Of a stretch of 64,000 nt of DNA, positions 1-64,000 are shown one piece after another. Position 1 is the first letter of the stretch, and every line of letters begins with the position of its first letter. Source of the stretch: a phage. Below the pieces are notes generated by a model. It made no database searches and was not told the DNA's origin. It was given only the letters and a program-made list of their open reading frames with translations. The stretch lies in the sequence record PZ386972.1. One strand, written 5' to 3'. The translations under genes and the position numbers were made by a program.

Positions 1-115
1 TAATAGGGTATTTACTAGTCATTGTCTCTATGTGATAAGTGGTTTGCTTACTACAATAATCCCAAAGTTCATCATCGGGCTTGAAATAGGCTTTATTAGA
101 TATAACAACCTTCAT
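1..115 (-). CDS. hypothetical protein, N-terminal fragment running off the window edge
   Basis: Minus-strand ATG at 113-115 overlaps the TGA stop of the 112..609 ORF (ATGA overlap); reading frame stays open to position 1. Confidence 0.3.
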   Translation of the reverse strand, partial: MKVVISNKAYFKPDDELWDYCSKQTTYHIETMTSKYPI

Positions 116-609
116 AATTTTATTCTAAGTCTAGGAATTTCAGGCTCCTCTTGATGGACTTGATAAATAACAGGGCTATTATTTACCAGAATATAGCTTA
201 TATAAGCTGGAACATAGGATAATACAAACGGATATGGAACTTTAGCTACATAGCATTGGTATTTTCCGTTATAAATTCTAGCTGAATGCAAAACTTTAGA
301 GGTAACAACATCATAGAACGTAGTTTTCTTCCAATTAATAAGATTTCCATCAGAATCTATAAATTGGCTACGCTTTGACCCAACTAATTGGGACAACATT
401 GATATTCTACCTCTAATAGGATAGAGCTTGTATGGTAATTCTTTCCGTTTCTCAAATAGAATAAGCCTACGTTGAGAAAAAGTGCCAGGCAACTTCCTAT
501 TATCTAGCACATATTTATTATATCTTGTTGTAATTACGGAATAATCACCTTCTTGCTCAATTGATACAAACGCCCGTAAAGCATATACGGGCAATTTGAA
601 ATCAAGCAC
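112..609 (-). CDS. hypothetical protein (165 aa)
   Basis: ORF track; ends 8 nt into the DNA polymerase gene, same strand, operon-like packing. Confidence 0.5.
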   Translation of the reverse strand: MLDFKLPVYALRAFVSIEQEGDYSVITTRYNKYVLDNRKLPGTFSQRRLILFEKRKELPYKLYPIRGRISMLSQLVGSKRSQFIDSDGNLINWKKTTFYDVVTSKVLHSARIYNGKYQCYVAKVPYPFVLSYVPAYISYILVNNSPVIYQVHQEEPEIPRLRIKL

Positions 610-3169
610 CGAGAATCCTTCTCACGTTATCCAAATCTTTACATACAGCAATAAACTTATCATCCTTGTATTTGCTATGATCTGGATGCTCTTTATCCAT
701 TGCAGCTAGTTTCTTATACTCGAACTCTGCATCAAGTAATACACCCTTGACATAACGAGTATATTCATCATCATCAATACAAGCGATTGATGGGTGCTGT
801 TTCTTCATCTTACCACAAGAGTAGTCACGAGAACCTCCAGCTTCAGAATCAGAATCAATACCAATCGGACAACCAGGAATACTGATACCACGGTCTTTCT
901 GAATATTACGAATCAGGATTTCATTGTATTGGTCGATCAAGTCTTCACGAACAATAGCAACTACGGAGTCATGAACCAGCATAACAATCTTCATCTCTTG
1001 TTCTAGGCCAAGAGAAATGATCTCATTATCTGCATCTACAGCACCTAAAAGGAGACTATCAGAAGAAGCAGACTGAATGATTGCGTTAAATCCAGAACGA
1101 ATTTCTTCACCCTGAACGCCACGGTCTTCGGAGTGGATATTATGCAGACGACGTTTACGACCAAAGTGACTATAGATAAATCCATGATTCTTGATCTGGT
1201 CGTGACACTTATCAATCCAACGCTTAAGCTGTGGGAACTGACCGAAGTAAGTTTCAATATAGTCCTTCGCATCCGCAACAGTACACTCTACAAACGGTTC
1301 ACCTGTCTTAGCAGCCTGTTCCAGAAGAGCTTCGTTAACAGAATGAGCTACTTTAGCTGGGCCAGAACCATACAGAATACCGAAGGTGATTGCTTTAGCT
1401 GCTTGACGCAGAGCTGGGAACAGCTTTTTAACATCACGTGGTTCGCATTGGAGTTTAAATACCATGTGTGCGATGTTAGAGTGGAAGTCCGGGTATTTAT
1501 CAGGTTCATTTCTCATGTTGATAAATACCTGTTGCATATTTCTATCACCAGATAGAACAGCAGCATAATAAACTTCCGCAGTTGTTAAGTCCCACGCGAT
1601 TACACGATACCCCGGAAGGGCTACTACACAACCCTTGATAATAGATTCATCACGAGGTAACTGCTGCAGGTTCAGTTTACCAGAAGAACTCAGACGACCA
1701 GAAGTAGTCATGTGTTCGTGGAAACCAGTACGAATGCAACCATCAGCATCAATGCTCAGAAGAATCTTCTCAACGTAAGTAGAGATCAGCTTAGTCAGCT
1801 TACGAATCTCTAGTAGAGTCTTAGCAATTGGATGCTGCGTAGACAATTCGTTCAGAGCTTCTGCATCTGTAGAGTCTGCTCCAGTATCCGTCAATTTACC
1901 TGTTGGAGTTAAGCCAACATAGTCAAACAGAAGAACACGGAGTTGTTTAACAGAGTTTGGGTTAAACGCTTCATTCTGATCTTTCTCTAGCTGAACGACT
2001 TCTGGATAAGTATACAGCTTTTCACGGGCTTTATTCAGATTATGGGTTAACTGGTACTGAGCTTCTTTTAAACGATCAATAGAAATAGGTACACCACGAT
2101 CCTCAACACGCTGGAGAAATACACAACCAGGCATTAGGACATCATAATACAGGCTGCAAAGTTTTTCATTCTTCTCAATTTTTGGTAAGAAGAAGTTGTG
2201 CAAACGTATGGTAGCATCTGTATCTTTCGCAGCGTAAGGCCACATAATATCAAACGGAATTAAATCATAGGTGAAATCTTCTTTCTTGATTTTATGTGCT
2301 TTGCAGTAGTCCTCTTTGAACTTATCTAGTTCGAAGTCATAGTCACCCATATCGGTGTACTTCATCGCTAGAGATTTCAAGCCATGAGTACCACGACGTT
2401 CATCTAGAACATAGTGCTGCAACATGGTATCATGGAGCCTGCGTTCTTTATGCGCTTTATCAAAAGTAAGTCCCAGATGGTACTTATAAAAGTGCATATC
2501 AAACTTCAAGTTGTGAAAAACAATAGTGTGGTTTTCACTATCCAGAATTTTCTGGAGATAATATACTGCAACCTCTGTGAGACAATCAGAATCGATATAT
2601 ACACCCTGATATTCTTGGTGAGACATAGAAACACCAAGCAGATAACCATCTCGACAGTATAGTGCTGAGGTTTCGGAGTCGAATGCGACAGGTCCGATAA
2701 CCATATTATACACCATCTTGATATATTCTTCTGCCTCATCAGGGTCAGTAATAGGACGGTAATCACCAGCTTTTGCAATCTTCTCACGACCATTGATAAT
2801 ATCGTGGATATTCTCTACTGTTGCATCAAAAACTGGTTTCATTTCAGGTTTAAAGTGTAACTGGGCTGGGCTGATACTCGCAATCCAGTTAGCATATCCA
2901 TTATATTCTACACGTTTACCGGTATAATCACCAATACCTTTCTTACCTGCAAAGTACAGGAAAGGTTCGGCACCTACCAGTATAACAAAATCATAATCAT
3001 TCGGATCAAATGGGTTTTCTGGTGTTCCAATAGTAATGTGCTTTTTAAGCAAACGACCAGATAACTTCTCGTTACACATATGAAATACATCAACTTCCTC
3101 GCCGTATAGCTGGAAATGTTTATCGTAACGAGTGTTATTTAGAGCTTTATCAACTACTGCGATTTTCAA
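602..3169 (-). CDS. DNA polymerase, family A, with 3'-5' exonuclease domain
   Basis: 855-aa ORF; exo motif DSETSALY; Pol I motif B KAITFGILYGSG; motif C LVHDSVV; upstream minus-strand promoter at 3231-3259. Confidence 0.9.
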   Translation of the reverse strand: MKIAVVDKALNNTRYDKHFQLYGEEVDVFHMCNEKLSGRLLKKHITIGTPENPFDPNDYDFVILVGAEPFLYFAGKKGIGDYTGKRVEYNGYANWIASISPAQLHFKPEMKPVFDATVENIHDIINGREKIAKAGDYRPITDPDEAEEYIKMVYNMVIGPVAFDSETSALYCRDGYLLGVSMSHQEYQGVYIDSDCLTEVAVYYLQKILDSENHTIVFHNLKFDMHFYKYHLGLTFDKAHKERRLHDTMLQHYVLDERRGTHGLKSLAMKYTDMGDYDFELDKFKEDYCKAHKIKKEDFTYDLIPFDIMWPYAAKDTDATIRLHNFFLPKIEKNEKLCSLYYDVLMPGCVFLQRVEDRGVPISIDRLKEAQYQLTHNLNKAREKLYTYPEVVQLEKDQNEAFNPNSVKQLRVLLFDYVGLTPTGKLTDTGADSTDAEALNELSTQHPIAKTLLEIRKLTKLISTYVEKILLSIDADGCIRTGFHEHMTTSGRLSSSGKLNLQQLPRDESIIKGCVVALPGYRVIAWDLTTAEVYYAAVLSGDRNMQQVFINMRNEPDKYPDFHSNIAHMVFKLQCEPRDVKKLFPALRQAAKAITFGILYGSGPAKVAHSVNEALLEQAAKTGEPFVECTVADAKDYIETYFGQFPQLKRWIDKCHDQIKNHGFIYSHFGRKRRLHNIHSEDRGVQGEEIRSGFNAIIQSASSDSLLLGAVDADNEIISLGLEQEMKIVMLVHDSVVAIVREDLIDQYNEILIRNIQKDRGISIPGCPIGIDSDSEAGGSRDYSCGKMKKQHPSIACIDDDEYTRYVKGVLLDAEFEYKKLAAMDKEHPDHSKYKDDKFIAVCKDLDNVRRILGA

Positions 3170-3230
3170 ATTTAATCTCCTCTTGGTAAGTAAGTATAAC
3201 TTCAGTGTTTCTTCTCTAACTTACCAATAT

Positions 3231-3259
3231 ATTATATCAAAATATTGGGATAATAGCAA
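3231..3259 (-). promoter_or_regulatory. early promoter (-35 TTGCTA, 17-bp spacer, -10 TATAAT) reading into DNA polymerase
   Basis: Plus strand shows ATTATA at 3231-3236 and TAGCAA at 3254-3259, the reverse complement of the conserved plus-strand promoter. Confidence 0.6.
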
Positions 3260-3262
3260 ATA

Positions 3263-3592
3263 CTATTTATAGGTGTGAAGTAATTTACGCATTTCATTGC
3301 GCTGCTTTTCTAGTACCCGAAATTCTTCATCTATACGCAGAAAAGCATCTAGCGCTTTCATAGATTGCTCAGTATTTTCTACAACAGCCCAATCATATGT
3401 TAGGTATACCTCTTGACCTGTATCTTTTACTTTAAAGTAAATATAAGATGCAGGTAATTTAGGATCACCAAATAAATGGAAATTCTTTCGTTTATTAAGG
3501 GACTCCAGTGTTGTAAACCGCTCTAGTTTAACCTCTTTGTGTGTTATACTATCATACACTGGAACATCCGCATAAATATATACATATTCCAT
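3263..3592 (-). CDS. hypothetical protein (109 aa)
   Basis: ORF track; same-strand operon context between primase and polymerase. Confidence 0.5.
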   Translation of the reverse strand: MEYVYIYADVPVYDSITHKEVKLERFTTLESLNKRKNFHLFGDPKLPASYIYFKVKDTGQEVYLTYDWAVVENTEQSMKALDAFLRIDEEFRVLEKQRNEMRKLLHTYK

Positions 3593-3618
3593 AGTAGCTC
3601 CTCAGTTATTTAGGACTA

Positions 3619-4509
3619 TTATACCAAATCTTTAAGCGATTCAGCAACTAAAATTTCAATACGTTTTGCTAACATATCAATTTCTTCTTTACTTAAGTCA
3701 CCTGGGTCTTTACCTTCAGGCAGAAGAAAGTTAGCAACTACAGGTGTTAAACGCGTTTTTGTACGAATTAACTTAGCCAGTGCTTGTGCAGCTTTATTAC
3801 CAGAAGCATCATTATCTAGTAAGATAACAACAACTTTAACACCAGCAATAATATACGGACTGAACTTATCTGCAATGTTGTCTGAAGTAAACTGATGTGT
3901 ACCAAAGCAACAAGAAGCATAGTCTATACCATTATCCTCTAGATTCAGCATATCAAAGATACCTTCAACTAGAATAAGAACTGGAGTATTATATCGTACA
4001 GGAAAAATTGGCGGTGAAACTTGTTTTGGTTTTACTAGGTATTTAGGAGGGGCAGAACTGTTTATAGAACGACCCAAAAATAGGATATTGCGTCCAACAG
4101 CATCTGTGATTGGGAATACAATTCTGCCTTCCCAGTCTGCTTGGTGTTGGAAAGCAAAATATTTCTTCAAGGTCTTAGAACTTATACCTCGGAAATCACC
4201 TTCGAAAAGGTAAGCAGATTCAGGAATTGCAAGATTCGTAGATCCATTCCTAATCTCTGAAATCTTTTTACGTACCTGTGATAGTCTTGGGGACTGTCGG
4301 TACTGAGTCTCATTAAAATAATGGTAAATGCTCGGTATACCTTTACCGAAGCCACAACTCAAGCAGTGCATAATACCTGTTTCAGGATCAATACGCAAAC
4401 TTGGGTGTTTATCGTCATGATCTGGATTGAGACAACAGATGAGGATGTCCCCACCTGTGTCTTTATATTCAATGCCTTTCAGATCAAGTAGTTCTGTTAT
4501 TCTACTCAT
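3619..4509 (-). CDS. DNA primase (DnaG-like zinc finger plus TOPRIM)
   Basis: 296-aa ORF; zinc-binding CLNPDHDDKHPSLRID...CLSCGFGKG; TOPRIM-like LVEGIFDMLNL and VILLDNDASGNKAA; start overlaps helicase stop. Confidence 0.75.
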   Translation of the reverse strand: MSRITELLDLKGIEYKDTGGDILICCLNPDHDDKHPSLRIDPETGIMHCLSCGFGKGIPSIYHYFNETQYRQSPRLSQVRKKISEIRNGSTNLAIPESAYLFEGDFRGISSKTLKKYFAFQHQADWEGRIVFPITDAVGRNILFLGRSINSSAPPKYLVKPKQVSPPIFPVRYNTPVLILVEGIFDMLNLEDNGIDYASCCFGTHQFTSDNIADKFSPYIIAGVKVVVILLDNDASGNKAAQALAKLIRTKTRLTPVVANFLLPEGKDPGDLSKEEIDMLAKRIEILVAESLKDLV

Positions 4510-5978
4510 ATATCGCTGGCCTGTTCACCTGTTGAATTTTCAGCTTTGTCTTTCTTAGCACGTTTAGGTTGAGCCGGCTTATCCTTCTCAATAGGGATAA
4601 CGAACTCAGCTTCCATTTGAGATATATCTTCCATTGCTAGGTTGGTAGTGTTATCCATCCGCAGGGTTTCCCAGTTCATTTTAGGCATAAACTTCACGCT
4701 ATCAGAAGAACGAGTCTTAACGAAGTCAAACATAATAGCACCTTGACCATTATCAGCTTTTGCAGCATTAAGATTAGCAGCCATGTCTGCAGAATCAAGA
4801 ATCCCCTTTGACATACGTGTTCTACCATCTTGATCGATCTGGTAAGGAGCTACGCCAGCCACGTTATGTTTCTGGCAGATAGATTTGAAAGACGAGCTAA
4901 CAACCATCTGTTCTTTCCAGTCATACATATCAATGGTTTTAGAGTCTGGAAGTCGGGTTTGGTTAATATAGTCCAGTAAAGCTACTGTAACTTTATCTCC
5001 GTATCTAGCAACTAATTTATTTAATTCTACGTCAACTGTTGTAATGGACAGTTCAGGATCATAAACAATAATCATGGGAGTATGTAGTTCATATCCCTCT
5101 ATTAGCTTACTCTCCATATCGTAGAAATCACTCATCTTAGCCATTGTGTACTGTTTAACGAAGTTATCAAAAAGCTCTTCACCTCCATTAAACATTCTAG
5201 CTCTAGTTCTGGCCAATCTCAACAGAGCTGCACCTTCTAGAGTATTATTACGCATTGCTAGTGCTGATACACCAGCTAACATGGCTAGATTACGTCTAAA
5301 TACTTCATGTTCTTTCATCTCAATTGAGAAGTATGGAGCAATATCCCCATTCAAATATTGCTGAACCTGTATGTTTGAACAGATAATGGATTTACCAGTA
5401 CCACGCCAACCACCAAGCAGTAACGTTTCTGTGCGAGCTAAACCAATTTGAGCGTCGAACTCATTACAAATACCAAGAGCGATTAAGTTCAGTTTGGTAT
5501 CTTCTTCTCTCTGGAAAATACGCATGTTATCTGCGTTGAATACTTTTCCAGTATTCGTTACTTTCTCTTCTAATTTTAAGTGAAGGGAGGCAACTCGGTT
5601 GAGAATTTCTCCCTGATCCAGCATTGTTAAATCTTGAAGCACGTCTGTTTCTAGAAGCTTCAGGAATAAATCCTGTGTATATTCGGCCTCTAGGACTTCA
5701 AGTGCCTGTTCCATGCTCACTTCTGGAATTTGAGTGTTAGCTAAGACGACTAGAGCTTGAGAAAGGCGGGCGTTCCTATTAGCCTCAAGCATCAGTGCAT
5801 CAATGGACGGCATTGTGTTATATTTTTTATAATAATTCTGGACGGCTTGGTAAATTGAGGAGAAAGCGTCATTAAAATGATCTTTATGCAGTTTTGAGAA
5901 TGTTTCCAATGCTATTTGCTTCTGTTCAGAAGCTAGAAGCATCTTCAACACTACAGCTTGCACGTTAAACAAGGTCAT
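4506..5978 (-). CDS. DnaB-like replicative helicase
   Basis: ORF track 4506..6029; start moved to internal ATG at 5978 preceded by AAGGAGA RBS; Walker A-like GGWRGTGKS. Confidence 0.65.
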   Translation of the reverse strand: MTLFNVQAVVLKMLLASEQKQIALETFSKLHKDHFNDAFSSIYQAVQNYYKKYNTMPSIDALMLEANRNARLSQALVVLANTQIPEVSMEQALEVLEAEYTQDLFLKLLETDVLQDLTMLDQGEILNRVASLHLKLEEKVTNTGKVFNADNMRIFQREEDTKLNLIALGICNEFDAQIGLARTETLLLGGWRGTGKSIICSNIQVQQYLNGDIAPYFSIEMKEHEVFRRNLAMLAGVSALAMRNNTLEGAALLRLARTRARMFNGGEELFDNFVKQYTMAKMSDFYDMESKLIEGYELHTPMIIVYDPELSITTVDVELNKLVARYGDKVTVALLDYINQTRLPDSKTIDMYDWKEQMVVSSSFKSICQKHNVAGVAPYQIDQDGRTRMSKGILDSADMAANLNAAKADNGQGAIMFDFVKTRSSDSVKFMPKMNWETLRMDNTTNLAMEDISQMEAEFVIPIEKDKPAQPKRAKKDKAENSTGEQASDI

Positions 5979-6022
5979 TCTCCTTTGCACGCTTTCGTGC
6001 CTTCTAAATGCAAAAAGGGGAA

Positions 6023-6055
6023 GGAGCATAGCCCCCTCCCCTTAGGTTTAATTTA
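6023..6055 (-). terminator. rho-independent terminator (minus strand)
   Basis: GC-rich hairpin AGGGGAGGGGGCTATGCTCCTTCCCCT followed by a T-run when read on the minus strand. Confidence 0.5.
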
Positions 6056-6060
6056 CCAGA

Positions 6061-6828
6061 TTATTCAGCAGCCGCAGCTTTTGCATCCAGTTTAGCACGC
6101 TTAGCGGCACCATCATAGTCCTTAGCAACCAGACCACGACGAGACAGCATAGATTTAACACCGCGCTCAGATTTACCAGTTTTCTCAGCGATCTCAGCAA
6201 CAGTCATGTTAGCCAGATCCAGACCTTCTAACAGATCTTCACGAGTTTTAGCACTTGAGGTTTCCTGTACCGGCATAGCAGCGATACGACCTTCACGAAG
6301 CAGGCTCAGAGCTTTACCACGGATCTGCTTGATATTACGACCGAAGTGAGCAGCGATAGCTTCAATAGTAGCACCAGCAACAACCTGATTAACAAAATCA
6401 GTTTCTTCATCCGGAGTAAAGGAACGAACAGCAGCAGCTTTTTCAGTTGGTTTAACAGAAGCAGTCATTTCCAGACTCAGGATCTTACCCTGTACCTGTT
6501 TAGCACCGAACTGACCACCAGCTACAGCAGCAGCGATTTCAGCATAGGTATACTGACCAGCATGAGCGTTCAGGAAATCAACCAGTTCAGCTTCCTGCTC
6601 AGGAGTCCACGGGGATTTCTGTACTTCGTTAGCTTTCTGTACTTCAAAACCTTCTTTACGCAGTTTAGAGCCAACAGAGCGAGCAGTAACATCTTTGCCA
6701 GTTTCAGCAGCCAGTTCAGTAGCGATAGCAGCTACTTGTTCTTGAGAGATTACAGAAACACCCAGAGCAGTGGCTTTTGCTTTCAGAGACTCGGTTACAC
6801 CTTCTACGTTCCAGTTCAGTTTAGACAT
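6061..6828 (-). CDS. hypothetical Ala/Lys-rich protein with internal repeats (255 aa)
   Basis: ORF track; repeated GK(A/I)LSL segments; sits between ligase and helicase. Confidence 0.5.
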   Translation of the reverse strand: MSKLNWNVEGVTESLKAKATALGVSVISQEQVAAIATELAAETGKDVTARSVGSKLRKEGFEVQKANEVQKSPWTPEQEAELVDFLNAHAGQYTYAEIAAAVAGGQFGAKQVQGKILSLEMTASVKPTEKAAAVRSFTPDEETDFVNQVVAGATIEAIAAHFGRNIKQIRGKALSLLREGRIAAMPVQETSSAKTREDLLEGLDLANMTVAEIAEKTGKSERGVKSMLSRRGLVAKDYDGAAKRAKLDAKAAAAE

Positions 6829-7603
6829 TATTATTTTTCTCCAATAGTTCTTTAATCGACAGGATTTCTATCCCATTCGTTTCGGCTTTCTTATAAGATG
6901 AGGAAGAACGCTTCGATTCATCCTCACAGATTAGGTATTTGACGTCTTTGGTAACGGATTTCTTAACCGTATACCCTAGACTTTCTAAATAGTTTGTTGC
7001 ATCCGTTCGATTTGCAAAATCTTGCAAAGATCCGGTAATACATACCGCGATTCCATTTGGCTGGGCAACTAATTCATCTGTAATGATGACGTCAGCTTTA
7101 GTGCCCTTAATACCAGTTGAAAATTTCCACGGTAATTCGATAACATCCTTGCCTTGTGGGGAATTTAGCCAGGCTTTATAATTTTCTCCAGCCTTGCCGT
7201 CAGCCTTCACATCATGGAAGCTAGTGCAATTTTGGGATAATTTCTTTGCTGCAACCTCTCCAATTAGAGGGATTCCTAAAGAACCGAGAACTGAACCAAA
7301 GTCAATGTCTCCGCGAACTTTAGTATTTAATTCGCTAATTAACTTAGCGGCAACCTTGCTACCCACGGCTCTAACCAAATCTTCTTCGGTTAGGTAAAAT
7401 AGTTCTGAGATCTTCGTCAGCTCCAGCTTCTCAATAGTTTTTGGACCAAAGCCCTTTAACTTCATTTTTGTACAGAAGTTCTCAATTAACTTACTTGATT
7501 GCGCTGGACAGTTGGACTTATTCCGACAAAATAATTGTCCGTTGACAAGATCTAGCTTAGAACCACAAGAGGGACATTGTGTTGGAATTTCGATTTTCAT
7601 CAA
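6821..7603 (-). CDS. ligB: NAD-dependent DNA ligase, C-terminal subunit (Zn finger, HhH, BRCT)
   Basis: 260 aa; Cys4 zinc finger CPSCGSKLDLVNGQLFCRNKSNCPAQ; HhH GFGPKTIEKL; BRCT-like C-terminus; own promoter at 7631-7659. Confidence 0.8.
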   Translation of the reverse strand: MMKIEIPTQCPSCGSKLDLVNGQLFCRNKSNCPAQSSKLIENFCTKMKLKGFGPKTIEKLELTKISELFYLTEEDLVRAVGSKVAAKLISELNTKVRGDIDFGSVLGSLGIPLIGEVAAKKLSQNCTSFHDVKADGKAGENYKAWLNSPQGKDVIELPWKFSTGIKGTKADVIITDELVAQPNGIAVCITGSLQDFANRTDATNYLESLGYTVKKSVTKDVKYLICEDESKRSSSSYKKAETNGIEILSIKELLEKNNNV

Positions 7604-7630
7604 ATTTCTTCCTTATCAATTTATATAAAT

Positions 7631-7659
7631 ATTATAGCAAGTATTTAAGCATTTAGCAA
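7631..7659 (-). promoter_or_regulatory. early promoter inside the gap between the two ligase ORFs
   Basis: Plus strand ATTATA 7631-7636 and TAGCAA 7654-7659 (minus-strand TTGCTA, 17 bp, TATAAT). Confidence 0.6.
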
Positions 7660-7802
7660 CTACAATTTTAACTAACTTTGCTTACCCTCGCCATAACTTT
7701 CTATCCCTCAACTGAATGATAATAGTATATACCTAAGCGGCGAAAATGTCAATAACCACTTTATAATTCCGATATGGTAGATGGGTAGCAAAGGGTTATG
7801 TA

Positions 7803-8774
7803 TTAATCGTATACTCGTTCTACTATGCACGGGATTACACCACCAGCACGAATCACTCGAATCTGGCAACCGATCTCTAGATCGAGAGAGTTAATATAAT
7901 CAACGTTATTAAGAGTCGCTTTAACAATTGTAGCATCATCAATAATTACCGGTTCGAAATAACCAACTGGAGTTACTTTACCAGAAGCCCCTACCTGCCA
8001 TTCAACTTTAGTAAGAGTTGTAACCTCGCCTTCTTCATCCTCTTTAATAGCGAATGCTCCACGAGGGAATTTATTAGTCCAGCCTTCACGGAAGAATTTG
8101 TTGTTGTCATTAATACGAACAACTTTACCATCCGTCGGAATCCATTTAAAGAAGGAACGCACATTAACAACTGTTAAGAAGTTCTCATTCTCCAGCCAAA
8201 GCATATCTTTTAAATATGCTTCTGTAATACCTACAGATTCAGCAGAACACTGGATACCATATGCAACGAAGATTAAACCACCTTCTCCGATACGTTGTAC
8301 AAAATCATCACTATCTTTGAGGTTAATAGCACCAGAGGCAAAGTTACGTTTATTTTCTACTTCTTTTGTAATTAGAACTTCACCAGTGATTTGAGTAGGT
8401 ATTTTTTGGGAAATCTTTTTAGGGATATTCAGCAATCTTACGTTGCTTGTGACATCATTTCCCAGAATACCATTGCCACGAGTTAGTGCTTGAACAAATT
8501 CTCCATTAATATATAACAGAGAAATCGCACAACCATCTAACTTATCAGTTTCTACCTGACCTAATGGGTTGAATGGGGGTTTATCTCCACGATTATAATA
8601 AACTTTCTGTAAAGAATACATACGATATAGATGTGGAATATCACCCTTAGGTCCGATCTCTTCTTCTAACGGGAAGCGTTTTACCAGGCAATCATACTCC
8701 TCATCTGAGATTAAAGACATACCTTGATAATATGCTTCTTGGCAACGTTTAATAAAGTCTTTTACATTGGTCAT
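7803..8774 (-). CDS. ligA: NAD-dependent DNA ligase, N-terminal adenylation subunit
   Basis: 323 aa; adenylation KxDG motif (ETDKLDGCAI); OB-fold region; separated from the C-terminal ORF by 199 bp. Confidence 0.8.
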   Translation of the reverse strand: MTNVKDFIKRCQEAYYQGMSLISDEEYDCLVKRFPLEEEIGPKGDIPHLYRMYSLQKVYYNRGDKPPFNPLGQVETDKLDGCAISLLYINGEFVQALTRGNGILGNDVTSNVRLLNIPKKISQKIPTQITGEVLITKEVENKRNFASGAINLKDSDDFVQRIGEGGLIFVAYGIQCSAESVGITEAYLKDMLWLENENFLTVVNVRSFFKWIPTDGKVVRINDNNKFFREGWTNKFPRGAFAIKEDEEGEVTTLTKVEWQVGASGKVTPVGYFEPVIIDDATIVKATLNNVDYINSLDLEIGCQIRVIRAGGVIPCIVERVYD

Positions 8775-9047
8775 TTATTCTGCCTCATAGTATGTGGGTT
8801 GTCTAGTGGATCCGTGCCATGTATAATTTTTGCAAAGATGCAAATATGTAGTTTTTACTAGCCTATCTGACAACGGAGAGTATATTTCAGCTACTAATAC
8901 TTCTTTTTCGTAATGAAGTGAAATCAGCTTATACCCACTTCTAGTTTTAGTATACTTTTCTCCATTAATCTTCTCCTCCCACATAAGTATAAGAGGCTGT
9001 CCGATGTACGGGAAAGGTTTAAGTGTACTTATACTTATCTTTTTCAC
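8775..9047 (-). CDS. hypothetical protein (90 aa)
   Basis: ORF track; directly abuts ligA start. Confidence 0.45.
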   Translation of the reverse strand: MKKISISTLKPFPYIGQPLILMWEEKINGEKYTKTRSGYKLISLHYEKEVLVAEIYSPLSDRLVKTTYLHLCKNYTWHGSTRQPTYYEAE

Positions 9048-9077
9048 TTTGCAACCCTCTCATTAATTTATATAAAT

Positions 9078-9106
9078 ATTATATAACAAAACTGAGTTGA
9101 AAGCAA
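9078..9106 (-). promoter_or_regulatory. early promoter (minus strand)
   Basis: Plus strand ATTATA 9078-9083 and AAGCAA 9101-9106; 17-bp spacer. Confidence 0.55.
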
Positions 9107-9133
9107 GTACATTTATAAAGAAAAAGCCAAGAA

Positions 9134-9442
9134 CTAGGCATTCTTGGCTTTGAGTTCTTCAGCTCGTTTCTGTACTTCATGTAAAACCTCAGATTCGCTA
9201 AGAATCTGTGTAAACGCATAGAAAAGCTGTGATGTTGTTTCTAGGGTGTAAGGAAAAGAGAAGCCAGATTTCGTTGGAAACCATTCATCATTAATATCAA
9301 GAAGCCAGTAACGAATACCCATGTATAGATTCCCACGAAATTCAGATACTGTTAATCTTACTTGTTCCCCCTCCTTCTCCCAAAGTATGATGGACTGGTC
9401 ATCAACGTGTCCTTCATAGTTTTGATTTACCTGTTCGCTCAT
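9134..9442 (-). CDS. hypothetical protein (102 aa)
   Basis: ORF track. Confidence 0.5.
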   Translation of the reverse strand: MSEQVNQNYEGHVDDQSIILWEKEGEQVRLTVSEFRGNLYMGIRYWLLDINDEWFPTKSGFSFPYTLETTSQLFYAFTQILSESEVLHEVQKRAEELKAKNA

Positions 9443-9454
9443 TTACATATCCCA

Positions 9455-9482
9455 AATACACAAAAAGCCCCATATAGGGGCT
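9455..9482 (-). terminator. rho-independent terminator (minus strand)
   Basis: Hairpin GCCCCTATATGGGGC followed by TTTTTG on the minus strand. Confidence 0.5.
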
Positions 9483-9492
9483 AATTGGTTTC

Positions 9493-9789
9493 TTATCGGC
9501 CTACTGGAGAAGCACGATCTAACTCTGATTGGAGGCTAGTCACACGACGGACTTTCTCGACAGGAATAAAACGGAAGCTATCATTAGTACGAGAGAAGAC
9601 AAGGATTTCATCATCTTTCGCTTTACGAATACGTTCACGTTTAATACGCTCAGCCAGATATTTATCTTGGGCTGGATCAAATTCCATCGTACCCTGAAGG
9701 TACGTGGTTCCTTTCTGACGAAGTTTCTCGTAATGAAGATAAAACTCACCAAATTTTTCACATTGTGCGATAATTTCAGCTTTGGTCAT
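9493..9789 (-). CDS. hypothetical protein (98 aa)
   Basis: ORF track. Confidence 0.5.
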   Translation of the reverse strand: MTKAEIIAQCEKFGEFYLHYEKLRQKGTTYLQGTMEFDPAQDKYLAERIKRERIRKAKDDEILVFSRTNDSFRFIPVEKVRRVTSLQSELDRASPVGR

Positions 9790-9825
9790 AACTGTGTTCC
9801 TTTTGTTGGTGGATTTATCTAAAAA

Positions 9826-10236
9826 TTACTTAGTGATAGCTCGGATTGCTTCTGCCAGATGAGCAGCCGCTTTACCGGTCAGTTTGTCGATAATCGCATC
9901 ATCCAGAAAATCTGGTGCTAGGCCAGCATCAGAGAATGCTGAACGAAGATCGGCGTGAGCTTGGGCTTTGGAGGTACGAGAACCACCGGAAGCTTTTTCT
10001 CCAGTAGATGCGCTAGATTTAGAAGCAGAGCCAGCAGCTTTCTTGATATATACACCTGCTTTGGTCAGCTTCATACGAAAACCGTTCGGAGTTACACCAT
10101 TTTCCTGAGCAATTTCGCTAACAATTTCCATGCTAACACCCGGACGTTCATCCTCTGGGAATTGCTCCATACGAGCAATGTATTCGGAAGACATTTTTTC
10201 GAACAGTTCATCAGTCCACTGAGTTGGAGTAGTCAT
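9826..10236 (-). CDS. hypothetical protein (136 aa)
   Basis: ORF track. Confidence 0.5.
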   Translation of the reverse strand: MTTPTQWTDELFEKMSSEYIARMEQFPEDERPGVSMEIVSEIAQENGVTPNGFRMKLTKAGVYIKKAAGSASKSSASTGEKASGGSRTSKAQAHADLRSAFSDAGLAPDFLDDAIIDKLTGKAAAHLAEAIRAITK

Positions 10237-10293
10237 ATTTTATATTTCCTTAATTAAGAATTAAACAGAATAGTTCTTTCAAACTATGAGAAT

Positions 10294-10322
10294 ATTATAT
10301 CAAGAATTATAGGATTAAGCAA
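10294..10322 (-). promoter_or_regulatory. early promoter (minus strand)
   Basis: Plus strand ATTATA 10294-10299 and AAGCAA 10317-10322; 17-bp spacer. Confidence 0.55.
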
Positions 10323-10342
10323 CTGAAATTTTTCGGTAACTG

Positions 10343-10630
10343 CTACACATCTAGTTCAACGATCTCCCAATCATCCGCCAATGCTTCCTCTAAGGTTAGA
10401 GATGTGGTTTTCCATGTTGCGTCTTTTATATCGAACTTGGTATATCCATCTTCATTGGGCCACCAGGTAAACTCGACAATATCATTATTATCAACATCTA
10501 CTTTTATAATAGTAGAGTAACAGGTACGAACATCCCAGTTACCCCAGCTATCCCGTTGGAGATATTTTACATCTCCATCTTTAAGCAAATCTGTTAGCTT
10601 ACTCACGGCGTTTTCCTTTCTCTTTATCAA
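10343..10630 (-). CDS. hypothetical protein (95 aa)
   Basis: ORF track. Confidence 0.45.
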   Translation of the reverse strand: MIKRKENAVSKLTDLLKDGDVKYLQRDSWGNWDVRTCYSTIIKVDVDNNDIVEFTWWPNEDGYTKFDIKDATWKTTSLTLEEALADDWEIVELDV

Positions 10631-11303
10631 GTTTCAAGGCGGCCTTAACAGCTTCGTTAATCAACGTAATAATTTCTTCACGAGTCCACTTATATCCTAG
10701 AGATTTTACGTCTACCCCTAACTTTTCCAGATGTTTAACAGAAGCCAGCTCGTAATTCATATAATGAACGTTCTGTTGTTTGCCTTCTGATAGAAGCCAT
10801 ACACGGTAGCAACCAACAGGATTATCCATTGCTTTTTTGATTTCACCGATACACTGGTATCCAGGAACCCAAACAAGCTCACCAACTGCAAATTCTTCTG
10901 CTACAGCATCATCAGGAATAATCGGAGGATTCAATGGATCTACAATATCATTCAAACGAAGTAGAGCACCATAGCGTTCCAGAACAGATTTAACCATTGC
11001 TACAGAACGATAATTACGATCGGCAATCTCTTCAAAAGAATCACCAGATAAATACTGCTCAATAACGTTGGCTAACTCGATGCCTTCAATGAGTGTGCCA
11101 CGTTTCTTTTTCTTCATTTCGGCAACTTGAATCTGGCGGTCTTGCCATTCTTCAATCATCCTTTCCATAGTTGGATTGGATGATACGCCGAGCATTTCAC
11201 ATGCTGCTTTCTTAGTACCACCGTTCTCCAGATGCTCTATAACCTTTTTAAAGACTTCATCCGGGATTTCATGGATATGTTTCTTTCTGCGAGAACCAGC
11301 CAT
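10599..11303 (-). CDS. putative DNA-binding protein (N-terminal HTH-like segment)
   Basis: 234 aa; GGTKKAACEMLGVSSNPTMERMI resembles a helix-turn-helix. Confidence 0.45.
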   Translation of the reverse strand: MAGSRRKKHIHEIPDEVFKKVIEHLENGGTKKAACEMLGVSSNPTMERMIEEWQDRQIQVAEMKKKKRGTLIEGIELANVIEQYLSGDSFEEIADRNYRSVAMVKSVLERYGALLRLNDIVDPLNPPIIPDDAVAEEFAVGELVWVPGYQCIGEIKKAMDNPVGCYRVWLLSEGKQQNVHYMNYELASVKHLEKLGVDVKSLGYKWTREEIITLINEAVKAALKLDKEKGKRRE

Positions 11304-11334
11304 ATTTAAACTCCTCTCTCAAATTTATGAATCT

Positions 11335-11363
11335 ATTATACAGAAAAATTTTCCTGAAAGCAA
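11335..11363 (-). promoter_or_regulatory. early promoter (minus strand)
   Basis: Plus strand ATTATA 11335-11340 and AAGCAA 11358-11363. Confidence 0.55.
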
Positions 11364-11371
11364 ATAAATTT

Positions 11372-11614
11372 TTACGATTCCTTGAGCAAAGAAGCAAGTT
11401 CAGCATAGACTTTATCTAACTCAAAGCCGATGCGAAGAGATACGTTAGTTTTCCGTTGTTTAAGTAACCACTCGGATATGTTAGGGATGCCAGCTAATCT
11501 ATGTGGTACCACCCTACATAGCTTTTCCGAAGTGTCGTAAACAGGAACTTTACGTTCTTTTACTGGGAACTTCCTTGTTTCCCATTTTTTATTCTTCACT
11601 GTCATTTCTAGCAC
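11372..11614 (-). CDS. hypothetical protein (80 aa)
   Basis: ORF track. Confidence 0.4.
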   Translation of the reverse strand: MLEMTVKNKKWETRKFPVKERKVPVYDTSEKLCRVVPHRLAGIPNISEWLLKQRKTNVSLRIGFELDKVYAELASLLKES

Positions 11615-14456
11615 CTAGCTCTGCCATTGCTTCATCATGCATATGTTTCTCCTCATCAGTCATAAACTTATATGGAATTGGCATACACTCGATTTTACAA
11701 TAAGTTCTGTACCAGTCTACAATATTCTCCGTGTTCATATCCTTACCAATACCCATCATACCAAGATACATTCTTGCATATTTTGGGTTAGCACTCTGAC
11801 CTGTTTTAAGGAAGAAATCTTTCTTTTTACCTTTCAAAGCTTCTATGAATGGTTTGATAGTGACATTTGAACACTTCTTAATATCCTCCCAGAACATCTC
11901 GTGCATCTTATGAAAGAATGCAGCTCTATCATTCGGTTTATCTTTGATATATTGTTCAACATGCTCAACCGTTACATCTTTAATAGACTCAAGATGATAA
12001 TAGCGAACAAGAAGTAGTTTAGCTTCATACGCATCTGCATGGCGGGGGGCACAATAATCAGGAGTTGAGTACAAAATGGCTTTGATTCGCTCTTCTGTAT
12101 ACTCTTTACCTGCACCTTCGATAGTTCCCCAGCTTTCACTGAAAATATCAATAGTTGCACCCTGATCAAGCAAGTAATAACGTAAAGTACTAGTATAGTT
12201 CCTAGACTCCAGCTCCCTGCGACGTGCGTATAATTGCTGTGCTAACTCCAGCCAACCCTCATCAATGTTATATTGTTCAGAACCTGCGGAAAATCCACTC
12301 GTAGATTTATCAATAAAATAATAAATGTTCTGAGCGCCACGGTCGCGCCTGATTGCTTGAAAACGCATGTTTGGCGCTTGGTTACTAGTTCTAGTAATAA
12401 CGAATACGTTATCAAAATAGTTGAAGTCAACACCACTCGTTACGGATGGACTACATAATAAGCAATCAATTTGTTGGTCAATTAGCTCATTAGTTGTGTA
12501 ATCCAGAATACGTCGAATATCCACATCAGACGTAGAGTTTGAGTGGATTTCCTTAACTAACGCACCCGTATTACGACGCAATGCCATGCCCTTCTCATTC
12601 AGTTCATCCGGACCACAGTCAGATACTAGGATAGATTTCTCACCCATCTCTAGGGAAGTCTGAAGTGCAACCCAAATACTGGATTCATCAGGGAACTCAT
12701 AAGCATGAGCTTTTGACAGCATTTTACGATGATGATTATAAAATGCAACCGGTTTATCAAACTCAATCAAAGAACCATATGCTTCAATTGTTTCTGCACT
12801 AATATCCCCATCAGATAATATAATGATTTTTGCAGTTGCAAGAATATCCCGAAGAACCTGAATGCACTCGCGACGTTGTTTAACAACCGGGGCGAATAAT
12901 AGGTCATTCATTACTGCATCACATTCATCAATAAAGATTGCATCAATTTGACCAATAAAACTCTTGAACTTATGCAAAGAGTGAATAGTTGTGGACATAC
13001 GGTCAATAGCACCACGCTTAAAATTAAGCATATCTACAGACTTATCATATTGTCCTGCGCTAAATTTCTTAGCGTTTGAAGATACCAGCGCTCTAGTATT
13101 TGTAACTGCTAAGAAATTACCTTTAATAACTCCTGAATCTAACCAACGCACAACCGCCGTGGTTTTACCTGTACCTAGACTTGCTTTTACAAAAGTCATA
13201 TAACCTTCTGGCGGTACAGTATTTAATTTCAAAAAGTTATCAGTTTCTAGGGAATTAGTTTCTAGCTTTTTAAGTGGAATACCTTTTAAAACATCAGGTA
13301 TATCACGTTTAGAATTATTAACAAACGCTTTCAGAGCCTGTTTACGACCGTTATTAAAGTAATCTTGAATATTACGACTATTATCTTTAGTTGCAATATA
13401 TTCTGATAAGGCTGGACGGATTTCTTTTTCTAGCCATGCAAAATCAACACCATCCTCTAAAGCTCTGTGATAGAGTTTAGGTATGATACGTAGATACACT
13501 CCATCCTCAGCTTCTTCTAGTTCGCTGATAGTTTCCTCTACTTTATCAGAGGCAGCTTTTTTACCTTTAATTTGATCGAGTAAAGAGTAAAACTCCTCCT
13601 TAAACTCACCTCTAGTTGTTTCATAGTCAACCAGATTATTAGGTAAATTTACTTTAGAACCCTTAACAAATACCAGACGTGAAGCACCCTCCGCCTTAAA
13701 CGGATCTACTATACCATCAGTAAATAACGGATCTGCAAAATAATGGAGCTGTACGGAAGAGTAATAAGCTAAGTCGGCAATATCAAAGCCATACTTTTGT
13801 CTACTACTTTCGTTGATAGATGTAAATAAGAATTTGATTTGACCCTGAGTTACTTTAACATTAGATTCTAGTATTAGGTGCATTCGGATACCTGGTTTTA
13901 GCCCAGCCGAAGACGATGCATGAGCGATAAACCCTGCATCGAGAGGAAACATGTCCTCACTAATACTATTTAACATTCTAATAATATGTCGAGCCATGCC
14001 AACAAGATCAAACTTGTTACAACCACCTGTATCTACAATACCATCCACGTCCATTGCAATTATATGACTTGGATTAGATACATTAAAGTTGCCCTTCTTA
14101 CGCCGCACATTATTTTTAGGTGCAAGACATCGACCTCGTACCGCAACGATATGAGGATCAGACGTTAAACGTCTCATAAGAGGGAGCATTTCTACTAGGG
14201 TTTGAGGATCAACTTCATCAATTACATCAAACTTGAAGGGCATTGAAGCTGGTTTACCTTCAGAATGCTTTGAGGAAAATCTTTTAGCAAAAAGATAGTC
14301 TTCTGCTTTAACTTCTCGCCAAATGCCTGTGGCTAAATCGCGATGAAATCCTGCATGACCTTGTAGGATTGAGAACACAACAATACTCCTGTGTTGGAAA
14401 TGAAATAAGTTTTCTTTAGGACTATTCAGAAAGAATAGAACAACTGTTACTGTCAA
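11589..14456 (-). CDS. large helicase-like protein with Walker A/B motifs, possible origin-binding or replication helicase
   Basis: 955 aa; Walker A SLGTGKTT; Walker B IFIDECD; embedded in the replication gene block. Confidence 0.55.
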   Translation of the reverse strand: MTVTVVLFFLNSPKENLFHFQHRSIVVFSILQGHAGFHRDLATGIWREVKAEDYLFAKRFSSKHSEGKPASMPFKFDVIDEVDPQTLVEMLPLMRRLTSDPHIVAVRGRCLAPKNNVRRKKGNFNVSNPSHIIAMDVDGIVDTGGCNKFDLVGMARHIIRMLNSISEDMFPLDAGFIAHASSSAGLKPGIRMHLILESNVKVTQGQIKFLFTSINESSRQKYGFDIADLAYYSSVQLHYFADPLFTDGIVDPFKAEGASRLVFVKGSKVNLPNNLVDYETTRGEFKEEFYSLLDQIKGKKAASDKVEETISELEEAEDGVYLRIIPKLYHRALEDGVDFAWLEKEIRPALSEYIATKDNSRNIQDYFNNGRKQALKAFVNNSKRDIPDVLKGIPLKKLETNSLETDNFLKLNTVPPEGYMTFVKASLGTGKTTAVVRWLDSGVIKGNFLAVTNTRALVSSNAKKFSAGQYDKSVDMLNFKRGAIDRMSTTIHSLHKFKSFIGQIDAIFIDECDAVMNDLLFAPVVKQRRECIQVLRDILATAKIIILSDGDISAETIEAYGSLIEFDKPVAFYNHHRKMLSKAHAYEFPDESSIWVALQTSLEMGEKSILVSDCGPDELNEKGMALRRNTGALVKEIHSNSTSDVDIRRILDYTTNELIDQQIDCLLCSPSVTSGVDFNYFDNVFVITRTSNQAPNMRFQAIRRDRGAQNIYYFIDKSTSGFSAGSEQYNIDEGWLELAQQLYARRRELESRNYTSTLRYYLLDQGATIDIFSESWGTIEGAGKEYTEERIKAILYSTPDYCAPRHADAYEAKLLLVRYYHLESIKDVTVEHVEQYIKDKPNDRAAFFHKMHEMFWEDIKKCSNVTIKPFIEALKGKKKDFFLKTGQSANPKYARMYLGMMGIGKDMNTENIVDWYRTYCKIECMPIPYKFMTDEEKHMHDEAMAELGARNDSEE

Positions 14457-14877
14457 TTTCTCAACAAATTAATTGCAAATACTGAAGTGGGGTGGCAACT
14501 TCCACTTTCACGCTGCGCTGCTGCTTTGCTATATCGCACAAATCCTTGAGGATGGCCGCTAAGCCAGATTTGCTCACCTAATGCTTCATATACTAGCTCA
14601 TACTAGATGCAATATAACTTACAGAATCACGTCTCGGAGTTTTTCACTCCTCCCGTCTCACTTCACAACCACCTCTATCTAGGTTGCTTCGAGGCCTTAC
14701 CAGGGTTCCTACGGGACGCAGATCGCTAAGTATTCTATTAACTATTTGTTTAAAAACTAACACGTAACAGTTAAAACAACCCTTAATGTGGCAGCCTAAC
14801 TGTTCCGTATCGCGGATTGTAAACAAGAAAAATTAGCAAAATCAATTTTTACTAATGTCTCTCAATTCAATATAAAT

Positions 14878-14906
14878 ATTATACCAAGATTTTGGGCATC
14901 ATGCAA
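14878..14906 (-). promoter_or_regulatory. early promoter (minus strand), about 420 nt upstream of the 955-aa gene
   Basis: Plus strand ATTATA 14878-14883 and ATGCAA 14901-14906 (minus-strand TTGCAT, 17 bp, TATAAT). Confidence 0.5.
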
Positions 14907-14945
14907 GTAAAATTTTCCGGATGGTGCTATCATTGGTCTTAAGTA

Positions 14946-14975
14946 CGGATAAAACCGAGCCAAAATGACTCGGTA
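14946..14975 (-). terminator. rho-independent terminator (minus strand)
   Basis: Minus-strand hairpin CCGAGTCATTTTGGCTCGG followed by TTTTAT. Confidence 0.5.
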
Positions 14976-14997
14976 ATCAGAGTTCAGCTAATAAAAA

Positions 14998-15390
14998 TCA
15001 TTCATCATTTAATCCTGGAACATAGATCCCAACACGATTTAATTGTTCTTTAGCTTCTGCGAGAATATCTGGAGTGTACTCCCAAATATCGTCTTCCACC
15101 TGTAAAAGATGGGAAGAACAACCATCATGCGGCACACGACATATGGCCAAACCACGTGGATGGAACAAAGAGAAATTTAGGGCAACAATTAAACCCATAG
15201 CAGACAACTCATTCCAATCCAACTCCCATTCCCCCGCGTAGCCGGATAGGAAAACACCAACACAGGGATCATCTATTTGCTGCTCCGGAAAAGTGAAGGA
15301 GGCTTGTCTTACCCCCAACCAACGTTGTAGCAGCTTCTCCGCACGTTTCACCAAACTAGGATCAATCTGACGCCAATATACTTGTTCCAT
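14998..15390 (-). CDS. hypothetical protein, tandem paralog A (130 aa)
   Basis: Shares WxELxxMGLxxALNxxLFxP and C-terminal PGL motifs with the adjacent 15400..15828 ORF. Confidence 0.5.
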   Translation of the reverse strand: MEQVYWRQIDPSLVKRAEKLLQRWLGVRQASFTFPEQQIDDPCVGVFLSGYAGEWELDWNELSAMGLIVALNFSLFHPRGLAICRVPHDGCSSHLLQVEDDIWEYTPDILAEAKEQLNRVGIYVPGLNDE

Positions 15391-15399
15391 TCTGCCTCC

Positions 15400-15828
15400 T
15401 TAAGCAGTTAAACCTGGGATCATATACCCGAAACGTCGAAGTTTCTGAATCCCATCATTTACTTCTTCCGGTGAGTAAGACCAACCGTAACGTTCATTAA
15501 CCTGAAAACCAGGAGATTCACTAGTTTTATAGTTAACAACAAGGCGATGCTTAGCAGGCATAAACAGCTTATAGTTTAACGCAAAAACTAAGCCCATTTC
15601 ATCTAACTCTTTCCAGCCGACAATTTCTTCAAGACCCTCCTCTACCTGAACAATTAAACCAATACAGGGAGCCTCATCAATATCATCTTTAAAAGCAAAG
15701 GAGATTTCGTTATTCTCACACCATATTTTCAAAGAGTTAATAGCCTCATTATATAGGCTAGCTGGGAGAGTACGCCAAAAGTTAACCAAAATTGGGTTAG
15801 CTTCTTTAGAGAATACATTATTGAACAT
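15400..15828 (-). CDS. hypothetical protein, tandem paralog B (142 aa)
   Basis: Paralogous to 14998..15390. Confidence 0.5.
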   Translation of the reverse strand: MFNNVFSKEANPILVNFWRTLPASLYNEAINSLKIWCENNEISFAFKDDIDEAPCIGLIVQVEEGLEEIVGWKELDEMGLVFALNYKLFMPAKHRLVVNYKTSESPGFQVNERYGWSYSPEEVNDGIQKLRRFGYMIPGLTA

Positions 15829-15830
15829 AT

Positions 15831-16337
15831 TTACACCTTAAATTGCTGTAAGGATTTACACATTTCAAGATCCGGACTAAATTCTAGCATATAGCTAACA
15901 GCTTTTAAATCTTGAAGATTTATCCCAGTCCTACCGTTGACTATAACCGTTGGATACTGATACATCATAGCACCCGCATCATCAAGCACACACCAATGTT
16001 TGAGCTTATGCTTTTCAACGAAGCGAAGAACAGAATTACCCCTAGATAATCCACCTCCAGTAAAATCCGTTGTACCAAGAAAGCGATCGATAAGACCTAA
16101 TCCGGTCATAATCTGAACGTTCTCCATCTCATTTCTAACAGAGAACCAAGATGATACCCCAACAATCATTATTGGGGAAGGACGAATAAAGTCCTGAAAA
16201 GCCTTGAGAAGTGGTTTGAAAACCCAGTCACTTCCAAAGAAAATCTTTTCATCATCAGGTGCATGATGGTGGGAGATGCTCGAATTGAGCACCCCATCAA
16301 TATCTAGAAAAATAATTGGAGTATTACTTATTTCCAT
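15831..16337 (-). CDS. HAD-superfamily phosphatase-like protein
   Basis: 168 aa; HAD motif I IIFLDIDGVLNS; C-terminal DD motif. Confidence 0.5.
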   Translation of the reverse strand: MEISNTPIIFLDIDGVLNSSISHHHAPDDEKIFFGSDWVFKPLLKAFQDFIRPSPIMIVGVSSWFSVRNEMENVQIMTGLGLIDRFLGTTDFTGGGLSRGNSVLRFVEKHKLKHWCVLDDAGAMMYQYPTVIVNGRTGINLQDLKAVSYMLEFSPDLEMCKSLQQFKV

Positions 16338-16506
16338 TTTTGTTCCTTTCTAAGAACGTATCATACTCAACCGTATCAACATATATAACACCATAGTCAT
16401 CGGATTTATAGTCCATTTCCCACAGCTCACAGCGATAGCACCAACTACCATCAGCCCATACAAATATATCATCGGGATGTGTATAAACAGATTTAACTAT
16501 GGACAT
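16324..16506 (-). CDS. hypothetical small protein (60 aa)
   Basis: ORF track; overlapping-stop packing. Confidence 0.3.
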   Translation of the reverse strand: MSIVKSVYTHPDDIFVWADGSWCYRCELWEMDYKSDDYGVIYVDTVEYDTFLERNKNGNK

Positions 16507-16682
16507 ACCTGTTTCTCCTCATCTCCAGAGGAGAACCACATATTATCCGTAGTATAGATAATTTTATATGTGTATCCCAACCGTTTTCTTACACTAGGAA
16601 ACCTGTAGGCAAACCTATAACACCAAGTGCCAGACTCAGTTATAAAAATATCCCATTCATTATTTCTTGCTTCTCGACACAT
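16497..16682 (-). CDS. hypothetical small protein (61 aa)
   Basis: ORF track. Confidence 0.3.
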   Translation of the reverse strand: MCREARNNEWDIFITESGTWCYRFAYRFPSVRKRLGYTYKIIYTTDNMWFSSGDEEKQVCP

Positions 16683-17478
16683 AAGGTCTACCCTCTAAAT
16701 GAGCTTCTACACGAGCAATAAAATCAGGATCACTGAAAGCATCTACCGCACCCTTACTCCAATAAGGGATACTACGTTCTTCCAGCTGGTACATCTCACT
16801 ACGAGTCATACCCTGATAGCCTGGCTCCGCTGCTAGGGCACTATCATAGTAGTTAACTACCATAAATTTCGCAGCAGTCCTATTAAGAACAGGAAATAAT
16901 TCCCAGTAGAAGTTAATTACTTGGTTAGAGCAACCAACCACAACGATCATATCTTGGCTGGTAATACCATCAAAAACATTGTACATTTCTGCATATGCTG
17001 GAGCATGCTCTCCAAAGAAGATTACATTAGGTTTAACCCATTTATAATCATCTGGATCAATAGAAGTATATCCTACATCAATAACCAGTTTATTGCTACT
17101 ATTGTAGCTATCAGCTACAACAACCTCTTTTAAATATCCGTGAATGTGCAGAATGTCACTATGTGGAACGCCAGCACGCTCAATAAGGTCATCGACGTTG
17201 GTAGTCAAGTTTACTACTTGACCTGGATATTGTTTATACCATTCACCAATACGCAAATGCGCAAGATTGGGTTCAACAGTTTTTAGCTCTTCACGACGCT
17301 TGTTGTAAAACATATGGGTTTTATGATAAAAATTACCACGAAAGGCATGAATATTACATACTTCTTCTAGATCATAATCATCCCACAATGCTTTACCACT
17401 AGCAGTATCAGTACGAAAAGCTCGTACACCACTTTCAACACTCAAACCTGCACCGCTAATAATAATTAATCTACGCAT
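16660..17478 (-). CDS. Sir2 (sirtuin)-like NAD-binding protein
   Basis: 272 aa; N-terminal GAGLSVESGVRAFR matches the sirtuin Rossmann signature GAGxSxxSGIPxFR. Confidence 0.5.
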   Translation of the reverse strand: MRRLIIISGAGLSVESGVRAFRTDTASGKALWDDYDLEEVCNIHAFRGNFYHKTHMFYNKRREELKTVEPNLAHLRIGEWYKQYPGQVVNLTTNVDDLIERAGVPHSDILHIHGYLKEVVVADSYNSSNKLVIDVGYTSIDPDDYKWVKPNVIFFGEHAPAYAEMYNVFDGITSQDMIVVVGCSNQVINFYWELFPVLNRTAAKFMVVNYYDSALAAEPGYQGMTRSEMYQLEERSIPYWSKGAVDAFSDPDFIARVEAHLEGRPYVSRSKK

Positions 17479-17692
17479 TTTTCACCTGTTCTCTGAAGTT
17501 TTGCCCAATACTGTCTAATAGCTCAGCTAATTCTTTATTGCCTTTCTCCGTTAAGGTATTAGCAATAACTTCTAGCATAGTAGCGCAGGATTCAACACCG
17601 TCCTTATAGCCAGCTTCCCATTGCTGCATTAATGCGTTTTCCAAAGCAGCGTTTAAACCCTTATCTGGTAGCATCGGCTTCGAGAATGCCAT
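17471..17692 (-). CDS. hypothetical protein (73 aa)
   Basis: ORF track. Confidence 0.4.
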   Translation of the reverse strand: MAFSKPMLPDKGLNAALENALMQQWEAGYKDGVESCATMLEVIANTLTEKGNKELAELLDSIGQNFREQVKNA

Positions 17693-17879
17693 AAAGTTTC
17701 TCCTCTAGTTCCATAACACGATTTTCATAAGAGGCACGCAACTTTTCAATTGCCAGCGCACGCACTGTAACCTCATTAGAGTTAATAGCTAATTGGGCCA
17801 GATCTTCTGTTTCCATACGTCCGTTGTAAATTAAGCGATATTTAAGATGTTTTACATTCTTCATAGTTTCTCCTCTCAA
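17661..17879 (-). CDS. hypothetical protein (72 aa)
   Basis: ORF track; first gene after promoter 17892-17920. Confidence 0.4.
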   Translation of the reverse strand: MRGETMKNVKHLKYRLIYNGRMETEDLAQLAINSNEVTVRALAIEKLRASYENRVMELEEKLYGILEADATR

Positions 17880-17891
17880 ATTTATAAATCA

Positions 17892-17920
17892 ATTATACAT
17901 AAGTTTTAGCTCGAAAGCAA
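17892..17920 (-). promoter_or_regulatory. early promoter (minus strand)
   Basis: Plus strand ATTATA 17892-17897 and AAGCAA 17915-17920. Confidence 0.55.
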
Positions 17921-17962
17921 ATAAAATAAAAGCCAGGTCGACTAGCAACCCGGCTGATTAGC

Positions 17963-19837
17963 TTATTTAGCTCGAATATCCTGATGTTTCACCCTACCCA
18001 TAACTTCATGTTGTTTGCCGGGGTTAAATGGACGAGCACCCGGATTTCCAAGATACCCACAAACTCGACGAGTTACTTCAAGAGTTTCTGGGTCATGATT
18101 ACCACAGATAGGGCACTTAAATCCATCTTCGGATGCTATTGTTTCACCTAAGAATCCACATTTACCACAAGAATCTACTGGAGTATTAATACCGAAGTAA
18201 TGAACCTTACTAGCAGCATAATTAATAACCCATTCGAGTGCATCTGGGAATCGTTTCATATCCGGTAGTTCTACATAGGAAATACACCCACCAGAAGCAA
18301 TCGGAGTAAAGTTAGATTCATAATCAAATTTCACGTTAGGAGCAACTTTACGTTCTACATCAAGGTGATGCGAGTTAGTATAGTATCCTTTGGACAGAAT
18401 ATCTTCATGCTCCGGGAAATATTCACGATCTAGACGACAAAAACGGTCACATAGGGACTCTGATGGTGTAGCATACAGGCTATAACCTAACTTAGTTTCT
18501 TCCTTCTTCTGATCTACCCTATCCCGCATGTACTGCAGTACACGCTGAACAAACTTGATGCAGGTCTCGGACATTGTGTCTATATCTTTGCCAAACATGA
18601 ACTGTAGCATTTCATGGCAACCAATATACCCTAGAGATACAGAAGCACGGTTATAGAAATGATCGAATACGTATTCATCAGGCTCCAAGCGCAGTCCAAA
18701 GGCTCCTGACATATAGAGGATGGGTGCAGCTTTAGCTTGAATGTATTTTAAGCGATCAACTCTCCACTCCAATGCTTTTAACGCTGTATCCACACGTAGC
18801 TCAAGCAAATCAAAGAATAGGTCAATATTTCCTTCAGCTTCGATAGCAATTCTAGGCAAGTTTACAGAAACAACACCTAAGTTATTACGACCGGCAGTTT
18901 CACCATCTTCTGTAGCAGCTAGGAATGAACGGCAGCCCATAGAAACTTTGTAGTCTCCAGTAACTTCTACAACTTTGTCATAGCTGATATAATCTGGATA
19001 CATACGTTCAGCAGTACATTTCATAGCTAACTTCTTGATGTCATAATTAACATCTCCTGGTTTCATATTTACGCCATCACGAAGCACAAATACCAGTTTC
19101 GGGAAGATAGCTGTACGTTTATTGATACCTAAACCATCCATGCGTACTTTCAGTATTGCTTTCTGTACTAGACGTGCTTCCCAAGAAGTTCCTAGACCAA
19201 AACCAAAGGTAATAAATGGACTCTGACCATTAGAGTTGAACATCGTATTGATTTCATACTCTAGACCCTGACAAGCATCATAGACTTCTTTTTCAGTCAT
19301 CTCCGTAGCCATTACTGATGCTTTGGCTTCATCCTTAGTCCAACGTTTTGCAAAGGCATGATTTTTGTCATAGGATTTACGAACATAAGGAGCTAATACC
19401 TCATCTAATCGGTCTACAGAAGTACCACCATACTGATGGGAGCTAACCTGTGTGATAATCTGAGCTGTAATAGCCGCCGCAGTAGTAATAGAGTTTGGAG
19501 TACTAATTTCAGCATTACCAACCTTCATACCATTCTTCAACATATCTTCCAGAGCTACCAGACAACAATTAGTCATGCCTAATGCAGCATAATCAGCATC
19601 ATGGAAATGAATATCCCCAATCATATGAGCATTTCGAATCTGAATTGGCATTTCTTCTAGAATCAGATACTTACTCAATTCACCTGCAAGCATATCCCTC
19701 TGTGTAGGGAAACGTTCTGAGGGTTTATTGGCATTATTAAACAGCAGCTCTTCATCTGCTGACCCTTCGATAATCTCTTTGCAGTTTCTAATTAACGCCT
19801 GCATTTCTTTATACTTTAGTTCTTCATTGCGATTCAT
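17963..19837 (-). CDS. nrdD: anaerobic ribonucleoside-triphosphate reductase (class III, glycyl radical)
   Basis: 624 aa; C-terminal zinc ribbon CGKCGF...CPICG and glycyl-radical motif RRVCGYLG. Confidence 0.85.
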   Translation of the reverse strand: MNRNEELKYKEMQALIRNCKEIIEGSADEELLFNNANKPSERFPTQRDMLAGELSKYLILEEMPIQIRNAHMIGDIHFHDADYAALGMTNCCLVALEDMLKNGMKVGNAEISTPNSITTAAAITAQIITQVSSHQYGGTSVDRLDEVLAPYVRKSYDKNHAFAKRWTKDEAKASVMATEMTEKEVYDACQGLEYEINTMFNSNGQSPFITFGFGLGTSWEARLVQKAILKVRMDGLGINKRTAIFPKLVFVLRDGVNMKPGDVNYDIKKLAMKCTAERMYPDYISYDKVVEVTGDYKVSMGCRSFLAATEDGETAGRNNLGVVSVNLPRIAIEAEGNIDLFFDLLELRVDTALKALEWRVDRLKYIQAKAAPILYMSGAFGLRLEPDEYVFDHFYNRASVSLGYIGCHEMLQFMFGKDIDTMSETCIKFVQRVLQYMRDRVDQKKEETKLGYSLYATPSESLCDRFCRLDREYFPEHEDILSKGYYTNSHHLDVERKVAPNVKFDYESNFTPIASGGCISYVELPDMKRFPDALEWVINYAASKVHYFGINTPVDSCGKCGFLGETIASEDGFKCPICGNHDPETLEVTRRVCGYLGNPGARPFNPGKQHEVMGRVKHQDIRAK

Positions 19838-19866
19838 TATACTCTCCTTCTCTAACTAAGACTACT

Positions 19867-19895
19867 ATTATAACTCATTCGAGGGCGGATGTCAA
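19867..19895 (-). promoter_or_regulatory. consensus sigma70-type promoter for nrdD (TTGACA, 17 bp, TATAAT)
   Basis: Plus strand ATTATA 19867-19872 and TGTCAA 19890-19895. Confidence 0.6.
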
Positions 19896-19946
19896 CAATA
19901 TTTTACTATAAAGTTCTGTAACATGATCTGAGTCAAAAAATTTTAT

Positions 19947-19975
19947 TTGCCAATTTCTATTAAAAATTGTATAAT
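19947..19975 (+). promoter_or_regulatory. early promoter (TTGCCA, 17 bp, TATAAT) followed by palindromic CGTGCACG element
   Basis: -35 at 19947-19952, -10 at 19970-19975. Confidence 0.5.
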
Positions 19976-20087
19976 CACGCACTCGTGCACGCGATATAAA
20001 ATGATTATCTAGTATCACACATCTCACGTTAAAAGCAAGCAAATTTTTTATTTAAATGCAATATCATAGGCTTATTTAAAATTGTAG

Positions 20088-20116
20088 TTGCTTTTTACTG
20101 TATATATTGGTATAAT
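20088..20116 (+). promoter_or_regulatory. early promoter (TTGCTT, 17 bp, TATAAT)
   Basis: -35 at 20088-20093, -10 at 20111-20116. Confidence 0.55.
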
Positions 20117-20189
20117 ATATTTGTAAGTTGATAAACAAGATCTTTTTGTTGATCCTCTGTTAGCGAAGTACACTATAGGAGTGTTATTT

Positions 20190-20942
20190 ATGGGAAAAGC
20201 ACGTCAAAAAAGAGAGAACCGCAATGGTTCAAGAAAGCGTGGCAACAAATATGAGAATAACGTAATTCAGGCTGATTTTTCTAATGATTACGCTAACCCA
20301 GTTGCTAAATCCCTAGTAGGTAAAAACCGCGAGCAAAAATCATATATCAATATGATCAAGAACAACACAGTGACTGTGGGTATCGGTGAGCCAGGTACTG
20401 GTAAAACCTTTATTCCGTCCGTTCTTGCAGCTCAGGAACTCGTAGACATTCACTCAGATATTGAGCAAGTGATCCTCGTACGTCCTAATGAACCTCTAGG
20501 TAAGTCTCTTGGTATGCTTCCTGGTGATCTAGCAGAAAAGCTAGAGCCTTGGTTGGAGCCAATAGCTGATGGTATGAAATGGGCCATCGGCGAACATGCC
20601 TATAAGGGATATGTCGAACGTCAGAAAATTAAATTTTTGGCTATCGAACATGCTCGTGGCAGAACTTTCAACAACTCCTATGTAATTGTCGATGAAGCTC
20701 AGAATATTTCCGTTGAGGCAATGATTTGTCTCCTAACTCGTGTAGGACAAGACTGCCGTTTAATTATCTGCGGAGATATAGCTCAGAAAGACATTAAAGG
20801 TGACTCAGGTCTAGCACTCCTTATGGAAGTCTATGAGAAATACGAAAATGCCCCATTCTCAATGATCGAATTGATTGATAACGTTCGTTCTGTTGAGTCT
20901 AAAGCATTCTATGACATCTTTAAAGACATGGGGAAGGTGTAA
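20190..20942 (+). CDS. phoH: PhoH-like ATPase
   Basis: Walker A GEPGTGKTF; Walker B VIVDEAQN; start set to ATG 20190 with AGGAG RBS. Confidence 0.75.
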   Translation: MGKARQKRENRNGSRKRGNKYENNVIQADFSNDYANPVAKSLVGKNREQKSYINMIKNNTVTVGIGEPGTGKTFIPSVLAAQELVDIHSDIEQVILVRPNEPLGKSLGMLPGDLAEKLEPWLEPIADGMKWAIGEHAYKGYVERQKIKFLAIEHARGRTFNNSYVIVDEAQNISVEAMICLLTRVGQDCRLIICGDIAQKDIKGDSGLALLMEVYEKYENAPFSMIELIDNVRSVESKAFYDIFKDMGKV

Positions 20943-20943
20943 T

Positions 20944-21165
20944 ATGGGAAACGTCGTTCATCTGAGCCGTAAAACTAAAATACATCGTACTTCACTGAGT
21001 GCTGCTAATATGATTACACGTAAGGAAGGGGAAGAAAGTCCTAAGACAACCCTAGCGTGGAAAATTGTAACCTCAAATCCAAATAAACCATTCAATTATA
21101 ACGAGCTGAGCACCTCCATAGATATTCTATTAAAAGAAGTAGCTAGAGCTAAAGTAATTGAATAA
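20944..21165 (+). CDS. hypothetical protein (73 aa)
   Basis: ORF track 20875..21165, start moved to ATG 20944 immediately after the phoH stop. Confidence 0.4.
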   Translation: MGNVVHLSRKTKIHRTSLSAANMITRKEGEESPKTTLAWKIVTSNPNKPFNYNELSTSIDILLKEVARAKVIE

Positions 21166-21307
21166 GCTAAAAAGCTAGACTGGTAATATACAGGGCCTGG
21201 GTATGAAAATACTCGGGCCTTTTCTATCAGAAAATTTTATTTGCCTAATGACCGATAATAAAGTAGAATATTCCTTAAATCCTGATAACTATAAAAAGGA
21301 AAGCCAA

Positions 21308-23638
21308 ATGAGCCATCGCATTGAAAAAGTAATTAAACGTGACGGTACTGTAGAAGACTTTGCTCCTGAAAAACTCAATGGTTGGGCAGAGTATGGTTGC
21401 AAAACAGTTGATGTAAGTTGGTCCGCCATTACTATGGCTGCTCAAAAAACGCTACCTAAAGGGGTTGTAGATTCCGACACTCTGATGGACGCATTAATTA
21501 AAGCTGCTGAAAGTCTTATCAAAGATAACCCAGCATACGATGTGCCAGCAAAGGAATTACGTCTTGCGCAAATGCGTAAACGCCTTTATGACTCTTTCGA
21601 ACCGCCTTCTCTACGCTTCTTCCATGACCACATGGTTAGCGTAGGTGCATGGGAAGACATGAGTGCATGGATTACCGATGAGCAATTTGAAGCTCTGAAT
21701 CAGGTTATCGACCATGATCGTGACCGTCTTTTTACTAGTGGTGGGCTGAAGCAGTTCTTTGATAAGTATTCCCGTCGTAACATAGCCACTGGTGAAATTT
21801 ACGAAACTCCGCAGTTTGCCTACATGGGTATGGCAATGGCGATGCTATCTCAACCTAACTGGACAATTCTAGATGCAATCGACCTCTACAACGCAATGTC
21901 ACTCCACAAAATCAACGTTCCTACGCCGCCACTGGTTGGTCTGCGCTCTAGTGACCGTGGATTTGCTAGTTGCTGCCTCGTGGATTCCACTGACACGTTG
22001 GATTCAATCGACACCGCCGAGCACATCGTCTTCAAAATGGTCGCAGCCAGAGCGGGAATCGGGTATCATCTTGAAAGCCGATCAATTGCTGATCCGGTGC
22101 GAAATGGGGCATTCCCGCATTCCGGAAAACTGCCATATTATCGACACATTGACCGCTCAGTAAAGGCCAATACTCAGCAAACTCGTGGTGGTTCTGCTAC
22201 AGTATCTTATCCATACTTCGACCCTGAAATCATTCAATTGATGCAGGTTAAGCAACAACGTGCTACAGATGAGAATAAAATCGATAAGATGGATTATTCT
22301 CTGAGCTTTAACAACCTTTTGTTAAAACGTTATCTTAAAAACGAAGATATTACGCTAATGTCATACTTCTATGCTCCAGAAGTTCATGAAGCGTTTTATA
22401 GTGATGACGAGGCTAAATTTGAAGAAATCTACGTGGCAGCGGAGAAACGTGTGGCATCTCTTACAAAGATCGACCACGAAGGAAAAACAGTTCCTGCAGC
22501 TCCTAAAGTCTCTGCAAAAGAAATCCTAGATACTTGGCTACGTATCCGAATGGAAACAGGACGTATGTATGCTCACCACATTGGAGAATCTAATCGTCAC
22601 GGTAACTTCCTTGATCCGATCCGTATGACAAACCTTTGTGTTGAAATTACTCAGCCTACACGCCCGTTCCATCACATTACAGAGCTGTACAAGACAAAAG
22701 AGCAGCTTGATCAAATGAAGCCGGAGGATATTGGTGAAGTATCTCTGTGTAACTTAGGTGGTGTTGTACTTGGACGCATGGAATCTCTGGCTGAGTGGGA
22801 AAAAACTTGCTACATCCTTCTGAAATTTGTTGACACAATTATTGAAATTCAGGATTATCCGTTCCCAACTATGGAATATACGGCTAAGAAACGTCGTAAT
22901 GTTGGTATTGGCCTGATGAACGCAGCGGGTGCAATGGCAGCAGAAGGTCTGGCTTACGAAGGTATTGAAGCCCGTAACTGGATTCACCGTGAGGCTGAAA
23001 AACTGTCTTACTTCCTGCATAAAGCCTCTGTACGCCTGGCTAAAGAACAGGGTGCATGTGAGTGGTTTGATCGTACTAAACCATCTAAAGGAATTCTAGT
23101 AATCGACACGTATAAGAAAACTGTTGATGAACTGGTATCCGTAGGTCTAGAAATGGATTGGGAGTCTCTACGTGCAGATATTCTGAAATATGGTATGCGT
23201 AACTCTGTTCTGACTGCTCAGATGCCGGGAGAAAGTTCTTCTGTTCTGCTAGGAGTTACTAACTCTATTGAACCGCCTCGTAAGATTGTATCTATCAAGG
23301 GTAGTGCAGTGAATAAAGTAATTGCAATTGCTCCGGGTGCAACCGATTGGGAAACGTTAATGAGCTATAAACTGGCTTATGATGTAGATCGTATCGAGTG
23401 GATCAAATGGGTAGCAACTATGCAAAAATTCTTCAGTCAGTCTATCAGTACGAATATGTACTATGACTACACCAAGTTTGAGAATGAAATCATTCCTGGC
23501 CCAGTAGTAGTTCGTGATTTCATGACTGCTGTTAAGTATGGGTGGAAAACTTTCTACTATGCAAACTTCAATACCGCAAATGGTGGAGGTGCTGGAGAAG
23601 AAGCAGCCGGTTGTGCATCCGGTGGTTGTACTATTTAA
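21308..23638 (+). CDS. nrdA: ribonucleotide reductase class Ia large subunit
   Basis: ATP-cone start MSHRIEKVIKRDGTVEDF; active site NLCVEI; C-terminal Cys pair; start moved from 21203 to ATG 21308 with RBS. Confidence 0.85.
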   Translation: MSHRIEKVIKRDGTVEDFAPEKLNGWAEYGCKTVDVSWSAITMAAQKTLPKGVVDSDTLMDALIKAAESLIKDNPAYDVPAKELRLAQMRKRLYDSFEPPSLRFFHDHMVSVGAWEDMSAWITDEQFEALNQVIDHDRDRLFTSGGLKQFFDKYSRRNIATGEIYETPQFAYMGMAMAMLSQPNWTILDAIDLYNAMSLHKINVPTPPLVGLRSSDRGFASCCLVDSTDTLDSIDTAEHIVFKMVAARAGIGYHLESRSIADPVRNGAFPHSGKLPYYRHIDRSVKANTQQTRGGSATVSYPYFDPEIIQLMQVKQQRATDENKIDKMDYSLSFNNLLLKRYLKNEDITLMSYFYAPEVHEAFYSDDEAKFEEIYVAAEKRVASLTKIDHEGKTVPAAPKVSAKEILDTWLRIRMETGRMYAHHIGESNRHGNFLDPIRMTNLCVEITQPTRPFHHITELYKTKEQLDQMKPEDIGEVSLCNLGGVVLGRMESLAEWEKTCYILLKFVDTIIEIQDYPFPTMEYTAKKRRNVGIGLMNAAGAMAAEGLAYEGIEARNWIHREAEKLSYFLHKASVRLAKEQGACEWFDRTKPSKGILVIDTYKKTVDELVSVGLEMDWESLRADILKYGMRNSVLTAQMPGESSSVLLGVTNSIEPPRKIVSIKGSAVNKVIAIAPGATDWETLMSYKLAYDVDRIEWIKWVATMQKFFSQSISTNMYYDYTKFENEIIPGPVVVRDFMTAVKYGWKTFYYANFNTANGGGAGEEAAGCASGGCTI

Positions 23639-23647
23639 TAAAAACAA

Positions 23648-23670
23648 GGAGATCTTCGGGTCTCCTTTTT
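23648..23670 (+). terminator. rho-independent terminator after nrdA
   Basis: Hairpin GGAGATCTTCGGGTCTCC followed by TTTTT. Confidence 0.6.
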
Positions 23671-23684
23671 CTTTGAAATTTTAC

Positions 23685-23713
23685 TTGCTAATCGCTACCA
23701 GATTTGCTATAAT
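23685..23713 (+). promoter_or_regulatory. early promoter (TTGCTA, 17 bp, TATAAT)
   Basis: -35 at 23685-23690, -10 at 23708-23713. Confidence 0.55.
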
Positions 23714-23719
23714 ATTTAT

Positions 23720-24217
23720 ATGAAATTAACACAGAGTAGATTAAAAGAGCTAATCTCCTATGATCCTGAAACTGGTGAATTTACCTGGCTTCCAAGAAAA
23801 AATTTAGCAAAGCATTTATGGAACGCTAAAGCAGGAACCTACGATAAGCTAGGGTATCTTCGTATAAAAGTGGAAGGAGTTCAATACTTAGCTCATCGCC
23901 TAGCCTTCTTGTATATGACTGGAGAAATACCAGAAGGAAAAATTGACCATAAAGATACTAATCCGTCCAATTGTGCCTGGAATAATCTACGTGAAGCCAC
24001 GAGTTCCCAAAATTCTATGAACTCATGCGCAAGAGTGGATAACCAGCTTGGAATGAAAAATATTCGTGTAAAAGGCAATTCATTTCAGGTTAGGATAGGC
24101 AAAGACGGTAAATCTTATACAAAAACTTTAAAAACCATAGAAGAAGCTATAGAGTGGAGAGATACCAAACTACTAGAACTTCATGGGGACTTTGCAAACA
24201 ACGGAGAAGCTAAATGA
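23720..24217 (+). CDS. HNH homing-endonuclease-like protein
   Basis: 165 aa; HRLAFLYMTGE...IDHKDTNPSNCAWNNLREATSSQN matches the HNH signature; inserted between nrdA and nrdB. Confidence 0.7.
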   Translation: MKLTQSRLKELISYDPETGEFTWLPRKNLAKHLWNAKAGTYDKLGYLRIKVEGVQYLAHRLAFLYMTGEIPEGKIDHKDTNPSNCAWNNLREATSSQNSMNSCARVDNQLGMKNIRVKGNSFQVRIGKDGKSYTKTLKTIEEAIEWRDTKLLELHGDFANNGEAK

Positions 24218-25359
24218 CTACTTTACTTAACTTAGAATGGGATCATACTAACGCTGATCTTTTCCTCGGTGATTCTTTGGGTATCGCAGATTATGTGCGT
24301 GTGGCACATCCCGAACTGGAGCGATTAGCTCTGTTGCAGCGTTCCCAATTCTGGACTGAAACTGAAATTAGTCTTGAAGCTGATAAAAAGCAGTGGGGTA
24401 ATCTCCCGCGTGAAATTCAGGAAATTACACTCCTGAACTTAGCATGGCAAACTCAAACTGATTCCTTTATCAGTCGTGCCCCTGAAGCAGCTATTATGCC
24501 GCTTGTAAGTCGTCCAGAATTGGAAGGTATGCTCAAGCAGTGGAGCTACTTCGAAGATCTGCATAGCCGTGCATATAGTAATATTATTCGTAATGTGCTG
24601 ACTGATCCAGCAGAATTTATTGATTCTGTAACCAAAAACCAGGAAGCATTCGCACGCATCGCTGATTCTGTTGAACTATTCGATGAACTGTATCAGTTAG
24701 GTCAGTATTTCATCGCAGTACGCGATCATCGTGGTGACAATACATATCCAGAAACTGAGTTCCCTGAAGTTAAACGTGAAACTCAGGCTAAACTATTAGA
24801 CGCTTACTTTGCGATCTATGGTCTGGAAGCAATGCAGTTTTACGCATCCTTTGCATGTACCTTTGCATTAGCAGAGAACGATATTCTGCAAGGTATTGCT
24901 AAAAATCTGCAATTAATCGCTAAAGATGAAGCTCTGCACACTCAGATGTCCAAAGCAATCATCCAGATTATGTTCCAGCAGTTTGACAAAGATCTGGTGA
25001 ATGAAGCAGTGGCTAAAGCACCAGCACAGCTCCTGAAAACTCTGAAAACTGAAATTGAATGGGGTCATTTCATTTTCAAAGGTCGTAGTCTGATTGGCTT
25101 GAATGCAGAACTTCTAGAAGAATATCTGTACTTTGTGGGGCGTAATGCATTTATGCACATCGGTGTAGAATGGCCTAGTCATTTACCAGTAATCACCAAG
25201 AACCCCATTCCGTGGATCATGAACTGGCTGGATACCACTTCTTTACAGCCTGCTCCACAAGAAATCCAGATTGGTGCAGCATATCGTGTAGGTCAGGTAA
25301 CTGAGACCTCTACTGATACTCTGAAAGATCTGGGTAATGAATTTGGAGATTTCTTATGA
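24214..25359 (+). CDS. nrdB: ribonucleotide reductase class Ia small subunit
   Basis: 381 aa; ferritin-like fold with iron-ligand EALHT motif; overlaps upstream and downstream stops. Confidence 0.8.
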   Translation: MTTLLNLEWDHTNADLFLGDSLGIADYVRVAHPELERLALLQRSQFWTETEISLEADKKQWGNLPREIQEITLLNLAWQTQTDSFISRAPEAAIMPLVSRPELEGMLKQWSYFEDLHSRAYSNIIRNVLTDPAEFIDSVTKNQEAFARIADSVELFDELYQLGQYFIAVRDHRGDNTYPETEFPEVKRETQAKLLDAYFAIYGLEAMQFYASFACTFALAENDILQGIAKNLQLIAKDEALHTQMSKAIIQIMFQQFDKDLVNEAVAKAPAQLLKTLKTEIEWGHFIFKGRSLIGLNAELLEEYLYFVGRNAFMHIGVEWPSHLPVITKNPIPWIMNWLDTTSLQPAPQEIQIGAAYRVGQVTETSTDTLKDLGNEFGDFL

Positions 25360-25889
25360 TTACAGCAATGTATGCAGTTGGGCCGAATGGAGAGTTCGGC
25401 CTCCGCGGTAAACTTCCCTGGGGTTCCTTCAAAGAAGAACTAGATGCCTTCTATTCTCAACTGGACGTGTTGAATCCAGATAACATCATCATTGGTGCTG
25501 GTACTTATTTAGCTCTTCCATACGCCGTTAGGGAACGTATGATTGGAGCTTCTGATCTATTTATTCGTGCTGATCGTCCACTGCCAGACGATATTACGCA
25601 TGATATTTACACCCCAATTTCAAAGATTGGGGATACATTACCTACTTTTCTAAAAGATCAGCAAACAGTAGTTCTAGGTGGAGCTAATCTTCTTCTAGAA
25701 ATGTACCAACATGGGCATATAGAAAGTGCTTTTGTATCTACAATCTTTAGCGAACAGAAGCTAGAGGCAGATATACACCTAGATAGTATGATACTGGATT
25801 ATAACTATGAATCCACCCGATTAGTCTATGCAGTTGGCGCAAACAGTGATAACAGCCTGCGATTTGTACAGGAATTGGTTACTTATTAA
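25356..25889 (+). CDS. frd: dihydrofolate reductase
   Basis: 177 aa; N-terminal MITAMYAVGPNGEFGLRGKLPW matches the DHFR signature. Confidence 0.75.
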   Translation: MITAMYAVGPNGEFGLRGKLPWGSFKEELDAFYSQLDVLNPDNIIIGAGTYLALPYAVRERMIGASDLFIRADRPLPDDITHDIYTPISKIGDTLPTFLKDQQTVVLGGANLLLEMYQHGHIESAFVSTIFSEQKLEADIHLDSMILDYNYESTRLVYAVGANSDNSLRFVQELVTY

Positions 25890-26728
25890 TGCAACAATAT
25901 TTAAAAATTTTGACAGATGTAATTTTACTAGGTGAACCCCGTAATGACCGTACAGGAACAGGCACAGTTTCAATTTTTGATTCCTATGCTAAGTTCGACC
26001 TACGTGAAGGGTTCCCGGCTGTAACTACCAAACGCCTGGCCTGGAAATCAGTAGTAGGAGAACTTTTATGGTTCTTGTCTGGTTCCACAAATCTTCATGA
26101 TCTACGTGTATTCACATTCGGTCGTGACGAAGGACAGTGGACCATCTGGACTCCAAATTATGAAGACCAAGCCATAAGTATGGGGTATGATAAGGGTAAT
26201 CTAGGACCAGTATATGGTAAACAGTGGCGTAACTTTGGTGGGCGAGATCAGATTCTAGAACTTATTGAAGGACTCAAGAATAATCCTCATGGCCGCAGAC
26301 ATCTAGTTTCTGCATGGAACGTAGCTGAACTTGATAAAATGGCATTACCACCCTGTCACTACGGCTTCCAGTGCTATGTAAGTAACGAGGGATACCTAGA
26401 CCTTAAATGGACACAACGTTCTGTAGATTGTTTCCTCGGTTTACCTTTCAATATTGCTAGTTATGCTTTATTAACGCATATATTAGCAAAACTGACAGGG
26501 TTAAAACCTCGTTATCTTATCTTTAGTGGCGGTGATACTCATATCTATAATGACCACATGGAACAGGTAGAAGAACAGGTAAAACGTAAACCTCGTGCTT
26601 TACCTACTCTAGTAATGCCAGAGTTTGTAGATCTTTACGATTTATTAGAAAATAATACAGCAGCTTGGTCCTTCCAGCTTGAAGGATATGATCCGCATCC
26701 GGCTCTTAAAGCTAAAATGTCCTCTTAA
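25889..26728 (+). CDS. thyA: thymidylate synthase
   Basis: 279 aa; active-site LPPCHYGFQCYV. Confidence 0.85.
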   Translation: MQQYLKILTDVILLGEPRNDRTGTGTVSIFDSYAKFDLREGFPAVTTKRLAWKSVVGELLWFLSGSTNLHDLRVFTFGRDEGQWTIWTPNYEDQAISMGYDKGNLGPVYGKQWRNFGGRDQILELIEGLKNNPHGRRHLVSAWNVAELDKMALPPCHYGFQCYVSNEGYLDLKWTQRSVDCFLGLPFNIASYALLTHILAKLTGLKPRYLIFSGGDTHIYNDHMEQVEEQVKRKPRALPTLVMPEFVDLYDLLENNTAAWSFQLEGYDPHPALKAKMSS

Positions 26729-26733
26729 CTTAA

Positions 26734-26757
26734 ATAGCCCTTCGGGGCTATTATATT
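26734..26757 (+). terminator. rho-independent terminator after thyA
   Basis: Hairpin TAGCCCTTCGGGGCTA followed by a T-rich run. Confidence 0.55.
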
Positions 26758-26767
26758 TAAATTTCAT

Positions 26768-26796
26768 TTGCTTATTTAGTGAAATCTAAATATAAT
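26768..26796 (+). promoter_or_regulatory. early promoter
   Basis: TTGCTT 26768-26773, TATAAT 26791-26796, 17-bp spacer. Confidence 0.6.
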
Positions 26797-26821
26797 ATAT
26801 TTTATAAATTGGAGGTATACA

Positions 26822-27103
26822 ATGATTTCAGCCAAAGAAGCTCAAGAACTTGCAGGATTAACAGAAGTACCCGCATTTCTAAAGTTTATAGAAGAAAAGA
26901 TTGTAGAAGCTGCTAAGTCTGGAAATACAGAAGTAATTATTCGAGATAATCCTTACGCTAGGTGGCTATATAATCCTAGAGAAATGCCAGGAGCAGCTAA
27001 ATCGGTACTAAAAACCTTATCGGATAAGGGGTATCATCTCTCACAATACTACCGAGAAGCCGCCTTTGTAGACATGGGTCTTAAAATTAGTTGGGAGGTA
27101 TAA
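26822..27103 (+). CDS. hypothetical protein (93 aa)
   Basis: ORF track; GGAGG RBS. Confidence 0.5.
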   Translation: MISAKEAQELAGLTEVPAFLKFIEEKIVEAAKSGNTEVIIRDNPYARWLYNPREMPGAAKSVLKTLSDKGYHLSQYYREAAFVDMGLKISWEV

Positions 27104-27579
27104 TGTCGGTTTTCCACATTTATACAGATGGTGCTTGTAAGTCTAATCCAGGTCCAGGTGCTTGGGGTTTTATTGTCTATGATGATAACGACGATCGTTT
27201 AGGTTCTAAATCTGGATATAGTCCTAAAACTACAAATAATGAGATGGAACTCACGGCTATTGTAGAAGCTCTACGTTGGTCTGTTAAAAAAGATAATAGA
27301 CCAATTGCTATCTATACTGACTCTGCTTATTGCAAAAATGGCATGGAAAGTTGGATGTTTTCTTGGCAAAGGAAAGGCTGGAAGAAAGCAGATGGTGAAG
27401 TCCCTCTTAATCTAGAACTTTGGCAGGAAGCATTTAAATTAACACAGCAGTATATCAACTTTCACAATACTAATCCTACCTTTATTAAGGTTAAAGGACA
27501 TTCTGGTATTAGTGGTAATGAAGCTGTAGATGCATTGTGTAACACAGTTATTACTGAGGCTGAAATGGCCGAGATGTGA
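27103..27579 (+). CDS. rnh: ribonuclease H
   Basis: MSVFHIYTDGACKSNPGPGAWGF matches the RNase HI N-terminus; start set to ATG 27103 after GGGAGG. Confidence 0.75.
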   Translation: MSVFHIYTDGACKSNPGPGAWGFIVYDDNDDRLGSKSGYSPKTTNNEMELTAIVEALRWSVKKDNRPIAIYTDSAYCKNGMESWMFSWQRKGWKKADGEVPLNLELWQEAFKLTQQYINFHNTNPTFIKVKGHSGISGNEAVDALCNTVITEAEMAEM

Positions 27580-27599
27580 TAAATAAATTAAAAATTTTC

Positions 27600-27628
27600 T
27601 TGCTTAAAGCCACCTAATTTAGTATAAT
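27600..27628 (+). promoter_or_regulatory. early promoter
   Basis: TTGCTT 27600-27605, TATAAT 27623-27628. Confidence 0.6.
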
Positions 27629-27655
27629 ATTCGTATTGAAAGTGAGGAGGGCTTT

Positions 27656-27940
27656 ATGCGAATTTATAACTCAAATTCATTAGGATTTAAACCATTGAGA
27701 AAACGTGCACAATCACCTCGTCAAATAAGAAAGGCTAATATTGGTGAGCCAGAAACACGTCTTCCACCTCCTCCAGAACAACGTTTAGTTTATCTGGACG
27801 AAGAATTAGCTGAACGCGAAAGAAAAGCTCAAGAAGAGATTGAGCGTAAGAAAATGTGTACTGCCCCAGCCTACTCCAAAGGGGCTTATCAGTATATCTA
27901 TACAGCCGAAGAGGCCAAAGATGCGGGGCGTAAAAAATGA
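27656..27940 (+). CDS. hypothetical protein (94 aa)
   Basis: ORF track. Confidence 0.5.
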   Translation: MRIYNSNSLGFKPLRKRAQSPRQIRKANIGEPETRLPPPPEQRLVYLDEELAERERKAQEEIERKKMCTAPAYSKGAYQYIYTAEEAKDAGRKK

Positions 27941-28386
27941 AGATTACTGAATTTAAAGGTGCTTATAGTTTCTTATCTAACTTTTATTTATCACCAATTA
28001 CTTTCGAATATCTGAATGAAATATGGCATGCTGATACTGTAGAACATGCTTTTCAGGCTATGAAATCCGACCAAAAAGATGATGTAGCTCATGTACTACG
28101 CTCCCTAAATGCAGGAGTTGCTAAACGTAGAGGACGTAAATTAATTCTACGCTCTGACTGGGATAAGGTAAAAGATGATGTAATGTTAGAGCTTTTACGG
28201 TTAAAGTTTGCAATCCCTGATTTGAGAGACAAACTGTTAGCAACAGAAAATGCAACTTTGATTGAAGGAAATACCTGGGGGGATACATATTGGGGTGTTT
28301 GCCGAGGCATCGGGGATAATACTTTAGGAGTTCTTTTGATGCAGGTAAGGTCTGAAATTAAAAGAAGCTTACAGTTAATAAATTAA
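27937..28386 (+). CDS. NADAR (YbiA/DUF1768-like) domain protein
   Basis: 149 aa; YSFLSNFYLSPI...EHAFQAMK matches the NADAR signature. Confidence 0.6.
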   Translation: MKITEFKGAYSFLSNFYLSPITFEYLNEIWHADTVEHAFQAMKSDQKDDVAHVLRSLNAGVAKRRGRKLILRSDWDKVKDDVMLELLRLKFAIPDLRDKLLATENATLIEGNTWGDTYWGVCRGIGDNTLGVLLMQVRSEIKRSLQLIN

Positions 28387-28394
28387 AAATTCAT

Positions 28395-28423
28395 TTGCTA
28401 AACGCTTCAAATTCTCGTATAAT
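28395..28423 (+). promoter_or_regulatory. early promoter
   Basis: TTGCTA 28395-28400, TATAAT 28418-28423. Confidence 0.6.
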
Positions 28424-28461
28424 ATACTTCATAAATTGATAAACAAAAAGGAAAATAAATA

Positions 28462-28977
28462 ATGGCTAAGCAGAAAAACGCAAAAACTCAAGCAGCTCCG
28501 GCAGTTAAAACTTTCCCCCAGACTGAGGCTAACCGCAAAGCTCGTCTGGAACGCCACCTGCGTAAGCATCCTACCGATGCTCAGGCTGCGCAAGCACTGA
28601 ATAATCCGGCTCCGATTCGTCAAAAGCCGAAGGCTAAGAACGCTACTCGTTCTGTAGCCCGCCTTGTGACCTATGTACAGGGTTACGGTCACAAATCTGT
28701 TCCCGTAGCACTGAGTTTCAATGCTGGAGCAGAATTGTTCCCTCGTAATGGCATGGCCATGAAAGATTATGAGAAAGCAGTTAACCAGAAACGCAAACCA
28801 ACGGCAGATGTATTGCGTGATACTCGTGGACAGTTTGGTTCTGTTAAGCCAAATATCTTTGGCGTAGAGTATAGTAAAGATAATGTTCGTGCTCTGTGTT
28901 ACGGTGTAGGCATTAAGTTCACGGGTGATTCTGCTCGTAAATCTGCTAAACCAGCTCGTAAACGTAAAGAGAAGTAA
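28462..28977 (+). CDS. hypothetical basic (Lys/Arg-rich) protein (171 aa)
   Basis: ORF track; RBS. Confidence 0.5.
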   Translation: MAKQKNAKTQAAPAVKTFPQTEANRKARLERHLRKHPTDAQAAQALNNPAPIRQKPKAKNATRSVARLVTYVQGYGHKSVPVALSFNAGAELFPRNGMAMKDYEKAVNQKRKPTADVLRDTRGQFGSVKPNIFGVEYSKDNVRALCYGVGIKFTGDSARKSAKPARKRKEK

Positions 28978-29040
28978 TAGATAAATAGGGGCTTCTGCCC
29001 CTAGAATCTACTAATTCTCTAACTAATCAAGGATATTTTT

Positions 29041-29256
29041 ATGTTCTCTAAGAAACCACGTTCTGTTACTGAAATCGTTGCTTCCTTTACCACTATCACT
29101 GATGAGCTTCAAGCTCGTATTGAGGCTGATCAAAAAATTGCTGCGGATATTCAGAAACAGCAGGAAGAACTCGCTTTAAAGTTGGCTGAAACCAACAAGA
29201 GTGAAAAATCTGCCCAAACTATTATGGAAAATATCCTTAAACTGCTGGGCAAGTGA
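29041..29256 (+). CDS. hypothetical protein (71 aa)
   Basis: ORF track. Confidence 0.45.
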   Translation: MFSKKPRSVTEIVASFTTITDELQARIEADQKIAADIQKQQEELALKLAETNKSEKSAQTIMENILKLLGK

Positions 29257-29264
29257 TTTAAATC

Positions 29265-29288
29265 AGGGGGCGAAAGCCCCTCTTATTT
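29265..29288 (+). terminator. rho-independent terminator
   Basis: Hairpin GGGGGCGAAAGCCCC followed by TCTTATTT. Confidence 0.5.
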
Positions 29289-29297
29289 GGAGAAACT

Positions 29298-29534
29298 ATG
29301 CGTAATTTTGTAGCAAAGAATGATTTTAACCGTGCTAGCACCCATAAGTCAGCTAGGGATTATACACGACTTTCTAGTCATGAGGTAATGGATGCCTGTT
29401 ATGAAGAGCTGGAAGGTAGCTGGAATGAATGGCCCGACTTCTCTATGGAAGAGAACTGGGATGTCAGTGAGGATATGCTTCCTGGTTTTAAAGACCCCAA
29501 GAAGTGGGAGTCTATTAAAGAGACAGCTCTTTAA
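29298..29534 (+). CDS. hypothetical acidic protein (78 aa)
   Basis: ORF track. Confidence 0.45.
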   Translation: MRNFVAKNDFNRASTHKSARDYTRLSSHEVMDACYEELEGSWNEWPDFSMEENWDVSEDMLPGFKDPKKWESIKETAL

Positions 29535-29562
29535 TAGTTTTCTACACAATAAAGGATAGATT

Positions 29563-30264
29563 ATGAAAGTAAAACCATTTGGTATGCTAGATATTGAATC
29601 TCTAGGAACTCCAGGAGATTGTGGTACTACTCATATCGCAATGCCTTCTTTCGCTTTTGTGGCTATGCATGGGATTGATAAAGACCCTGACTTAGTATTT
29701 GTTACTTTGGATGTGCAGGATCAGCTTAATTCTGGTGCCAAAGTTACAGCATCTACTCTAGCATTCTGGATGGATCAAGCTAAAAATAGCCCCTCTGCTA
29801 TTCACATAATGGAAGCTATGAAGGAACGTAATCCAAAACTGATTGCCTTCCAAAATGGTAAACATCATTGCACTAATAAATTAGGCTCAAACTATGCTGC
29901 CTTCTCTATGGCGCAAAATATTATGGAGTTGGCTCTAGGCGAAAATGCTTTGTATTATGGCAATGGCCCAGAGTTTGATATGACTATCTACTCTGCAAAC
30001 ACGTTCCATGCTGGAACCAATGAAGAGGTAGTTCCGTGGAAATTCTGGAATTTAGGCAATGTTCGATCTCTTCGTAATCTCTGGATGCAAGCTGGTTATA
30101 GTTACAAAGATCTAGAGGCTGAAGGTATTAGCTGGGCAAAAGCTAAAATGGAAAAGATGGACACCATTCGTTATGGGATCTATCCGGTTAAGCACGACCC
30201 AGCATTCGATGCCCTAGTTGAGGGCTATTGTGTTGCAGCTATGATCGAAAAAATGAAAATTTGA
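29563..30264 (+). CDS. DEDDh-type 3'-5' exonuclease-like protein
   Basis: 233 aa; N-terminal LDIESLG (Exo I-like D-x-E) and C-terminal HDPAFDAL (H-x4-D). Confidence 0.4.
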   Translation: MKVKPFGMLDIESLGTPGDCGTTHIAMPSFAFVAMHGIDKDPDLVFVTLDVQDQLNSGAKVTASTLAFWMDQAKNSPSAIHIMEAMKERNPKLIAFQNGKHHCTNKLGSNYAAFSMAQNIMELALGENALYYGNGPEFDMTIYSANTFHAGTNEEVVPWKFWNLGNVRSLRNLWMQAGYSYKDLEAEGISWAKAKMEKMDTIRYGIYPVKHDPAFDALVEGYCVAAMIEKMKI

Positions 30265-30265
30265 T

Positions 30266-30294
30266 TTGCTTCCGGCTCCAAAATTCTGTATAAT
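30266..30294 (+). promoter_or_regulatory. early promoter
   Basis: TTGCTT 30266-30271, TATAAT 30289-30294. Confidence 0.6.
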
Positions 30295-30334
30295 ATATTC
30301 ATAAATTTGAGAAAACAATAAAAGGAAAACAAAT

Positions 30335-30517
30335 ATGCCAGTATCTAAAAATGTTCGTAAAAATGGTAAGAAAGCTACTCGTAATCTTGGTATCCGTCGT
30401 ATGGCTGAACGTCAATCAGGTATCCAGAAAATCTTTGATCTGCTAAATCGTGCTAATCCTAAAATTGATAACAGTAACGATACTGTTCTGCGCACTCTGC
30501 TGGCAATTGGTCTGTAA
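30335..30517 (+). CDS. hypothetical small basic protein (60 aa)
   Basis: ORF track. Confidence 0.45.
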   Translation: MPVSKNVRKNGKKATRNLGIRRMAERQSGIQKIFDLLNRANPKIDNSNDTVLRTLLAIGL

Positions 30518-30570
30518 TAGACCAAGTTTAAACAAATTCAAATCTCAAACTTCATATAAGGAAGCAAATA

Positions 30571-31209
30571 ATGACTACTCGTATTTCTAAAACTCGTGCT
30601 CTGGCAACCATCAAATCTCTGGAAGCTAAAATCCGTAAAGCTACTGAACAACAGCTCCTGATCGCTGTTGGTGAAGGTAAGGATAAAAATAAGGTTGTAG
30701 TTGGCGCTGCAATCGAAGTAGACGATCTATCTGCTCGTATTAAGGCAGATTTCCAATCTCTCCTAGATATGATGTCCCAGCGTGATCGTATAAAAGCTGC
30801 TCTGATTAAGAGCAATGCGGAAACAGTAGTTGAGATTGGTTCTCGTAAGATGACTGTTGCGGAAGCAATTGAAGCTAAGCGTTCTATGGAACTTAAAGCT
30901 CAACTGCTGGCTAACATGCGTAAACAGTTCCATGCCGCTACGGTTAAGTTTAATACGCAGAAAGCACAGTTTGATGCTAAATATGAGCGTCTGCAGGATA
31001 GCATGGCTACCCGCGATAAGAAAACTTCCGAAGATGAAGTTAAAATGCAGCTCAACCTGCTGGAACTCAAGAATACTCCATTCTTGATTGATCCGCTGGA
31101 ACTGGAAAAGCTGATTAAGCAGCATGACGAGGAATATCAGGACTTTGCAACAAATGTTGACTTTGTTCTGTCCGAGTCTAACGCCTCTACCTTCATTGAA
31201 GTAGAGTAA
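30571..31209 (+). CDS. hypothetical coiled-coil protein (212 aa)
   Basis: ORF track. Confidence 0.5.
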   Translation: MTTRISKTRALATIKSLEAKIRKATEQQLLIAVGEGKDKNKVVVGAAIEVDDLSARIKADFQSLLDMMSQRDRIKAALIKSNAETVVEIGSRKMTVAEAIEAKRSMELKAQLLANMRKQFHAATVKFNTQKAQFDAKYERLQDSMATRDKKTSEDEVKMQLNLLELKNTPFLIDPLELEKLIKQHDEEYQDFATNVDFVLSESNASTFIEVE

Positions 31210-31592
31210 TAATTTAAAAGCTAGTAAATCGGTAGACGAAAGCCCAAGCATCTTACCTCGCAGCAGCGGTTGAAATACGAGGTTAAATAAGACCGCTGAC
31301 CATACTATAAAGTATAATCTATTGGAGATTATGTTTATTACACCAGCCTTTTAAGCTGACACGTAAGAACAAAGCGTCGTTGATATTACCGACACAACTT
31401 CAAAGATCAACATTTAAGTATGAAAGCTGAAAAGTTTAAAGAACTCAAACTTCTAAACTTCTAAAGCTAAAAGATGCAAAGTATTCGTTGATGATTCAAA
31501 CCCTAGATCAAAGGTACATGGCTTATAAGATATGGCCTGTGGCGCCTCTAGGCTGTTTATCGGTTTACTAGTTTCACAATTTAAAAATGTAT

Positions 31593-31621
31593 TTGCTAAT
31601 TTACTAAGTTATTTGTATAAT
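31593..31621 (+). promoter_or_regulatory. early promoter
   Basis: TTGCTA 31593-31598, TATAAT 31616-31621. Confidence 0.6.
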
Positions 31622-31651
31622 ATATTTTTAAATTGATGAAACGAGGCTATT

Positions 31652-31969
31652 ATGACTTTTCATATTTTGATTGATGATGTGCGTAATCTTCACGGAATGG
31701 ACATTATCATTCGAACCCCAGAAGCCGCTGTAGAGTTTCTGAATAAAACTGATACCACAGGCCACTTCGTTTATATGGATAATGACTTGGCTGTAGATGG
31801 TATGGAAGGTTATCAAATTCTTCGTTTACTATTAGAATTTGGGCAGAGACCAAAGAAAGTGGTACTAGTAACCTCGAACCCAGTAGCTAAGCAAAATATG
31901 CGTAATGATTTGCTTGACTTAGGGTATAAAGAAAATCCCAATCGTGTTGAATATGATTGGCAGGAGTAA
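31652..31969 (+). CDS. hypothetical protein (105 aa)
   Basis: ORF track. Confidence 0.5.
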   Translation: MTFHILIDDVRNLHGMDIIIRTPEAAVEFLNKTDTTGHFVYMDNDLAVDGMEGYQILRLLLEFGQRPKKVVLVTSNPVAKQNMRNDLLDLGYKENPNRVEYDWQE

Positions 31970-32424
31970 AAAGAATGAAGGCAGCTTTGCTTTTAGTAGC
32001 TGCCCTTACCTTCAGCTTTAGTAGTCAGGCATCGCACGATGCAAAAGAAATAGATTGCATTGCTAAAAATATCTATTTCGAGAGTCGTGGTGAGGGCATA
32101 AAGGGAATGACGGCGATAGCACATGTTACTAAAAACCGTGTAAACTCCGGTAAATTCCCAGATTCCTACTGTAAAGTAGTATATCAGTCTAACCAGTTCT
32201 CTTGGGTATCTAAGAGACCAAAAGTTGATAAAACTGATGAGGCTTGGCAAACCGCTAAGAATTTAGCTAGAGTGATATACTACGTTGATTTACCACAAGA
32301 TCCTACACATGGAGCACTATACTTCCATAGTGGTAAAGATAAACCTTACTGGACAAAGAAGTTTAAGAAAACAACTAAGATTAAGGGACATACGTTTTAT
32401 AAACCTGTTGTCACTAAAACTTAA
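31957..32424 (+). CDS. secreted SleB-like cell wall hydrolase (Hydrolase_2 family)
   Basis: 155 aa; signal peptide MKAALLLVAALTFSFSSQA; NIYFESRGE...AHVTKNRV...QSNQFSW matches the SleB signature. Confidence 0.6.
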   Translation: MAGVKRMKAALLLVAALTFSFSSQASHDAKEIDCIAKNIYFESRGEGIKGMTAIAHVTKNRVNSGKFPDSYCKVVYQSNQFSWVSKRPKVDKTDEAWQTAKNLARVIYYVDLPQDPTHGALYFHSGKDKPYWTKKFKKTTKIKGHTFYKPVVTKT

Positions 32425-32433
32425 AAATTTACT

Positions 32434-32461
32434 TGCTTAAATACTTAAATTTCTGTATAAT
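32434..32461 (+). promoter_or_regulatory. early promoter
   Basis: TTGCTT 32434-32439, TATAAT 32456-32461. Confidence 0.55.
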
Positions 32462-32492
32462 ACTTTCATAAATTAATGAGAGGAAGCGAATT

Positions 32493-32663
32493 ATGAAATC
32501 AGTTGTAATTATTGGTGTTAACACTCGCGGTATTCGTACTACGAAAACTGTTAAAACTTCTAACGTTGCTGAAATCACTACGAACCCTAAAAAGTTTGAT
32601 TTCGCCAAAGTCTCAGCAGTTATGACAGAACAATCTTTTAACCAAGCATTGGGGATGAAATAA
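32493..32663 (+). CDS. hypothetical small protein (56 aa), below the ORF-track size cutoff
   Basis: ATG 10 nt after GAGAGGAAG RBS, directly downstream of promoter 32434-32461; stop overlaps next start. Confidence 0.35.
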   Translation: MKSVVIIGVNTRGIRTTKTVKTSNVAEITTNPKKFDFAKVSAVMTEQSFNQALGMK

Positions 32664-33097
32664 TGGGTACGAATATGCTTCGTGTGCTGCGAGAATTAAT
32701 TGAAAAAGCTCGCAAACACGGTGATACTGTGTCAGTCAAGCACCTTAGTACGATTTTAGGCGACTTACAACGAATTGATAAAGATTGCGTATCTAGACTA
32801 GAGTTTACTAACTGGGTTAAATCACAGTTCAAAGCAATTGAGAATACAATGACTTCTGCTGCAAAAGCAAATATCGAATATACTCCAGATGCTGAATATC
32901 TCGACTTGTTAGCAGGTCTAGAGCATGAATATGCTCTGGAGCAGTTAACTGAAGTTCAGATTCGTGAGTATTTTGCAGAACTGGTTAAATTAAACCCAGG
33001 TATTACCAAAGCTCTATTAATGAAAACTATTAAGGCAGAATTTCCTGGACGTTATGATGGTAAAACAACTGCTTTGATTGCTAGTGAATTTTTCTAA
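32663..33097 (+). CDS. hypothetical protein (144 aa)
   Basis: ORF track. Confidence 0.5.
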   Translation: MGTNMLRVLRELIEKARKHGDTVSVKHLSTILGDLQRIDKDCVSRLEFTNWVKSQFKAIENTMTSAAKANIEYTPDAEYLDLLAGLEHEYALEQLTEVQIREYFAELVKLNPGITKALLMKTIKAEFPGRYDGKTTALIASEFF

Positions 33098-33105
33098 AAA
33101 TTCAT

Positions 33106-33134
33106 TTGCTAAATACTTATAAATTCTGTATAAT
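33106..33134 (+). promoter_or_regulatory. early promoter driving an ~0.8 kb non-coding transcript
   Basis: TTGCTA 33106-33111, TATAAT 33129-33134. Confidence 0.6.
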
Positions 33135-33357
33135 ATATTCATAAATTAGGGAACAGCGAGCCGATTACGCTGAGTGCAGAATCCCAACCGGAGCGCATTG
33201 AATAGAGTCGGTGGGTTAGTTGTAAAACTAGTACACAGGGGGCGGCAATCCCGGTTAGTGGCTAGAACGTGTAAAATGAGGCGTCTGAAACCTCTCCCCT
33301 AAACTCTTCTCTGATTTATAAATAGTGGGGTGTGGAAATCACTTATGTAGTAACACT

Positions 33358-33429
33358 GCCGTCCTAGTATAATTGGTATTATCAAGCCGTAACTGGTGGA
33401 AGATGTAGGTTCGAATCCTACGGTCGGTA
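33358..33429 (+). ncRNA. tRNA-like element with canonical T-arm but no anticodon arm found by hand
   Basis: T-arm GTAGGTTCGAATCCTAC at 33405-33421; 5' segment GCCGTCC pairs to 3' GGTCGGT with one mismatch. Confidence 0.3.
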
Positions 33430-33931
33430 AGAACTGGATAACTGATGCTTTTAACGTAAAAGCTTCCTAGGTTAGTTGCGCACTGCCTAAACCACGCGGT
33501 AGTTGGTTCCAGACTAACCAACCAGTCTGCTGAATAGTTTTATTACGATTTAACTATGTCCAGGCTAAAGAAGAACTTTAGAAGGTATTCTAGGATAGTG
33601 AAGTTCTTTCTCCATATCGGAGTAGTTTTTCAAGCTATCCACAAAGTGGGAAATGCTGACATGAGAGATGTCACTAATGGTGCACAATAGCACAGGTAAT
33701 TCGCGATAACTCCTGTTGAGTAGCAGCAAAAGGTGGGAAGTCATGACCCCAAGCCTAACCGAGTCCTCAATATACCGCAGGACATAACCACTAAGTCACC
33801 CTGACTTAAACTGGAAAATAATAGACGTTACTGTATTTTGTCTTGAAATACTTAATGAGTGAGACTTATGACTCTCCCGGTATCGTCTGTATTTTTAAGA
33901 GTTTTTACGAGAGTTCTTAAAAATACTTAAA

Positions 33932-34006
33932 CGGGGTGTAGTCTAAGGGAGAGGCAGGAGTCTTCTAAATTCCTTTATGCAGGTTCGAATCCTGTCACCT
34001 CGGCCA
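33932..34006 (+). tRNA. tRNA-Arg (anticodon UCU)
   Basis: Acceptor CGGGGTG/CACCTCG; D-stem; anticodon loop CTTCTAA; T-arm GCAGGTTCGAATCCTGT; encoded CCA. Confidence 0.6.
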
Positions 34007-34040
34007 ATTTTATTAACTGTAACTAAAACAAAGGAAATAT

Positions 34041-34988
34041 ATGTTTAATACTAAAAATATGAAAGAACTGACTTCTGAGCAGAAAGTAATTCGTACTATT
34101 AAACGTTGGGGTATTGGTGCTGTAGTTGGTTTAGCAGGCTTGATTCTAGCCTTTAATTCATATACTATTGTTTCTGATGGTACGGTTAAAACTCAAACAT
34201 TCCTGGGTAAAGTAGATCCTAATCCAGTATTGCCGGGTTTCCATCTTGTAAACCCGTTTGCATCTTTCGATACTTTTAGTACAAAAGATATTGCTGTAAA
34301 ATTAGATAAACTTCAGGTTCCTAGTCAGGATAAGTTTAAATCCACTGTTGACCTGACTGTTATGTTGCAATTTGATGGTTCTAAGGCACCGATTAACCGT
34401 ATTAACGCAGGTACTCAGGATCAGGCACTAGACAAGTATGTAACTGAAAAATTACTGTCTACTATTCGTGAGTTTGGTAAGTCTGTACCTAAAGCACAAG
34501 ATTTGTTTGATGCTAAAATTCAGGCTCAATTGCAAACTGCAATTCAACAGGAAGTTGAAGAGTATGCGCGCCCATATGGTTACACAGTTAAGCAGGTATT
34601 CCTTCAGGATATTACCTTGCCGCCAGTAATCATGGAACAGGTACAGAATACCAAAGTTCGTGAAGAGCAAGTTAATGCTGCGAAAGCTGAACTTGCTCGC
34701 GTTGAACAGGAAGCACAGCAAAAAGTTAAACAAGCAGAAGCAGATCGTGAAGCTCGTAACAACCAAGCTATTGCTAATGAACGTGACGCAGATGCTAAAC
34801 TGTACGCAGCTAAGAAAGAAGCTGAAGCTAACGCCGCATTGCAACGTACCATTACTCCTGAAATGATTCGTTGGAAACAACTGGAAGTTGAAATGATCCG
34901 TGCTCAGAAGTATCAAGGTGGTGTACCTCAGACTGTGGTAGGTACTGGCTACGATGGTCAAATGATCATGGATATGCGTAATAAATAA
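34041..34988 (+). CDS. SPFH/band-7 (stomatin/prohibitin-like) membrane protein
   Basis: 315 aa; N-terminal TM helix; SPFH-like core (GFHLVNPF...); C-terminal Ala/Glu/Lys-rich coiled coil. Confidence 0.55.
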   Translation: MFNTKNMKELTSEQKVIRTIKRWGIGAVVGLAGLILAFNSYTIVSDGTVKTQTFLGKVDPNPVLPGFHLVNPFASFDTFSTKDIAVKLDKLQVPSQDKFKSTVDLTVMLQFDGSKAPINRINAGTQDQALDKYVTEKLLSTIREFGKSVPKAQDLFDAKIQAQLQTAIQQEVEEYARPYGYTVKQVFLQDITLPPVIMEQVQNTKVREEQVNAAKAELARVEQEAQQKVKQAEADREARNNQAIANERDADAKLYAAKKEAEANAALQRTITPEMIRWKQLEVEMIRAQKYQGGVPQTVVGTGYDGQMIMDMRNK

Positions 34989-35013
34989 TACCCGCATGTA
35001 ACATCTGAAGTAA

Positions 35014-35046
35014 GCCCTGCGTTTCCTGGAGAGCGCAGGGCTTTTC
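35014..35046 (+). terminator. rho-independent terminator
   Basis: Hairpin GCCCTGCGTTTCCTGGAGAGCGCAGGGC followed by TTTTCT. Confidence 0.6.
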
Positions 35047-35084
35047 TATATAATGTAATTATAAAACTAACTAGGAGATTAAAC

Positions 35085-35603
35085 ATGGGTGTTGATGAAT
35101 TAACACAGCATCTTCTATCTAGAGGATTTGATGCGGATAAATATCATTGCTGGTTAAGTCCGGAAGGATGGCTAACAGTCCCGTTGTATGATTTCTCTGG
35201 GATGTTGAGGGGCTATCAAACTTATAATCCTTCTGCTCCAAAAGGTCATGGTAAGTGTCCCTTTGAAGCTAAATATTTTACCTATTCTACTACCCAGTGT
35301 GTATGGGGATTAGAAACTCTCAATGGAGATGAAAAAGTAGTATTGATCGCTGAATCTGTATTTAAGGCAGTTGCGTTACATAATGCTGGTTATCCAGCCC
35401 TAGCAATGTTGGGTTCTTCTCCAGGAAAAGCGTTATTAAAGCAACTGAAATTATTACCTTTTAAATTGGTAGCTGTCGGGGATAACGATCCTGCGGGTGA
35501 AAAATTTGCTAGAAAATTAAACGGCTTTGTTTCTCCTGTAGATGTGGATGAGATGTCTACAGAAAACTTGAAAAATTTTCTTGCTATGAAGCTAAATTTC
35601 TAA
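35085..35603 (+). CDS. TOPRIM-like domain protein
   Basis: 172 aa; VVLIAESVFKAVAL...VAVGDNDPAGEKFA resembles a TOPRIM fold. Confidence 0.4.
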   Translation: MGVDELTQHLLSRGFDADKYHCWLSPEGWLTVPLYDFSGMLRGYQTYNPSAPKGHGKCPFEAKYFTYSTTQCVWGLETLNGDEKVVLIAESVFKAVALHNAGYPALAMLGSSPGKALLKQLKLLPFKLVAVGDNDPAGEKFARKLNGFVSPVDVDEMSTENLKNFLAMKLNF

Positions 35604-35609
35604 TATAAT
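35581..35609 (+). promoter_or_regulatory. early promoter embedded in the 3' end of the 35085..35603 CDS
   Basis: TTGCTA 35581-35586, TATAAT 35604-35609. Confidence 0.55.
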
Positions 35610-35624
35610 ATATCTTATAAATTC

Positions 35625-35713
35625 GGAAGAATAGCATAACGGTATTGCAGCAGATTGCTAATCTGTCGGTTTGAAATATAGCCTTGTGGGTTCGATTCCC
35701 ACTTCTTCCACCA
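35625..35713 (+). tRNA. tRNA-Ser (anticodon GCU), long variable arm
   Basis: Acceptor GGAAGAA/TTCTTCC; anticodon loop TTGCTAA; T-arm GTGGGTTCGATTCCCAC; CCA encoded; 89 nt. Confidence 0.6.
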
Positions 35714-35719
35714 AATTCT

Positions 35720-35797
35720 GGTTCTCAAGCTCATATGGTATGAGCACCCGGCTCATAACCGGAAGGTACGTAGGTTCGAATCCTCGGGGAGCCACCA
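35720..35797 (+). tRNA. tRNA with CAU anticodon (Met, fMet or Ile2)
   Basis: Acceptor GGTTCTC/GGGAGCC; D-arm GCTC/GAGC; anticodon loop CTCATAA; weak T-stem; CCA. Confidence 0.5.
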
Positions 35798-35816
35798 AAT
35801 TAAATAAGGACAACTA

Positions 35817-36005
35817 ATGGAATTATTCATAGTTTCTGTTAAATTTGCACAAGATAGAGAACGTTCGGATGAGTTTAAACAAGGGTACAGACTAGTAAAG
35901 GCTACATCTGAACTCCATGCTATGGACAAAGTAGTAGACTATATGTATAATGTAGAAGATGTTTACTACGTCAATGCTTTAGAAGCCTCAAAAGTAATTA
36001 ACTAG
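35817..36005 (+). CDS. hypothetical protein (62 aa)
   Basis: ORF track. Confidence 0.4.
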   Translation: MELFIVSVKFAQDRERSDEFKQGYRLVKATSELHAMDKVVDYMYNVEDVYYVNALEASKVIN

Positions 36006-36014
36006 GGAGACTAT

Positions 36015-36191
36015 ATGTCTAAGTTTCAAGAACTCAAGCAAGAGCTAGAAGAGTGTGCCTGCCCTGAGTGTAGGGGAATTGGTGAAAGTTCTGATGCAGA
36101 AGCAGGAGATACTTTTTGCAATATCTGGGTTTGCCCAAATTGCAGTGGTACAGGTATTAATCCTAACTGCGGTATTTCCCCTAGATATTGA
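36015..36191 (+). CDS. small Cys-rich zinc-ribbon-like protein (58 aa), below the ORF-track cutoff
   Basis: CPECRG...CNIWVCPNCSG Cys pairs; GGGAGA RBS. Confidence 0.35.
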   Translation: MSKFQELKQELEECACPECRGIGESSDAEAGDTFCNIWVCPNCSGTGINPNCGISPRY

Positions 36192-36302
36192 ACGAGGGTA
36201 ACACCTGTGAAACTAAAAGATTATTATATTGGTTGGTTTGTGGGACTAGTAGTAGGATTTTCACTAGGCTATAATATGTATCAACTAATAAACTGATTAC
36301 AT

Positions 36303-36379
36303 GGGGGTGTAATCGAATTGGCATAGGTACTGGACTTAAAATTCAGGTTTTGTGGGTTCGAATCCCACCACCCCTACCA
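36303..36379 (+). tRNA. tRNA, anticodon uncertain (hand fold gives UAA)
   Basis: Acceptor GGGGGTG/CACCCCT; T-arm GTGGGTTCGAATCCCAC; CCA; D-arm not resolved. Confidence 0.45.
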
Positions 36380-36554
36380 ACTTAAGGAAATAAGATGTAT
36401 AGACATCCACCTCCGCCAACACGTCGTTCTAGAGAAGTTATCCTCATGGAATTGACGAAAAACTTCAAGGCAACTCTTGAAGATAGAGATCTAGGCACGG
36501 ATGAAGACATTGATTTTATTTGTAGACTATTAAAGATGAAACTGGAGAAACAAC

Positions 36555-36761
36555 ATGGCTAATCCTGAAATTACCGCACAACGTTTCATGCTTAAAGGCA
36601 TGATTGCTGAGGCAGGTATGACCCAAGAGGTTGCAGACTTTCATAAGCAATTTCTTGATATTATAACTCTAGCTAAAGAGACAGGAGAAAGAGAACACGG
36701 AGCAGCAATTATGGCTATATCTCTTATTAGCCTAGACTTAGCTGAAGAATCTGGAGTTTAG
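36555..36761 (+). CDS. hypothetical protein (68 aa)
   Basis: ORF track. Confidence 0.4.
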   Translation: MANPEITAQRFMLKGMIAEAGMTQEVADFHKQFLDIITLAKETGEREHGAAIMAISLISLDLAEESGV

Positions 36762-36791
36762 CTCCTCCAAACAGAATTTTTAAAAATGTAC

Positions 36792-36821
36792 TTGCCTTTT
36801 GCTTTAAATTTCTGGTATAAT
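36792..36821 (+). promoter_or_regulatory. early promoter
   Basis: TTGCCT 36792-36797, TATAAT 36816-36821, 18-bp spacer. Confidence 0.55.
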
Positions 36822-36851
36822 AGTTATATAAATTGATGAAGGAGTTAACGA

Positions 36852-37127
36852 ATGCAAAATCGTGTTATAGCAACTGGTATTGAAAGTGCAATCTGTAAAT
36901 CCTGGGAAGGCTGGGAAGGTGAGATTGAATGGCTTTATTTCTACGATGTAGAACTTCTGCCGGAAGTTAAAGCTAAATGTGTTGAAGCTGGCATGGCTCC
37001 AGATGCAAAAGCTGATATTGATATTTCAATGTCTGAACTTAAAGGTCGTGTAATTACTGTTAGTGATGAGGGCGAAGAAGTTTTCGAACTTCCATTCTCC
37101 TTAACTGTCGCTCCTAAGTTCGACTAA
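36852..37127 (+). CDS. hypothetical protein (91 aa)
   Basis: ORF track; GGAG RBS. Confidence 0.45.
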   Translation: MQNRVIATGIESAICKSWEGWEGEIEWLYFYDVELLPEVKAKCVEAGMAPDAKADIDISMSELKGRVITVSDEGEEVFELPFSLTVAPKFD

Positions 37128-37132
37128 CTAAT

Positions 37133-37173
37133 ACAGCACTGAGCAAGTTCTTTAAAATTTGACTTGCTCAGTG
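37133..37173 (+). terminator. 12-bp-stem hairpin whose 3' arm overlaps the next promoter's -35
   Basis: GCACTGAGCAAG ... CTTGCTCAGTGC inverted repeat. Confidence 0.4.
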
Positions 37174-37192
37174 CCATAAAACTTGATATAAT
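37164..37192 (+). promoter_or_regulatory. early promoter
   Basis: TTGCTC 37164-37169, TATAAT 37187-37192. Confidence 0.5.
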
Positions 37193-37255
37193 AGTTATCT
37201 AATTTGGAAACATATCTAAAAGTGTTTAAACTAGTATTTGAATACTTTTAAATAT

Positions 37256-37343
37256 GGGCGTTTATTCCGTAGATGGTAGCGGAGGGGATTGTAAATCCCT
37301 GGTCATTGCGACTCGAGTGGTTCGACTCCATTAACGCCCACCA
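37256..37343 (+). tRNA. tRNA-Tyr (anticodon GUA), long variable arm
   Basis: Acceptor GGGCGTT/AACGCCC; anticodon stem GGGGA/TCCCT with loop TTGTAAA; variable stem-loop; CCA. Confidence 0.65.
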
Positions 37344-37361
37344 AATTTAAAGGTAAAATAT

Positions 37362-37844
37362 ATGTACACTGATAGAATTGTTCAAGAAGCTGCAAACAGA
37401 GGTCTTATTGATCTGGGATCACCAGTTGATATAACTAAAGAGCTAATAACAGAGAGCCTTACGTTTGGCACAGCTAACTTTGGCCGAGATAGTAACCGTC
37501 GGTATAGCTTGAAACTATCAGCATTATCTTTTATTAAGTACAATAAGAGTATTGGAGAAAAATCAAGTTGTGGTTTTATCTACGCGATAACTAATCCAGC
37601 TTGGACTGATTATGTAAAAATTGGCATGTCTTCTGACCCAAAAACAAGATTAGCCAATTACCAGACATATTCTCCACTACGTGACTATAAGTTAATACAT
37701 TGGTCATTTTGGTTTAATGCTAGAGAAGCAGAGAAAATGCTTCATAATAGCTTTCCAAAAAGAATTAATGAATGGGTAGTTTTGGACAGAAGTGTAGATG
37801 AAACACTTGCTGATTTTAATAAACTATCTAATAAACAATTTTAA
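37362..37844 (+). CDS. GIY-YIG-like (T5orf172-type) domain protein within the tRNA cluster
   Basis: 160 aa; GFIYAITNPAWTDYVKIGMSSDPKTRLANYQT resembles the GIY-YIG/T5orf172 core. Confidence 0.5.
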   Translation: MYTDRIVQEAANRGLIDLGSPVDITKELITESLTFGTANFGRDSNRRYSLKLSALSFIKYNKSIGEKSSCGFIYAITNPAWTDYVKIGMSSDPKTRLANYQTYSPLRDYKLIHWSFWFNAREAEKMLHNSFPKRINEWVVLDRSVDETLADFNKLSNKQF

Positions 37845-37845
37845 T

Positions 37846-37920
37846 GCACCTATCATCTATCGGTTAGGACATCAGGTTTTCAACCTGAGAAGCTTGGTTC
37901 GATTCCGTGTGGGTGTACCA
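37846..37920 (+). tRNA. tRNA-Glu (anticodon UUC)
   Basis: Acceptor GCACCTA/TGGGTGT; anticodon stem TCAGG/CCTGA with loop TTTTCAA; CCA. Confidence 0.55.
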
Positions 37921-37928
37921 AATTCTGC

Positions 37929-38005
37929 ATTCCTAGAGTGTTACTGGACAGCATGTCGGTCTCCAAAACCGTACGGTCTAGGTTCGAGTCCTAGTAGGTT
38001 TGCCA
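37929..38005 (+). tRNA. tRNA candidate, anticodon uncertain (possibly CCA/Trp)
   Basis: T-arm CTAGGTTCGAGTCCTAG and CCA end are clear; acceptor pairing needs two U-U mismatches. Confidence 0.35.
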
Positions 38006-38011
38006 AAATTT

Positions 38012-38086
38012 GCACCTTTAGCTGAGATGGATTAGCGCTTGCCTGAAGAGCTTGAGAGGTTCGTTCGATACGAACAGGGTGCACCA
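38012..38086 (+). tRNA. tRNA candidate, anticodon uncertain (possibly GAA/Phe)
   Basis: Acceptor GCACCTT/AGGGTGC; D-arm GCTG/TAGC; T-arm GTTCGTTCGATACGAAC; CCA; loop CTGAAGA with weak stem. Confidence 0.4.
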
Positions 38087-38088
38087 AA

Positions 38089-38376
38089 TTGAGGGAGCTG
38101 CTGATGCATCCTGAAAACTTCTTTATTTACTGCGCGGATAAGTTGCTGAAACGTAGAATTAACAAAGTCTATCATTATCGTGCTAGTCAACAGCCTTATG
38201 TATACGCTTTTGACGGTGATCACATCCCATTAGAACAACTATCTTGTGATTACATGATATTGAAGAACTTTGACGAGACAAAGATCTCAAGCGTTCATAA
38301 TCGACAGAATCCCTTAACGTGGAAATATAAGAAGAAAAAGAAAGGCATCAAATTCTTAAAAAATGTAGTTGCTTAG
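38089..38376 (+). CDS. hypothetical protein (95 aa)
   Basis: ORF track. Confidence 0.4.
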   Translation: MRELLMHPENFFIYCADKLLKRRINKVYHYRASQQPYVYAFDGDHIPLEQLSCDYMILKNFDETKISSVHNRQNPLTWKYKKKKKGIKFLKNVVA

Positions 38377-38397
38377 TTTCCAAAAGTTCTGTATAAT
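38369..38397 (+). promoter_or_regulatory. early promoter
   Basis: TTGCTT 38369-38374, TATAAT 38392-38397. Confidence 0.55.
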
Positions 38398-38425
38398 AAT
38401 TACATAAATTGAACTGGAGAAGCAA

Positions 38426-38713
38426 ATGAAACGATTAGTTAGATTTAAGTGTTGTGGTTCTGAACATATTTTCACACATCTTCGTGAATTTAAAATGTGT
38501 GATTGTGGTAAATCAGGCTATGACTCAGGAGATGGGTTCTACACCCGTACTCTAGGGAACTTCAATGATCTAGAATTTGAAGATCTCGAAAAACAAGAAA
38601 AAGAATTATGTATCTGTTATGAATGTGGTGATCAAGATTACTACTCTAAAACAGGTAAGAAAGTGTGTAGCAATTGTGGTTCCGATCATGTAGCTACACA
38701 TTATGAAAGATAA
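38426..38713 (+). CDS. Cys-rich zinc-finger-like protein (95 aa)
   Basis: Multiple CxxC pairs (CDCGKSG, CYECGD, CSNCGSDH). Confidence 0.45.
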   Translation: MKRLVRFKCCGSEHIFTHLREFKMCDCGKSGYDSGDGFYTRTLGNFNDLEFEDLEKQEKELCICYECGDQDYYSKTGKKVCSNCGSDHVATHYER

Positions 38714-38718
38714 TAAAC

Positions 38719-38794
38719 CGACCGTTGGCTGAATGGCTTAGGCGAAGGATTGCAAATCCTTTTTATGTGAGTTCAAATCTCATGCGGTCGTCCA
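38719..38794 (+). tRNA. tRNA-Cys (anticodon GCA)
   Basis: Acceptor CGACCGT/GCGGTCG; anticodon stem AAGGA/TCCTT with loop TTGCAAA; T-arm GTGAGTTCAAATCTCAT; CCA. Confidence 0.6.
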
Positions 38795-38796
38795 AT

Positions 38797-38936
38797 TTGC
38801 TGAAAGAATTGTTAAATCAATTCAGGCACGCGTAGGAACACTGTCTCCGTAATTGAAAGATGAGACACGGTTTGGAGAGGTATGCCGCTACACGCTACGG
38901 TGCTAACTCCGTCTAGGTGAAAATCCTAGTCAGCAA
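38797..38936 (+). ncRNA. structured RNA (~140 nt) with terminal pairing and T-arm-like hairpin, not a canonical tRNA
   Basis: 5' TTGCTGA pairs with 3' TCAGCAA; hairpins GTCTC...GAGAC and CTAGGTGAAAATCCTAG. Confidence 0.3.
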
Positions 38937-38946
38937 TATAAATTTA

Positions 38947-39029
38947 GGGTCGTTAGCCAAGCGGTTTGGCGGTGGACTGTTAATCCATGTCGAAAGACAA
39001 CGTAGGTTCGAATCCTACACGGCCCGCCA
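38947..39029 (+). tRNA. tRNA with GUU anticodon (Asn-like) and an atypical 13-nt variable stem-loop
   Basis: Acceptor GGGTCGT/ACGGCCC; anticodon stem GTGGA/TCCAT with loop CTGTTAA; variable GTCGAAAGACAAC; CCA. Confidence 0.45.
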
Positions 39030-39131
39030 AATTCTGTGTAGAGTTAAGTAAACCGGTAGCCAACCAGCTATCATTGCTGACATCGAATTCAGCCACAGAT
39101 ACCATTTTCATTAATAACTGAGGAAACAAGC

Positions 39132-39317
39132 ATGTCCAAGAATGTAATTGCACAGTTAGAAGTTCATCGTGATAACACAGCTAATAACATTAAGTGCCGA
39201 CAAAAAGATATTGAAGCTCAAAAGGCTGATCTTTTAATGAGTATTCGAGAGCTTAATGTACGAAAAGAGTTTCTTAAAGAACTTAATGCAGCTATTGAAA
39301 AACTCAAAGCTGAGTAA
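39132..39317 (+). CDS. hypothetical protein (61 aa)
   Basis: ORF track; AGGAAACAAGC RBS. Confidence 0.35.
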   Translation: MSKNVIAQLEVHRDNTANNIKCRQKDIEAQKADLLMSIRELNVRKEFLKELNAAIEKLKAE

Positions 39318-39326
39318 ATGAATTAT

Positions 39327-39403
39327 GCGACCGGGGCTGGCTTGGTAATGGTACTCCCCTGTCACGGGAGGGAATGTGGGTTCGAATCCCATCGGTCGCG
39401 CCA
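39327..39403 (+). tRNA. tRNA-Asp (anticodon GUC)
   Basis: Acceptor GCGACCG/CGGTCGC; anticodon stem CTCCC/GGGAG with loop CTGTCAC; CCA. Confidence 0.6.
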
Positions 39404-39420
39404 AATAAGGTAGGTTAGCT

Positions 39421-39579
39421 ATGGAACGTAGGGAGTTTACTCCGGAAGAGATAGAGCAGATAAAAGAATCTGCTATGAAAAATGCTAGAATATCTCTGTC
39501 ACTGGAAGGTATCATTATAAGTGATGTAAACTTTGAAAAAATCAAAGCCATAGCTGATGAACTGGAAAAAGTAATTTAA
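39421..39579 (+). CDS. hypothetical small protein (52 aa), below the ORF-track cutoff
   Basis: ATG after AAGGTAGG; fills the gap between two tRNAs. Confidence 0.3.
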   Translation: MERREFTPEEIEQIKESAMKNARISLSLEGIIISDVNFEKIKAIADELEKVI

Positions 39580-39580
39580 T

Positions 39581-39656
39581 ACATCCATAGCTCAATGGTT
39601 AGAGCTACCGCCTCTTAAGCGGAGGGTTCTAGGTTCAAGTCCTAGTGGGTGTACCA
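39581..39656 (+). tRNA. tRNA-Lys (anticodon CUU)
   Basis: Acceptor ACATCCA/TGGGTGT; D-arm GCTC/GAGC; anticodon loop CTCTTAA; T-arm CTAGGTTCAAGTCCTAG; CCA. Confidence 0.55.
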
Positions 39657-39682
39657 AACTAAACTAGCACGAGAAATATGCT

Positions 39683-40030
39683 ATGATTAATGCTAAAGAA
39701 GAGTTGTTACTTGCCCTAAAGAATACTAAGTCTGAAGTTAAGTGTATTAAGATAGAATTCGGTTATTATGGGAACAAAGAAGTTTGGATATTACCCGTAG
39801 GTTATACAGAAAAAGATATTGAAGATTTTCTAAATAATCTAGACTTCAAATATGATTCTGGTTTCGGTGGACAATTGCTTTACGGTAACGTATGGTTTAC
39901 TGATGGAACTTGGTTAGAGCGTGGTGAATATGATGGTTCTGAATGGTGGGAGTATAAGACTACACCAGCAATCCCAGAAGAATGCCGAACAATTAATGGT
40001 GAAGTAGATCGTACTTTACTATTAAATTAA
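39683..40030 (+). CDS. hypothetical protein (115 aa)
   Basis: ORF track. Confidence 0.45.
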   Translation: MINAKEELLLALKNTKSEVKCIKIEFGYYGNKEVWILPVGYTEKDIEDFLNNLDFKYDSGFGGQLLYGNVWFTDGTWLERGEYDGSEWWEYKTTPAIPEECRTINGEVDRTLLLN

Positions 40031-40038
40031 CAAAATTT

Positions 40039-40277
40039 CAGTGCAGAACACGGAGCTAGCAATTCGGAAGTGCTGACTCATGATAGGCTGCCTATGTACT
40101 TGCGAAGCGGTCGTGTCCAAGACTCGGACTCTTGCACTGAAAACAATCAAACATTCTAGCGTGGTTGATGGGGAAACCAGCTTGGCTAGGGCAGAAGCTC
40201 GTTCGATTCGAGTGAAAGAATGGTTCTCGTAAGTCCGCACAAGTGATAACAGGTTCGAGTCCTGTCTAGAATGACAC
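40039..40277 (+). ncRNA. composite structured RNA region with closing stems and two T-arm-like hairpins, unresolved
   Basis: CAGTGCAG (40039-46) pairs CTGCACTG (40132-39); ATTCTAG (40153-59) pairs CTAGAAT (40267-73); T-arm-like hairpins at 40197-40213 and 40250-40266. Confidence 0.3.
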
Positions 40278-40422
40278 TATAAAGTTTACTTATTATGTAG
40301 GTTCCGATAGATCGGCGGGTCTATTCTGGCATTTAAGAGAGGTCTCGCAAACTTCTTTGTCAGCCGTGGGGTTGATAGCCTCCAGGTGGCCTACACAATA
40401 AGTAAATTTATTAAAAATTCAT

Positions 40423-40451
40423 TTGCTATTCTGCTTAATTATCTGTATAAT
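40423..40451 (+). promoter_or_regulatory. early promoter
   Basis: TTGCTA 40423-40428, TATAAT 40446-40451. Confidence 0.6.
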
Positions 40452-40481
40452 ATATTTTATAAAGTGAGTTAACAAAATTAA

Positions 40482-40557
40482 CAGTGCGTAGCGCAGTTGG
40501 TAGCGTGGGAGCCTTGGATGCTTCGGGTCGCAGGTTCGAGTCCTGCCGCACTGACCA
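40482..40557 (+). tRNA. tRNA-Pro (anticodon UGG)
   Basis: Acceptor CAGTGCG/CGCACTG; anticodon stem GGAGC/GCTTC with loop CTTGGAT; T-arm GCAGGTTCGAGTCCTGC; CCA. Confidence 0.65.
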
Positions 40558-40563
40558 AACAAT

Positions 40564-40641
40564 TGCGGGTTAGATCTCTGGTAGAGATCGCTAGTCTCAT
40601 AAGCTAGAAAGAGGTAGGTTCGATTCCTGCACCCGCTTCCA
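40564..40641 (+). tRNA. tRNA with CAU anticodon and a 1:72 mismatch (initiator- or Ile2-like)
   Basis: D-arm GATC/GATC; anticodon stem CTAGT/GCTAG with loop CTCATAA; T-arm with TTCGATT loop; CCA. Confidence 0.55.
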
Positions 40642-40661
40642 TTTTAATAGAGGATTTCGAA

Positions 40662-40829
40662 ATGAAAGTATTTCGATTAGTAGTAAGTGACAAACGTTTA
40701 GGTAAGAATACCTCAAAATCCTTACTTGCTCATTATGGAAAAGATGAGAAAGAAGTAATGGCGGAGTTTGGGATTAATCACCCTTACTTGAAAGTTCACT
40801 CTATTAAAGAAGTATATAATGGTTACTAA
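40662..40829 (+). CDS. hypothetical small protein (55 aa), below the ORF-track cutoff
   Basis: ATG after GAGGA; between two tRNAs. Confidence 0.3.
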   Translation: MKVFRLVVSDKRLGKNTSKSLLAHYGKDEKEVMAEFGINHPYLKVHSIKEVYNGY

Positions 40830-40830
40830 T

Positions 40831-40909
40831 AGATCGCTAGCTCAATAGGTTTAGTAGCATCCGACTTTTAATCGGAAGGTTCTGGGTTCGAGTCCCAGGC
40901 GATCTACCA
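40831..40909 (+). tRNA. tRNA-Lys (anticodon UUU)
   Basis: Acceptor AGATCGC/GCGATCT; anticodon stem TCCGA/TCGGA with loop CTTTTAA; T-arm CTGGGTTCGAGTCCCAG; CCA. Confidence 0.55.
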
Positions 40910-40927
40910 ATTTCAAGAAAAACGCAG

Positions 40928-40956
40928 TTGCTTGATGCTTAATTTCTTGTTATAAT
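40928..40956 (+). promoter_or_regulatory. early promoter followed by a 9-bp-stem leader hairpin
   Basis: TTGCTT 40928-40933, TATAAT 40951-40956; hairpin TGATGAGGA-TTT-TCCTCATCA at 40969-40989. Confidence 0.55.
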
Positions 40957-41194
40957 ATTTATATAAATTGATGAGGATTTCTCCTCATCATAGTTCACTA
41001 AGGTATTAGCTCGACCTAGGACTGGCTGCCAAAAAGCACGATCCCTACGATTCGGGAGAAGTTCTAGATTAGTCCACTAGATTCAGCGGCAACTGAATAG
41101 TGTATCGGGTTTGCGAGATGACGCGGTTCCTTCCGCTCGAAGCGAAGGTGCTGTAGTTACGCCGAGCTAATAGCCTTAGTAAACTAAAGAATTT

Positions 41195-41273
41195 GGGGAA
41201 TGGGTCTGCATGGAGTGGACACCTCGCTTGCACCGAGGACATCAGAACGGTTCGATTCCGTTATTCTCCACCA
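41195..41273 (+). tRNA. tRNA-Ala (anticodon UGC)
   Basis: Acceptor GGGGAAT/ATTCTCC; anticodon stem CCTCG/CGAGG with loop CTTGCAC; T-arm AACGGTTCGATTCCGTT; CCA. Confidence 0.6.
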
Positions 41274-41278
41274 AATAC

Positions 41279-41355
41279 GCGTGATTGATGGAATTGGCAT
41301 ACATACCGTCCTTAGAAGTCGGGTTTTGAGGGTTCGAATCCCTTGTCACGCACCA
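41279..41355 (+). tRNA. tRNA, anticodon uncertain (hand fold gives UAG)
   Basis: Acceptor GCGTGAT/GTCACGC; D-arm ATG/CAT; T-arm GAGGGTTCGAATCCCTT; CCA; anticodon stem has a U-U mismatch. Confidence 0.4.
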
Positions 41356-41440
41356 AATTTGATGGTCAGAGTAAATTAAACCTACTATCTCGGTTGAGCT
41401 GTTTTAATGGGTTCGAATCCCAGCGAGGCGTAACTGCCTG
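41356..41440 (+). ncRNA. orphan T-arm-like hairpin plus adjacent hairpin; possible tRNA remnant or small RNA
   Basis: TGGGTTCGAATCCCA at 41408-41422 and AGGCGTAACTGCCT at 41427-41440; no acceptor partner found. Confidence 0.25.
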
Positions 41441-41467
41441 GCGTGATAGAGGCATCATCTTATTATT

Positions 41468-41558
41468 GGAAGAGCAAATCGAATTGGCGACGAAAACCGC
41501 TTGGAAAGTGGCTGACTGGTAAAACGGCTTGAGAGTTCAAATCTCTCCTCTTCCGCCA
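41468..41558 (+). tRNA. tRNA-Ser (anticodon GGA), long variable arm
   Basis: Acceptor GGAAGAG/CTCTTCC; anticodon loop TTGGAAA; T-arm GAGAGTTCAAATCTCTC; CCA; 91 nt. Confidence 0.55.
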
Positions 41559-41570
41559 AACAATTTATAT

Positions 41571-41665
41571 GGTAGGTCAATCCAATGGCTGGCGCTGGAC
41601 TCCGACTTGAAATCGGTTGATCGTAGTGATACGGTGTAAGGGTTCGATCCCCTTACCTACCTCCA
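41571..41665 (+). tRNA. tRNA-Ser (anticodon UGA), long variable arm
   Basis: Acceptor GGTAGGT/ACCTACC; anticodon loop CTTGAAA; variable stem CGTA/TACG; T-arm AAGGGTTCGATCCCCTT; CCA; 95 nt. Confidence 0.55.
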
Positions 41666-41670
41666 AGTCT

Positions 41671-41802
41671 TGAAGTATGCCGGAATCGGTAGACGGGGCT
41701 GCCTAAAAGGTTTATAGGGAACATCCACTCCCTACAACATACCTCATAAAGCGGCTGAGATAAATGGTCTATCTCGTGAAGGTTCAAGTCCTTCTGCTTC
41801 TT
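41671..41802 (+). ncRNA. structured region with terminal T-arm (GAAGGTTCAAGTCCTTC) and internal hairpins, unresolved
   Basis: Hairpins TAGGGA...TCCCTA (41714-41734) and GAGATA...TATCTC (41757-41775); T-arm 41778-41794; no CCA. Confidence 0.25.
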
Positions 41803-42031
41803 GATACATCTATGGCTCAAAGTGTAACGGTGCTATTTGATGCTCTTAGTAAGACTTTCCCGACATGCGTTCGGGAGTAAGCTGCTAAGGCTAGAATAGA
41901 AGAGTTTCTGAGAGCCGCCACAATTGAAAATTCGTACTCGTCTTGAGCTGCGTGCAATAGGAGATAACTTGATTAGTATTCTAGAACATGCTAATTGAGG
42001 ATGGTTTCGCTAACCCTGCGAGTTTTCAATT

Positions 42032-42108
42032 GTGGCTATATCATAATTGGTTAATGATCCTGATTGTGAATCAGGCCTATGTGGATTCGAATTCCACTAG
42101 CCACCCCA
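42032..42108 (+). tRNA. tRNA-His (anticodon GUG)
   Basis: Acceptor GTGGCTA/TAGCCAC; D-arm TCAT/ATGA; anticodon stem CCTGA/TCAGG with loop TTGTGAA; T-arm GTGGATTCGAATTCCAC; CCA. Confidence 0.65.
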
Positions 42109-42133
42109 AATTAACTTAAATAGGAAATAAAAT

Positions 42134-42331
42134 ATGGCTGATTTCTGCAAACAATGCTCCATTGATATGTGGGGCAGAGATACTGGTGATCTTTCTGGTT
42201 TGATTACAGAAGCTGAGGTCAAAGAAGGTTATGGTGCAGTTGTGATTTGCGAAGGATGCGGAGTTATTCGAGTAGATCATGAAGGCAAACGTTTAGAAGA
42301 ACAGGAAAACTTAGGAGAAACAAATGAGTAA
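42134..42331 (+). CDS. hypothetical Cys-containing protein (65 aa)
   Basis: ORF track; RBS. Confidence 0.4.
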   Translation: MADFCKQCSIDMWGRDTGDLSGLITEAEVKEGYGAVVICEGCGVIRVDHEGKRLEEQENLGETNE

Positions 42332-42560
42332 TGCTTTAATTAGTGAAATTATGTTAACACGTCTTGCAGAACTGCAAACTCTTCGAGATGAATCTCAGAA
42401 TAACTTAGCCTACCATAAACAGATGGTAGATACTCTTACTACTCGTATTGATACTTACGAGCGTGATATTGCAGCATTACAAGCTCTTTTCTCTGTATCA
42501 GCACCAGATACGTTAGAACAGCCTGCTGTATCTCAGCCAGTAGAAACAGCATCTAGCTAA
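42324..42560 (+). CDS. hypothetical protein (78 aa)
   Basis: ORF track; overlapping start and stop. Confidence 0.4.
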   Translation: MSNALISEIMLTRLAELQTLRDESQNNLAYHKQMVDTLTTRIDTYERDIAALQALFSVSAPDTLEQPAVSQPVETASS

Positions 42561-42569
42561 TAGCATTCT

Positions 42570-42645
42570 TGGGATGTAGATCAATTGGCAGATCGTCGGC
42601 CTCTGACTCCGAAGGTTCCACGTTCGATCCGTGGCATCCCAGCCA
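42570..42645 (+). tRNA. tRNA-Gln (anticodon CUG)
   Basis: U1-A72 acceptor TGGGATG/CATCCCA; D-arm GATC/GATC; anticodon loop CTCTGAC; T-arm CCACGTTCGATCCGTGG; CCA. Confidence 0.6.
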
Positions 42646-42651
42646 AACAAT

Positions 42652-42727
42652 TGGAGAGTAGTGTAACGGTTAGCACAACGGCCTTTGACTCCGTTAATGG
42701 TAGGTTCGATTCCTCCTTCTCCAGCCA
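42652..42727 (+). tRNA. tRNA-Gln (anticodon UUG)
   Basis: U1-A72 acceptor TGGAGAG/TTCTCCA; D-arm GTGT/GCAC; anticodon loop CTTTGAC; CCA. Confidence 0.6.
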
Positions 42728-42735
42728 AGTAATAA

Positions 42736-42811
42736 GCGGTTAAGCACACGGGTTGTGTCGCAGGCCTTCCAAGCCTCGCTGAGTAGGGTTCGATTCCCTC
42801 TAGCCGCTCCA
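42736..42811 (+). tRNA. tRNA-Gly (anticodon UCC)
   Basis: Acceptor GCGGTTA/TAGCCGC; anticodon stem AGGC/GCCT with loop CTTCCAA; T-loop TTCGATT; CCA. Confidence 0.55.
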
Positions 42812-42827
42812 ACTTTAAGGAAACATT

Positions 42828-43079
42828 ATGCACGTTTTTGAGTTTCGTAATAAAAGTACCGATAAACGAGTTATTGTTATTGGAGAAACATACCGAGCAT
42901 ACGAACAAACTGACGGCTCTGTTATCCTAAACGATGAGAAAGGAGGTTTTAGCTTTTATCCAGAAGAACCTTATGAAGAGTTTCGAAAACAATTTAACCT
43001 AGACTGGAGAAAGCATTTAAACACTGTTGCTTCATCTGTAGTATTGCCAACTACCAGTACTGTACTCTCTAATGGCTGA
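42828..43079 (+). CDS. hypothetical protein (83 aa)
   Basis: ORF track; AAGGAAACA RBS. Confidence 0.4.
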   Translation: MHVFEFRNKSTDKRVIVIGETYRAYEQTDGSVILNDEKGGFSFYPEEPYEEFRKQFNLDWRKHLNTVASSVVLPTTSTVLSNG

Positions 43080-43236
43080 TAACCTAAAAGTCAAGATCGA
43101 TAAACAAAAGAAACGTGTAGAAGTAGAGATTGGTGAAGAACGTGTAGCCTTCACCTTTGAATTTCTACAACAAATGGCAATGGCGGTTATGACTGATAAG
43201 TCTCCTGTTATTGAAAAAGAAATCCCGTTGAAATAA
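43072..43236 (+). CDS. hypothetical small protein (54 aa), below the ORF-track cutoff
   Basis: ATG overlapping the upstream stop region. Confidence 0.3.
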   Translation: MADNLKVKIDKQKKRVEVEIGEERVAFTFEFLQQMAMAVMTDKSPVIEKEIPLK

Positions 43237-43244
43237 CGGGTTCT

Positions 43245-43331
43245 GCTGGGTTGGCAGAATGGTTGAATGCACCTGATTTGTAATCAGGAGGAGTAATCCC
43301 GTTGCAGGTTCGAATCCTGTGCCCAGCACCA
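43245..43331 (+). tRNA. tRNA with UGU anticodon (Thr-like) and an atypical 15-nt variable region
   Basis: Acceptor GCTGGGT/GCCCAGC; anticodon stem CCTGA/TCAGG with loop TTTGTAA; T-arm GCAGGTTCGAATCCTGT; CCA. Confidence 0.5.
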
Positions 43332-43345
43332 ACTTAAGGACTATT

Positions 43346-43513
43346 ATGTTTAAATTATTAGTAGTTATCTGGTATAGTCAATCAAATAGAGCGAATACCT
43401 CCCACGTTATAGACTTTAATACTAAAAATGAAGCTGAAAAAGCATATTCTAATTTAATAGAACGTAATAAAGAATCTCGTAGTATAGTTTATGAAGTGAC
43501 TAAACTTTATTAA
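43346..43513 (+). CDS. hypothetical protein (55 aa)
   Basis: ORF track 43319..43513, start moved to ATG 43346 after AAGGA so it no longer overlaps the tRNA. Confidence 0.35.
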   Translation: MFKLLVVIWYSQSNRANTSHVIDFNTKNEAEKAYSNLIERNKESRSIVYEVTKLY

Positions 43514-43521
43514 AAATTCAT

Positions 43522-43550
43522 TTGCTTTCTCTCTTATTTATTGTTATAAT
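43522..43550 (+). promoter_or_regulatory. early promoter
   Basis: TTGCTT 43522-43527, TATAAT 43545-43550. Confidence 0.6.
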
Positions 43551-43580
43551 ATTTATATAAATTAATGAGAGGGAAGCCAA

Positions 43581-43874
43581 ATGAAACGTTATCTTTCTGT
43601 TGTGTTCCAAACTGGTGGTCAACGCTATACCTATGAATTTCCTGGCTCTTGGAAGATCAAAGAGGGTGATCAAGTAGTAGTGTTAACACCGCGTGAGGGT
43701 TTCAAGGTAGTAACGGTTAAGCAAGTATTTCCAAAAGAGCATGAACCAGCTAAAGGCATTCGCTATAAGATGATTCATGGTGTAGTTCGTCAAGTACCAC
43801 GAGCGGAAGTCGAAATCAAAGTAGATAAAGATGGTAGACTTAAATATACCTCTTGCTTAGATGAGCTGCTATAA
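43581..43874 (+). CDS. hypothetical protein (97 aa)
   Basis: ORF track; GAGGGAAG RBS. Confidence 0.45.
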   Translation: MKRYLSVVFQTGGQRYTYEFPGSWKIKEGDQVVVLTPREGFKVVTVKQVFPKEHEPAKGIRYKMIHGVVRQVPRAEVEIKVDKDGRLKYTSCLDELL

Positions 43875-44080
43875 TGAGGATTACTTTCACAGAAAAGATC
43901 ATGAGTAATGGTGTTATGATCATTACTGCATGGGATGGCAATCAGTGGTGTAGTGTTTCAGGTATTAAGCCTGAAGAACAAACACTAGAAAATATCTCAA
44001 AGATTAAGCGAAGAATGGCAGAACGTGCACGACTTCCAGGTGCACCTAGAAATGGCAAACGTTCTGCTGCAAAATGTTAA
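43874..44080 (+). CDS. hypothetical protein (68 aa)
   Basis: ORF track. Confidence 0.45.
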   Translation: MRITFTEKIMSNGVMIITAWDGNQWCSVSGIKPEEQTLENISKIKRRMAERARLPGAPRNGKRSAAKC

Positions 44081-44081
44081 T

Positions 44082-44158
44082 GCTTCGGTAGCTTAGCGAT
44101 CTAAAGCACTCGGCTGATAACCGAGAGATCGGGGGTTTAAATCCCTCCCGGAGTACCA
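44082..44158 (+). tRNA. tRNA-Ile (anticodon GAU)
   Basis: Acceptor GCTTCGG/CCGGAGT; D-arm GCTT/AAGC; anticodon stem CTCGG/CCGAG with loop CTGATAA; T-loop TTTAAAT; CCA. Confidence 0.6.
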
Positions 44159-44244
44159 AATTTAGGAATTAAGACTATGCGTCCAGGAAAGTTTAAAAAA
44201 GCTAATTGGTCTAAAGAGTATAAAGAATACTTACTTAGTCTAGT

Positions 44245-44320
44245 AAAACATAACAGTTAGTTGGCAGAGTGGTTATGCACCTCCTTCATACGGAGCGACT
44301 ACAGTGGTTCAAATCCACTA
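44245..44320 (+). tRNA. tRNA with CAU anticodon (third CAU tRNA in the cluster)
   Basis: Acceptor AGTTAGT/ACTAACT; anticodon loop TTCATAC; T-arm AGTGGTTCAAATCCACT; CCA. Confidence 0.55.
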
Positions 44321-44367
44321 CTAACTACCATTAAAAGAGCTAGAGATAGCTAAATTTAGGAGCAGCT

Positions 44368-44562
44368 ATGTTAACAATTAAAATAATGTCAGCCAAGAAT
44401 GGTGAACATATCCATACAGGCAAAAGTGTGAGCTTTAATCCTAGAAATAAAAGATTGGCTATAGTTGGAGTAGACCAAGCCATCTTTTTAAAAGAAGATG
44501 AAGTAGCATATGTCATGAACCAAACTGGTAAGACAGTTTCCGTATACTATGGAAAAGTATAA
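44368..44562 (+). CDS. hypothetical protein (64 aa)
   Basis: ORF track; GGAG RBS. Confidence 0.4.
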   Translation: MLTIKIMSAKNGEHIHTGKSVSFNPRNKRLAIVGVDQAIFLKEDEVAYVMNQTGKTVSVYYGKV

Positions 44563-44604
44563 AGAATAAATAGCTGAGCCAAATTCTAACATCTGGGAGA
44601 TCTA

Positions 44605-44973
44605 ATGAAAGCATATCAAAATCTTAAATCTGGCGTAATTAACCTTGTTCATGAAAATCAGATTATTCAGCTATACTCCGACAACGGTGAACTTAAACAG
44701 AAAGTTCTAGTTGAAGATCTAGAAGGTATCACACCACAATTCGATCCCGAAGCCTTCCGTGAAGTCAAAGTGGAAGTCGCCCCTCAAATCGAAGGTGGTC
44801 AGCACCTAAATGTCAATGTGTTAAGCCGTGATCAGCTTTTGGATGCGCAGAAACATCCTGAAAAATATCCTCAGTTGACCATCCGTGTCTCTGGCTACGC
44901 TGTTCGATTTAACGCACTGACTCGTGAACAACAGAACGACGTTATTAGTCGTACATTTACTCAGGCGATGTAA
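44605..44973 (+). CDS. grcA: GrcA/YfiD-like autonomous glycyl radical cofactor
   Basis: 122 aa; [11 protein letters not shown]...[21 protein letters not shown]...[11 protein letters not shown] closely matches the GrcA family and its RVSGY glycyl-radical motif. Confidence 0.75.
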
Positions 44974-45054
44974 TGGGGTTTGGGTACGATTTCTCCGAAC
45001 TACGTGAGGTAGTCGAGCAAACTCCATTTATCTCCCAAGTTTTAGGAGAAATGT

Positions 45055-45369
45055 GTGGATCGAGCATTAAGACGCCATCACCGGCAACGTGTGAAGAACA
45101 ACCGCAGGAAGTATTGGACAGTCTTCCCACATGAAGAAAGCCCTAAGCGGTTAGGTATTATCACTACTACTCCTTGCATCTGTTCTTGTTGGATGTGTGG
45201 GAACCCTCGCAAATACTATAAGAATAGTAAAGCAGGCATGAAAATTTCGGAGATTAGAAAAATGGAAGCAATGATTATGGGCATCTCAAATGATGAATTT
45301 GATGGCTTTGTAGGATTCGGAGAAGGAATCAGCTCAAGCTGTTTCGAAGATGAACGCCCCGATCTGTGA
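45055..45369 (+). CDS. hypothetical Arg-rich protein (104 aa, GTG start)
   Basis: ORF track; an alternative 52-aa ORF at 44973..45131 in another frame is equally plausible. Confidence 0.3.
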   Translation: MDRALRRHHRQRVKNNRRKYWTVFPHEESPKRLGIITTTPCICSCWMCGNPRKYYKNSKAGMKISEIRKMEAMIMGISNDEFDGFVGFGEGISSSCFEDERPDL

Positions 45370-45380
45370 TTAATAACAAA

Positions 45381-45414
45381 CCCCAGCTATTGAATAAGTA
45401 GTCTGGGGTTTTTC
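45381..45414 (+). terminator. rho-independent terminator
   Basis: Stem CCCCAG/CTGGGG followed by TTTTTCT. Confidence 0.55.
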
Positions 45415-45490
45415 TGTATATAGGTAAATAATTTATGTATAACAAAATTCATCCACATTAGGTTAATTTAAAAGACTTAATGGAGGTAAT

Positions 45491-45838
45491 ATGAGCCGTA
45501 CTTATCGTAAACAATCTGGTGATCAGTGGTGGAAGTCTAAAGAACAATTCTCTCAAGAATATTCTTTCTTCAAAGAAAATGGCTACTGGATTCGTGTTAT
45601 TTATGCTAAATCCTGGGATGATATAAGACAGGAAATGAAGGAAGCAACCATTCGTAATGAGAAAAAGGATGGTTATAACTGGAATTCTATTAGTAAGAAT
45701 GTTAAGTGGCATTCTAATAAAATGGTTCGTCAAGGGAATCGTCAAGAACTCCACCGCGTGATGAAAGATCCAGAAAATTACGACTATAATCGCGATCATG
45801 ACATGCGTAAGCGTGGATTATGGTGGTGCTATGACTAA
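45491..45838 (+). CDS. hypothetical Trp-rich protein (115 aa)
   Basis: ORF track; GGAGG RBS; preferred over the antisense ORF 45458..45799. Confidence 0.45.
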   Translation: MSRTYRKQSGDQWWKSKEQFSQEYSFFKENGYWIRVIYAKSWDDIRQEMKEATIRNEKKDGYNWNSISKNVKWHSNKMVRQGNRQELHRVMKDPENYDYNRDHDMRKRGLWWCYD

Positions 45839-45855
45839 ATTCTGAAATAATTCAT

Positions 45856-45884
45856 TTGCTAAACCTCTCTTTTCTTGATATAAT
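45856..45884 (+). promoter_or_regulatory. early promoter
   Basis: TTGCTA 45856-45861, TATAAT 45879-45884. Confidence 0.6.
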
Positions 45885-45914
45885 ATATTTATAAATTGAT
45901 GAGAGAGGTTTGAA

Positions 45915-46196
45915 ATGAAAAATCGCCTAGACTGTGCTGTTCATGTTCTTGAACATGATGTTGTGGGAACCTGTATGTCTTACCATGAAGCAGGTCGTTT
46001 AATTAAAGAACGTGTGGCAGATGTGTGCGGGTTGAAGATTACTGCTGAGGAAGCTGATGATCTCTTAGGTCAAGCACTGGAGAAAACCGAAATGTTCCTC
46101 TGCGATTCTTGTTCTTGGTGGTGTGAAGCTCACGAACGTTCTTTCAACGATTATGATGTATGTCGTGATTGTAGCGGGGAGGATGAAGATGAATAA
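45915..46196 (+). CDS. hypothetical Cys-rich protein (93 aa)
   Basis: ORF track; CDSCSWWC...CRDCSG. Confidence 0.45.
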   Translation: MKNRLDCAVHVLEHDVVGTCMSYHEAGRLIKERVADVCGLKITAEEADDLLGQALEKTEMFLCDSCSWWCEAHERSFNDYDVCRDCSGEDEDE

Positions 46197-46488
46197 GTTT
46201 ATTATTGCACTGATGATCTCCGCAGTTAGTTTCGGTTCTCTGGCATCTACCAAAGTTTCTATGAAAAATGGTAATGTTAAAGTCCAACAGAACGGCATTA
46301 TTACTGAATATGGTAAAGTTCGTGATGTTAAGGAACGTAATGGTAAAGTAGAAATATATACTAATAAAAACTTCTCTACTCCAGCCGTTACTATTAGCAA
46401 ACGCGGTGAAATAACCACTCAACGTACTAATAGCTCTAGTTCTTTTACTTGTCGTTATGATTGCGACTTTGAAGGTGAAGATGAATAA
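46189..46488 (+). CDS. hypothetical exported protein with signal peptide (99 aa)
   Basis: ORF track 46123..46488, start moved to ATG 46189 after GGGGAGG; N-terminus MNKFIIALMISAVSFGSLAS. Confidence 0.4.
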   Translation: MNKFIIALMISAVSFGSLASTKVSMKNGNVKVQQNGIITEYGKVRDVKERNGKVEIYTNKNFSTPAVTISKRGEITTQRTNSSSSFTCRYDCDFEGEDE

Positions 46489-46900
46489 TTTAGACCCTAG
46501 AATTAAATTTGCAATTACAGAAATCCAAGATCAAATTGATGAGGACTTCACTGTTTGGTCAAGGTCTGGTAATGGAGAATATTGCCAGCTTTATAGCATG
46601 AAAATGGGTATCTCAATTGAGCTTAATATCAACTCTGAAGGTAGAGTAGAAGCCCAACCCATGTTCAGTGTTCCAGGCTTCTCTGGATTTGTTTCAGGTA
46701 TAAAATTGTGTCTACCAAATAACCATCTTCATCGAGTTATTTGTCAGCTAGAGACTATCAAGCATTTCTTGCCAGAAGATAACATTAATGACTACTACCA
46801 CGAAGTTATAGCAGCTCATATGATGAAAGAATGTAAACGTCGGAGAGAAGAACGTGAAAAGGCTAAACATCAACAGCACGGTGCAGATTCCAGCAACTAA
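46481..46900 (+). CDS. hypothetical protein (139 aa)
   Basis: ORF track 46457..46900, start moved to ATG 46481. Confidence 0.4.
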   Translation: MNNLDPRIKFAITEIQDQIDEDFTVWSRSGNGEYCQLYSMKMGISIELNINSEGRVEAQPMFSVPGFSGFVSGIKLCLPNNHLHRVICQLETIKHFLPEDNINDYYHEVIAAHMMKECKRRREEREKAKHQQHGADSSN

Positions 46901-47150
46901 GGATATTTTAACATTCCTACGTAGTGAGAATACCCAGTTTTGGCATGACTATATTCAGGAAAATAAAAATAATCCAGATATAGTTGCTTTTGCCAAGAAA
47001 CGTATTGGGGAGTATAAAGATCCAGAGATTAAAGATGGGATGATTACTATGCAGTTATGGATAGCTATGAAAACCTTTGGACCCACTATGAGTCTAGGAT
47101 TTACTCCACTGTTTACTGATATTCTAATTAATGAAAAGGATCTGAAATGA
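46854..47150 (+). CDS. hypothetical protein (98 aa, non-ATG start)
   Basis: ORF track only; overlaps the upstream gene end. Confidence 0.3.
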   Translation: MKRLNINSTVQIPATKDILTFLRSENTQFWHDYIQENKNNPDIVAFAKKRIGEYKDPEIKDGMITMQLWIAMKTFGPTMSLGFTPLFTDILINEKDLK

Positions 47151-47431
47151 TTATCTCTCCCTTTGCTCTTTGGTTCGTCATCGGGTCTGTGGTTGCTATT
47201 TACAGCTTGATTGATGATCTATATATTTCTAAGAATAAAGATGTAATATTATACGTTATACATAAAACCCGACCATTAGACCTACCACCTCTTGATGATA
47301 AAACATTACTCAGGTGTGCTAGATCTATGATATTTATTATGGATATTCTTTTAGGGCCAGCATCTGTACTTTTCTTTTATAGAAAAACTCGTAATATGAA
47401 AAAGTTTAAAGCTGAAATGCGGAATATTTAA
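47147..47431 (+). CDS. hypothetical membrane protein (94 aa)
   Basis: ORF track; hydrophobic N-terminus. Confidence 0.4.
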   Translation: MIISPFALWFVIGSVVAIYSLIDDLYISKNKDVILYVIHKTRPLDLPPLDDKTLLRCARSMIFIMDILLGPASVLFFYRKTRNMKKFKAEMRNI

Positions 47432-47541
47432 AGAACTCGCGTAGGACCGAGTTGCGTCACCTGCAACTGTTACGGATAAGGGAGTCGTGCCCCTTAGTGC
47501 GGTAAGTGGTGAGGTGGCTGCTAGCCATAACTGGAGATGAT

Positions 47542-47886
47542 ATGACTATATTACTAATTCTTGTTACAACTTGGTTTTTAATTGGTGCTGGATATGCGAT
47601 AGCTATTATTAGACATTTGGACGAATATTCTGCTGAATGGTTTGTTAAGTATCTACGTATTGATGATCAGGAACATGAATTTAAGGATGAAAAGCAGAAA
47701 AAGGCAGTAGAGAAAATGACAGGCAAAGAATGTTTATTCTACATGCGTATTGTAGGATTCTTTGGGTTATTAATTGCTGGCCCAATTGGTTCTACTATTG
47801 CTCCGTACAAAGAAACAGTTGCTGACATCAAATTATGGAGAAATGCAGGGGTACTACGCAAAGCTAGAGAAACTAATATCACATAA
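47542..47886 (+). CDS. hypothetical membrane protein (114 aa)
   Basis: ORF track 47506..47886, start moved to ATG 47542 after GGAG; two hydrophobic segments. Confidence 0.4.
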   Translation: MTILLILVTTWFLIGAGYAIAIIRHLDEYSAEWFVKYLRIDDQEHEFKDEKQKKAVEKMTGKECLFYMRIVGFFGLLIAGPIGSTIAPYKETVADIKLWRNAGVLRKARETNIT

Positions 47887-47980
47887 GATTGACACTAAGT
47901 CAACTTACTAGCAAAAGCAAATAATGACAAAGCCCAGCCTGCACTTTTGCGACTGGGCTATTTTTGTAATAAAATTTTAG

Positions 47981-48009
47981 TTGCATAGATGCCCGAACTT
48001 TTGTATAAT
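47981..48009 (+). promoter_or_regulatory. early promoter
   Basis: TTGCAT 47981-47986, TATAAT 48004-48009. Confidence 0.55.
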
Positions 48010-48040
48010 ATATTCATAGATTGAGGCAAGAGGATTAAAT

Positions 48041-48739
48041 ATGAGGATTATTTCTAAATTCGCAGATGTATATGATTTGCAGAACAGTTTGTTTGATCCC
48101 GATCGTGTTTGGGAGCGTAAAACTGAAGAGTTACTGGTTAAAGTAACTGATGATGCAGAAAAGAACATCGTGCATAGTCGCCAGGTATTTCGTGAAGATT
48201 CACTATCTTTCCGTGGAGACTTCGAATACTTTGTAAATCCATTGTTCGTTGCAGGTGAAGTTTACTGGTTACACGAGCTGTACTGCTGGCATCCAGAGTT
48301 TAGCTTCAAAACGTTCGACCTCGACACTATGTTCGATAAAATGGAAGAGATGGGATTGCATGCTCGCTCTTACTTAATGGATAAGAGTCGTGGAGATGTT
48401 CGTGAAACAATGCGTGATTTGCTCGTTGAAGCAAAACCTAAAGCAGAACGTATCTTGTCCGAACTGCGTGTACCGATTGCATATGTGAAAGGTATCAAGA
48501 AGAACGATAACGATGATGTTCGTAACTTCGTGATTCAGACTAACATTCGTTTCCATCAGTCAGGTATTCCGTGGCAGGAAATTGAAAGTAACTTATACCG
48601 TTTACACCAAGTTCTCGAACAGTATATCTTCGGTGTACTAGGAACTGGTGAGCCTGATATGATTAAAGTATCAGATAAAGATAGGTTAGCAGCGCATGGA
48701 TTTGATACAAAAACTTCTTTCAGGAATATGGCATGGTAA
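48041..48739 (+). CDS. hypothetical protein (232 aa)
   Basis: ORF track; AGGATTAAAT RBS. Confidence 0.5.
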   Translation: MRIISKFADVYDLQNSLFDPDRVWERKTEELLVKVTDDAEKNIVHSRQVFREDSLSFRGDFEYFVNPLFVAGEVYWLHELYCWHPEFSFKTFDLDTMFDKMEEMGLHARSYLMDKSRGDVRETMRDLLVEAKPKAERILSELRVPIAYVKGIKKNDNDDVRNFVIQTNIRFHQSGIPWQEIESNLYRLHQVLEQYIFGVLGTGEPDMIKVSDKDRLAAHGFDTKTSFRNMAW

Positions 48740-49145
48740 GTGGTATATCCTGGGAGCAGGTCTAGCGATAGGCATCGGATTCGGTGCTTATCACTTAGTA
48801 GATAAAGTGGAGACTTTAGCGGGAGATCTTGCAGTAGCTACTAAAAAGATCTCTTCTCTAGAGACTTCCCTTAATAAGGTGAAAGCTGAAAGCGAACTTC
48901 GTGAGACTAGAATGAATCAGTATTTCACGATGAATAATATTTCTCAAGCAGATCTAGACAAAAAGATTAAGCAGCTAGATAAAGCTCTTAGTCGTCAAGA
49001 TGTTATCGCTGCAAAACCTGGATTGGTAACATTAATTGCTAAAAAGCAGAATAAAGAGTTCGAGGAAAGATTAGCGTGTTTAACTGGAAACTTGGAGTAC
49101 TGCTCGCAGCCACAATCACAATCACAGGCTGTGCAGAAGAAATAA
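48696..49145 (+). CDS. i-spanin-like protein (N-terminal TM anchor plus coiled coil)
   Basis: 149 aa; TM WYILGAGLAIGIGFGAYHL; coiled-coil body; C-terminal Cys residues. Confidence 0.4.
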   Translation: MDLIQKLLSGIWHGKWYILGAGLAIGIGFGAYHLVDKVETLAGDLAVATKKISSLETSLNKVKAESELRETRMNQYFTMNNISQADLDKKIKQLDKALSRQDVIAAKPGLVTLIAKKQNKEFEERLACLTGNLEYCSQPQSQSQAVQKK

Positions 49146-49429
49146 AACCAGAGCCATCTCATGAGTTAAAGCAAGCTCATGTAGATTGGCCTAAAGGACT
49201 TCAACCTTGTAGCTTTGACTTTAAATTTGAAAAGAAATTAGCTACAAATGGGGAAGATGGCGTAGTAGTTGTTATACCATACAAAGATTGGAATGCAAAA
49301 GCAAAATGTGAGGAAGCAGTTTACTCTTACATTTCACGACTGACTGGTATGGTCTGCTTTTATCGTCAAGATTTACAAGAAAAACGTTGCTTAGTTTACT
49401 ATCCACCAATTAACAATAGGAAAGATTAA
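49076..49429 (+). CDS. o-spanin-like outer-membrane lipoprotein, start overlapping the i-spanin-like gene
   Basis: GTG start after GAGGA; lipoprotein signal with lipobox ITGC (MFNWKLGVLLAATITITGC). Confidence 0.45.
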   Translation: MFNWKLGVLLAATITITGCAEEIKPEPSHELKQAHVDWPKGLQPCSFDFKFEKKLATNGEDGVVVVIPYKDWNAKAKCEEAVYSYISRLTGMVCFYRQDLQEKRCLVYYPPINNRKD

Positions 49430-50181
49430 TGTCAGTATTAGTCGGTTTACATGGTGAAGCTGGTTCGGGAAAAGATACCGTTGCAAAATTAATTATCGAT
49501 TGGTGTAATGACACGTATCCAACGTGTTTATCTCGTCGTTATAGTTTTGCTAAGCCCGTTTATGAACTTGCATCCGTAATCCTCGGTGTAACTCCAGAGT
49601 TTCTAGGAGAGCGCAGGGGGAAAGAGATTGACCAATGGTTTACGGTCACACAATCTCAGTTGGAACGAGCCAGGGATGTGTGGTTTAAGTACGGTATCGA
49701 TAAGTTTGAAGACTTCTCGTACGTTTGGCCTATTTTTGAGGAAAAATATCTTAATCCTCAACAACTTATCTCAGAGAATAAAGAAGACGGACTTTATAGT
49801 TTATTTATTTCTCCGAGAAAAATGTTACAGCTCGTAGGGACAGAGCTAGGAAGGCAGCTGGTGCATGAACGCATTTGGCTCATAATTCTGGAGCAATCCA
49901 TCGCTAAAGACGACCCAGACGTCGCCGTAATAACAGATGTTAGATTCCCCAATGAAGGAGAGCTACTCAGAGAAACAAACCATTTAGATATGGATTCTTT
50001 GATAGTAAATGTAGTACCCGCTGAGCAGAAGTTTACTATTAAATCAGATCATCCATCTGAAAGTGGTATTCCTGCAAAATATATTACCCACGAATTAGTT
50101 AATAAATTCGATGGTATCAATAACCTTAAACTAGAAGTTTATAACTTCTGTGACTTAGAGCTAGAACCACTAGTTGAATAA
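49429..50181 (+). CDS. deoxynucleoside monophosphate kinase-like protein
   Basis: 250 aa; N-terminal P-loop LHGEAGSGKDT as in phage dNMP kinases. Confidence 0.55.
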   Translation: MSVLVGLHGEAGSGKDTVAKLIIDWCNDTYPTCLSRRYSFAKPVYELASVILGVTPEFLGERRGKEIDQWFTVTQSQLERARDVWFKYGIDKFEDFSYVWPIFEEKYLNPQQLISENKEDGLYSLFISPRKMLQLVGTELGRQLVHERIWLIILEQSIAKDDPDVAVITDVRFPNEGELLRETNHLDMDSLIVNVVPAEQKFTIKSDHPSESGIPAKYITHELVNKFDGINNLKLEVYNFCDLELEPLVE

Positions 50182-50193
50182 TCAAGGATCGCT

Positions 50194-50793
50194 ATGACTA
50201 ATAAAAAAGAAGAAAAGACTAACCTGTTTCACTCCATTCGCCAATCTAATGAGTATACCTTTTTCTTTGATGAAGAATTAGGCCCGCCGGATGAATACCG
50301 TGATTTATCAATGGTACTTATGCAGGCAAATGAGGACGACGAAATTAATCTGATGATTAATGGCCCGGGTGGTTATGTTGATACTGCTGCACAGTTATCT
50401 AACTTAATTGCTAATTGCCGTGGAACAGTTATAGGACATCTGGTTGGTCCTAGTGCTTCTGCTTACTGCACAATTTTCCTATCCTGTCATGGATGGGTGG
50501 TACATCCACATGCTACGCTAATGGGACACACGTTCTCTGGCGGATTCTGTGAGAAAGGTCAAGAAATCAAGAAAGCCTATGAATCTTACAACAAGTTCGT
50601 AGAAGATATGATGCTAGATGTCTACTATCCGTTCTTCTCAATAGATGAAATCGACGAGATGGTAAAAGACAACAAAAATATCTATCTAGATAGCAAGGAA
50701 ATCCATAAGCGTATTGAAATCTTGGCAAAATATCGATCTGAGCAATATAATAAAGCCCATTTACCTAAATCCGAGAAGCACAACGAAGAGTAA
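50194..50793 (+). CDS. ClpP-like (S14-fold) protease family protein
   Basis: 199 aa; INLMINGPGGYV resembles the ClpP YINSPGG motif; downstream Ser and His in register. Confidence 0.45.
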   Translation: MTNKKEEKTNLFHSIRQSNEYTFFFDEELGPPDEYRDLSMVLMQANEDDEINLMINGPGGYVDTAAQLSNLIANCRGTVIGHLVGPSASAYCTIFLSCHGWVVHPHATLMGHTFSGGFCEKGQEIKKAYESYNKFVEDMMLDVYYPFFSIDEIDEMVKDNKNIYLDSKEIHKRIEILAKYRSEQYNKAHLPKSEKHNEE

Positions 50794-50803
50794 GTAATTT
50801 TAA

Positions 50804-50833
50804 GCCAGGGTTTAACGACCCTGGCTTTTCTTT
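50804..50833 (+). terminator. rho-independent terminator
   Basis: Hairpin GCCAGGGTTTAACGACCCTGGC followed by a T-run. Confidence 0.6.
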
Positions 50834-50896
50834 TATCTAAAATTCTTCTTGACAACGACAAAATTTTATGCTCCAGAAGTGATCTTTAAAAACACA

Positions 50897-50925
50897 TTGT
50901 AATTTTCCTCCAAAATTAGTATAAT
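50897..50925 (+). promoter_or_regulatory. promoter (TTGTAA, 17 bp, TATAAT) for the holin-endolysin operon
   Basis: -35 at 50897-50902, -10 at 50920-50925; an additional TTGACA at 50849-50854. Confidence 0.5.
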
Positions 50926-50949
50926 GGTAATGGTTAGAGGAGGTTACAA

Positions 50950-51606
50950 TTGGAAAAGTTCTTACAATTATTAACAGTACTGCTCCAAGAAGCGAAAGAT
51001 CCAGCATCGCTTCTTAAACGTCTGCTAACTATCTTAGTTGCTGTCATTATTTTCTTATTTGTTAGTAATACTAGCGAGGTGATGTCATTCTTAAAGACTT
51101 TCTCCACGTCTGCGGTTCTACAGGATGTTCAAACTCAAAGGATAGATAACTTTCCCAATGTAGCTAGAGAAAAGAGCATGGTACTCTTTTCTCAAACGGG
51201 TGCGGATGCTGTTTTTGTCGTCAAGTATAAACCCGATGCCATTAATGATTATTCTAACATTATTGCATGGGAAAGCAATGCGCAATTAGATAGGGCTGAC
51301 TTGGCCGATAAAGCGGTAAATAAAACGTCTGAGCTATATAGACGTCACTTGGAAGGCTTTAACTACGCATCGGATTTAAGTGTAAAAGTAAATAAATACA
51401 TGGGGTTAAATATACCTGCGTTTAAGAACGTTACTTTTAATTACATATACACTTGTCCGTATTTCAATCTAAACAATATCTATGCTGGATATATTGGTAT
51501 TGCTTGGAAAGATAATCCTGTAGATGCGGCCGATTCTGAGAAATTTAACGAGTATTTAACAAAGCTCTGTTCTCCACAACAGAGATCTTTAGGTAGATCA
51601 ATATGA
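50950..51606 (+). CDS. holin-like membrane protein
   Basis: 218 aa; strong TM segment LLTILVAVIIFLFV; immediately upstream of and overlapping the endolysin. Confidence 0.5.
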   Translation: MEKFLQLLTVLLQEAKDPASLLKRLLTILVAVIIFLFVSNTSEVMSFLKTFSTSAVLQDVQTQRIDNFPNVAREKSMVLFSQTGADAVFVVKYKPDAINDYSNIIAWESNAQLDRADLADKAVNKTSELYRRHLEGFNYASDLSVKVNKYMGLNIPAFKNVTFNYIYTCPYFNLNNIYAGYIGIAWKDNPVDAADSEKFNEYLTKLCSPQQRSLGRSI

Positions 51607-52016
51607 GTTTTAAATTTGGTAAAAATAGCGAAAAACAATTAGCTACCGTTAAGCCAGAGCTACAAAAAGTAGCTCGTAGAGCTTTAGAATTATCTCCATA
51701 TGATTTCACGATCGTACAGGGTATTCGTACAGTAGCACAAAGTGCCCAGAATATTGCTAATGGTACTTCATTTTTAAAAGATCCTAGTAAAAGCAAGCAT
51801 ATTACTGGGGATGCCCTTGATTTTGCTCCATACATTAATGGCAAAATTGATTGGAATGATTTAGAAGCATTTTGGGCAGTTAAAAAGGCTTTTGAACAAG
51901 CTGGTAAAGAACTGGGCATTAAACTTCGTTTTGGTGCTGATTGGAATGCTTCGGGAGATTATCACGACGAAATAAAACGTGGTACCTATGATGGTGGTCA
52001 TGTCGAACTAGTTTAA
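51603..52016 (+). CDS. endolysin, L-alanyl-D-glutamate peptidase (peptidase M15-like)
   Basis: 137 aa; HITGDALDFAP...DWNASGDYHDE...GGHVELV zinc-peptidase motifs. Confidence 0.8.
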   Translation: MSFKFGKNSEKQLATVKPELQKVARRALELSPYDFTIVQGIRTVAQSAQNIANGTSFLKDPSKSKHITGDALDFAPYINGKIDWNDLEAFWAVKKAFEQAGKELGIKLRFGADWNASGDYHDEIKRGTYDGGHVELV

Positions 52017-52026
52017 TTAATAACTG

Positions 52027-52050
52027 AGGCGGGGATATTCCCGCCTTTTT
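52027..52050 (+). terminator. rho-independent terminator after the endolysin
   Basis: Hairpin AGGCGGGGATATTCCCGCCT followed by TTTTT. Confidence 0.65.
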
Positions 52051-52093
52051 AGGCAAAGGGGGCTTTAATAATTTTTGAAGATAGGAGAAAGCC

Positions 52094-52510
52094 ATGTTTG
52101 CAGAACTATTCACTATGATGCTGCTAGGTATCTGGAAAATAAGTCTAGTAGTATTCGTTTTAATGATAGTCTTTACTATCATTGCATTAACTACCCGAAA
52201 TAGCTTATTAATAAAGGTTATTCACGGACTAGAGTATATAATTATGGGTTCATTCGGCGTTTGTAAATGCAATTGCCATAGAGATACGAAATATTGTTGG
52301 TTATGGATGGAACTAGAGAATCCTATATCCATAGCTTTGGCTGTTTCATTCGGTATGATTCTTATGGCCCTTACTCTAGCATTAATACCTTTGATGTTAG
52401 CTGGGGGAGTTACAGCGTATTTCACCCTTTTCTCCCCGATACTTATGTACTCAATTTACCCAATAACTATGTATCTAGTTAGGAAAAAATTTATACATAC
52501 AGTAGATTAA
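52094..52510 (+). CDS. hypothetical multi-pass membrane protein (138 aa)
   Basis: ORF track; several hydrophobic segments. Confidence 0.4.
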   Translation: MFAELFTMMLLGIWKISLVVFVLMIVFTIIALTTRNSLLIKVIHGLEYIIMGSFGVCKCNCHRDTKYCWLWMELENPISIALAVSFGMILMALTLALIPLMLAGGVTAYFTLFSPILMYSIYPITMYLVRKKFIHTVD

Positions 52511-52523
52511 GATAAAAAAGTAG

Positions 52524-52552
52524 TTGACTTTTAGCCCTAGTTATTATATAAT
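52524..52552 (+). promoter_or_regulatory. promoter (TTGACT, 17 bp, TATAAT)
   Basis: -35 at 52524-52529, -10 at 52547-52552. Confidence 0.55.
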
Positions 52553-52585
52553 ATATACATAAATTAGTTAAGAGAGGTATATATT

Positions 52586-53017
52586 ATGTCTGATCGTTTC
52601 TATACTCAAATGGCGGAACATTTTCGTATACCACATTACGAGCTAAACATTGCACTCCGTGATCATGACTCTCCTGAGTACAAAAAGCTCGAAAAGAAAG
52701 CGGAAAAATCTATTGATACAAAGGTAGGTGCATCTATGTCTAAGGGCAAAAAGTTAACTCGTCTTGATCTTAATAAAATTTTAACTGAACTTTTGGGTAC
52801 TGATATTGAAGGTGCTAAATTACCGCTTCTTGTATTAGAGACTATGATTAAAAAGGTCAAAAATAAAGAATATAAGAAGGTAGAAGTGCCAGAAGGCAGA
52901 TTAAAGGCTCCTTATCAGGAAGCATTAACCGAGTGTTTGGGTGTAAATCTTGATCTGAGCACCGCAACCGTAAAAACTATGAAAAACTTCTTAGAGGCCA
53001 TTAATAACTATGAGTAA
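52586..53017 (+). CDS. hypothetical protein (143 aa)
   Basis: ORF track; GAGAGG RBS. Confidence 0.45.
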   Translation: MSDRFYTQMAEHFRIPHYELNIALRDHDSPEYKKLEKKAEKSIDTKVGASMSKGKKLTRLDLNKILTELLGTDIEGAKLPLLVLETMIKKVKNKEYKKVEVPEGRLKAPYQEALTECLGVNLDLSTATVKTMKNFLEAINNYE

Positions 53018-53300
53018 ACTAGTATATCTATTGAAAGGTTCCACTTGCAATCCTTGCAAAATGTTTGAGCCAGTATTTGATAAAGTAGTCAATGACTATA
53101 ATTTGGAAATCCATAAAGAGACTGATAACACAGAATTAATGCAGAAATTTGGTGTGCGCCAAGTTCCTGTAGTAGTTCTGGCGGATCGCTTACCTAATGG
53201 TCGAGTAGAAGCTAATCATATTCTGATTGGACGTCAGCTTCGTAAAGAAACTATGCACGAAGCTATTAAAAATTTCCTGGATGATAATCCAGAGGACTAA
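53010..53300 (+). CDS. thioredoxin/glutaredoxin-like protein
   Basis: 96 aa; CxxC active-site-like STCNPCKMF; cis-Pro-like VRQVPVVV. Confidence 0.5.
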   Translation: MSKLVYLLKGSTCNPCKMFEPVFDKVVNDYNLEIHKETDNTELMQKFGVRQVPVVVLADRLPNGRVEANHILIGRQLRKETMHEAIKNFLDDNPED

Positions 53301-53308
53301 TAAACAAA

Positions 53309-53337
53309 GCCTGATCTTAGCGGATCAGGCTTTTATT
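53309..53337 (+). terminator. rho-independent terminator
   Basis: Hairpin GCCTGATCTTAGCGGATCAGGC followed by TTTTATTTT. Confidence 0.65.
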
Positions 53338-53341
53338 TTAC

Positions 53342-53370
53342 TTGCTTTTTGCTAAAAATTTTGGTATAAT
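53342..53370 (+). promoter_or_regulatory. early promoter
   Basis: TTGCTT 53342-53347, TATAAT 53365-53370. Confidence 0.6.
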
Positions 53371-53397
53371 ATTTATATAAATTGACCGGAGGATTAA

Positions 53398-53643
53398 ATG
53401 TTAGCGGAACAGGCAAAACGTTTAGCCAGAATAAATAGAGCTGCACTTCTTAAAAGCAGAAAGAAACAATATAAGTATGTTAAAAAGAGAATAGTTTCTT
53501 CTGTGGGGATTGGAGGTTCTTTTGTACAGTTTAATCGTGATGAAATTAGTTATGAAGCTATAAAAGCCCTCTATAAAGAGGGTTATACCCTCCAACTATC
53601 TAATGATTATGGTACAACTATTTTAACTGTTATTTGGGAATAA
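53398..53643 (+). CDS. hypothetical protein (81 aa)
   Basis: ORF track; GGAGG RBS. Confidence 0.4.
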   Translation: MLAEQAKRLARINRAALLKSRKKQYKYVKKRIVSSVGIGGSFVQFNRDEISYEAIKALYKEGYTLQLSNDYGTTILTVIWE

Positions 53644-54509
53644 TTATGAAAAAAGAATTTAATGTACATAAAACTCTAGTAGTGCCGGATGATGCCAACT
53701 TGTTTTTCGTTGGTGATATTCATGGATGCAACGATTTGCTAGAAGATGCGTTGAAATTAGCTGGGTATAATAGCAAAAAAGATTGCGTAGTATGTGTTGG
53801 TGATTTAATTGACCGAGGCACGCAAAACCTACAAGTTTTAGCCAAATTCCTGTATAATCCACGCTTTATCAGTGTCCGTGGTAATCATGACCAATTTATG
53901 ATTGTGGGAGATTGGGCTAATTGGATGTATAATGGCGGTATGTGGGCCATGAATGAACTAGATGCAGACACCATTAAAAATATTGCCGAAGATATGGCTG
54001 AAAAAATGCCAGTATTCCTAACTGTTAGACATCGTGGTAAGAAGTTTGGTGTTGTTCATGGTGGTGTACCTTTTACATACAAAGAATGTGGTAATGAAGT
54101 AGAAACCCCAGTATGGGATAATCTTATTGCACAAGTAGAAGCAACTAAGGAAGACCCACATGACCATCCGGGATACCATGTTGAACCATATTTATGGGAT
54201 CGAGATGTAATCCAAGAAATAGGCTTCTACTTGTCCAAAAATGGTGAGGAACACCCATATTTCCAGCGTTATGCAGGATTTAAAGAAAAATACATGGTAG
54301 AAGTGCCAGAAGTTAAAGGGGTAGATTTCGTATTTCACGGGCATACTGGGGTCCCTTACCCGCTTCTTTATAAAAACCGTGTTTATCTTGATACTGGCGG
54401 TGTTTTCAACGGGCAGTTGACGGTTGCGCAGGTTAATGATGAAACGGGCAAAATCACCACATTTACTACACTCCGGGAAGATAGCTGTGGTGTACAGAGG
54501 ATTCTTTAA
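53634..54509 (+). CDS. Ser/Thr protein phosphatase (PPP-family metallophosphatase)
   Basis: 291 aa; GDIHG...GDLIDRG...RGNHD signature. Confidence 0.7.
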   Translation: MGIIMKKEFNVHKTLVVPDDANLFFVGDIHGCNDLLEDALKLAGYNSKKDCVVCVGDLIDRGTQNLQVLAKFLYNPRFISVRGNHDQFMIVGDWANWMYNGGMWAMNELDADTIKNIAEDMAEKMPVFLTVRHRGKKFGVVHGGVPFTYKECGNEVETPVWDNLIAQVEATKEDPHDHPGYHVEPYLWDRDVIQEIGFYLSKNGEEHPYFQRYAGFKEKYMVEVPEVKGVDFVFHGHTGVPYPLLYKNRVYLDTGGVFNGQLTVAQVNDETGKITTFTTLREDSCGVQRIL

Positions 54510-54808
54510 TGAATGATAGAATGAAAGAAGTACGAGAAGAATTACGAGCAATGCGTATTGATGCCCTTCGTTGGAGGGCATTAGTTAATGCTTTCGTCAA
54601 AGGAGATACTGGGGTAATATATTCTGGGATAGCAGTCAATTTTTGTTTTAATTCTCCTACTGAAATAGAGGTAGAAACAAGGCTTACTACCTATCTTAAT
54701 GAGGTAGACCTTAAGGAAGGAGAGACTTCCGAGGAGTTTAAAACCAAAGTGTTAACCTCTTGGGTTGATAGTTTAATACAGAATAAGGAAAAGAGTAATG
54801 AAAGTTAA
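54509..54808 (+). CDS. hypothetical protein (99 aa)
   Basis: ORF track. Confidence 0.4.
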   Translation: MNDRMKEVREELRAMRIDALRWRALVNAFVKGDTGVIYSGIAVNFCFNSPTEIEVETRLTTYLNEVDLKEGETSEEFKTKVLTSWVDSLIQNKEKSNES

Positions 54809-55388
54809 ATTCTGGTCAGACTTGCACCTAGACCACCCTGGAGCGTTACGTTTCCGTCCGTGGTTTAAGAACATGAAGGAGCACGATGAGTATATTCTAG
54901 ACACTTTGTCCAAGCATATTGGTAAACGAACAAAACTTATTTTGCTAGGGGATATTGCAGTAGGTCGTGAAGGTCTGGCCAAATTAAAGTCGGTTATCCA
55001 CAATGTTCCTAACCAACTTATAATGGGCAACCACGATGCGGAACGTCAAGGACTGAGTATTAGGGACTTAGCAGAAGTTTATGACGATATTCAGGCTCTA
55101 GGTAAACAGACTGGAGGCGGCAAAAAGTTTTGGCTATCTCACTGCCCTTTGCACCATAATGAACTTCGTGGCAAACTAAATATTCACGGACACGTACATA
55201 CTACTTCTCTACGTGATCCACGTTATATCAATGTCTCATTTGAAATGAGTAAAACTCCAATTCCACTAGAAGATATTGTGTCTGGTAAGTTTACTAGTTA
55301 TGATAGAGTAGTTAATTGTACTACCGGCGAGGTATTACAAATAGGGGAAGACGTAGCTGCTGTATTGCGTGGTGATATAAATGTCTGA
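54798..55388 (+). CDS. calcineurin-like metallophosphoesterase
   Basis: 196 aa; SDLHLDHP, LLGDIAVGREG, MGNHD, GHVH motifs. Confidence 0.6.
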   Translation: MKVKFWSDLHLDHPGALRFRPWFKNMKEHDEYILDTLSKHIGKRTKLILLGDIAVGREGLAKLKSVIHNVPNQLIMGNHDAERQGLSIRDLAEVYDDIQALGKQTGGGKKFWLSHCPLHHNELRGKLNIHGHVHTTSLRDPRYINVSFEMSKTPIPLEDIVSGKFTSYDRVVNCTTGEVLQIGEDVAAVLRGDINV

Positions 55389-55496
55389 GTATATAGCTGA
55401 GGCTATTATTAAACGAATTATACAAGCGGTAGCAATACTTATAATCATTTGTATTGCTATTGGCACAGGATTAGGCATTTTAATTAAAAGTTTTAT

Positions 55497-55525
55497 TTGC
55501 TAAAATGCTTAAGTTTCTGTATAAT
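55497..55525 (+). promoter_or_regulatory. early promoter overlapping the end of a 39-aa hydrophobic mini-ORF (55384..55503)
   Basis: TTGCTA 55497-55502, TATAAT 55520-55525. Confidence 0.55.
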
Positions 55526-55555
55526 TACTTTATAAATTGATGAGAAGGAATCAAA

Positions 55556-55984
55556 ATGAACAAAGTTGATAAAGCTCTAGTTTTCGCAGCAGCAGATAAG
55601 TTTGAACAAGTTAAGGCAACTTTCCGAACCTTGTTCCAGTCTTACGTTCAGGATAAGTCTAACCCTATCTCTGAACGTTTGATGGTCTGGGAATGTTACG
55701 CAACTGATGCCCTATTAATGGCAGATTACAGAGGTGAGGCAGACGAAGAGATCGAAGAACTCTTTGCTGAAGAAGCACCACGTTACCAGGCAGTTTATTT
55801 CCAGGATCTAGCTGAACGCATCATTCCTGATGATCTTTGGGACAAATACTATGGCAATCCTGAAGATGATGGAATGACACCAGAAGCGTGTATTGAGCTG
55901 ATCTGCAAAGATCATCCTGAAATCGCAGAAAAATTTGAGCAAGTATTGGCTTCTGAGTTTTCAGGTTTCGTTAACGATTGGTAA
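55556..55984 (+). CDS. hypothetical acidic protein (142 aa)
   Basis: ORF track; GAAGGAA RBS. Confidence 0.45.
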   Translation: MNKVDKALVFAAADKFEQVKATFRTLFQSYVQDKSNPISERLMVWECYATDALLMADYRGEADEEIEELFAEEAPRYQAVYFQDLAERIIPDDLWDKYYGNPEDDGMTPEACIELICKDHPEIAEKFEQVLASEFSGFVNDW

Positions 55985-56001
55985 GTAATTAAAAAATTCA
56001 G

Positions 56002-56030
56002 TTGCTTTAAGCCTTAAAATTCTGTATAAT
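56002..56030 (+). promoter_or_regulatory. early promoter
   Basis: TTGCTT 56002-56007, TATAAT 56025-56030. Confidence 0.6.
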
Positions 56031-56062
56031 AAGTTCATAAATTAATGAGAGAGGAAATTCTA

Positions 56063-56314
56063 ATGGAAAACATGACTAAAAATGAAATGGCTAACGTTCT
56101 GGCAATTCTCCTCGACATGCAGGGTTTTGAGGGCCAGCTCATGAAGATGTCTATTCCGGCAATGAAAAAGATGTATGATTCCCTGAATAAGAATGCTATG
56201 GCGTTCAACCTCGCAAAACAGGAAGCACGTTTTGCGAAAGAACATCAGGCGACTGCCGAACGCCGTGCAGCATCTTTTGAGCGTGAAGTTAAGCAACTGA
56301 AAGGTAAGAAATAA
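56063..56314 (+). CDS. hypothetical protein (83 aa)
   Basis: ORF track 56045..56314, start moved to ATG 56063. Confidence 0.4.
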   Translation: MENMTKNEMANVLAILLDMQGFEGQLMKMSIPAMKKMYDSLNKNAMAFNLAKQEARFAKEHQATAERRAASFEREVKQLKGKK

Positions 56315-56478
56315 TGGAAAGAGTATCAATTTCAATACTGTCATTCCTTATAGGAGTACTAATATATAATATGGTTGCTCTTAACATACACTTAACTGAA
56401 GTAGACAAGTCTCTTCATGAGCTAAATGTAGAGATTTGCAAAGTAACTCCAAATAACGAAAAATGTAAGGGTATTTAA
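56314..56478 (+). CDS. hypothetical small membrane protein (54 aa), below the ORF-track cutoff
   Basis: Overlapping start and stop with neighbours; hydrophobic N-terminus. Confidence 0.3.
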   Translation: MERVSISILSFLIGVLIYNMVALNIHLTEVDKSLHELNVEICKVTPNNEKCKGI

Positions 56479-56759
56479 TGTTAATTGAAATTCTTATTGG
56501 ACTGCTAGTGCTTATGACACTAGCAGCGATTGGTGGAATTATTGGTATTGTAAGCATACGAAAAAATATGGAAGGTATGCTCATTACTAACAGCGGATTG
56601 CACCACCGTTTACTAGAGCAAGAACAAGATATTGAACTGGCCCAAAGACGCTCAGATATTCTTAAAGAAAAGTTAAATAATATTGAAGTAATAGTTGGAA
56701 ATAATAAATTACCTGCTAAAGTAATGCGTGCGCAGATAATTACGGAGATTAAAAAATGA
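56478..56759 (+). CDS. hypothetical membrane protein (93 aa)
   Basis: ORF track; N-terminal TM. Confidence 0.4.
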   Translation: MLIEILIGLLVLMTLAAIGGIIGIVSIRKNMEGMLITNSGLHHRLLEQEQDIELAQRRSDILKEKLNNIEVIVGNNKLPAKVMRAQIITEIKK

Positions 56760-57001
56760 TGATGTTTATTCTCGCATTTTATTTAGTTGTGGTTGGTGTA
56801 CTAGTTACTAAATACCACACATGGACACCAAAGAATGTAGCTAAGGTAGCTTTATTTGTTATTCCAGTACCTTTTATTATCTTCTCTATGTTACTGGTAA
56901 TGCTAATTGGTAAAGTAACAAAAACCGATGTTAAACGTATTGCTGATGAATTGCAACAGTCTTGTGATATGGTAGAGGATATTATTAAAGATGAAGCTTA
57001 A
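56756..57001 (+). CDS. hypothetical membrane protein (81 aa)
   Basis: ORF track; two hydrophobic segments. Confidence 0.4.
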   Translation: MMMFILAFYLVVVGVLVTKYHTWTPKNVAKVALFVIPVPFIIFSMLLVMLIGKVTKTDVKRIADELQQSCDMVEDIIKDEA

Positions 57002-57317
57002 TTTTAATGAATTAAATACCTTACATGAGATATTACAGTTTGTGAATAATAATATTAGTATTCCGGATGATACAGTAGAAGTTCTCAAGATAATTGAGAA
57101 AAAAGTAGGAATTGAGATTGAGGACTCCTGGAAGCCACTTTCTGTATTAACACCTCTTAATATGAAAGTGATAGTTAAAAATATTGATACTGGTGAAGAA
57201 TGTGAAATGATTCGTAAAGAACTAGCTGATAGCTATTCACCAAAGTCTGTAGTAATGTACCATGATGATACCGCTAAGATTCTACAGACAGCTAATTACG
57301 TATGGCGTCTCCCATGA
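56991..57317 (+). CDS. hypothetical protein (108 aa)
   Basis: ORF track. Confidence 0.4.
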   Translation: MKLNFNELNTLHEILQFVNNNISIPDDTVEVLKIIEKKVGIEIEDSWKPLSVLTPLNMKVIVKNIDTGEECEMIRKELADSYSPKSVVMYHDDTAKILQTANYVWRLP

Positions 57318-57416
57318 TTGATTTAGTACCAATTACTGCGGGGCTAATAGCACTATTAGTGCTCGCAGTTTTTATTATTGTGGAGCAGGCCAAAGTAATA
57401 AGGAGACTTAAAAACA

Positions 57417-57617
57417 ATGATTGATTTTTATAACCCTAACATTCCCACAGCAGCAACAGAGTATTGTGTATTGCTCCCTTTTGCCGCTCTGTTAGCAGCA
57501 CTCTTTAATATAGTTTTTAAAACAATAGGTCTAGATGTTCCTCCATATTATATTTCTGACCTCATTCCTTATATGTATGAGATGCTTCCAGTAGCGTTTA
57601 ATGGAGTTCGTAAATGA
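57417..57617 (+). CDS. hypothetical protein (66 aa)
   Basis: ORF track. Confidence 0.35.
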   Translation: MIDFYNPNIPTAATEYCVLLPFAALLAALFNIVFKTIGLDVPPYYISDLIPYMYEMLPVAFNGVRK

Positions 57618-58075
57618 CAGCACTACAACAACTACAGAATTACTGGTTTGATAATCAATTTAACGATCTCTTTATCCAGTTATTTGTCGAAACGAACGGA
57701 CGCTTCAACTACCGATTCTTTAATAAGTTTCACGAAACAAAATTCTCTCATACAGAAATTAATGCAGCGATCCAAGACCTAACGGGTTCTAAAGTAATTC
57801 AGTATCGTGAAGTAGACTTCACACCAGATTGTTTTGGGTTTGAATTGTTTAAGAAAGCGTATAAATTTGGTAAGTTTGAGGATGCTCGTCAATGGGTTCA
57901 CGATTTCTGGTACAACACTGATATTGTTCCTAGTCGTGTACTGATTCTTAACTGGATTGCTAAACAACATCCACCTAAAATGCAGTCATCCTTCTTACCA
58001 ACTGACACAGGAAACCTCTACCATGACAGAAAAGAAAAATCCATTGCTGGAGCAGATGAAGGAATGGGAGAGTAA
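57614..58075 (+). CDS. hypothetical protein (153 aa)
   Basis: ORF track. Confidence 0.45.
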   Translation: MTALQQLQNYWFDNQFNDLFIQLFVETNGRFNYRFFNKFHETKFSHTEINAAIQDLTGSKVIQYREVDFTPDCFGFELFKKAYKFGKFEDARQWVHDFWYNTDIVPSRVLILNWIAKQHPPKMQSSFLPTDTGNLYHDRKEKSIAGADEGMGE

Positions 58076-58394
58076 TATTGAATCTGGTCTAGTAGACGGA
58101 GAAGATATTGTTAACTCTATGCTAGAAATAACAATAGATAATGTTAACCCTATCTTGGCCAGTGAAACCTCAGATCTTATAGGACTTTCTAGTACTTTCG
58201 ATTCTTTAGCTAAATTAGCTTTAGATAATGAAGAGATAACCAAAGAAGATCTCGCCTCAGCTATGAATATGGCTATTAACGCTTACATTGGCAAACGTAC
58301 CGATGAACTTGACAAACAAATCAAAAAGCGTGATACAACGTTAAATCTTATGGAAACGGCCACTATTTTAAGAAGTGGTAAACAACTTCATTAA
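58023..58394 (+). CDS. hypothetical protein (123 aa)
   Basis: ORF track 57957..58394, start moved to internal ATG 58023. Confidence 0.4.
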   Translation: MTEKKNPLLEQMKEWESNIESGLVDGEDIVNSMLEITIDNVNPILASETSDLIGLSSTFDSLAKLALDNEEITKEDLASAMNMAINAYIGKRTDELDKQIKKRDTTLNLMETATILRSGKQLH

Positions 58395-58401
58395 TTTTAG
58401 A

Positions 58402-58430
58402 GGCCAGGACTTAATTGTTCTGGCCTTTTG
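58402..58430 (+). terminator. rho-independent terminator
   Basis: Stem GGCCAG/CTGGCC followed by TTTTG. Confidence 0.55.
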
Positions 58431-58448
58431 TGTTTCAAGGAACTTCAA

Positions 58449-58652
58449 ATGCAAGTATATGTCCTTACTAGAGATATAAATGAGTATAATCAGGATGGTG
58501 AGTATTTTGTAAAAGTATTCGCTGAAAAGCCAAGTAAACAACAATTATTAGATGCTGGAGTACCAGAAGACCAGGCTAAGTGTATACTACAAGATAAAGA
58601 GTTTACTGGTGATGCTTACGAATGTTTCTACCTTAGCTGTGAGAATATCTAA
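58449..58652 (+). CDS. hypothetical protein (67 aa)
   Basis: ORF track 58428..58652, start moved to ATG 58449 after AAGGA. Confidence 0.4.
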   Translation: MQVYVLTRDINEYNQDGEYFVKVFAEKPSKQQLLDAGVPEDQAKCILQDKEFTGDAYECFYLSCENI

Positions 58653-58653
58653 T

Positions 58654-59094
58654 ATGAGAGAAAAAGTAAATGAATTACTAATCAAGGAAGCTAACAACTT
58701 TCCAATAAATAGATTCATCAAATCGGATGGATCTATTAATAGAACTAAGATTAAGCAGCTACATCCCGACTTTCAACAAGAAGCACTAAACCTTATATTT
58801 ATCAAGAAAGCTGTTGCAGCTCATGGAGCTTTCTTTGGGTATGAGCGTGTAAATTACAAAACAATGCAACAGCAAGTAGAAATCTATTGTCCAGATCATG
58901 AAGGATATTACTGGCAAACTGCTAGATCTCATTTAGAAGGGCACGGTTGTCGACTGTGTGCACACAAGGTTGTGCAGCGTGTCACGGATTATGGAACTTA
59001 TACCGTACCAGCATGTTATCATAAATTTGTAATTGACGATAATCACATAGTTTGGTATAATAAGTTTTCAAAGTTAAGAATGGAGATAAAATAA
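58654..59094 (+). CDS. hypothetical Cys/His-containing protein (146 aa)
   Basis: ORF track 58552..59094, start moved to ATG 58654; CPDHEGYYW...GHGCRLCAH. Confidence 0.4.
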   Translation: MREKVNELLIKEANNFPINRFIKSDGSINRTKIKQLHPDFQQEALNLIFIKKAVAAHGAFFGYERVNYKTMQQQVEIYCPDHEGYYWQTARSHLEGHGCRLCAHKVVQRVTDYGTYTVPACYHKFVIDDNHIVWYNKFSKLRMEIK

Positions 59095-59279
59095 TGGAAA
59101 CTCTTTTTATTTTAATGCTAGTAGGTTCCTTGCTAGTTATACTAGCACTTCTATTTATTTGCAGTCTTCTTAATAAAGAGAACCTAGAGTTAAAGTGTGA
59201 GAACCAAATCCTTAATCGTGAACTTGAACAATATAACCTAGCAGCCCATAAACTGTTAGACAAACTGGAGAATAAATAA
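59094..59279 (+). CDS. hypothetical small membrane protein (61 aa)
   Basis: ORF track; N-terminal TM. Confidence 0.4.
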   Translation: METLFILMLVGSLLVILALLFICSLLNKENLELKCENQILNRELEQYNLAAHKLLDKLENK

Positions 59280-59884
59280 TGACTTTTAATGCACAACAAT
59301 CTATTCAAGTAGTACCGGATCATGAATTGAATACGTGGGATTATAGCTTTAAAGATTTAACTGCTACTGTACAATTCAAATCTATGAAGCTAACATTTGC
59401 ACACGCTGACATTAGCGCCTGTAAAGATCTTGAAAGTAAGCTCGAAGATGCTCGTAAGATTTTTGGTACGGCTCGCATCCCCGCTGATAACCTGATTAAT
59501 GCACTGATCGATGCAGGGTACAAACTCGTGAAGACCGAGGTGAACCGCCCTAGTACTCCAGTGACTATTAGAGATCCGTGGCAATCAGGGTCAATCGCAC
59601 TGTTAAATAAATCATCGGATTTGCACAATATTCCATGCGGTGGTACGCTGTCATCTAACCAATCCTATCGAGTTGGGGAAGATTATGGCCCTTCTGTACA
59701 GTTGAAACATACTCAAGAAGCTTTTGAATCTGATATGCGAAGCGTAGCACCTGCGGATGCTGGAGTTTCTAGGAGTTCTGTTTGTACTATTCATTTTAAT
59801 AATCCTGGTAAACATGGAAGTTTAGAGGATGCTATTATGGAGGCGTTGGGAGCTGCTATTAACGAGAGTAAAAAAGATCAATAA
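59279..59884 (+). CDS. hypothetical protein (201 aa)
   Basis: ORF track. Confidence 0.45.
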   Translation: MTFNAQQSIQVVPDHELNTWDYSFKDLTATVQFKSMKLTFAHADISACKDLESKLEDARKIFGTARIPADNLINALIDAGYKLVKTEVNRPSTPVTIRDPWQSGSIALLNKSSDLHNIPCGGTLSSNQSYRVGEDYGPSVQLKHTQEAFESDMRSVAPADAGVSRSSVCTIHFNNPGKHGSLEDAIMEALGAAINESKKDQ

Positions 59885-59903
59885 AGATCGTTAACTAATT
59901 TAT

Positions 59904-59929
59904 AGGTCTACGCCTCTCCAGACCTTTTA
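59904..59929 (+). terminator. rho-independent terminator
   Basis: Stem GGTCT/AGACC followed by TTTTATT. Confidence 0.5.
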
Positions 59930-59956
59930 TTAGGGGAGGCACATTAGGAGAATAAT

Positions 59957-60340
59957 ATGTTACATTACACAATCGCATTAAATCGTCAAATAACTAGTCA
60001 AACTCGTGTTATCATTCGTGAGCTGGATGCAAATAGAGTCCATCCAGAAGAGGAGGGAATAATCATAGAAGTATCTTTAGTTACTAATGGAGTGGATGAA
60101 GTAATCTATGAATCTCAAGCCTTAGCTGTACATCAGGTTGAAGATGCAAAAAAGATCCTAGAGATTTTGGTAGAAGAAATCATAAAGCTCAAACCTAATC
60201 GTAAGATCTTCAAAGAGTCTTTTATTAATGAACTGCGTTATATCCAGAATACTGCTGATTACTTAAGTTTTGAGTTCTTTACTGCTCACTACAATTCACT
60301 AGAAGATTTCTATCCGGCAGACAAAGTTCAGGAGGCTTAA
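59957..60340 (+). CDS. hypothetical protein (127 aa)
   Basis: ORF track; GGGGAGG RBS. Confidence 0.45.
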   Translation: MLHYTIALNRQITSQTRVIIRELDANRVHPEEEGIIIEVSLVTNGVDEVIYESQALAVHQVEDAKKILEILVEEIIKLKPNRKIFKESFINELRYIQNTADYLSFEFFTAHYNSLEDFYPADKVQEA

Positions 60341-60341
60341 T

Positions 60342-61073
60342 ATGAGTATTAGTGAGAATTTAAAGACTATTATTAAGCTGGCTAAGAATGCAGACGGCAA
60401 ATGTGTTTCTGAACTAACTCCTGATGAAGCTCATGCAGTAGCATTCTGTTCTGAGTTTCATCCCGCAGCTTATACAGAAGCTGGAATTGTTAAATATAAT
60501 AAAGAAGAAAAATTCGTAACTCTATCTCCTTCTTATATTGCAATGAGAAAGATCATCAATTCTGTTGGTGATAAGATTGTAGGGTTCAAGGCAGATTCAT
60601 ATCATGTCTTTGCAGATCAGGAACTTCCAGTATTTAAAGAAGGAAATGTTAGAGTTGCACTAGAATTATATCCCGAGGAAAAGTTCATTCCACCTAAACG
60701 TTGTGAATATGATCATCTTCCTAGACTCCAAAGAAAAGATACTGGATTCCCTTATACAAAAGATGAAGTGTTGCTAGGGATTGCTTCTACGATTGCGCAG
60801 GTTCATCTATGTCTCGAAAAGAACCTAGAGATGCCATTAATCTTACAGTCTGCACATAAAGCAATGTTAAATGACTGGGATCAATTCTTTAAGATTATAG
60901 GAGCTGTCGGATTAGCACGTTTACTTCCTGCATTTGAGAACTCTGAAGTATTTGGCGAAGGTTCTTTCGGAACTGTAGATTATGATGCGCTAAAATCCCC
61001 ACACTCCTATCTTGCAACTTTTCTCTTCATGGTCTCGAAGGGTATCGTTCTCAAATACAAGCGGAAGGAATAA
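60342..61073 (+). CDS. hypothetical protein (243 aa)
   Basis: ORF track; last plus-strand gene before the repeat region. Confidence 0.5.
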   Translation: MSISENLKTIIKLAKNADGKCVSELTPDEAHAVAFCSEFHPAAYTEAGIVKYNKEEKFVTLSPSYIAMRKIINSVGDKIVGFKADSYHVFADQELPVFKEGNVRVALELYPEEKFIPPKRCEYDHLPRLQRKDTGFPYTKDEVLLGIASTIAQVHLCLEKNLEMPLILQSAHKAMLNDWDQFFKIIGAVGLARLLPAFENSEVFGEGSFGTVDYDALKSPHSYLATFLFMVSKGIVLKYKRKE

Positions 61074-61090
61074 ACGTTAACAAAATCTTC

Positions 61091-61120
61091 TTGACAACTC
61101 ATTAAGGTACATGTTATAAT
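61091..61120 (+). promoter_or_regulatory. consensus sigma70-type promoter (TTGACA, 18 bp, TATAAT) pointing into the repeat region
   Basis: -35 at 61091-61096, -10 at 61115-61120; no plus-strand ORF downstream. Confidence 0.5.
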
Positions 61121-61156
61121 AATCTCATAGATTAAAAACAACTTCTGTTTTTAGCT

Positions 61157-61438
61157 CTAGGCAACAAGATTATTGCTATCCCAACTCGAAGAGTACACCA
61201 GAGCCCCTGGCGCTAGGATGTATTCTGCAGCAGTTTTCACGGGATTAGCATACAGATCTTGAACGCCTAGAGCAGCAGACTTACGAGATTGGGGGATCTT
61301 ATATTTAAAATAAAAGTAAAACTTTTGACCACATAATTTACATTCAAGATGATACACCTGTTGCCGCTCATCTGCTAGGATGGCACAACACTTTCCTAGA
61401 AACTCCAGAGTTCTCACGAAATAATCACGAGATACCAC
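61157..61438 (-). CDS. hypothetical protein (93 aa)
   Basis: ORF track only; no promoter or RBS support found. Confidence 0.3.
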   Translation of the reverse strand: MVSRDYFVRTLEFLGKCCAILADERQQVYHLECKLCGQKFYFYFKYKIPQSRKSAALGVQDLYANPVKTAAEYILAPGALVYSSSWDSNNLVA

Positions 61439-61446
61439 TCTTTCTA

Positions 61447-61518
61447 GGGCGGTTCTCCTAAGTTTCTAGGAACATATACTAGGCGGTTTAATACAGGGCG
61501 GTTATTGGGAGGGCGGTT
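61447..61518. repeat. four direct copies of GGGCGGTT
   Basis: Copies at 61447, 61482 (GGCGGTT), 61496 and 61511. Confidence 0.7.
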
Positions 61519-61636
61519 ATTTCTAGGAGACATTTTTTGAAAACACATTTCCAGAAATTACTGTCGGATTTGCACATTGTGTTTCTAGAAATTTATGGTC
61601 GGATTTGCACAATCGCCTAAGTTTTTAGGAACATAT
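61456..61636. repeat. 22-bp direct repeat CCTAAGTTT(C/T)TAGGAACATATA, two copies
   Basis: Copies at 61456-61477 and 61615-61636, one mismatch. Confidence 0.7.
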
Positions 61637-62161
61637 AATCTCTTGAAAATGGCAGCATTATTTCGGGCCGAAGGCCCATGATTGCCTGAGTTTTTAGAGC
61701 CACAAGAATTTTCACTTGTCAAGCTATTTTGCCCCATTTTGCTAATAAAATTTTACTTTATCTGCACTTATCTCAAATTAACCCAAATCTTCTCAACTCT
61801 TCTCCAAAATCCCCGCAAATCAGGTGCTCCGCACCAAACATGCGCCCCTCCCGCAGTTCCCCCAAATTTCTCTCGCTCTCTCAACTTCTCCCCAAACTCA
61901 CACAATCACACACCCTCTAATCGAAGTCACAAAAATCTTGTCGGATTCGCACATCTTAATCCTAGAAAAACCATGTCGGATTTGCACATACCCCACAGGA
62001 TTCGAACGCAGTTCGTGATTGCTGGAGTTTTTAGGAAAATTCATTGTCGGATTTGCACACTATAAAAATTTTTCGGGTCGGATTTGCACACTACCAAAAA
62101 TTGTCGGATTTGCACATACACGCCCCCGCGTAATCCATGGGGGCAAATGTCGGTTTTGCAC
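61563..62161. repeat. eight direct copies of the 15-mer TGTCGGATTTGCACA, irregularly spaced
   Basis: Copies at 61563, 61597, 61939, 61974, 62044, 62075, 62101 and 62147; variants GGTCGG, GATTCG, GGTTTTG. Confidence 0.8.
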
Positions 62162-62167
62162 AAAAGC

Positions 62168-62185
62168 GCAGGGCAATTGCCCTGC
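62168..62185. repeat. perfect 18-bp palindrome GCAGGGCAATTGCCCTGC
   Basis: Self-complementary sequence read directly. Confidence 0.8.
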
Positions 62186-62191
62186 CCACCT

Positions 62192-62345
62192 GAATGCAAA
62201 TAAAAATGAGAATCGTTTGCATTTAAAAAGTGAAATGAGAATGATAATGATTCGCATTTAGAAAGTGAAATGATTCTCATTTAGAAAGTGGAATGATTCT
62301 CATTTAGATAGTGAAATACAAATGATAATGATTCGCATTTAAGAA
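62192..62345. repeat. array of AATGAGAAT / ATTCTCATT and AATGATAATGATT (Fur-box-like) palindromic repeats
   Basis: AATGATAATGATTCGCATTT twice (62242, 62320); GAAATGATTCTCATTTAGA twice; inverted partner AATGAGAATCG at 62205. Confidence 0.7.
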
Positions 62346-62372
62346 CGGAAGTGAGAAACACTATTATTTAAG

Positions 62373-62381
62373 TTATCCACA
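62373..62381. promoter_or_regulatory. perfect DnaA box TTATCCACA
   Basis: Exact 9-mer match. Confidence 0.6.
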
Positions 62382-62445
62382 GACTTATTAACAGCACGAT
62401 TTGACTTGACAGAATCCTAGCCATTTTGAGGCGTTATTAACAGAC

Positions 62446-62454
62446 TTATCCACA
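62446..62454. promoter_or_regulatory. perfect DnaA box TTATCCACA (second copy, 73 bp from the first)
   Basis: Exact 9-mer match within repeated CAGACTTAT context. Confidence 0.6.
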
Positions 62455-62462
62455 GCTTATCC

Positions 62463-62482
62463 TACTGTATAAATATACAGTA
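62463..62482. promoter_or_regulatory. LexA (SOS) box-like palindrome TACTGTATAAATATACAGTA
   Basis: Matches CTGT-N8-ACAG with AT-rich core. Confidence 0.55.
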
Positions 62483-62847
62483 TTCCTACGCAGTGAATAA
62501 TTCTAATATAGCGTTAAAACGTCCTAGATCGCATTCTAACGCGTTTAATTTTGGTGGGGATACTAAAACAAGGGCAAAATTGGAGGAGGCTTGAAAATTA
62601 GTTAGCTCGCTAACGATCACACAAGGCGACACGTAACATCCTAATCATTAGCAGGCTAACCATCGCGGGCGCGGTCAAATAAGAATGATTCTCATTTGAG
62701 AATTGGGGCACTTCCTGATAGTTGCGCCCCGTGATTATTACAGTAGTGGGCAACCGTTACGCTTTGCCCATTCCCGCCACTCATCTTGATGTCTAGACTT
62801 GCGACGGCGTACTAAAAACCGTTTATACCAGTGATTAAACCATCGTT

Positions 62848-63081
62848 TCATAAATCCTCCTCCGGTAGTCGATGCGTGATTTTTTCCTCCTCCCCATAGG
62901 AATCCGCCAAATGCTGATAATAACCCTCGTGATCATAAATCACTTTATCATACTCGCCACGCTCGACCGCTTGCCGATTCTCTGGCGTATCGGGCACGTA
63001 AAAAACGTCTACCATCGTAGTAGTTTTGGTCACAATAATTTTATTGCTCATAGTAACTCCTAGTAAATATATTTTTGCCAA
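62848..63081 (-). CDS. hypothetical protein (77 aa)
   Basis: ORF track; GGAGG RBS on the minus strand upstream of ATG. Confidence 0.4.
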   Translation of the reverse strand: MAKIYLLGVTMSNKIIVTKTTTMVDVFYVPDTPENRQAVERGEYDKVIYDHEGYYQHLADSYGEEEKITHRLPEEDL

Positions 63082-63151
63082 TAGTGGCGAACGTTATCGC
63101 CACCAGCGGAATCATTAGCTGCCTCAACATTACCAACGAAAATATATAATT

Positions 63152-63511
63152 TCATTGCGCCACCTTTCGAAACGCTGTTTCAATACTATCAGCCGTGGAT
63201 TGAATATACGCGCCTTTCATTATCAGGCGCTCGGTGCATACCTTGCGGAAAATATTAATAAAATCCTCTTCATTTTCTGCAATCAATGCTTCCCCCATGA
63301 CCTGAATATCACAAGATGCAAAGGTCAAAAATTGAAATGCTAGTTCACGGGCAACGACCGCATTGATTTTATAATGCGCCTTGCCCTCATAAATATTAAT
63401 AACGCCCTTGTAAGCTGGGGAAAGCTGATTTAAGTAATTTGCTAGTAATGCCGGACGGCAATTAGCAACAAAGCGATTGCCTTCATAAATTATCATTTGC
63501 ATAGCTCCCAA
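63152..63511 (-). CDS. hypothetical protein (119 aa)
   Basis: ORF track; GGAGCTATGCAA start context. Confidence 0.45.
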   Translation of the reverse strand: MGAMQMIIYEGNRFVANCRPALLANYLNQLSPAYKGVINIYEGKAHYKINAVVARELAFQFLTFASCDIQVMGEALIAENEEDFINIFRKVCTERLIMKGAYIQSTADSIETAFRKVAQ

Positions 63512-63738
63512 ATAGTTCCGCCGATGATCATTAGCTGACTAATAATTATCAGAATAAAACCAATTGAAGGCAGGACGCCCCAATATTGGAACGCCCTTTT
63601 AATTTGTTGAATCATTTGTTAGCCTCCCAATCAGATAGCCAGATAAAAGCATAAAAATCCCCAATGAAAGGGGATCATTTTTAAATAAGGTGGCGGTAAA
63701 ACCGCCAACCATTGCAAGGATAATAATAATAACGCTTT

Positions 63739-63951
63739 TCATAGTACCCCACGAAAGGCCGCGTAAAAGGTGGCAAAGTGTTTAACCGTTTCAGCGATAA
63801 CGTTGCCGCGCTTATCAAATTTCTTTTCTGTAACACGGAAGGCGTTTTTATTCCGCGCTACATATTCGATTTTACAATCAGGACGCTCAAACGTGTTTAC
63901 ATCCACCAGCTTAAAGCCTTTCGAACGTGCAAGGGAAACGTTGCGAATCAT
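63739..63951 (-). CDS. hypothetical protein (70 aa)
   Basis: ORF track; AGGAGAATAAAAAATG start context. Confidence 0.4.
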   Translation of the reverse strand: MIRNVSLARSKGFKLVDVNTFERPDCKIEYVARNKNAFRVTEKKFDKRGNVIAETVKHFATFYAAFRGVL

Positions 63952-64000
63952 TTTTTATTCTCCTTTACTAGTCATGCAGCCCAGCAGATAAGAAAATGCA

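What the first reader, a model, noticed from the sequence alone, without database searches (positions are those of the whole stretch)
40957..41194. ~240-nt non-coding leader with a start-site hairpin downstream of an early promoter
Promoter 40928-40956 is followed at once by a 9-bp-stem hairpin (TGATGAGGA-TTT-TCCTCATCA) that sequesters the RBS-like GAGGA seen at other promoter copies. No ORF follows. The next recognisable gene is tRNA-Ala 240 nt downstream. This is a possible small RNA or regulated leader.
Basis: seen in the sequence. Interest (0 to 1): 0.45.

Follow-up and report, generated by a model that had tools for sequence, protein, structure and literature searches.

The report
Phage T5 stable RNA gene RNA2H
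The "leader" is the already-annotated gene for RNA2H, a roughly 172-nt stable non-coding RNA of T5-like phages; its function is still unknown, and comparison across phage genera shows a conserved pseudoknotted fold that matches no Rfam family.

Summary
A T5-type early promoter (40928-40956) is followed by a 9-bp hairpin at 40969-40990; its loop is TTTC, not TTT. No ORF follows, and tRNA-Ala starts at 41195.

The interval is not an anonymous leader. It is 98% identical to rna2H ("RNA2H, stable RNA with unknown functions"), annotated behind "promoter P13b" and ahead of tRNA-Ala in the T5, BF23 and DT571/2 records. The mature RNA maps to window 41004-41175.

The fold has these parts:
- a 22-23-bp closing stem (P1);
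- an H-type pseudoknot;
- a short stem (S2) and a hairpin (P3);
- two swappable peripheral hairpins (V1, V2);
- invariant unpaired motifs.

Covariation supports this fold across Tequintavirus, Epseptimavirus, Sugarlandvirus, phage Eos, Erwinia phage KEY and Pectobacterium phage DU_PP_V. I found no Rfam match and no match in the bacterial genome searches I ran.

The annotated ends lie staggered in P1 with a 2-nt 3' overhang. This suggests RNase III excision from an RNA2H-tRNA precursor (inference). The start-site hairpin belongs to the precursor only and is absent in some lineages.

The function remains unknown. I favour a trans-acting protein-binding or decoy RNA, with low confidence. Verdict: already known, an orphan RNA, moderate-to-low interest.

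The parts
40928..40956 (+). Early promoter P13b: -35 TTGCTT (40928-33), 17-nt spacer, -10 TATAAT (40951-56). Transcription start inferred at about 40963.
   Evidence: Sequence. Member of the T5 early-promoter repeat family. The homologous stretch is annotated 'promoter P13b' in T5 and BF23. The start site is inferred by analogy with T5 PN25 (own knowledge).
40969..40990 (+). P0, the 5' start-site hairpin: 9 bp with loop UUUC. It buries the SD-like GAGGA, belongs to the precursor only, and lies outside the annotated mature RNA.
   Evidence: -12.9 kcal/mol, z = -4.7. Relatives keep the stem with A-U, G.U and G-C variants and mostly a GAAA or GAGA loop.
40992..41013 (+). P1 5' strand (closing stem).
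   Evidence: 23 pairs counted with 41163-41186; 96% of cells paired and 7 pairs with compensatory changes on the MAFFT alignment A4. 99.9% paired on A5.
41004..41175 (+). Mature RNA2H (172 nt), mapped from the T5 annotation.
   Evidence: blastn of the T5 rna2H feature: 98.3% identity over 1-172. Annotations.
41019..41024 (+). Pseudoknot 5' strand, GGACUG.
   Evidence: Pairs with 41070-41075. 5 of 7 counted pairs have compensatory changes. RNAalifold on A4 picks this helix unprompted. Seven lineage representatives tabulated.
41029..41040 (+). Conserved unpaired motif, CCAAAAAGCACG.
   Evidence: The same motif recurs in all seven lineage representatives, differing at one or two positions (T5-like, Sugarlandvirus, Eos, DU_PP_V, KEY).
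41040..41058 (+). V1, variable hairpin module: the short form in this window, 45-50 nt forms in other phages.
   Evidence: At least six unrelated sequence versions each fold as a hairpin at this position.
41063..41081 (+). S2 hairpin (UCUAG/CUAGA). Its loop (AUUAGUCCA) carries the pseudoknot 3' strand UAGUCC (41070-41075).
   Evidence: Six different stem versions all pair: UCUAG/CUAGA, UCUGAU/AUCAGA, CGG/CCG, GCGG/CCGC, UCCG/CGGA, CUGG/CCAG.
41082..41097 (+). P3 hairpin (UUCAG/CUGAA) with loop CGGCAA.
   Evidence: Five stem versions all pair. The loop is CGGCAA, CUGGUAA or CUGAUUA.
41099..41113 (+). Conserved joining region, AGUGUAUCGGGUUUG. AGUGUA is invariant apart from one sequence.
41113..41162 (+). 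V2 (P5), variable hairpin module: type A in this window. Its base GNG/CNC covaries three ways.
   Evidence: Types A and B are distributed mosaically across genera and all fold as hairpins. The base pair is C-G, U-A or A-U (pair 188/303).
41163..41185 (+). P1 3' strand, with a bulged G at 41173 (or a bulged A at 41172).
41195..41273 (+). tRNA-Ala(UGC), 9 nt after P1. It is the co-transcribed downstream gene and is followed by tRNA-Leu (41279-41355).
   Evidence: The same promoter-RNA2H-tRNA order is seen in T5, BF23, Sugarland, Eos and KEY.

Best explanation
The interval is the rna2H gene of a T5-like phage.

Shown here:
- It is 98% identical to the annotated T5 RNA2H and sits in the same place, behind promoter P13b and directly ahead of tRNA-Ala.
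- It folds into a conserved structure: a 22-23-bp closing stem P1 enclosing an H-type pseudoknot (GGACUG pairs with the loop of hairpin S2), hairpin P3, two interchangeable peripheral hairpins (V1, V2), and invariant unpaired motifs (CCAAAAAGCACG, AGUGUA).

Inferred:
- Host RNA polymerase starts at about 40963, early in infection, and makes an RNA2H-tRNA-Ala-tRNA-Leu precursor.
- The first 28 nt form a hairpin that hides the Shine-Dalgarno-like GAGGA carried by the T5 promoter cassette. This would keep ribosomes off a non-coding transcript.
- RNase III cuts both strands of P1. The annotated ends, 41004 and 41175, are offset by 2 bp, which gives a 2-nt 3' overhang. The cut would release the 172-nt RNA, discard the hairpin, and leave the tRNAs to RNase P.

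The function of the mature RNA is not known. My preferred guess is that it acts in trans as a scaffold or decoy for a host or phage protein, bound through the conserved pseudoknot core, with V1 and V2 as dispensable periphery.

Confidence by step:
- identity as rna2H, about 0.95;
- the fold, including the pseudoknot, about 0.85;
- RNase III excision, about 0.6;
- a trans-acting protein-binding or decoy role, about 0.35.
For: Identity:
- searches give the misc_RNA rna2H annotations in DT571/2, T5 st0, T5 and BF23;
- searches give 98.3% identity and map the feature to 41004-41175.

Distribution:
- 427 phage records hold the core at 72-100% identity;
- 79 Klebsiella Sugarlandvirus records hold a diverged form;
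- covariance-model hits are Sugarland at 61 bits and Eos at 81 bits with model R1, and DU_PP_V at 88.6 bits and KEY at 87.8 bits with model R2.

Structure:
- on the MAFFT alignment A4, P1, the pseudoknot and S2 are 93% paired, against 22-43% when the partner is slid, and 15 of 35 pairs show compensatory change;
- RNAalifold on A4 chooses the pseudoknot helix by itself;
- on A5, 99.8% of cells are paired and 19 of 40 pairs are compensatory;
- all helices are kept in seven lineage representatives;
- every V1 and V2 version folds as a hairpin.

Non-coding: plus 1-nt indels among near-identical relatives.

RNase III geometry:
- the annotated ends fall opposite each other in P1 with a 2-bp stagger;
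- RNAIV in the same window sits in a 21-bp stem of related sequence, with ends also placed in the stem.

Promoter and hairpin.
Against: - No transcript, end-mapping or nuclease data could be examined. The mature ends are taken from GenBank annotation, and I could not read its experimental basis.
- No paper in the held library mentions RNA2H.
- RNase III is inferred from geometry alone.
- The nested MFE of the mature 172 nt is only z = -1.8. The pseudoknot is not modelled there.
- One compensatory change in phage JN-S202001 (CCGCUAG with AGCGUA) fits a helix that competes with S2. The core may therefore switch conformation, or the model may be incomplete.
- The T5 tRNA region tolerates large deletions in the laboratory (PMC11974808), and phage FFH_1 keeps only 29% of the element. 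The RNA is therefore not essential.
- Nothing points to a specific partner.
Confidence: 0.8

Rival explanations
1. The element is a purely cis-acting processing spacer, a structured 5' external transcribed spacer. Its only job would be to provide an RNase III site and a folding context for maturation of the downstream tRNAs. On this view the "stable RNA" is a long-lived by-product with no function of its own.
For: - It always lies 1-9 nt upstream of a tRNA: tRNA-Ala in T5-like phages, Sugarland, Eos and KEY, and tRNA-Leu in DU_PP_V.
- Its ends lie in a long stem, as for RNAIV.
- The region can be deleted.
Against: - A cleavage site needs only the stem. Yet the unpaired motifs, the pseudoknot and the P3 loop are conserved across subfamilies while the stems covary.
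- Most other tRNAs in the cluster have no such element.
- The depositors list it as a stable RNA species, separately from features they mark 'putative'.
Confidence: 0.25
2. The element is a regulated leader, riboswitch or attenuator that controls transcription of tRNA-Ala and tRNA-Leu.
For: - It is a highly structured 5' region with a pseudoknot and invariant unpaired nucleotides that could form a ligand pocket.
- The competing nested helices P2 and lower P3 exist in T5-like sequences.
Against: - There is no + strand intrinsic terminator between P1 and the tRNA.
- There is no ORF or RBS to control.
- There is no Rfam aptamer match.
- The nested alternative helices are not kept in the divergent lineages.
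- The RNA is annotated as an excised stable species.
Confidence: 0.06
3. The interval encodes a small protein. Several GenBank records annotate a 'hypothetical protein' over it.
For: Automatic annotations overlap the region on one strand or the other. A 57-aa minus-strand ORF spans 41069-41242.
Against: - The + strand has 4-8 stops per frame.
- The minus-strand ORF runs into tRNA-Ala.
- One-nt indels occur among 98%-identical relatives, and V1 and V2 are replaced by segments whose lengths are not multiples of 3.
- The substitutions are compensatory in stems rather than codon-periodic.
- In KEY the annotated CDS covers both this RNA and an unannotated tRNA-Ala.
Confidence: 0.01

Closest known systems
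RNA2H (rna2H) of phages T5, BF23 and DT571/2, as annotated in AY543070, AY692264, NC_042564 and KM979355
   Same: 98.3% identity over all 172 nt. Same promoter (P13b) upstream and same tRNA-Ala and tRNA-Leu downstream. Same fold.
   Different: A few substitutions. The start-site hairpin loop is UUUC here and GAAA in T5. T5 has tRNA-Val between tRNA-Lys and P13b, and the window does not. The function is unknown in both.
Other T5 stable RNAs in the same window, especially RNAIV (40295-40397)
   Same: A non-coding stable RNA in the tRNA cluster, enclosed by a closing stem of about 21 bp. The lower part of that stem (AGUUUACU.../...AGUAAAUU) resembles P1 of RNA2H, and the annotated ends lie within the stem.
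   Different: There is no detectable homology of the cores. The covariance models hit RNAIV only weakly and on the opposite strand, through the near-palindromic stem (9-19 bits).
Phage T4 species 1 and species 2 RNAs (rnaC, rnaD) (own knowledge, not tested here)
   Same: Small stable RNAs of unknown function encoded inside a phage tRNA gene cluster and matured from tRNA-containing precursors. T4 species 1 RNA is a classical RNase III substrate. RNase III has a described role in T4 tRNA synthesis (McClain 1979, listed in the references of PMC4810235).
   Different: The phage family differs, and no shared fold is known.
RNase III processing stems of rRNA operons and phage T7 early transcripts (own knowledge)
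   Same: A long double-stranded stem formed by sequences flanking the product, cut on both strands with a 2-nt 3' overhang.
   Different: Here the excised product is a 172-nt pseudoknotted RNA of unknown function. Cleavage is inferred, not shown.
Bacterial protein-sequestering or decoy RNAs (6S RNA, CsrB, Y RNA/YrlA) and viral tRNA decoys such as T5 tRNA-Lys against PARIS (PMC11464382)
   Same: An abundant, structured, non-coding RNA. The genomic neighbourhood (the T5 tRNA region) already supplies one RNA-based counter-defence.
   Different: No Rfam match to 6S, Y RNA, tmRNA or tRNA-like families. No partner is known. The resemblance is only a functional hypothesis.

Membership tests
T5 RNA2H (rna2H) stable RNA family of Demerecviridae | Full-length sequence homology to the annotated T5 rna2H | tested here: met
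   98.3% identity over 172 of 172 nt, mapping to window 41004-41175. Alignment.
T5 RNA2H (rna2H) stable RNA family of Demerecviridae | Position: behind early promoter P13b and immediately ahead of tRNA-Ala | tested here: met
T5 RNA2H (rna2H) stable RNA family of Demerecviridae | Shared secondary structure supported by covariation | tested here: met
T5 RNA2H (rna2H) stable RNA family of Demerecviridae | Accumulates as a discrete stable RNA in infected cells | not testable with these tools
   Rests on the depositors' wording ('stable RNA with unknown functions'). No transcript data are held.
RNase III-excised RNAs | Product flanked by a double-stranded stem of about 20 bp or more | tested here: met
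   P1 has 22-23 bp with one bulge and is 96-99.9% paired across relatives.
RNase III-excised RNAs | 5' and 3' ends offset by 2 bp in the stem (2-nt 3' overhang) | tested here: met
   The annotated 5' end U41004 pairs with A41172 (or wobble-pairs with G41173). The 3' end C41175 pairs with G41002, which lies outside the mature RNA. The ends come from annotation.
RNase III-excised RNAs | Cleavage depends on RNase III (rnc) | not testable with these tools
   Needs an rnc mutant or an in vitro cleavage assay.
Riboswitch or transcription-attenuating leader | An expression platform (intrinsic terminator or RBS sequestration) ahead of the regulated gene | tested here: not met
   No + strand terminator-like site lies between 40957 and 41195. 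The downstream genes are tRNAs, with no ORF.
Riboswitch or transcription-attenuating leader | Match to a known aptamer class | tested here: not met
   No Rfam hit, even at E up to 10 for the window and up to 1 for divergent homologs.
Described RNA families in Rfam 15 (6S, Y RNA/YrlA, tmRNA, RNase P, tRNA-like, ribozymes) | Score at or above the family gathering threshold | tested here: not met
   Only tRNAs reach threshold in the window. The best sub-threshold hits in the interval score about 22 bits or less and involve only the hairpin.
Small protein-coding gene | A conserved ORF with a start codon and RBS | tested here: not met
   Frameshifting indels among close relatives.
T5 early promoters (PN25 type) | -35 TTGCTT, 17-nt spacer, -10 TATAAT, A-rich upstream block, and a conserved initial transcribed ATAAATTGATGAG | tested here: met
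   Transcription itself was not testable.

The most novel reading that the evidence does not exclude
RNA2H may be the founding member of an undescribed class of phage-encoded, pseudoknotted, trans-acting RNAs. They would be made early from the T5 tRNA island, alongside the phage tRNAs that already counter host anticodon nucleases. RNA2H would bind and neutralise a host factor, such as a defence nuclease or an RNA-binding protein. The swappable V1 and V2 hairpins would then tune host or defence specificity.
Probability: 0.15. Interest if true: 0.7.

Novelty: already known. Interest (0 to 1): 0.33.

Why it matters
As posed, the finding rediscovers a feature annotated in the T5 reference genomes, so the scan result itself is ordinary.

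What remains open is the RNA itself. The only statement about its function I found is the GenBank note ("unknown functions"). No paper in the searchable library mentions it, and Rfam has no model for it.

The comparative analysis gives three things.
- A testable fold: a closing stem, a pseudoknot, two modular arms and invariant single-stranded motifs.
- A covariance model that finds the RNA in several Demerecviridae genera: Tequintavirus, Epseptimavirus, Sugarlandvirus, Hongcheonvirus, Eos and KEY.
- A list of GenBank records where the RNA is unannotated or covered by spurious "hypothetical protein" calls.

If the RNA acts in trans, it would add a structured non-tRNA RNA to the functions of the phage tRNA island.

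Tried and rejected
- Rfam: searches at gathering and permissive thresholds, on the window and on divergent homologs, returned only tRNAs.
- Paralogs in the window: model R1 finds one copy only. The weak minus-strand hit at 40282-40409 comes from the near-palindromic closing stem of RNAIV and is not a homolog.
- Nested helix P2 (CUAGGACU/AGUUCUAG), lower P3, the small hairpins GCU/AGC and UCG/CGA: predicted from T5-like sequences alone. The first two fail in the divergent lineages. I replaced them with the pseudoknot plus S2 and with the covarying GNG/CNC base of V2.
- Host similarity: blastn against 5,426 E. coli genomes found nothing at E up to 10. A degenerate two-anchor pattern found nothing in representative genomes of 185,579 bacterial and archaeal species.
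- More diversity from IMG/VR and metagenomes: only the same lineages came back, with 23-26 loci from each of three IMG/VR scans and 9 from the metagenome scan.
- blastn from the DU_PP_V homolog finds only itself.
- Model R1 found nothing within 600 nt of tRNA-Ala in DU_PP_V or Proteus phage RP7. The DU_PP_V copy lies elsewhere, ahead of tRNA-Leu. For RP7 only 1.3 kb was searched, so absence is not shown.
- My first KEY fetch covered the wrong region, the structural genes.
- Literature: five full-text searches found nothing on RNA2H or its function. The Glukhov 2018 paper on T5 tRNA-region deletions is not held.
- CsrA-type GGA loops, tRNA D-arm or anticodon-loop mimicry by P3, and pairing of the V2-B loop with P1: considered by eye and dropped, because the features do not hold across lineages.

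Full report
**What the window is.** It carries 22 or more tRNA genes on the + strand. Around the finding it is 98-100% identical to Salmonella and Escherichia T5-like phages of the Demerecviridae. So the finding lies in the tRNA gene region of a T5-like phage.

**Checking the observation.** The sequence shows:
- -35 TTGCTT at 40928-33, a 17-nt spacer, and -10 TATAAT at 40951-56;
- a perfect 9-bp hairpin, TGATGAGGA / TTTC / TCCTCATCA, at 40969-40990.

The loop has four bases, not three. On its own the hairpin folds at -12.9 kcal/mol (z = -4.7).

The promoter belongs to a repeat family with about ten copies between 30 and 50 kb. The other copies continue ATAAATTGATGAGAGG...ATG into short ORFs. 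This copy continues into the hairpin's 3' arm, so the purine-rich GAGGA is paired and no ATG follows.

No + strand ORF of 20 codons or more lies between the hairpin and tRNA-Ala at 41195. All three + frames carry 4-8 stops. The whole interval folds much better than shuffled controls (-84.4 kcal/mol, z = -5.4).

**What it is.** The records for T5 (AY543070), the T5 st0 mutant (AY692264), BF23 (NC_042564) and DT571/2 (KM979355) annotate, in this order:
1. "promoter P13b";
2. misc_RNA rna2H, "RNA2H, stable RNA with unknown functions" (172 nt);
3. tRNA-Ala and tRNA-Leu.

The T5 rna2H feature maps to window 41004-41175 at 98.3% identity. The same mapping places the other T5 stable RNAs in the window:

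| RNA | Window coordinates |
|---|---|
| rna3 | 39032-39104 |
| rna2 | 40152-40276 |
| rnaIV | 40295-40397 |
| rna1 | 41669-41813 |
| rnaI | 41814-41920 |
| rnaIII | 41925-42030 |

The finding is therefore an already annotated gene. No Rfam family matches it. No paper in the searchable library mentions it.

**Distribution.**
- 427 phage records carry the 205-nt core at 72-100% identity.
- A covariance model built from 33 distinct T5-like sequences (R1) finds one copy in the window. It also finds diverged copies in Klebsiella phage Sugarland (61 bits) and phage Eos (81 bits), again between a T5-type promoter and tRNA-Ala.
- 79 Klebsiella phage records share the Sugarland form.
- A second model that includes these sequences (R2) finds copies in Pectobacterium phage DU_PP_V (Mccorquodalevirinae; 88.6 bits; ahead of tRNA-Leu).
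- R2 also finds a copy in Erwinia phage KEY (87.8 bits). There an annotated CDS (key_098) covers both the RNA and an unannotated tRNA-Ala.
- A degenerate two-anchor pattern has no match in representative genomes of 185,579 bacterial and archaeal species.
- blastn finds nothing in 5,426 E. coli genomes.

As far as I could search, the element is specific to T5-like phages.

**Structure.** Alignments show a nearly invariant core and two regions, V1 and V2, that are replaced wholesale by unrelated sequences of different length. Every version folds as a hairpin. V1 and V2 types are combined mosaically. For example, V2 type A occurs in T5, UTK0009 and Eos, and type B occurs in most Epseptimavirus phages and in Sugarlandvirus.

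- *P1.* The closing stem (40992-41013 with 41163-41185) has 7 pairs with changes on both sides and is 96% paired on a plain MAFFT alignment of 20 sequences.
- *Pseudoknot.* Folding T5-like sequences alone predicts a nested helix, CUAGGACU/AGUUCUAG. That helix fails in the divergent lineages. What is conserved instead is a pseudoknot: GGACUG (41019-24) pairs with UAGUCC (41070-75), which lies in the loop of hairpin S2 (UCUAG 41063-67 / CUAGA 41077-81).
- *Support for the pseudoknot.* Five of its seven pairs covary. RNAalifold on the cross-lineage alignment picks it unprompted.
- *All lineages.* In seven lineage representatives the pseudoknot, S2 (six different stem sequences) and P3 (five) all stay paired.
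- *Model-fitted alignment.* On the 47 distinct sequences aligned to the model, 99.8% of cells pair and 19 of 40 pairs show compensatory change. With slid partners, only 27-43% pair. This alignment leans towards the structure it was fitted to.
- *Unpaired motifs.* CCAAAAAGCACG (41029-40), AGUGUA (41099-104) and the P3 loop (CGGCAA, CUGGUAA or CUGAUUA) are conserved in sequence.
- *Unexplained.* One compensatory change in phage JN-S202001 supports a helix that competes with S2. The core may have an alternative conformation.

**The start-site hairpin.**
- It is kept in most Tequintavirus and Epseptimavirus relatives, with A-U, G.U, A.C and G-C states at one pair and a GAAA or GAGA loop.
- The window and two metagenome contigs carry UUUC, the exact inverse of GAAA.
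- In GRNsp8-type phages the loop is replaced by an insert of about 95 nt, while the basal UUGAUG/CAUCAA pairs remain.
- In Sugarlandvirus and Eos there is no hairpin, and the inferred start abuts P1.
- In DU_PP_V an unrelated hairpin (GGGGAG-UAAAC-CUCCCC), again with a purine-rich 5' arm, abuts P1.

The hairpin is thus a lineage-specific precursor element and lies outside the annotated mature RNA. Masking the SD-like sequence of the promoter cassette is a reasonable reading, but it is untested.

**How the RNA is probably made.**
- By analogy with the T5 promoter PN25 (own knowledge), transcription should start at about 40963.
- There is no + strand terminator before the tRNAs, and only 9 nt separate P1 from tRNA-Ala, so the RNA and the tRNAs should be co-transcribed.
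- The annotated mature 5' end (U41004) and 3' end (C41175) lie on opposite strands of P1, offset by 2 bp. That is the geometry RNase III leaves (inference).
- RNAIV, in the same window, sits in a 21-bp closing stem whose lower part resembles P1, with its annotated ends also in the stem.
- RNase III has a described role in T4 tRNA synthesis (reference list of PMC4810235).

**Function.** It is unknown.

Conservation of unpaired nucleotides and of a pseudoknot over deep divergence argues for more than a cleavage site. So I favour a trans-acting RNA that binds a protein (about 0.35).

The main rival is a purely cis-acting processing spacer (about 0.25). A riboswitch or attenuator (about 0.06) and a small ORF (about 0.01) are poorly supported.

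The T5 tRNA region can be deleted in the laboratory (PMC11974808). It also already supplies a tRNA that neutralises the PARIS defence (PMC11464382). A counter-defence or host-range role is therefore conceivable but unsupported.

**Verdict.** The feature is already known as T5 RNA2H. Its residual interest is that it is an orphan, structurally well-supported RNA family that is absent from Rfam.

Noticed in passing
window 40978-40981: The hairpin loop reads TTTC here and in two metagenome contigs (L038, L042), but GAAA or GAGA (a GNRA tetraloop) in the other relatives that carry the short hairpin. Because the stem is a perfect palindrome, this is an exact inversion of the hairpin. On the minus strand the hairpin plus ATTTATATAA scores as terminator-like.
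   Followed up: partly
L002 290-390 (Salmonella phage GRNsp8); also L006, L007, L012, L018, L045, L046: In these phages the hairpin loop is replaced by an insert of about 95 nt, between the retained basal pairs UUGAUG/CAUCAA. KEY has a leader of about 170 nt between the promoter and P1 (L062 22300-22472). The insert does not fold significantly better than shuffles (z = -1.2), and its nature is unknown.
   Followed up: partly
window 39032-39104, 40152-40276, 40295-40397, 41669-41813, 41814-41920, 41925-42030: These are homologs of six further T5 stable or tRNA-like RNAs of unknown function (rna3, rna2, rnaIV, rna1, rnaI, rnaIII), at 84-100% identity to T5. None is in Rfam at gathering threshold.
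   Followed up: partly
window 40282-40409: RNAIV lies inside a 21-bp closing stem (AAGUUUACUUAUUAUGUAGG / CCUACACAAUAAGUAAAUUU). The lower part of that stem resembles P1 of RNA2H, which is why the RNA2H models hit it weakly on the minus strand. The fold has z = -5.3. This suggests a shared processing-stem module among T5 stable RNAs.
   Followed up: partly
L048 20023-20211 (Sugarland gp149); L062 22547-22747 (KEY key_098); several T5-like records: Automatic annotations place 'hypothetical protein' CDSs over the RNA2H homolog. In KEY the CDS also covers an unannotated tRNA-Ala(UGC) at about L062 22663-22741. Most of the listed records carrying the RNA have no feature there.
   Followed up: yes
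window 41356-41668: ARAGORN and Rfam call no gene in this stretch, yet it contains T-arm-like GGTTCGAATCC-type sequences. T5 and DT571/2 annotate two tRNA-Ser genes in the corresponding place. Only a 43-nt piece of T5 tRNA-Ser1 aligns to the window (41623-41665). The T5 HNH endonuclease gene hegC gave no match in the window.
   Followed up: no
window 33358-33429 and 35720-35794: Rfam's tRNA model finds two tRNA-like genes that ARAGORN did not list.
   Followed up: no
window 41015-41020, 41063-41068, 41077-41081; L005 and L010: The RNA2H core holds three CTAG-containing palindromes (CCTAGG, TCTAGA, CTAGA). Phages UTK0009 and SE7 change the two S2 arms together (TCTGAT/ATCAGA). That keeps the pairing while removing both CTAGs.
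   Followed up: partly
V2 region of Epseptimavirus and Sugarlandvirus homologs (e.g. L002 536-545, L048 20210-20220): In V2 type B the loop UGGCUAAU is invariant across two genera, while the stem beneath it covaries (AC/GU, CC/GG, CA/UG). The loop shares GCUAAU with the P1 3' strand of T5-like phages. The significance is unknown.
   Followed up: partly
window 40662-40829: A 55-aa ORF wedged between tRNA-Met and tRNA-Lys is the homolog of T5.065 (92.9% nucleotide identity). It is one of several tiny conserved ORFs interleaved with the tRNAs.
   Followed up: no

What the first reader, a model, noticed from the sequence alone, without database searches (positions are those of the whole stretch)
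41671..41802. Orphan T-arm with internal 6-bp hairpins and no acceptor partner
A good T-arm (GAAGGTTCAAGTCCTTC) is preceded by hairpins TAGGGA-N8-TCCCTA and GAGATA-AATGGTC-TATCTC, but no 5' segment complements the 3' acceptor strand at tRNA distance. It could be a non-canonical tRNA, a tRNA remnant or a distinct stable RNA.
Basis: seen in the sequence. Interest (0 to 1): 0.4.

Follow-up and report, generated by a model that had tools for sequence, protein, structure and literature searches.

The report
Phage T5 tRNA-like stable RNA1
The "orphan T-arm" is a complete, conserved tRNA-shaped RNA: the counterpart of phage T5's long-annotated "RNA1", a tRNA-Leu derivative with a ~40-48-nt structured insert where the anticodon loop should be and no CCA end. 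It is real and already catalogued, and its function is still unknown.

Summary
The window is a T5-like phage (Tequintavirus). The finding lies inside its tRNA array. The T-arm and both hairpins are there, but the title claim "no acceptor partner" is wrong. Bases 41671-41677 pair with 41795-41801. They sit further apart than in a normal tRNA because of a 48-nt structured stretch where the 7-nt anticodon loop would be, plus a long variable arm.

The element (41669-41813) is the full-length orthologue of T5 gene rna1, annotated "tRNA-like stable RNA with unknown functions". It has the same position as in T5: tRNA-Ser(UGA), RNA1, RNAI, RNAIII, tRNA-His.

In 32 distinct homologues, 95.6% of cells in the proposed pairs form standard pairs, against 40-50% when the pairing is slid. 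Thirteen pairs show compensatory double changes.

The body is tRNA-Leu-like. In the T5 clade, deleting 40 nt restores a perfect Leu(UAA) loop, CUUAAAA. That loop is not conserved in other clades. Position 1-72 is U·U, position 73 is U, and no CCA is encoded, whereas all 24 real tRNAs in the array encode CCA. No reading frame is conserved.

It is therefore a non-decoding tRNA mimic, probably released by tRNA-processing enzymes. The insert's 8-nt apical loop ACAUCCAC is nearly invariant (31 of 32), which points to a specific partner. A T5 deletion that removes rna1 is viable.

Verdict: already known, modest interest.

The parts
41669..41813 (+). Whole RNA1 orthologue, with ends transferred from the T5 rna1 annotation (T5s03, 144 nt)
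   Evidence: Full-length blastn match to T5 rna1, 84% identity. Same neighbours as in T5. Covariance model R1 scores it at 183 bits, one copy per genome. The ends are inferred from the T5 annotation and were not mapped here.
41671..41677 (+). Acceptor stem, 5' strand (UGAAGUA); position 1 is U opposite U72
   Evidence: MFE fold. Pairs with 41795-41801. Four of seven pairs have double changes; the 1-72 position is unpaired in 29 of 32 sequences.
41680..41696 (+). D arm: 3-bp stem CCG/CGG and loop GAAUCGGUAGA (tRNA-Leu type)
   Evidence: Stem pairs are almost invariant (one G-C to G-U change) and always paired. The loop is close to that of T5 tRNA-Leu(UAG). R1's next-best hits are the phage tRNA-Leu genes.
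41698..41702 (+). Anticodon stem, 5' strand (GCUGC)
   Evidence: Pairs with 41751-41755. Three of five pairs have compensatory changes; 99.4% of cells paired.
41703..41750 (+). Structured stretch where the anticodon loop would be. Internal loop CUAAA/CAUAAA; 4-bp stem 41708-11/41741-44; internal loop UUA/CAACAU; 6-bp stem 41715-20/41729-34
   Evidence: Both stems covary: two of four and three of six pairs have double changes. The stretch is present in every homologue found. No uninterrupted version exists in the phage collection.
41721..41728 (+). Apical 8-nt loop ACAUCCAC of the insert, nearly invariant
   Evidence: Identical in 31 of 32 distinct sequences from E. coli, Salmonella, Klebsiella and Pectobacterium phages. 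T5 itself has ACAUCCGC. The closing G-C and A-U pairs are invariant.
41751..41755 (+). Anticodon stem, 3' strand (GCGGC)
41757..41775 (+). Long variable arm (GAGAUA-AAUGGUC-UAUCUC), as in class II tRNAs
   Evidence: 100% of cells paired; one pair shows A-U, U-A and C-G; the loop is nearly invariant.
41778..41794 (+). T arm (GAAGG-UUCAAGU-CCUUC)
Evidence: 100% of cells paired.
41795..41802 (+). Acceptor stem 3' strand (UGCUUCU) plus position 73 = U, followed by GAUAC rather than CCA
   Evidence: all 24 real tRNA genes in the array end in N73-CCA and this one does not. Both U's (positions 72 and 73) are invariant in alignment A2.

Best explanation
This is the orthologue of phage T5 gene rna1 ("RNA1, tRNA-like stable RNA with unknown functions"). 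It is a gene descended from a class II tRNA-Leu, most likely tRNA-Leu(UAA). About 40 nt were inserted into the anticodon loop, giving a 48-nt structured stretch between the strands of the anticodon stem.

The RNA keeps the acceptor, D, variable and T arms, and therefore presumably the L-shaped tRNA body (inferred). The anticodon arm is lengthened by two more helices and two A-rich internal loops. It ends in a nearly invariant 8-nt loop, ACAUCCAC. The 3' end has lost A73-CCA, and position 1-72 is U·U.

It is transcribed as part of the long early tRNA transcript; this rests on the T5 promoter annotation. It is presumably cut out by the host tRNA-processing enzymes (RNase P and 3' trimming) and is stable because of its tRNA-like fold. 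This step is inferred.

It does not decode codons and is probably not aminoacylated. The most likely mode of action is as a tRNA mimic: it binds a factor that recognises tRNA shape, with the extended arm and its invariant loop providing specificity. This last step is inference only, and I put about 0.25 on it. The partner is unknown. It is not needed for growth on laboratory E. coli.
For: Identity: full-length 84% match to T5 rna1. All other T5 stable RNAs map in the same order. The annotation appears in NC_005859 and AY692264. The neighbours are tRNA-Ser(UGA) upstream and RNAI, RNAIII and tRNA-His downstream.

Structure: the MFE fold is a cloverleaf. On 28 and 32 distinct sequences, 95.6% of cells are paired, against 38-50% when the pairing is slid. 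There are 12-13 pairs with double changes, against 1-3 slid, and 0-1 of 500 shuffles reach the observed values. RNAalifold independently predicts the same acceptor, anticodon, insert, variable and T helices, but draws the D arm differently.

tRNA-Leu origin: the model's next-best hits are T5 tRNA-Leu(UAG), 38.8 bits, and the window's tRNA-Leu(UAA), 30.8 bits. The D-loop and T-loop resemble tRNA-Leu. ARAGORN intron mode calls the T5 clade "tRNA-Leu(taa) i(33,40)", leaving CUUAAAA. One record, JLBYU40, annotates it as tRNA-Leu(taa), 134 nt.

Non-decoding: the inferred "anticodon" differs between clades (AAA, UAA, AAC) and U33 is not kept. There is no CCA, position 73 is U and 1-72 is U·U, while all 24 real tRNAs of the array encode N73-CCA. 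It falls below Rfam tRNA thresholds even at E = 10.

Functional constraint: the apical loop (31 of 32) and the variable-arm loop are nearly invariant while the stems change. There is one copy per genome in about 490 phage records from several host genera.

Dispensability: T5-123 (deletion 29191-32442) removes rna1 (30501-30644) and is viable. Only the Val-Lys-fMet-Pro fragment rescued PARIS sensitivity (PMC11464382).
Against: No expression, end-mapping or binding data exist for this phage. That the RNA is "stable" rests on the T5 GenBank annotation; I could not retrieve the primary papers.

The ends are uncertain. The T5-annotated 5' end lies 2 nt upstream of tRNA position 1, and the 3' end carries an 11-nt trailer after position 73. 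The two possible extra leader-trailer pairs never vary, so they say nothing either way.

Host CCA-adding enzyme could in principle add CCA after trimming, so lack of charging is inferred, not shown.

The homologues are closely related (77-100% identity), so part of the loop invariance could reflect short divergence time. Against that, stem positions did change over the same period.

No partner for the invariant loop was found. Its complement GUGGAUGU does not occur on the + strand of the window, the strand that carries the tRNA array.
Confidence: 0.85

Rival explanations
1. It is a genuine intron-containing tRNA gene. The ~40-nt insert is removed and the exons are joined to give a working tRNA: Leu(UAA) in the T5 clade, something else in the others.
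For: ARAGORN with intron search calls a tRNA in every family member. In the T5 clade, removing 40 nt leaves a textbook CUUAAAA Leu(UAA) loop on a Leu-like body. T5 and L010 have no separate tRNA-Leu(UAA) in the flanks available. JLBYU40 annotates it as tRNA-Leu(taa).
Against: The reconstructed loop is not conserved. The calls are AAA in the window clade, AAA at a different splice point in the L003 and Klebsiella clades, and AAC in Pectobacterium, and U33 is often lost. Three of the five T5-type genomes with enough flank also carry a normal tRNA-Leu(UAA). There is no CCA, position 73 is U and 1-72 is U·U, unlike all 24 real tRNAs here. At 40 nt the insert is far too short for a self-splicing group I intron, and no intron family matched in Rfam. 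Enterobacteria have no tRNA splicing endonuclease (established knowledge). T5 annotates the 144-nt unspliced form as the stable RNA.
Confidence: 0.05
2. It is a dead tRNA-Leu pseudogene, disrupted by an insertion and drifting, with no function of its own.
For: It has lost the anticodon loop, A73 and CCA. It is dispensable in the laboratory. It is the most diverged of the T5 stable RNAs, 84% against 93-100%.
Against: The divergence is mostly compensatory: 13 pairs have double changes and 95.6% of cells stay paired, including both helices of the insert. The apical and variable-arm loops are nearly invariant. It is kept as a single copy in about 490 phages infecting at least four host genera.
Confidence: 0.05
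3. It acts only as a processing or punctuation module. Its tRNA shape recruits RNase P and other enzymes to cut the polycistronic transcript and release or stabilise the neighbours (RNAI, RNAIII, tRNA-His), and the RNA has no role afterwards.
For: It lies head-to-tail with other processed RNAs. In T5 no promoter or terminator is annotated between P13b and P11. No + strand terminator was found here other than T-arm look-alikes. The acceptor and T arms are well kept.
Against: A processing signal needs only the acceptor and T arms. This does not explain the conserved, covarying 48-nt extension, its invariant 8-nt loop or the invariant variable-arm loop. The neighbours have their own terminal helices.
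Confidence: 0.1
4. It is a small protein-coding gene, as a few records annotate ("hypothetical protein" over this spot).
For: The window has a 55-aa ORF with a TTG start on the minus strand (41653-41820) and a 38-aa ORF on the plus strand. Some records place CDS features here.
Against: No frame stays open across clades. The window's open minus-strand frame has 3-4 stops in T5 and TrudiGerster, and a 1-nt indel separates the clades. The substitutions preserve helices.
Confidence: 0.01

Closest known systems
Phage T5 rna1 (locus T5s03; "RNA1, tRNA-like stable RNA with unknown functions"), annotated in NC_005859 and AY692264
   Same: Orthologue. Full-length alignment at 84% identity, the same neighbours, the same cloverleaf with an extended anticodon arm, and the same lack of CCA.
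   Different: The two differ by clade-level substitutions, many of them compensatory. The 3' junction strand is UCAUAAA here and UUAAAA in T5. The apical loop is ACAUCCAC here and ACAUCCGC in T5. T5 also has ORF T5.063 between tRNA-Ser(UGA) and rna1, which the window lacks.
Class II tRNA-Leu, in particular tRNA-Leu(UAA)
   Same: A 3-bp D stem with a GGAAUCGGUAGA-type D loop, a long variable arm and a GGUUCAAGUCC T loop. The phage tRNA-Leu genes are the next-best hits to the RNA1 model. The T5 clade keeps UUAAAA at the junction.
   Different: 48 nt lie where the 7-nt anticodon loop should be. Position 73 is U instead of A, no CCA is encoded, and 1-72 is U·U. It does not reach Rfam tRNA thresholds.
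Phage T4 species 1 and species 2 RNAs (rnaC, rnaD)
   Same: Small stable RNAs of unknown function, encoded at the end of a phage tRNA cluster. The predicted fold of rnaC has a T arm, an acceptor-like closing helix and long extra arms.
   Different: There is no sequence or model similarity: R1 gives no hit anywhere in the T4 cluster. The predicted rnaC fold has no D arm and a different arrangement of arms. This is an analogy, not family membership.
Intron-containing pre-tRNAs: archaeal and eukaryotic bulge-helix-bulge introns, and the cyanobacterial tRNA-Leu(UAA) group I intron
   Same: A mature-looking tRNA body with extra sequence in the anticodon loop that extends the anticodon arm. The cyanobacterial case involves the same tRNA species, Leu(UAA) (established knowledge).
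   Different: The insert is about 40 nt, so it cannot be a group I ribozyme. The loops flanking the 4-bp helix are 5x6 and 3x6 internal loops, not two 3-nt bulges. The exon junction is not conserved. The hosts have no splicing endonuclease (established knowledge).
tmRNA and bacterial or phage Y-RNA-like YrlA (non-coding RNAs with a tRNA-like domain)
   Same: Non-decoding RNAs that reuse part of the tRNA fold.
   Different: No ARAGORN tmRNA call and no Rfam tmRNA hit. tmRNA keeps CCA and is charged with alanine. In YrlA the RNA ends lie in the Ro-binding stem rather than the acceptor stem (from my own knowledge, not tested here).

Membership tests
T5 rna1 (RNA1) stable-RNA family of T5-like phages | Sequence homology over the full length of T5 rna1 | tested here: met
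   144 of 144 nt aligned at 84% identity, E = 2e-40. Model R1 gives 183 bits for the window and 175 bits for T5.
T5 rna1 (RNA1) stable-RNA family of T5-like phages | Conserved position: downstream of tRNA-Ser(UGA), immediately upstream of RNAI, RNAIII and tRNA-His | tested here: met
   The only difference is that ORF T5.063 is absent from the window.
T5 rna1 (RNA1) stable-RNA family of T5-like phages | Shared secondary structure: cloverleaf plus an extended anticodon arm | tested here: met
   95.6% of cells paired and 13 pairs with double changes, against 1-3 in the slid controls.
T5 rna1 (RNA1) stable-RNA family of T5-like phages | Accumulates as a discrete stable RNA in infected cells | not testable with these tools
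   Rests on the T5 GenBank annotation. No expression data are available for this phage.
Canonical tRNA (Rfam RF00005) | Scores above the family threshold | tested here: not met
   No tRNA hit over 41671-41802 at the gathering score or at E up to 10. Default ARAGORN finds nothing.
Canonical tRNA (Rfam RF00005) | Four-arm cloverleaf with D and T loops able to form the elbow | tested here: met
   The D-loop GG and the T-loop UUCAAGU are conserved.
Canonical tRNA (Rfam RF00005) | 7-nt anticodon loop with U33 and a conserved anticodon | tested here: not met
   48 nt lie between the strands of the anticodon stem. The loop reconstructed by removing the insert differs between clades.
Canonical tRNA (Rfam RF00005) | Acceptor end suitable for charging: paired 1-72, discriminator, and CCA encoded as in the rest of this array | tested here: not met
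   U1·U72, U73, then GAUAC. All 24 real tRNAs of the array encode N73-CCA.
Intron-containing tRNA | Cloverleaf interrupted in the anticodon loop | tested here: met
   ARAGORN -i: tRNA at 41671-41802 with a 41-nt intron at position 37.
Intron-containing tRNA | Removing the intron gives the same functional anticodon loop in all homologues | tested here: not met
   AAA, UAA or AAC, with different splice points.
Intron-containing tRNA | A recognisable splicing mechanism: a group I or II ribozyme core, or a bulge-helix-bulge motif with a host endonuclease | tested here: not met
   No intron family matched in Rfam. The insert is only about 40 nt. The loops flanking the 4-bp helix are 5x6 and 3x6 internal loops. 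That the hosts lack the endonuclease is established knowledge, not tested here.
tmRNA | tRNA-Ala-like ends plus a tag reading frame | tested here: not met
   ARAGORN reports no tmRNA in the window and there is no Rfam hit.

The most novel reading that the evidence does not exclude
RNA1 is a dedicated tRNA-Leu mimic. It binds and titrates or redirects a host factor that reads tRNA shape, for example a tRNA-targeting defence nuclease, or leucyl-tRNA synthetase, which does not need the anticodon arm (my recollection of the E. coli LeuRS literature, not checked here). In this reading the invariant ACAUCCAC loop on the lengthened arm sets the specificity. That would make it an RNA-based counter-defence or host-takeover element, carried by most T5-like phages and overlooked for decades. 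PARIS is already excluded as the target.
Probability: 0.15. Interest if true: 0.65.

Novelty: already known. Interest (0 to 1): 0.3.

Why it matters
For genome annotation, this element is skipped or mislabelled in most of the ~490 T5-like phage records sampled: no feature at all, a "hypothetical protein", or occasionally a 134-nt "tRNA-Leu". It has no Rfam family. The covariation-supported structure and model built here would allow consistent annotation.

For biology, phage tRNAs are now known to counter tRNA-cleaving defences; T5 tRNA-Lys against PARIS is one example. A conserved, non-decoding tRNA-Leu mimic sitting in the same array is therefore a reasonable candidate for a related role. That is untested, and the element is dispensable on laboratory E. 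coli.

Tried and rejected
1. Default ARAGORN and Rfam, at both gathering and E <= 10 thresholds: no call over the interval. These are false negatives caused by the insert.

2. Intron-tRNA reading: ARAGORN -i does call it, but the anticodon and splice point differ between clades. Rejected as a conserved decoder.

3. The idea that the T5-type RNA1, which keeps the UUAAAA junction, replaces a missing tRNA-Leu(UAA): rejected. L015, L017 and L028 have both.

4. Coding hypothesis: no conserved open frame.

5. Pairing partner for the apical loop: the complement GUGGAUGU does not occur on the + strand of the window, the strand that carries the tRNA array. The other four ACATCCAC copies show no hairpin context, and the one examined in detail lies inside an ORF.

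6. Homologues outside T5-like phages: none in E. coli genomes. One hit in GTDB genomes is about what chance predicts by my estimate for this pattern, and it shows no tRNA-like features. IMG/VR hits are all contigs of about 96-122 kb (one 14.5-kb fragment) that carry the same element.

7. An uninterrupted ancestor-like tRNA-Leu matching an insert-deleted RNA1: none in the phage collection. Every full-length hit is in two pieces, so it carries the insert.

8. T4 rnaC and rnaD as relatives: no model hit. They are only analogous.

9. Literature: no paper in the searchable library discusses T5 RNA1. The T4 genome review was not held.

10. Leader-trailer extension of the acceptor helix: the two extra pairs never vary, so the test is uninformative.

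Full report
**What the window is.** The 2-kb stretch around the finding is 99.7% identical to Salmonella phage SCF and 95-99% identical to many Tequintavirus genomes. ARAGORN and Rfam each find 22 tRNA genes on the + strand; together the calls span 33.3-44.3 kb. Neither tool calls anything between 41356 and 42031, although that gap contains several T-arm-like motifs.

**Checking the observation.**
- T-arm: 41778-41794
- TAGGGA-N8-TCCCTA: 41715-41734
- GAGATA-N7-TATCTC: 41757-41775

The claim that the 3' acceptor strand has no partner does not hold. The minimum-free-energy fold of 41671-41802 is a complete cloverleaf (-40.6 kcal/mol, z = -2.5). In it, 41672-41677 pair with 41795-41800, and U41671 lies opposite U41801. 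A D arm occupies 41680-41696. The anticodon stem is 41698-41702 with 41751-41755. The two acceptor strands are far apart because 48 nt (41703-41750) lie between the strands of the anticodon stem, where a tRNA has a 7-nt loop.

**Identity.** The RefSeq record of phage T5 annotates, between tRNA-Ser(UGA) and tRNA-His, an ORF (T5.063) and three misc_RNA genes:
- rna1, "tRNA-like stable RNA with unknown functions", 144 nt
- rnaI, 107 nt
- rnaIII, 106 nt

The st0 record AY692264 carries the same rna1 feature. T5 rna1 aligns over its full length to window 41669-41813 at 84% identity. RNAI maps to 41814-41920, RNAIII to 41925-42030, and tRNA-His starts at 42032. T5.063 is absent from the window. The finding is therefore the orthologue of a catalogued T5 gene. 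Most other records sampled annotate nothing here. A few place a "hypothetical protein" over it, and one (JLBYU40) labels it a 134-nt tRNA-Leu(taa).

**Structure test.** About 490 phage records contain the element, from phages of E. coli, Salmonella, Klebsiella, Pectobacterium, Citrobacter, Yersinia and others. I collected homologues from GenBank and IMG/VR, aligned 28 of them and wrote the seven-helix structure onto the alignment.
- 95.6% of cells form standard pairs, against 40-50% when the 3' partners are slid by 1-3 columns.
- 12 pairs have changes on both sides, against 1-3 when slid.
- No shuffle out of 500 reaches the observed pairing percentage or covariation score.
- A model-based alignment of 33 matches (32 distinct) gives the same result, with 13 double-change pairs.
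- Compensatory changes occur in the acceptor stem (4 pairs), the anticodon stem (3), both insert helices (2 and 3) and the variable arm (1).
- RNAalifold independently recovers the acceptor, anticodon, insert, variable and T helices, though it draws the D arm differently.

These sequences are fairly closely related, so shuffle counts are not probabilities. The slid controls and the spread of double changes over five helices are the stronger argument.

**What is invariant.** While the stems change, several parts are identical or nearly so:
- the D loop
- the T loop
- the variable-arm loop (AAAUGGUC)
- the 8-nt apical loop of the insert, ACAUCCAC (31 of 32; T5 has ACAUCCGC)

The internal loops are A-rich, with a few fixed adenines.

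**Origin.** The covariance model finds one strong copy per genome (130-185 bits). Its next-best hits are phage tRNA-Leu genes: T5 tRNA-Leu(UAG) at 38.8 bits and the window's tRNA-Leu(UAA) at 30.8 bits.

ARAGORN with intron search calls every family member a tRNA, but the calls disagree:
- Window clade: "Phe(aaa), 41-nt intron at 37".
- T5/Epseptimavirus clade: "Leu(taa), 40-nt intron at 33".
- L003 and Klebsiella clades: "Phe(aaa)" with other splice points.
- Pectobacterium: "Val(aac)".

In the T5 clade, removing the 40 nt leaves CUUAAAA, a canonical Leu(UAA) anticodon loop. The simplest reading is that about 40 nt were inserted into the anticodon loop of a class II tRNA-Leu(UAA). The old loop sequence is still visible in one clade and has drifted in the others.

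No uninterrupted counterpart exists in the phage collection: an insert-deleted query hits only the same T5-like phages, and every full-length match is in two pieces. Nothing similar is found in E. coli genomes. A motif scan of 185,579 bacterial and archaeal genomes gave one hit, about what chance predicts by my estimate, with no tRNA-like features.

**Why it is not a working tRNA.**
1. The reconstructed anticodon loop is not conserved.
2. All 24 genuine tRNA genes in the array, including both tRNA-Leu (A73-CCA), encode N73-CCA. RNA1 has U·U at 1-72 and U at 73, followed by GAUAC. These residues are invariant in the enterobacterial clades.
3. Keeping the UUAAAA junction does not track the absence of a normal tRNA-Leu(UAA). 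Three of the five T5-type genomes with enough flank have both.
4. An insert of about 40 nt cannot be a self-splicing intron, no intron family matches, and enterobacteria lack a tRNA splicing endonuclease (established knowledge).

**Why it is not a pseudogene or an ORF.** Drift would not preserve pairing through double changes or keep the loops invariant. No reading frame stays open across clades, and a 1-nt indel separates them.

**How it probably works.** The following is shown: it is a conserved, single-copy, tRNA-shaped RNA gene inside a tRNA array, with a lengthened anticodon arm ending in a nearly invariant loop and without a tRNA acceptor terminus.

From the T5 annotation: it lies in a long transcription unit with no promoter or terminator annotated between P13b and P11, and it is recorded as a stable RNA. 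In the window, the only + strand terminator-like sites in this stretch are T-arm-type hairpins.

Inferred:
- RNase P and 3' trimming release it.
- The tRNA fold makes it stable.
- It acts as a tRNA mimic whose extended arm contacts a specific partner.

I found no partner. The loop's complement does not occur on the + strand of the window, and the other ACATCCAC copies are in unrelated contexts.

T5-123 (deletion 29191-32442) removes rna1 (30501-30644) and is viable. In that study only the fragment carrying the Val, Lys, fMet and Pro tRNAs rescued PARIS sensitivity. So RNA1 is dispensable in the laboratory and is not the PARIS suppressor (PMC11464382).

**Comparison with known systems.** It is a member of the T5 rna1 family by sequence, position and structure. 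It works like a tRNA mimic but fails the membership tests for canonical tRNA: score, anticodon loop and acceptor end. It also fails those for intron-containing tRNA: conserved junction and splicing mechanism. The T4 species 1 and 2 RNAs (rnaC, rnaD) are the nearest analogues. They are stable RNAs of unknown function at the end of a phage tRNA cluster, and rnaC is predicted to have a T arm and long extra arms. They are not homologous by the model.

**Verdict.** I add four things:
- a covariation-supported structure
- the tRNA-Leu(UAA) origin
- the evidence that both functional ends of the tRNA are lost
- the invariant apical loop

Function remains unknown. Interest is modest, at 0.3.

**Limits.** I could not retrieve the primary T5 RNA papers. 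"Stable RNA" and the exact ends therefore rest on GenBank annotation. I recall that the T5 low-molecular-weight RNAs were characterised biochemically around 1980 by the Weiss and Bayev/Ksenzenko groups, but that is from memory and was not verified here.

Noticed in passing
window 41468-41558 and 41571-41665: Two class II tRNA-Ser genes, GGA and UGA anticodons, both ending in CCA, are missed by default ARAGORN and by Rfam at gathering score. They appear only as weak tRNA-Sec-model hits (19.7 and 37.6 bits). Relatives and T5 annotate them as tRNA-Ser.
   Followed up: partly
window 41814-41920 (RNAI) and 41925-42030 (RNAIII): These are the two other T5 "stable RNAs of unknown function", directly downstream. 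RNAI is closed by GGCUC/GAGCC followed by G-CCA, an acceptor-like end with an encoded CCA. RNAIII is 100% identical to T5 and is closed by a ~15-bp terminal helix (fold z = -3.8).
   Followed up: partly
window 41408-41422: A further T-arm-like motif (TGGG-TTCGAAT-CCCA) sits in the 112-nt spacer between tRNA-Leu(UAG) and tRNA-Ser(GGA). T5 has the HNH endonuclease gene hegC at this spot. It may be a tRNA fragment left by rearrangement.
   Followed up: no
window 36303-36379 and 41279-41355; relatives: Both tRNA-Leu genes of this phage are only 77 nt, with a short variable region, which is unusual for bacterial-type tRNA-Leu. T5's tRNA-Leu(UAG) is 85 nt. Relatives show 77, 81, 83, 85 or 87 nt at the same position.
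   Followed up: no
window 41666-41670 (junction) compared with T5 30651-30824: The small ORF T5.063 (174 nt), which T5, BB1 and JLBYU40 carry between tRNA-Ser(UGA) and RNA1, is absent from the window. This is an insertion/deletion polymorphism in the array.
   Followed up: partly
window 33302-33931, 39032-39104, 40152-40276, 40295-40397, 41004-41175: The other T5 stable RNAs (RNAX, RNA3, RNA2, RNAIV, RNA2H) all have 91-100% identical counterparts here. The RNAX region contains an Rfam tRNA hit at 33358-33429 (35.5 bits) that ARAGORN does not call. In T5, RNA2 folds with an 8-bp acceptor-like helix and a T arm.
   Followed up: partly
window 41703-41708 and 41745-41750; T5 clade in alignment A3: The two strands of the internal loop next to the anticodon stem (5' CUAAAA here; 3' UUAAAA in the T5 clade) both resemble the Leu(UAA) anticodon loop. 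They flank a core with inverted ends, GGU...ACC. This looks like a target-site duplication around a small inserted hairpin. No other copy of the core was found anywhere.
   Followed up: partly
window 43245-43331 and 38947-39029: tRNA-Thr(UGU) is 87 nt and tRNA-Asn(GUU) is 83 nt, longer than usual for these class I tRNAs. T5 annotates its tRNA-Thr as 75 nt.
   Followed up: no
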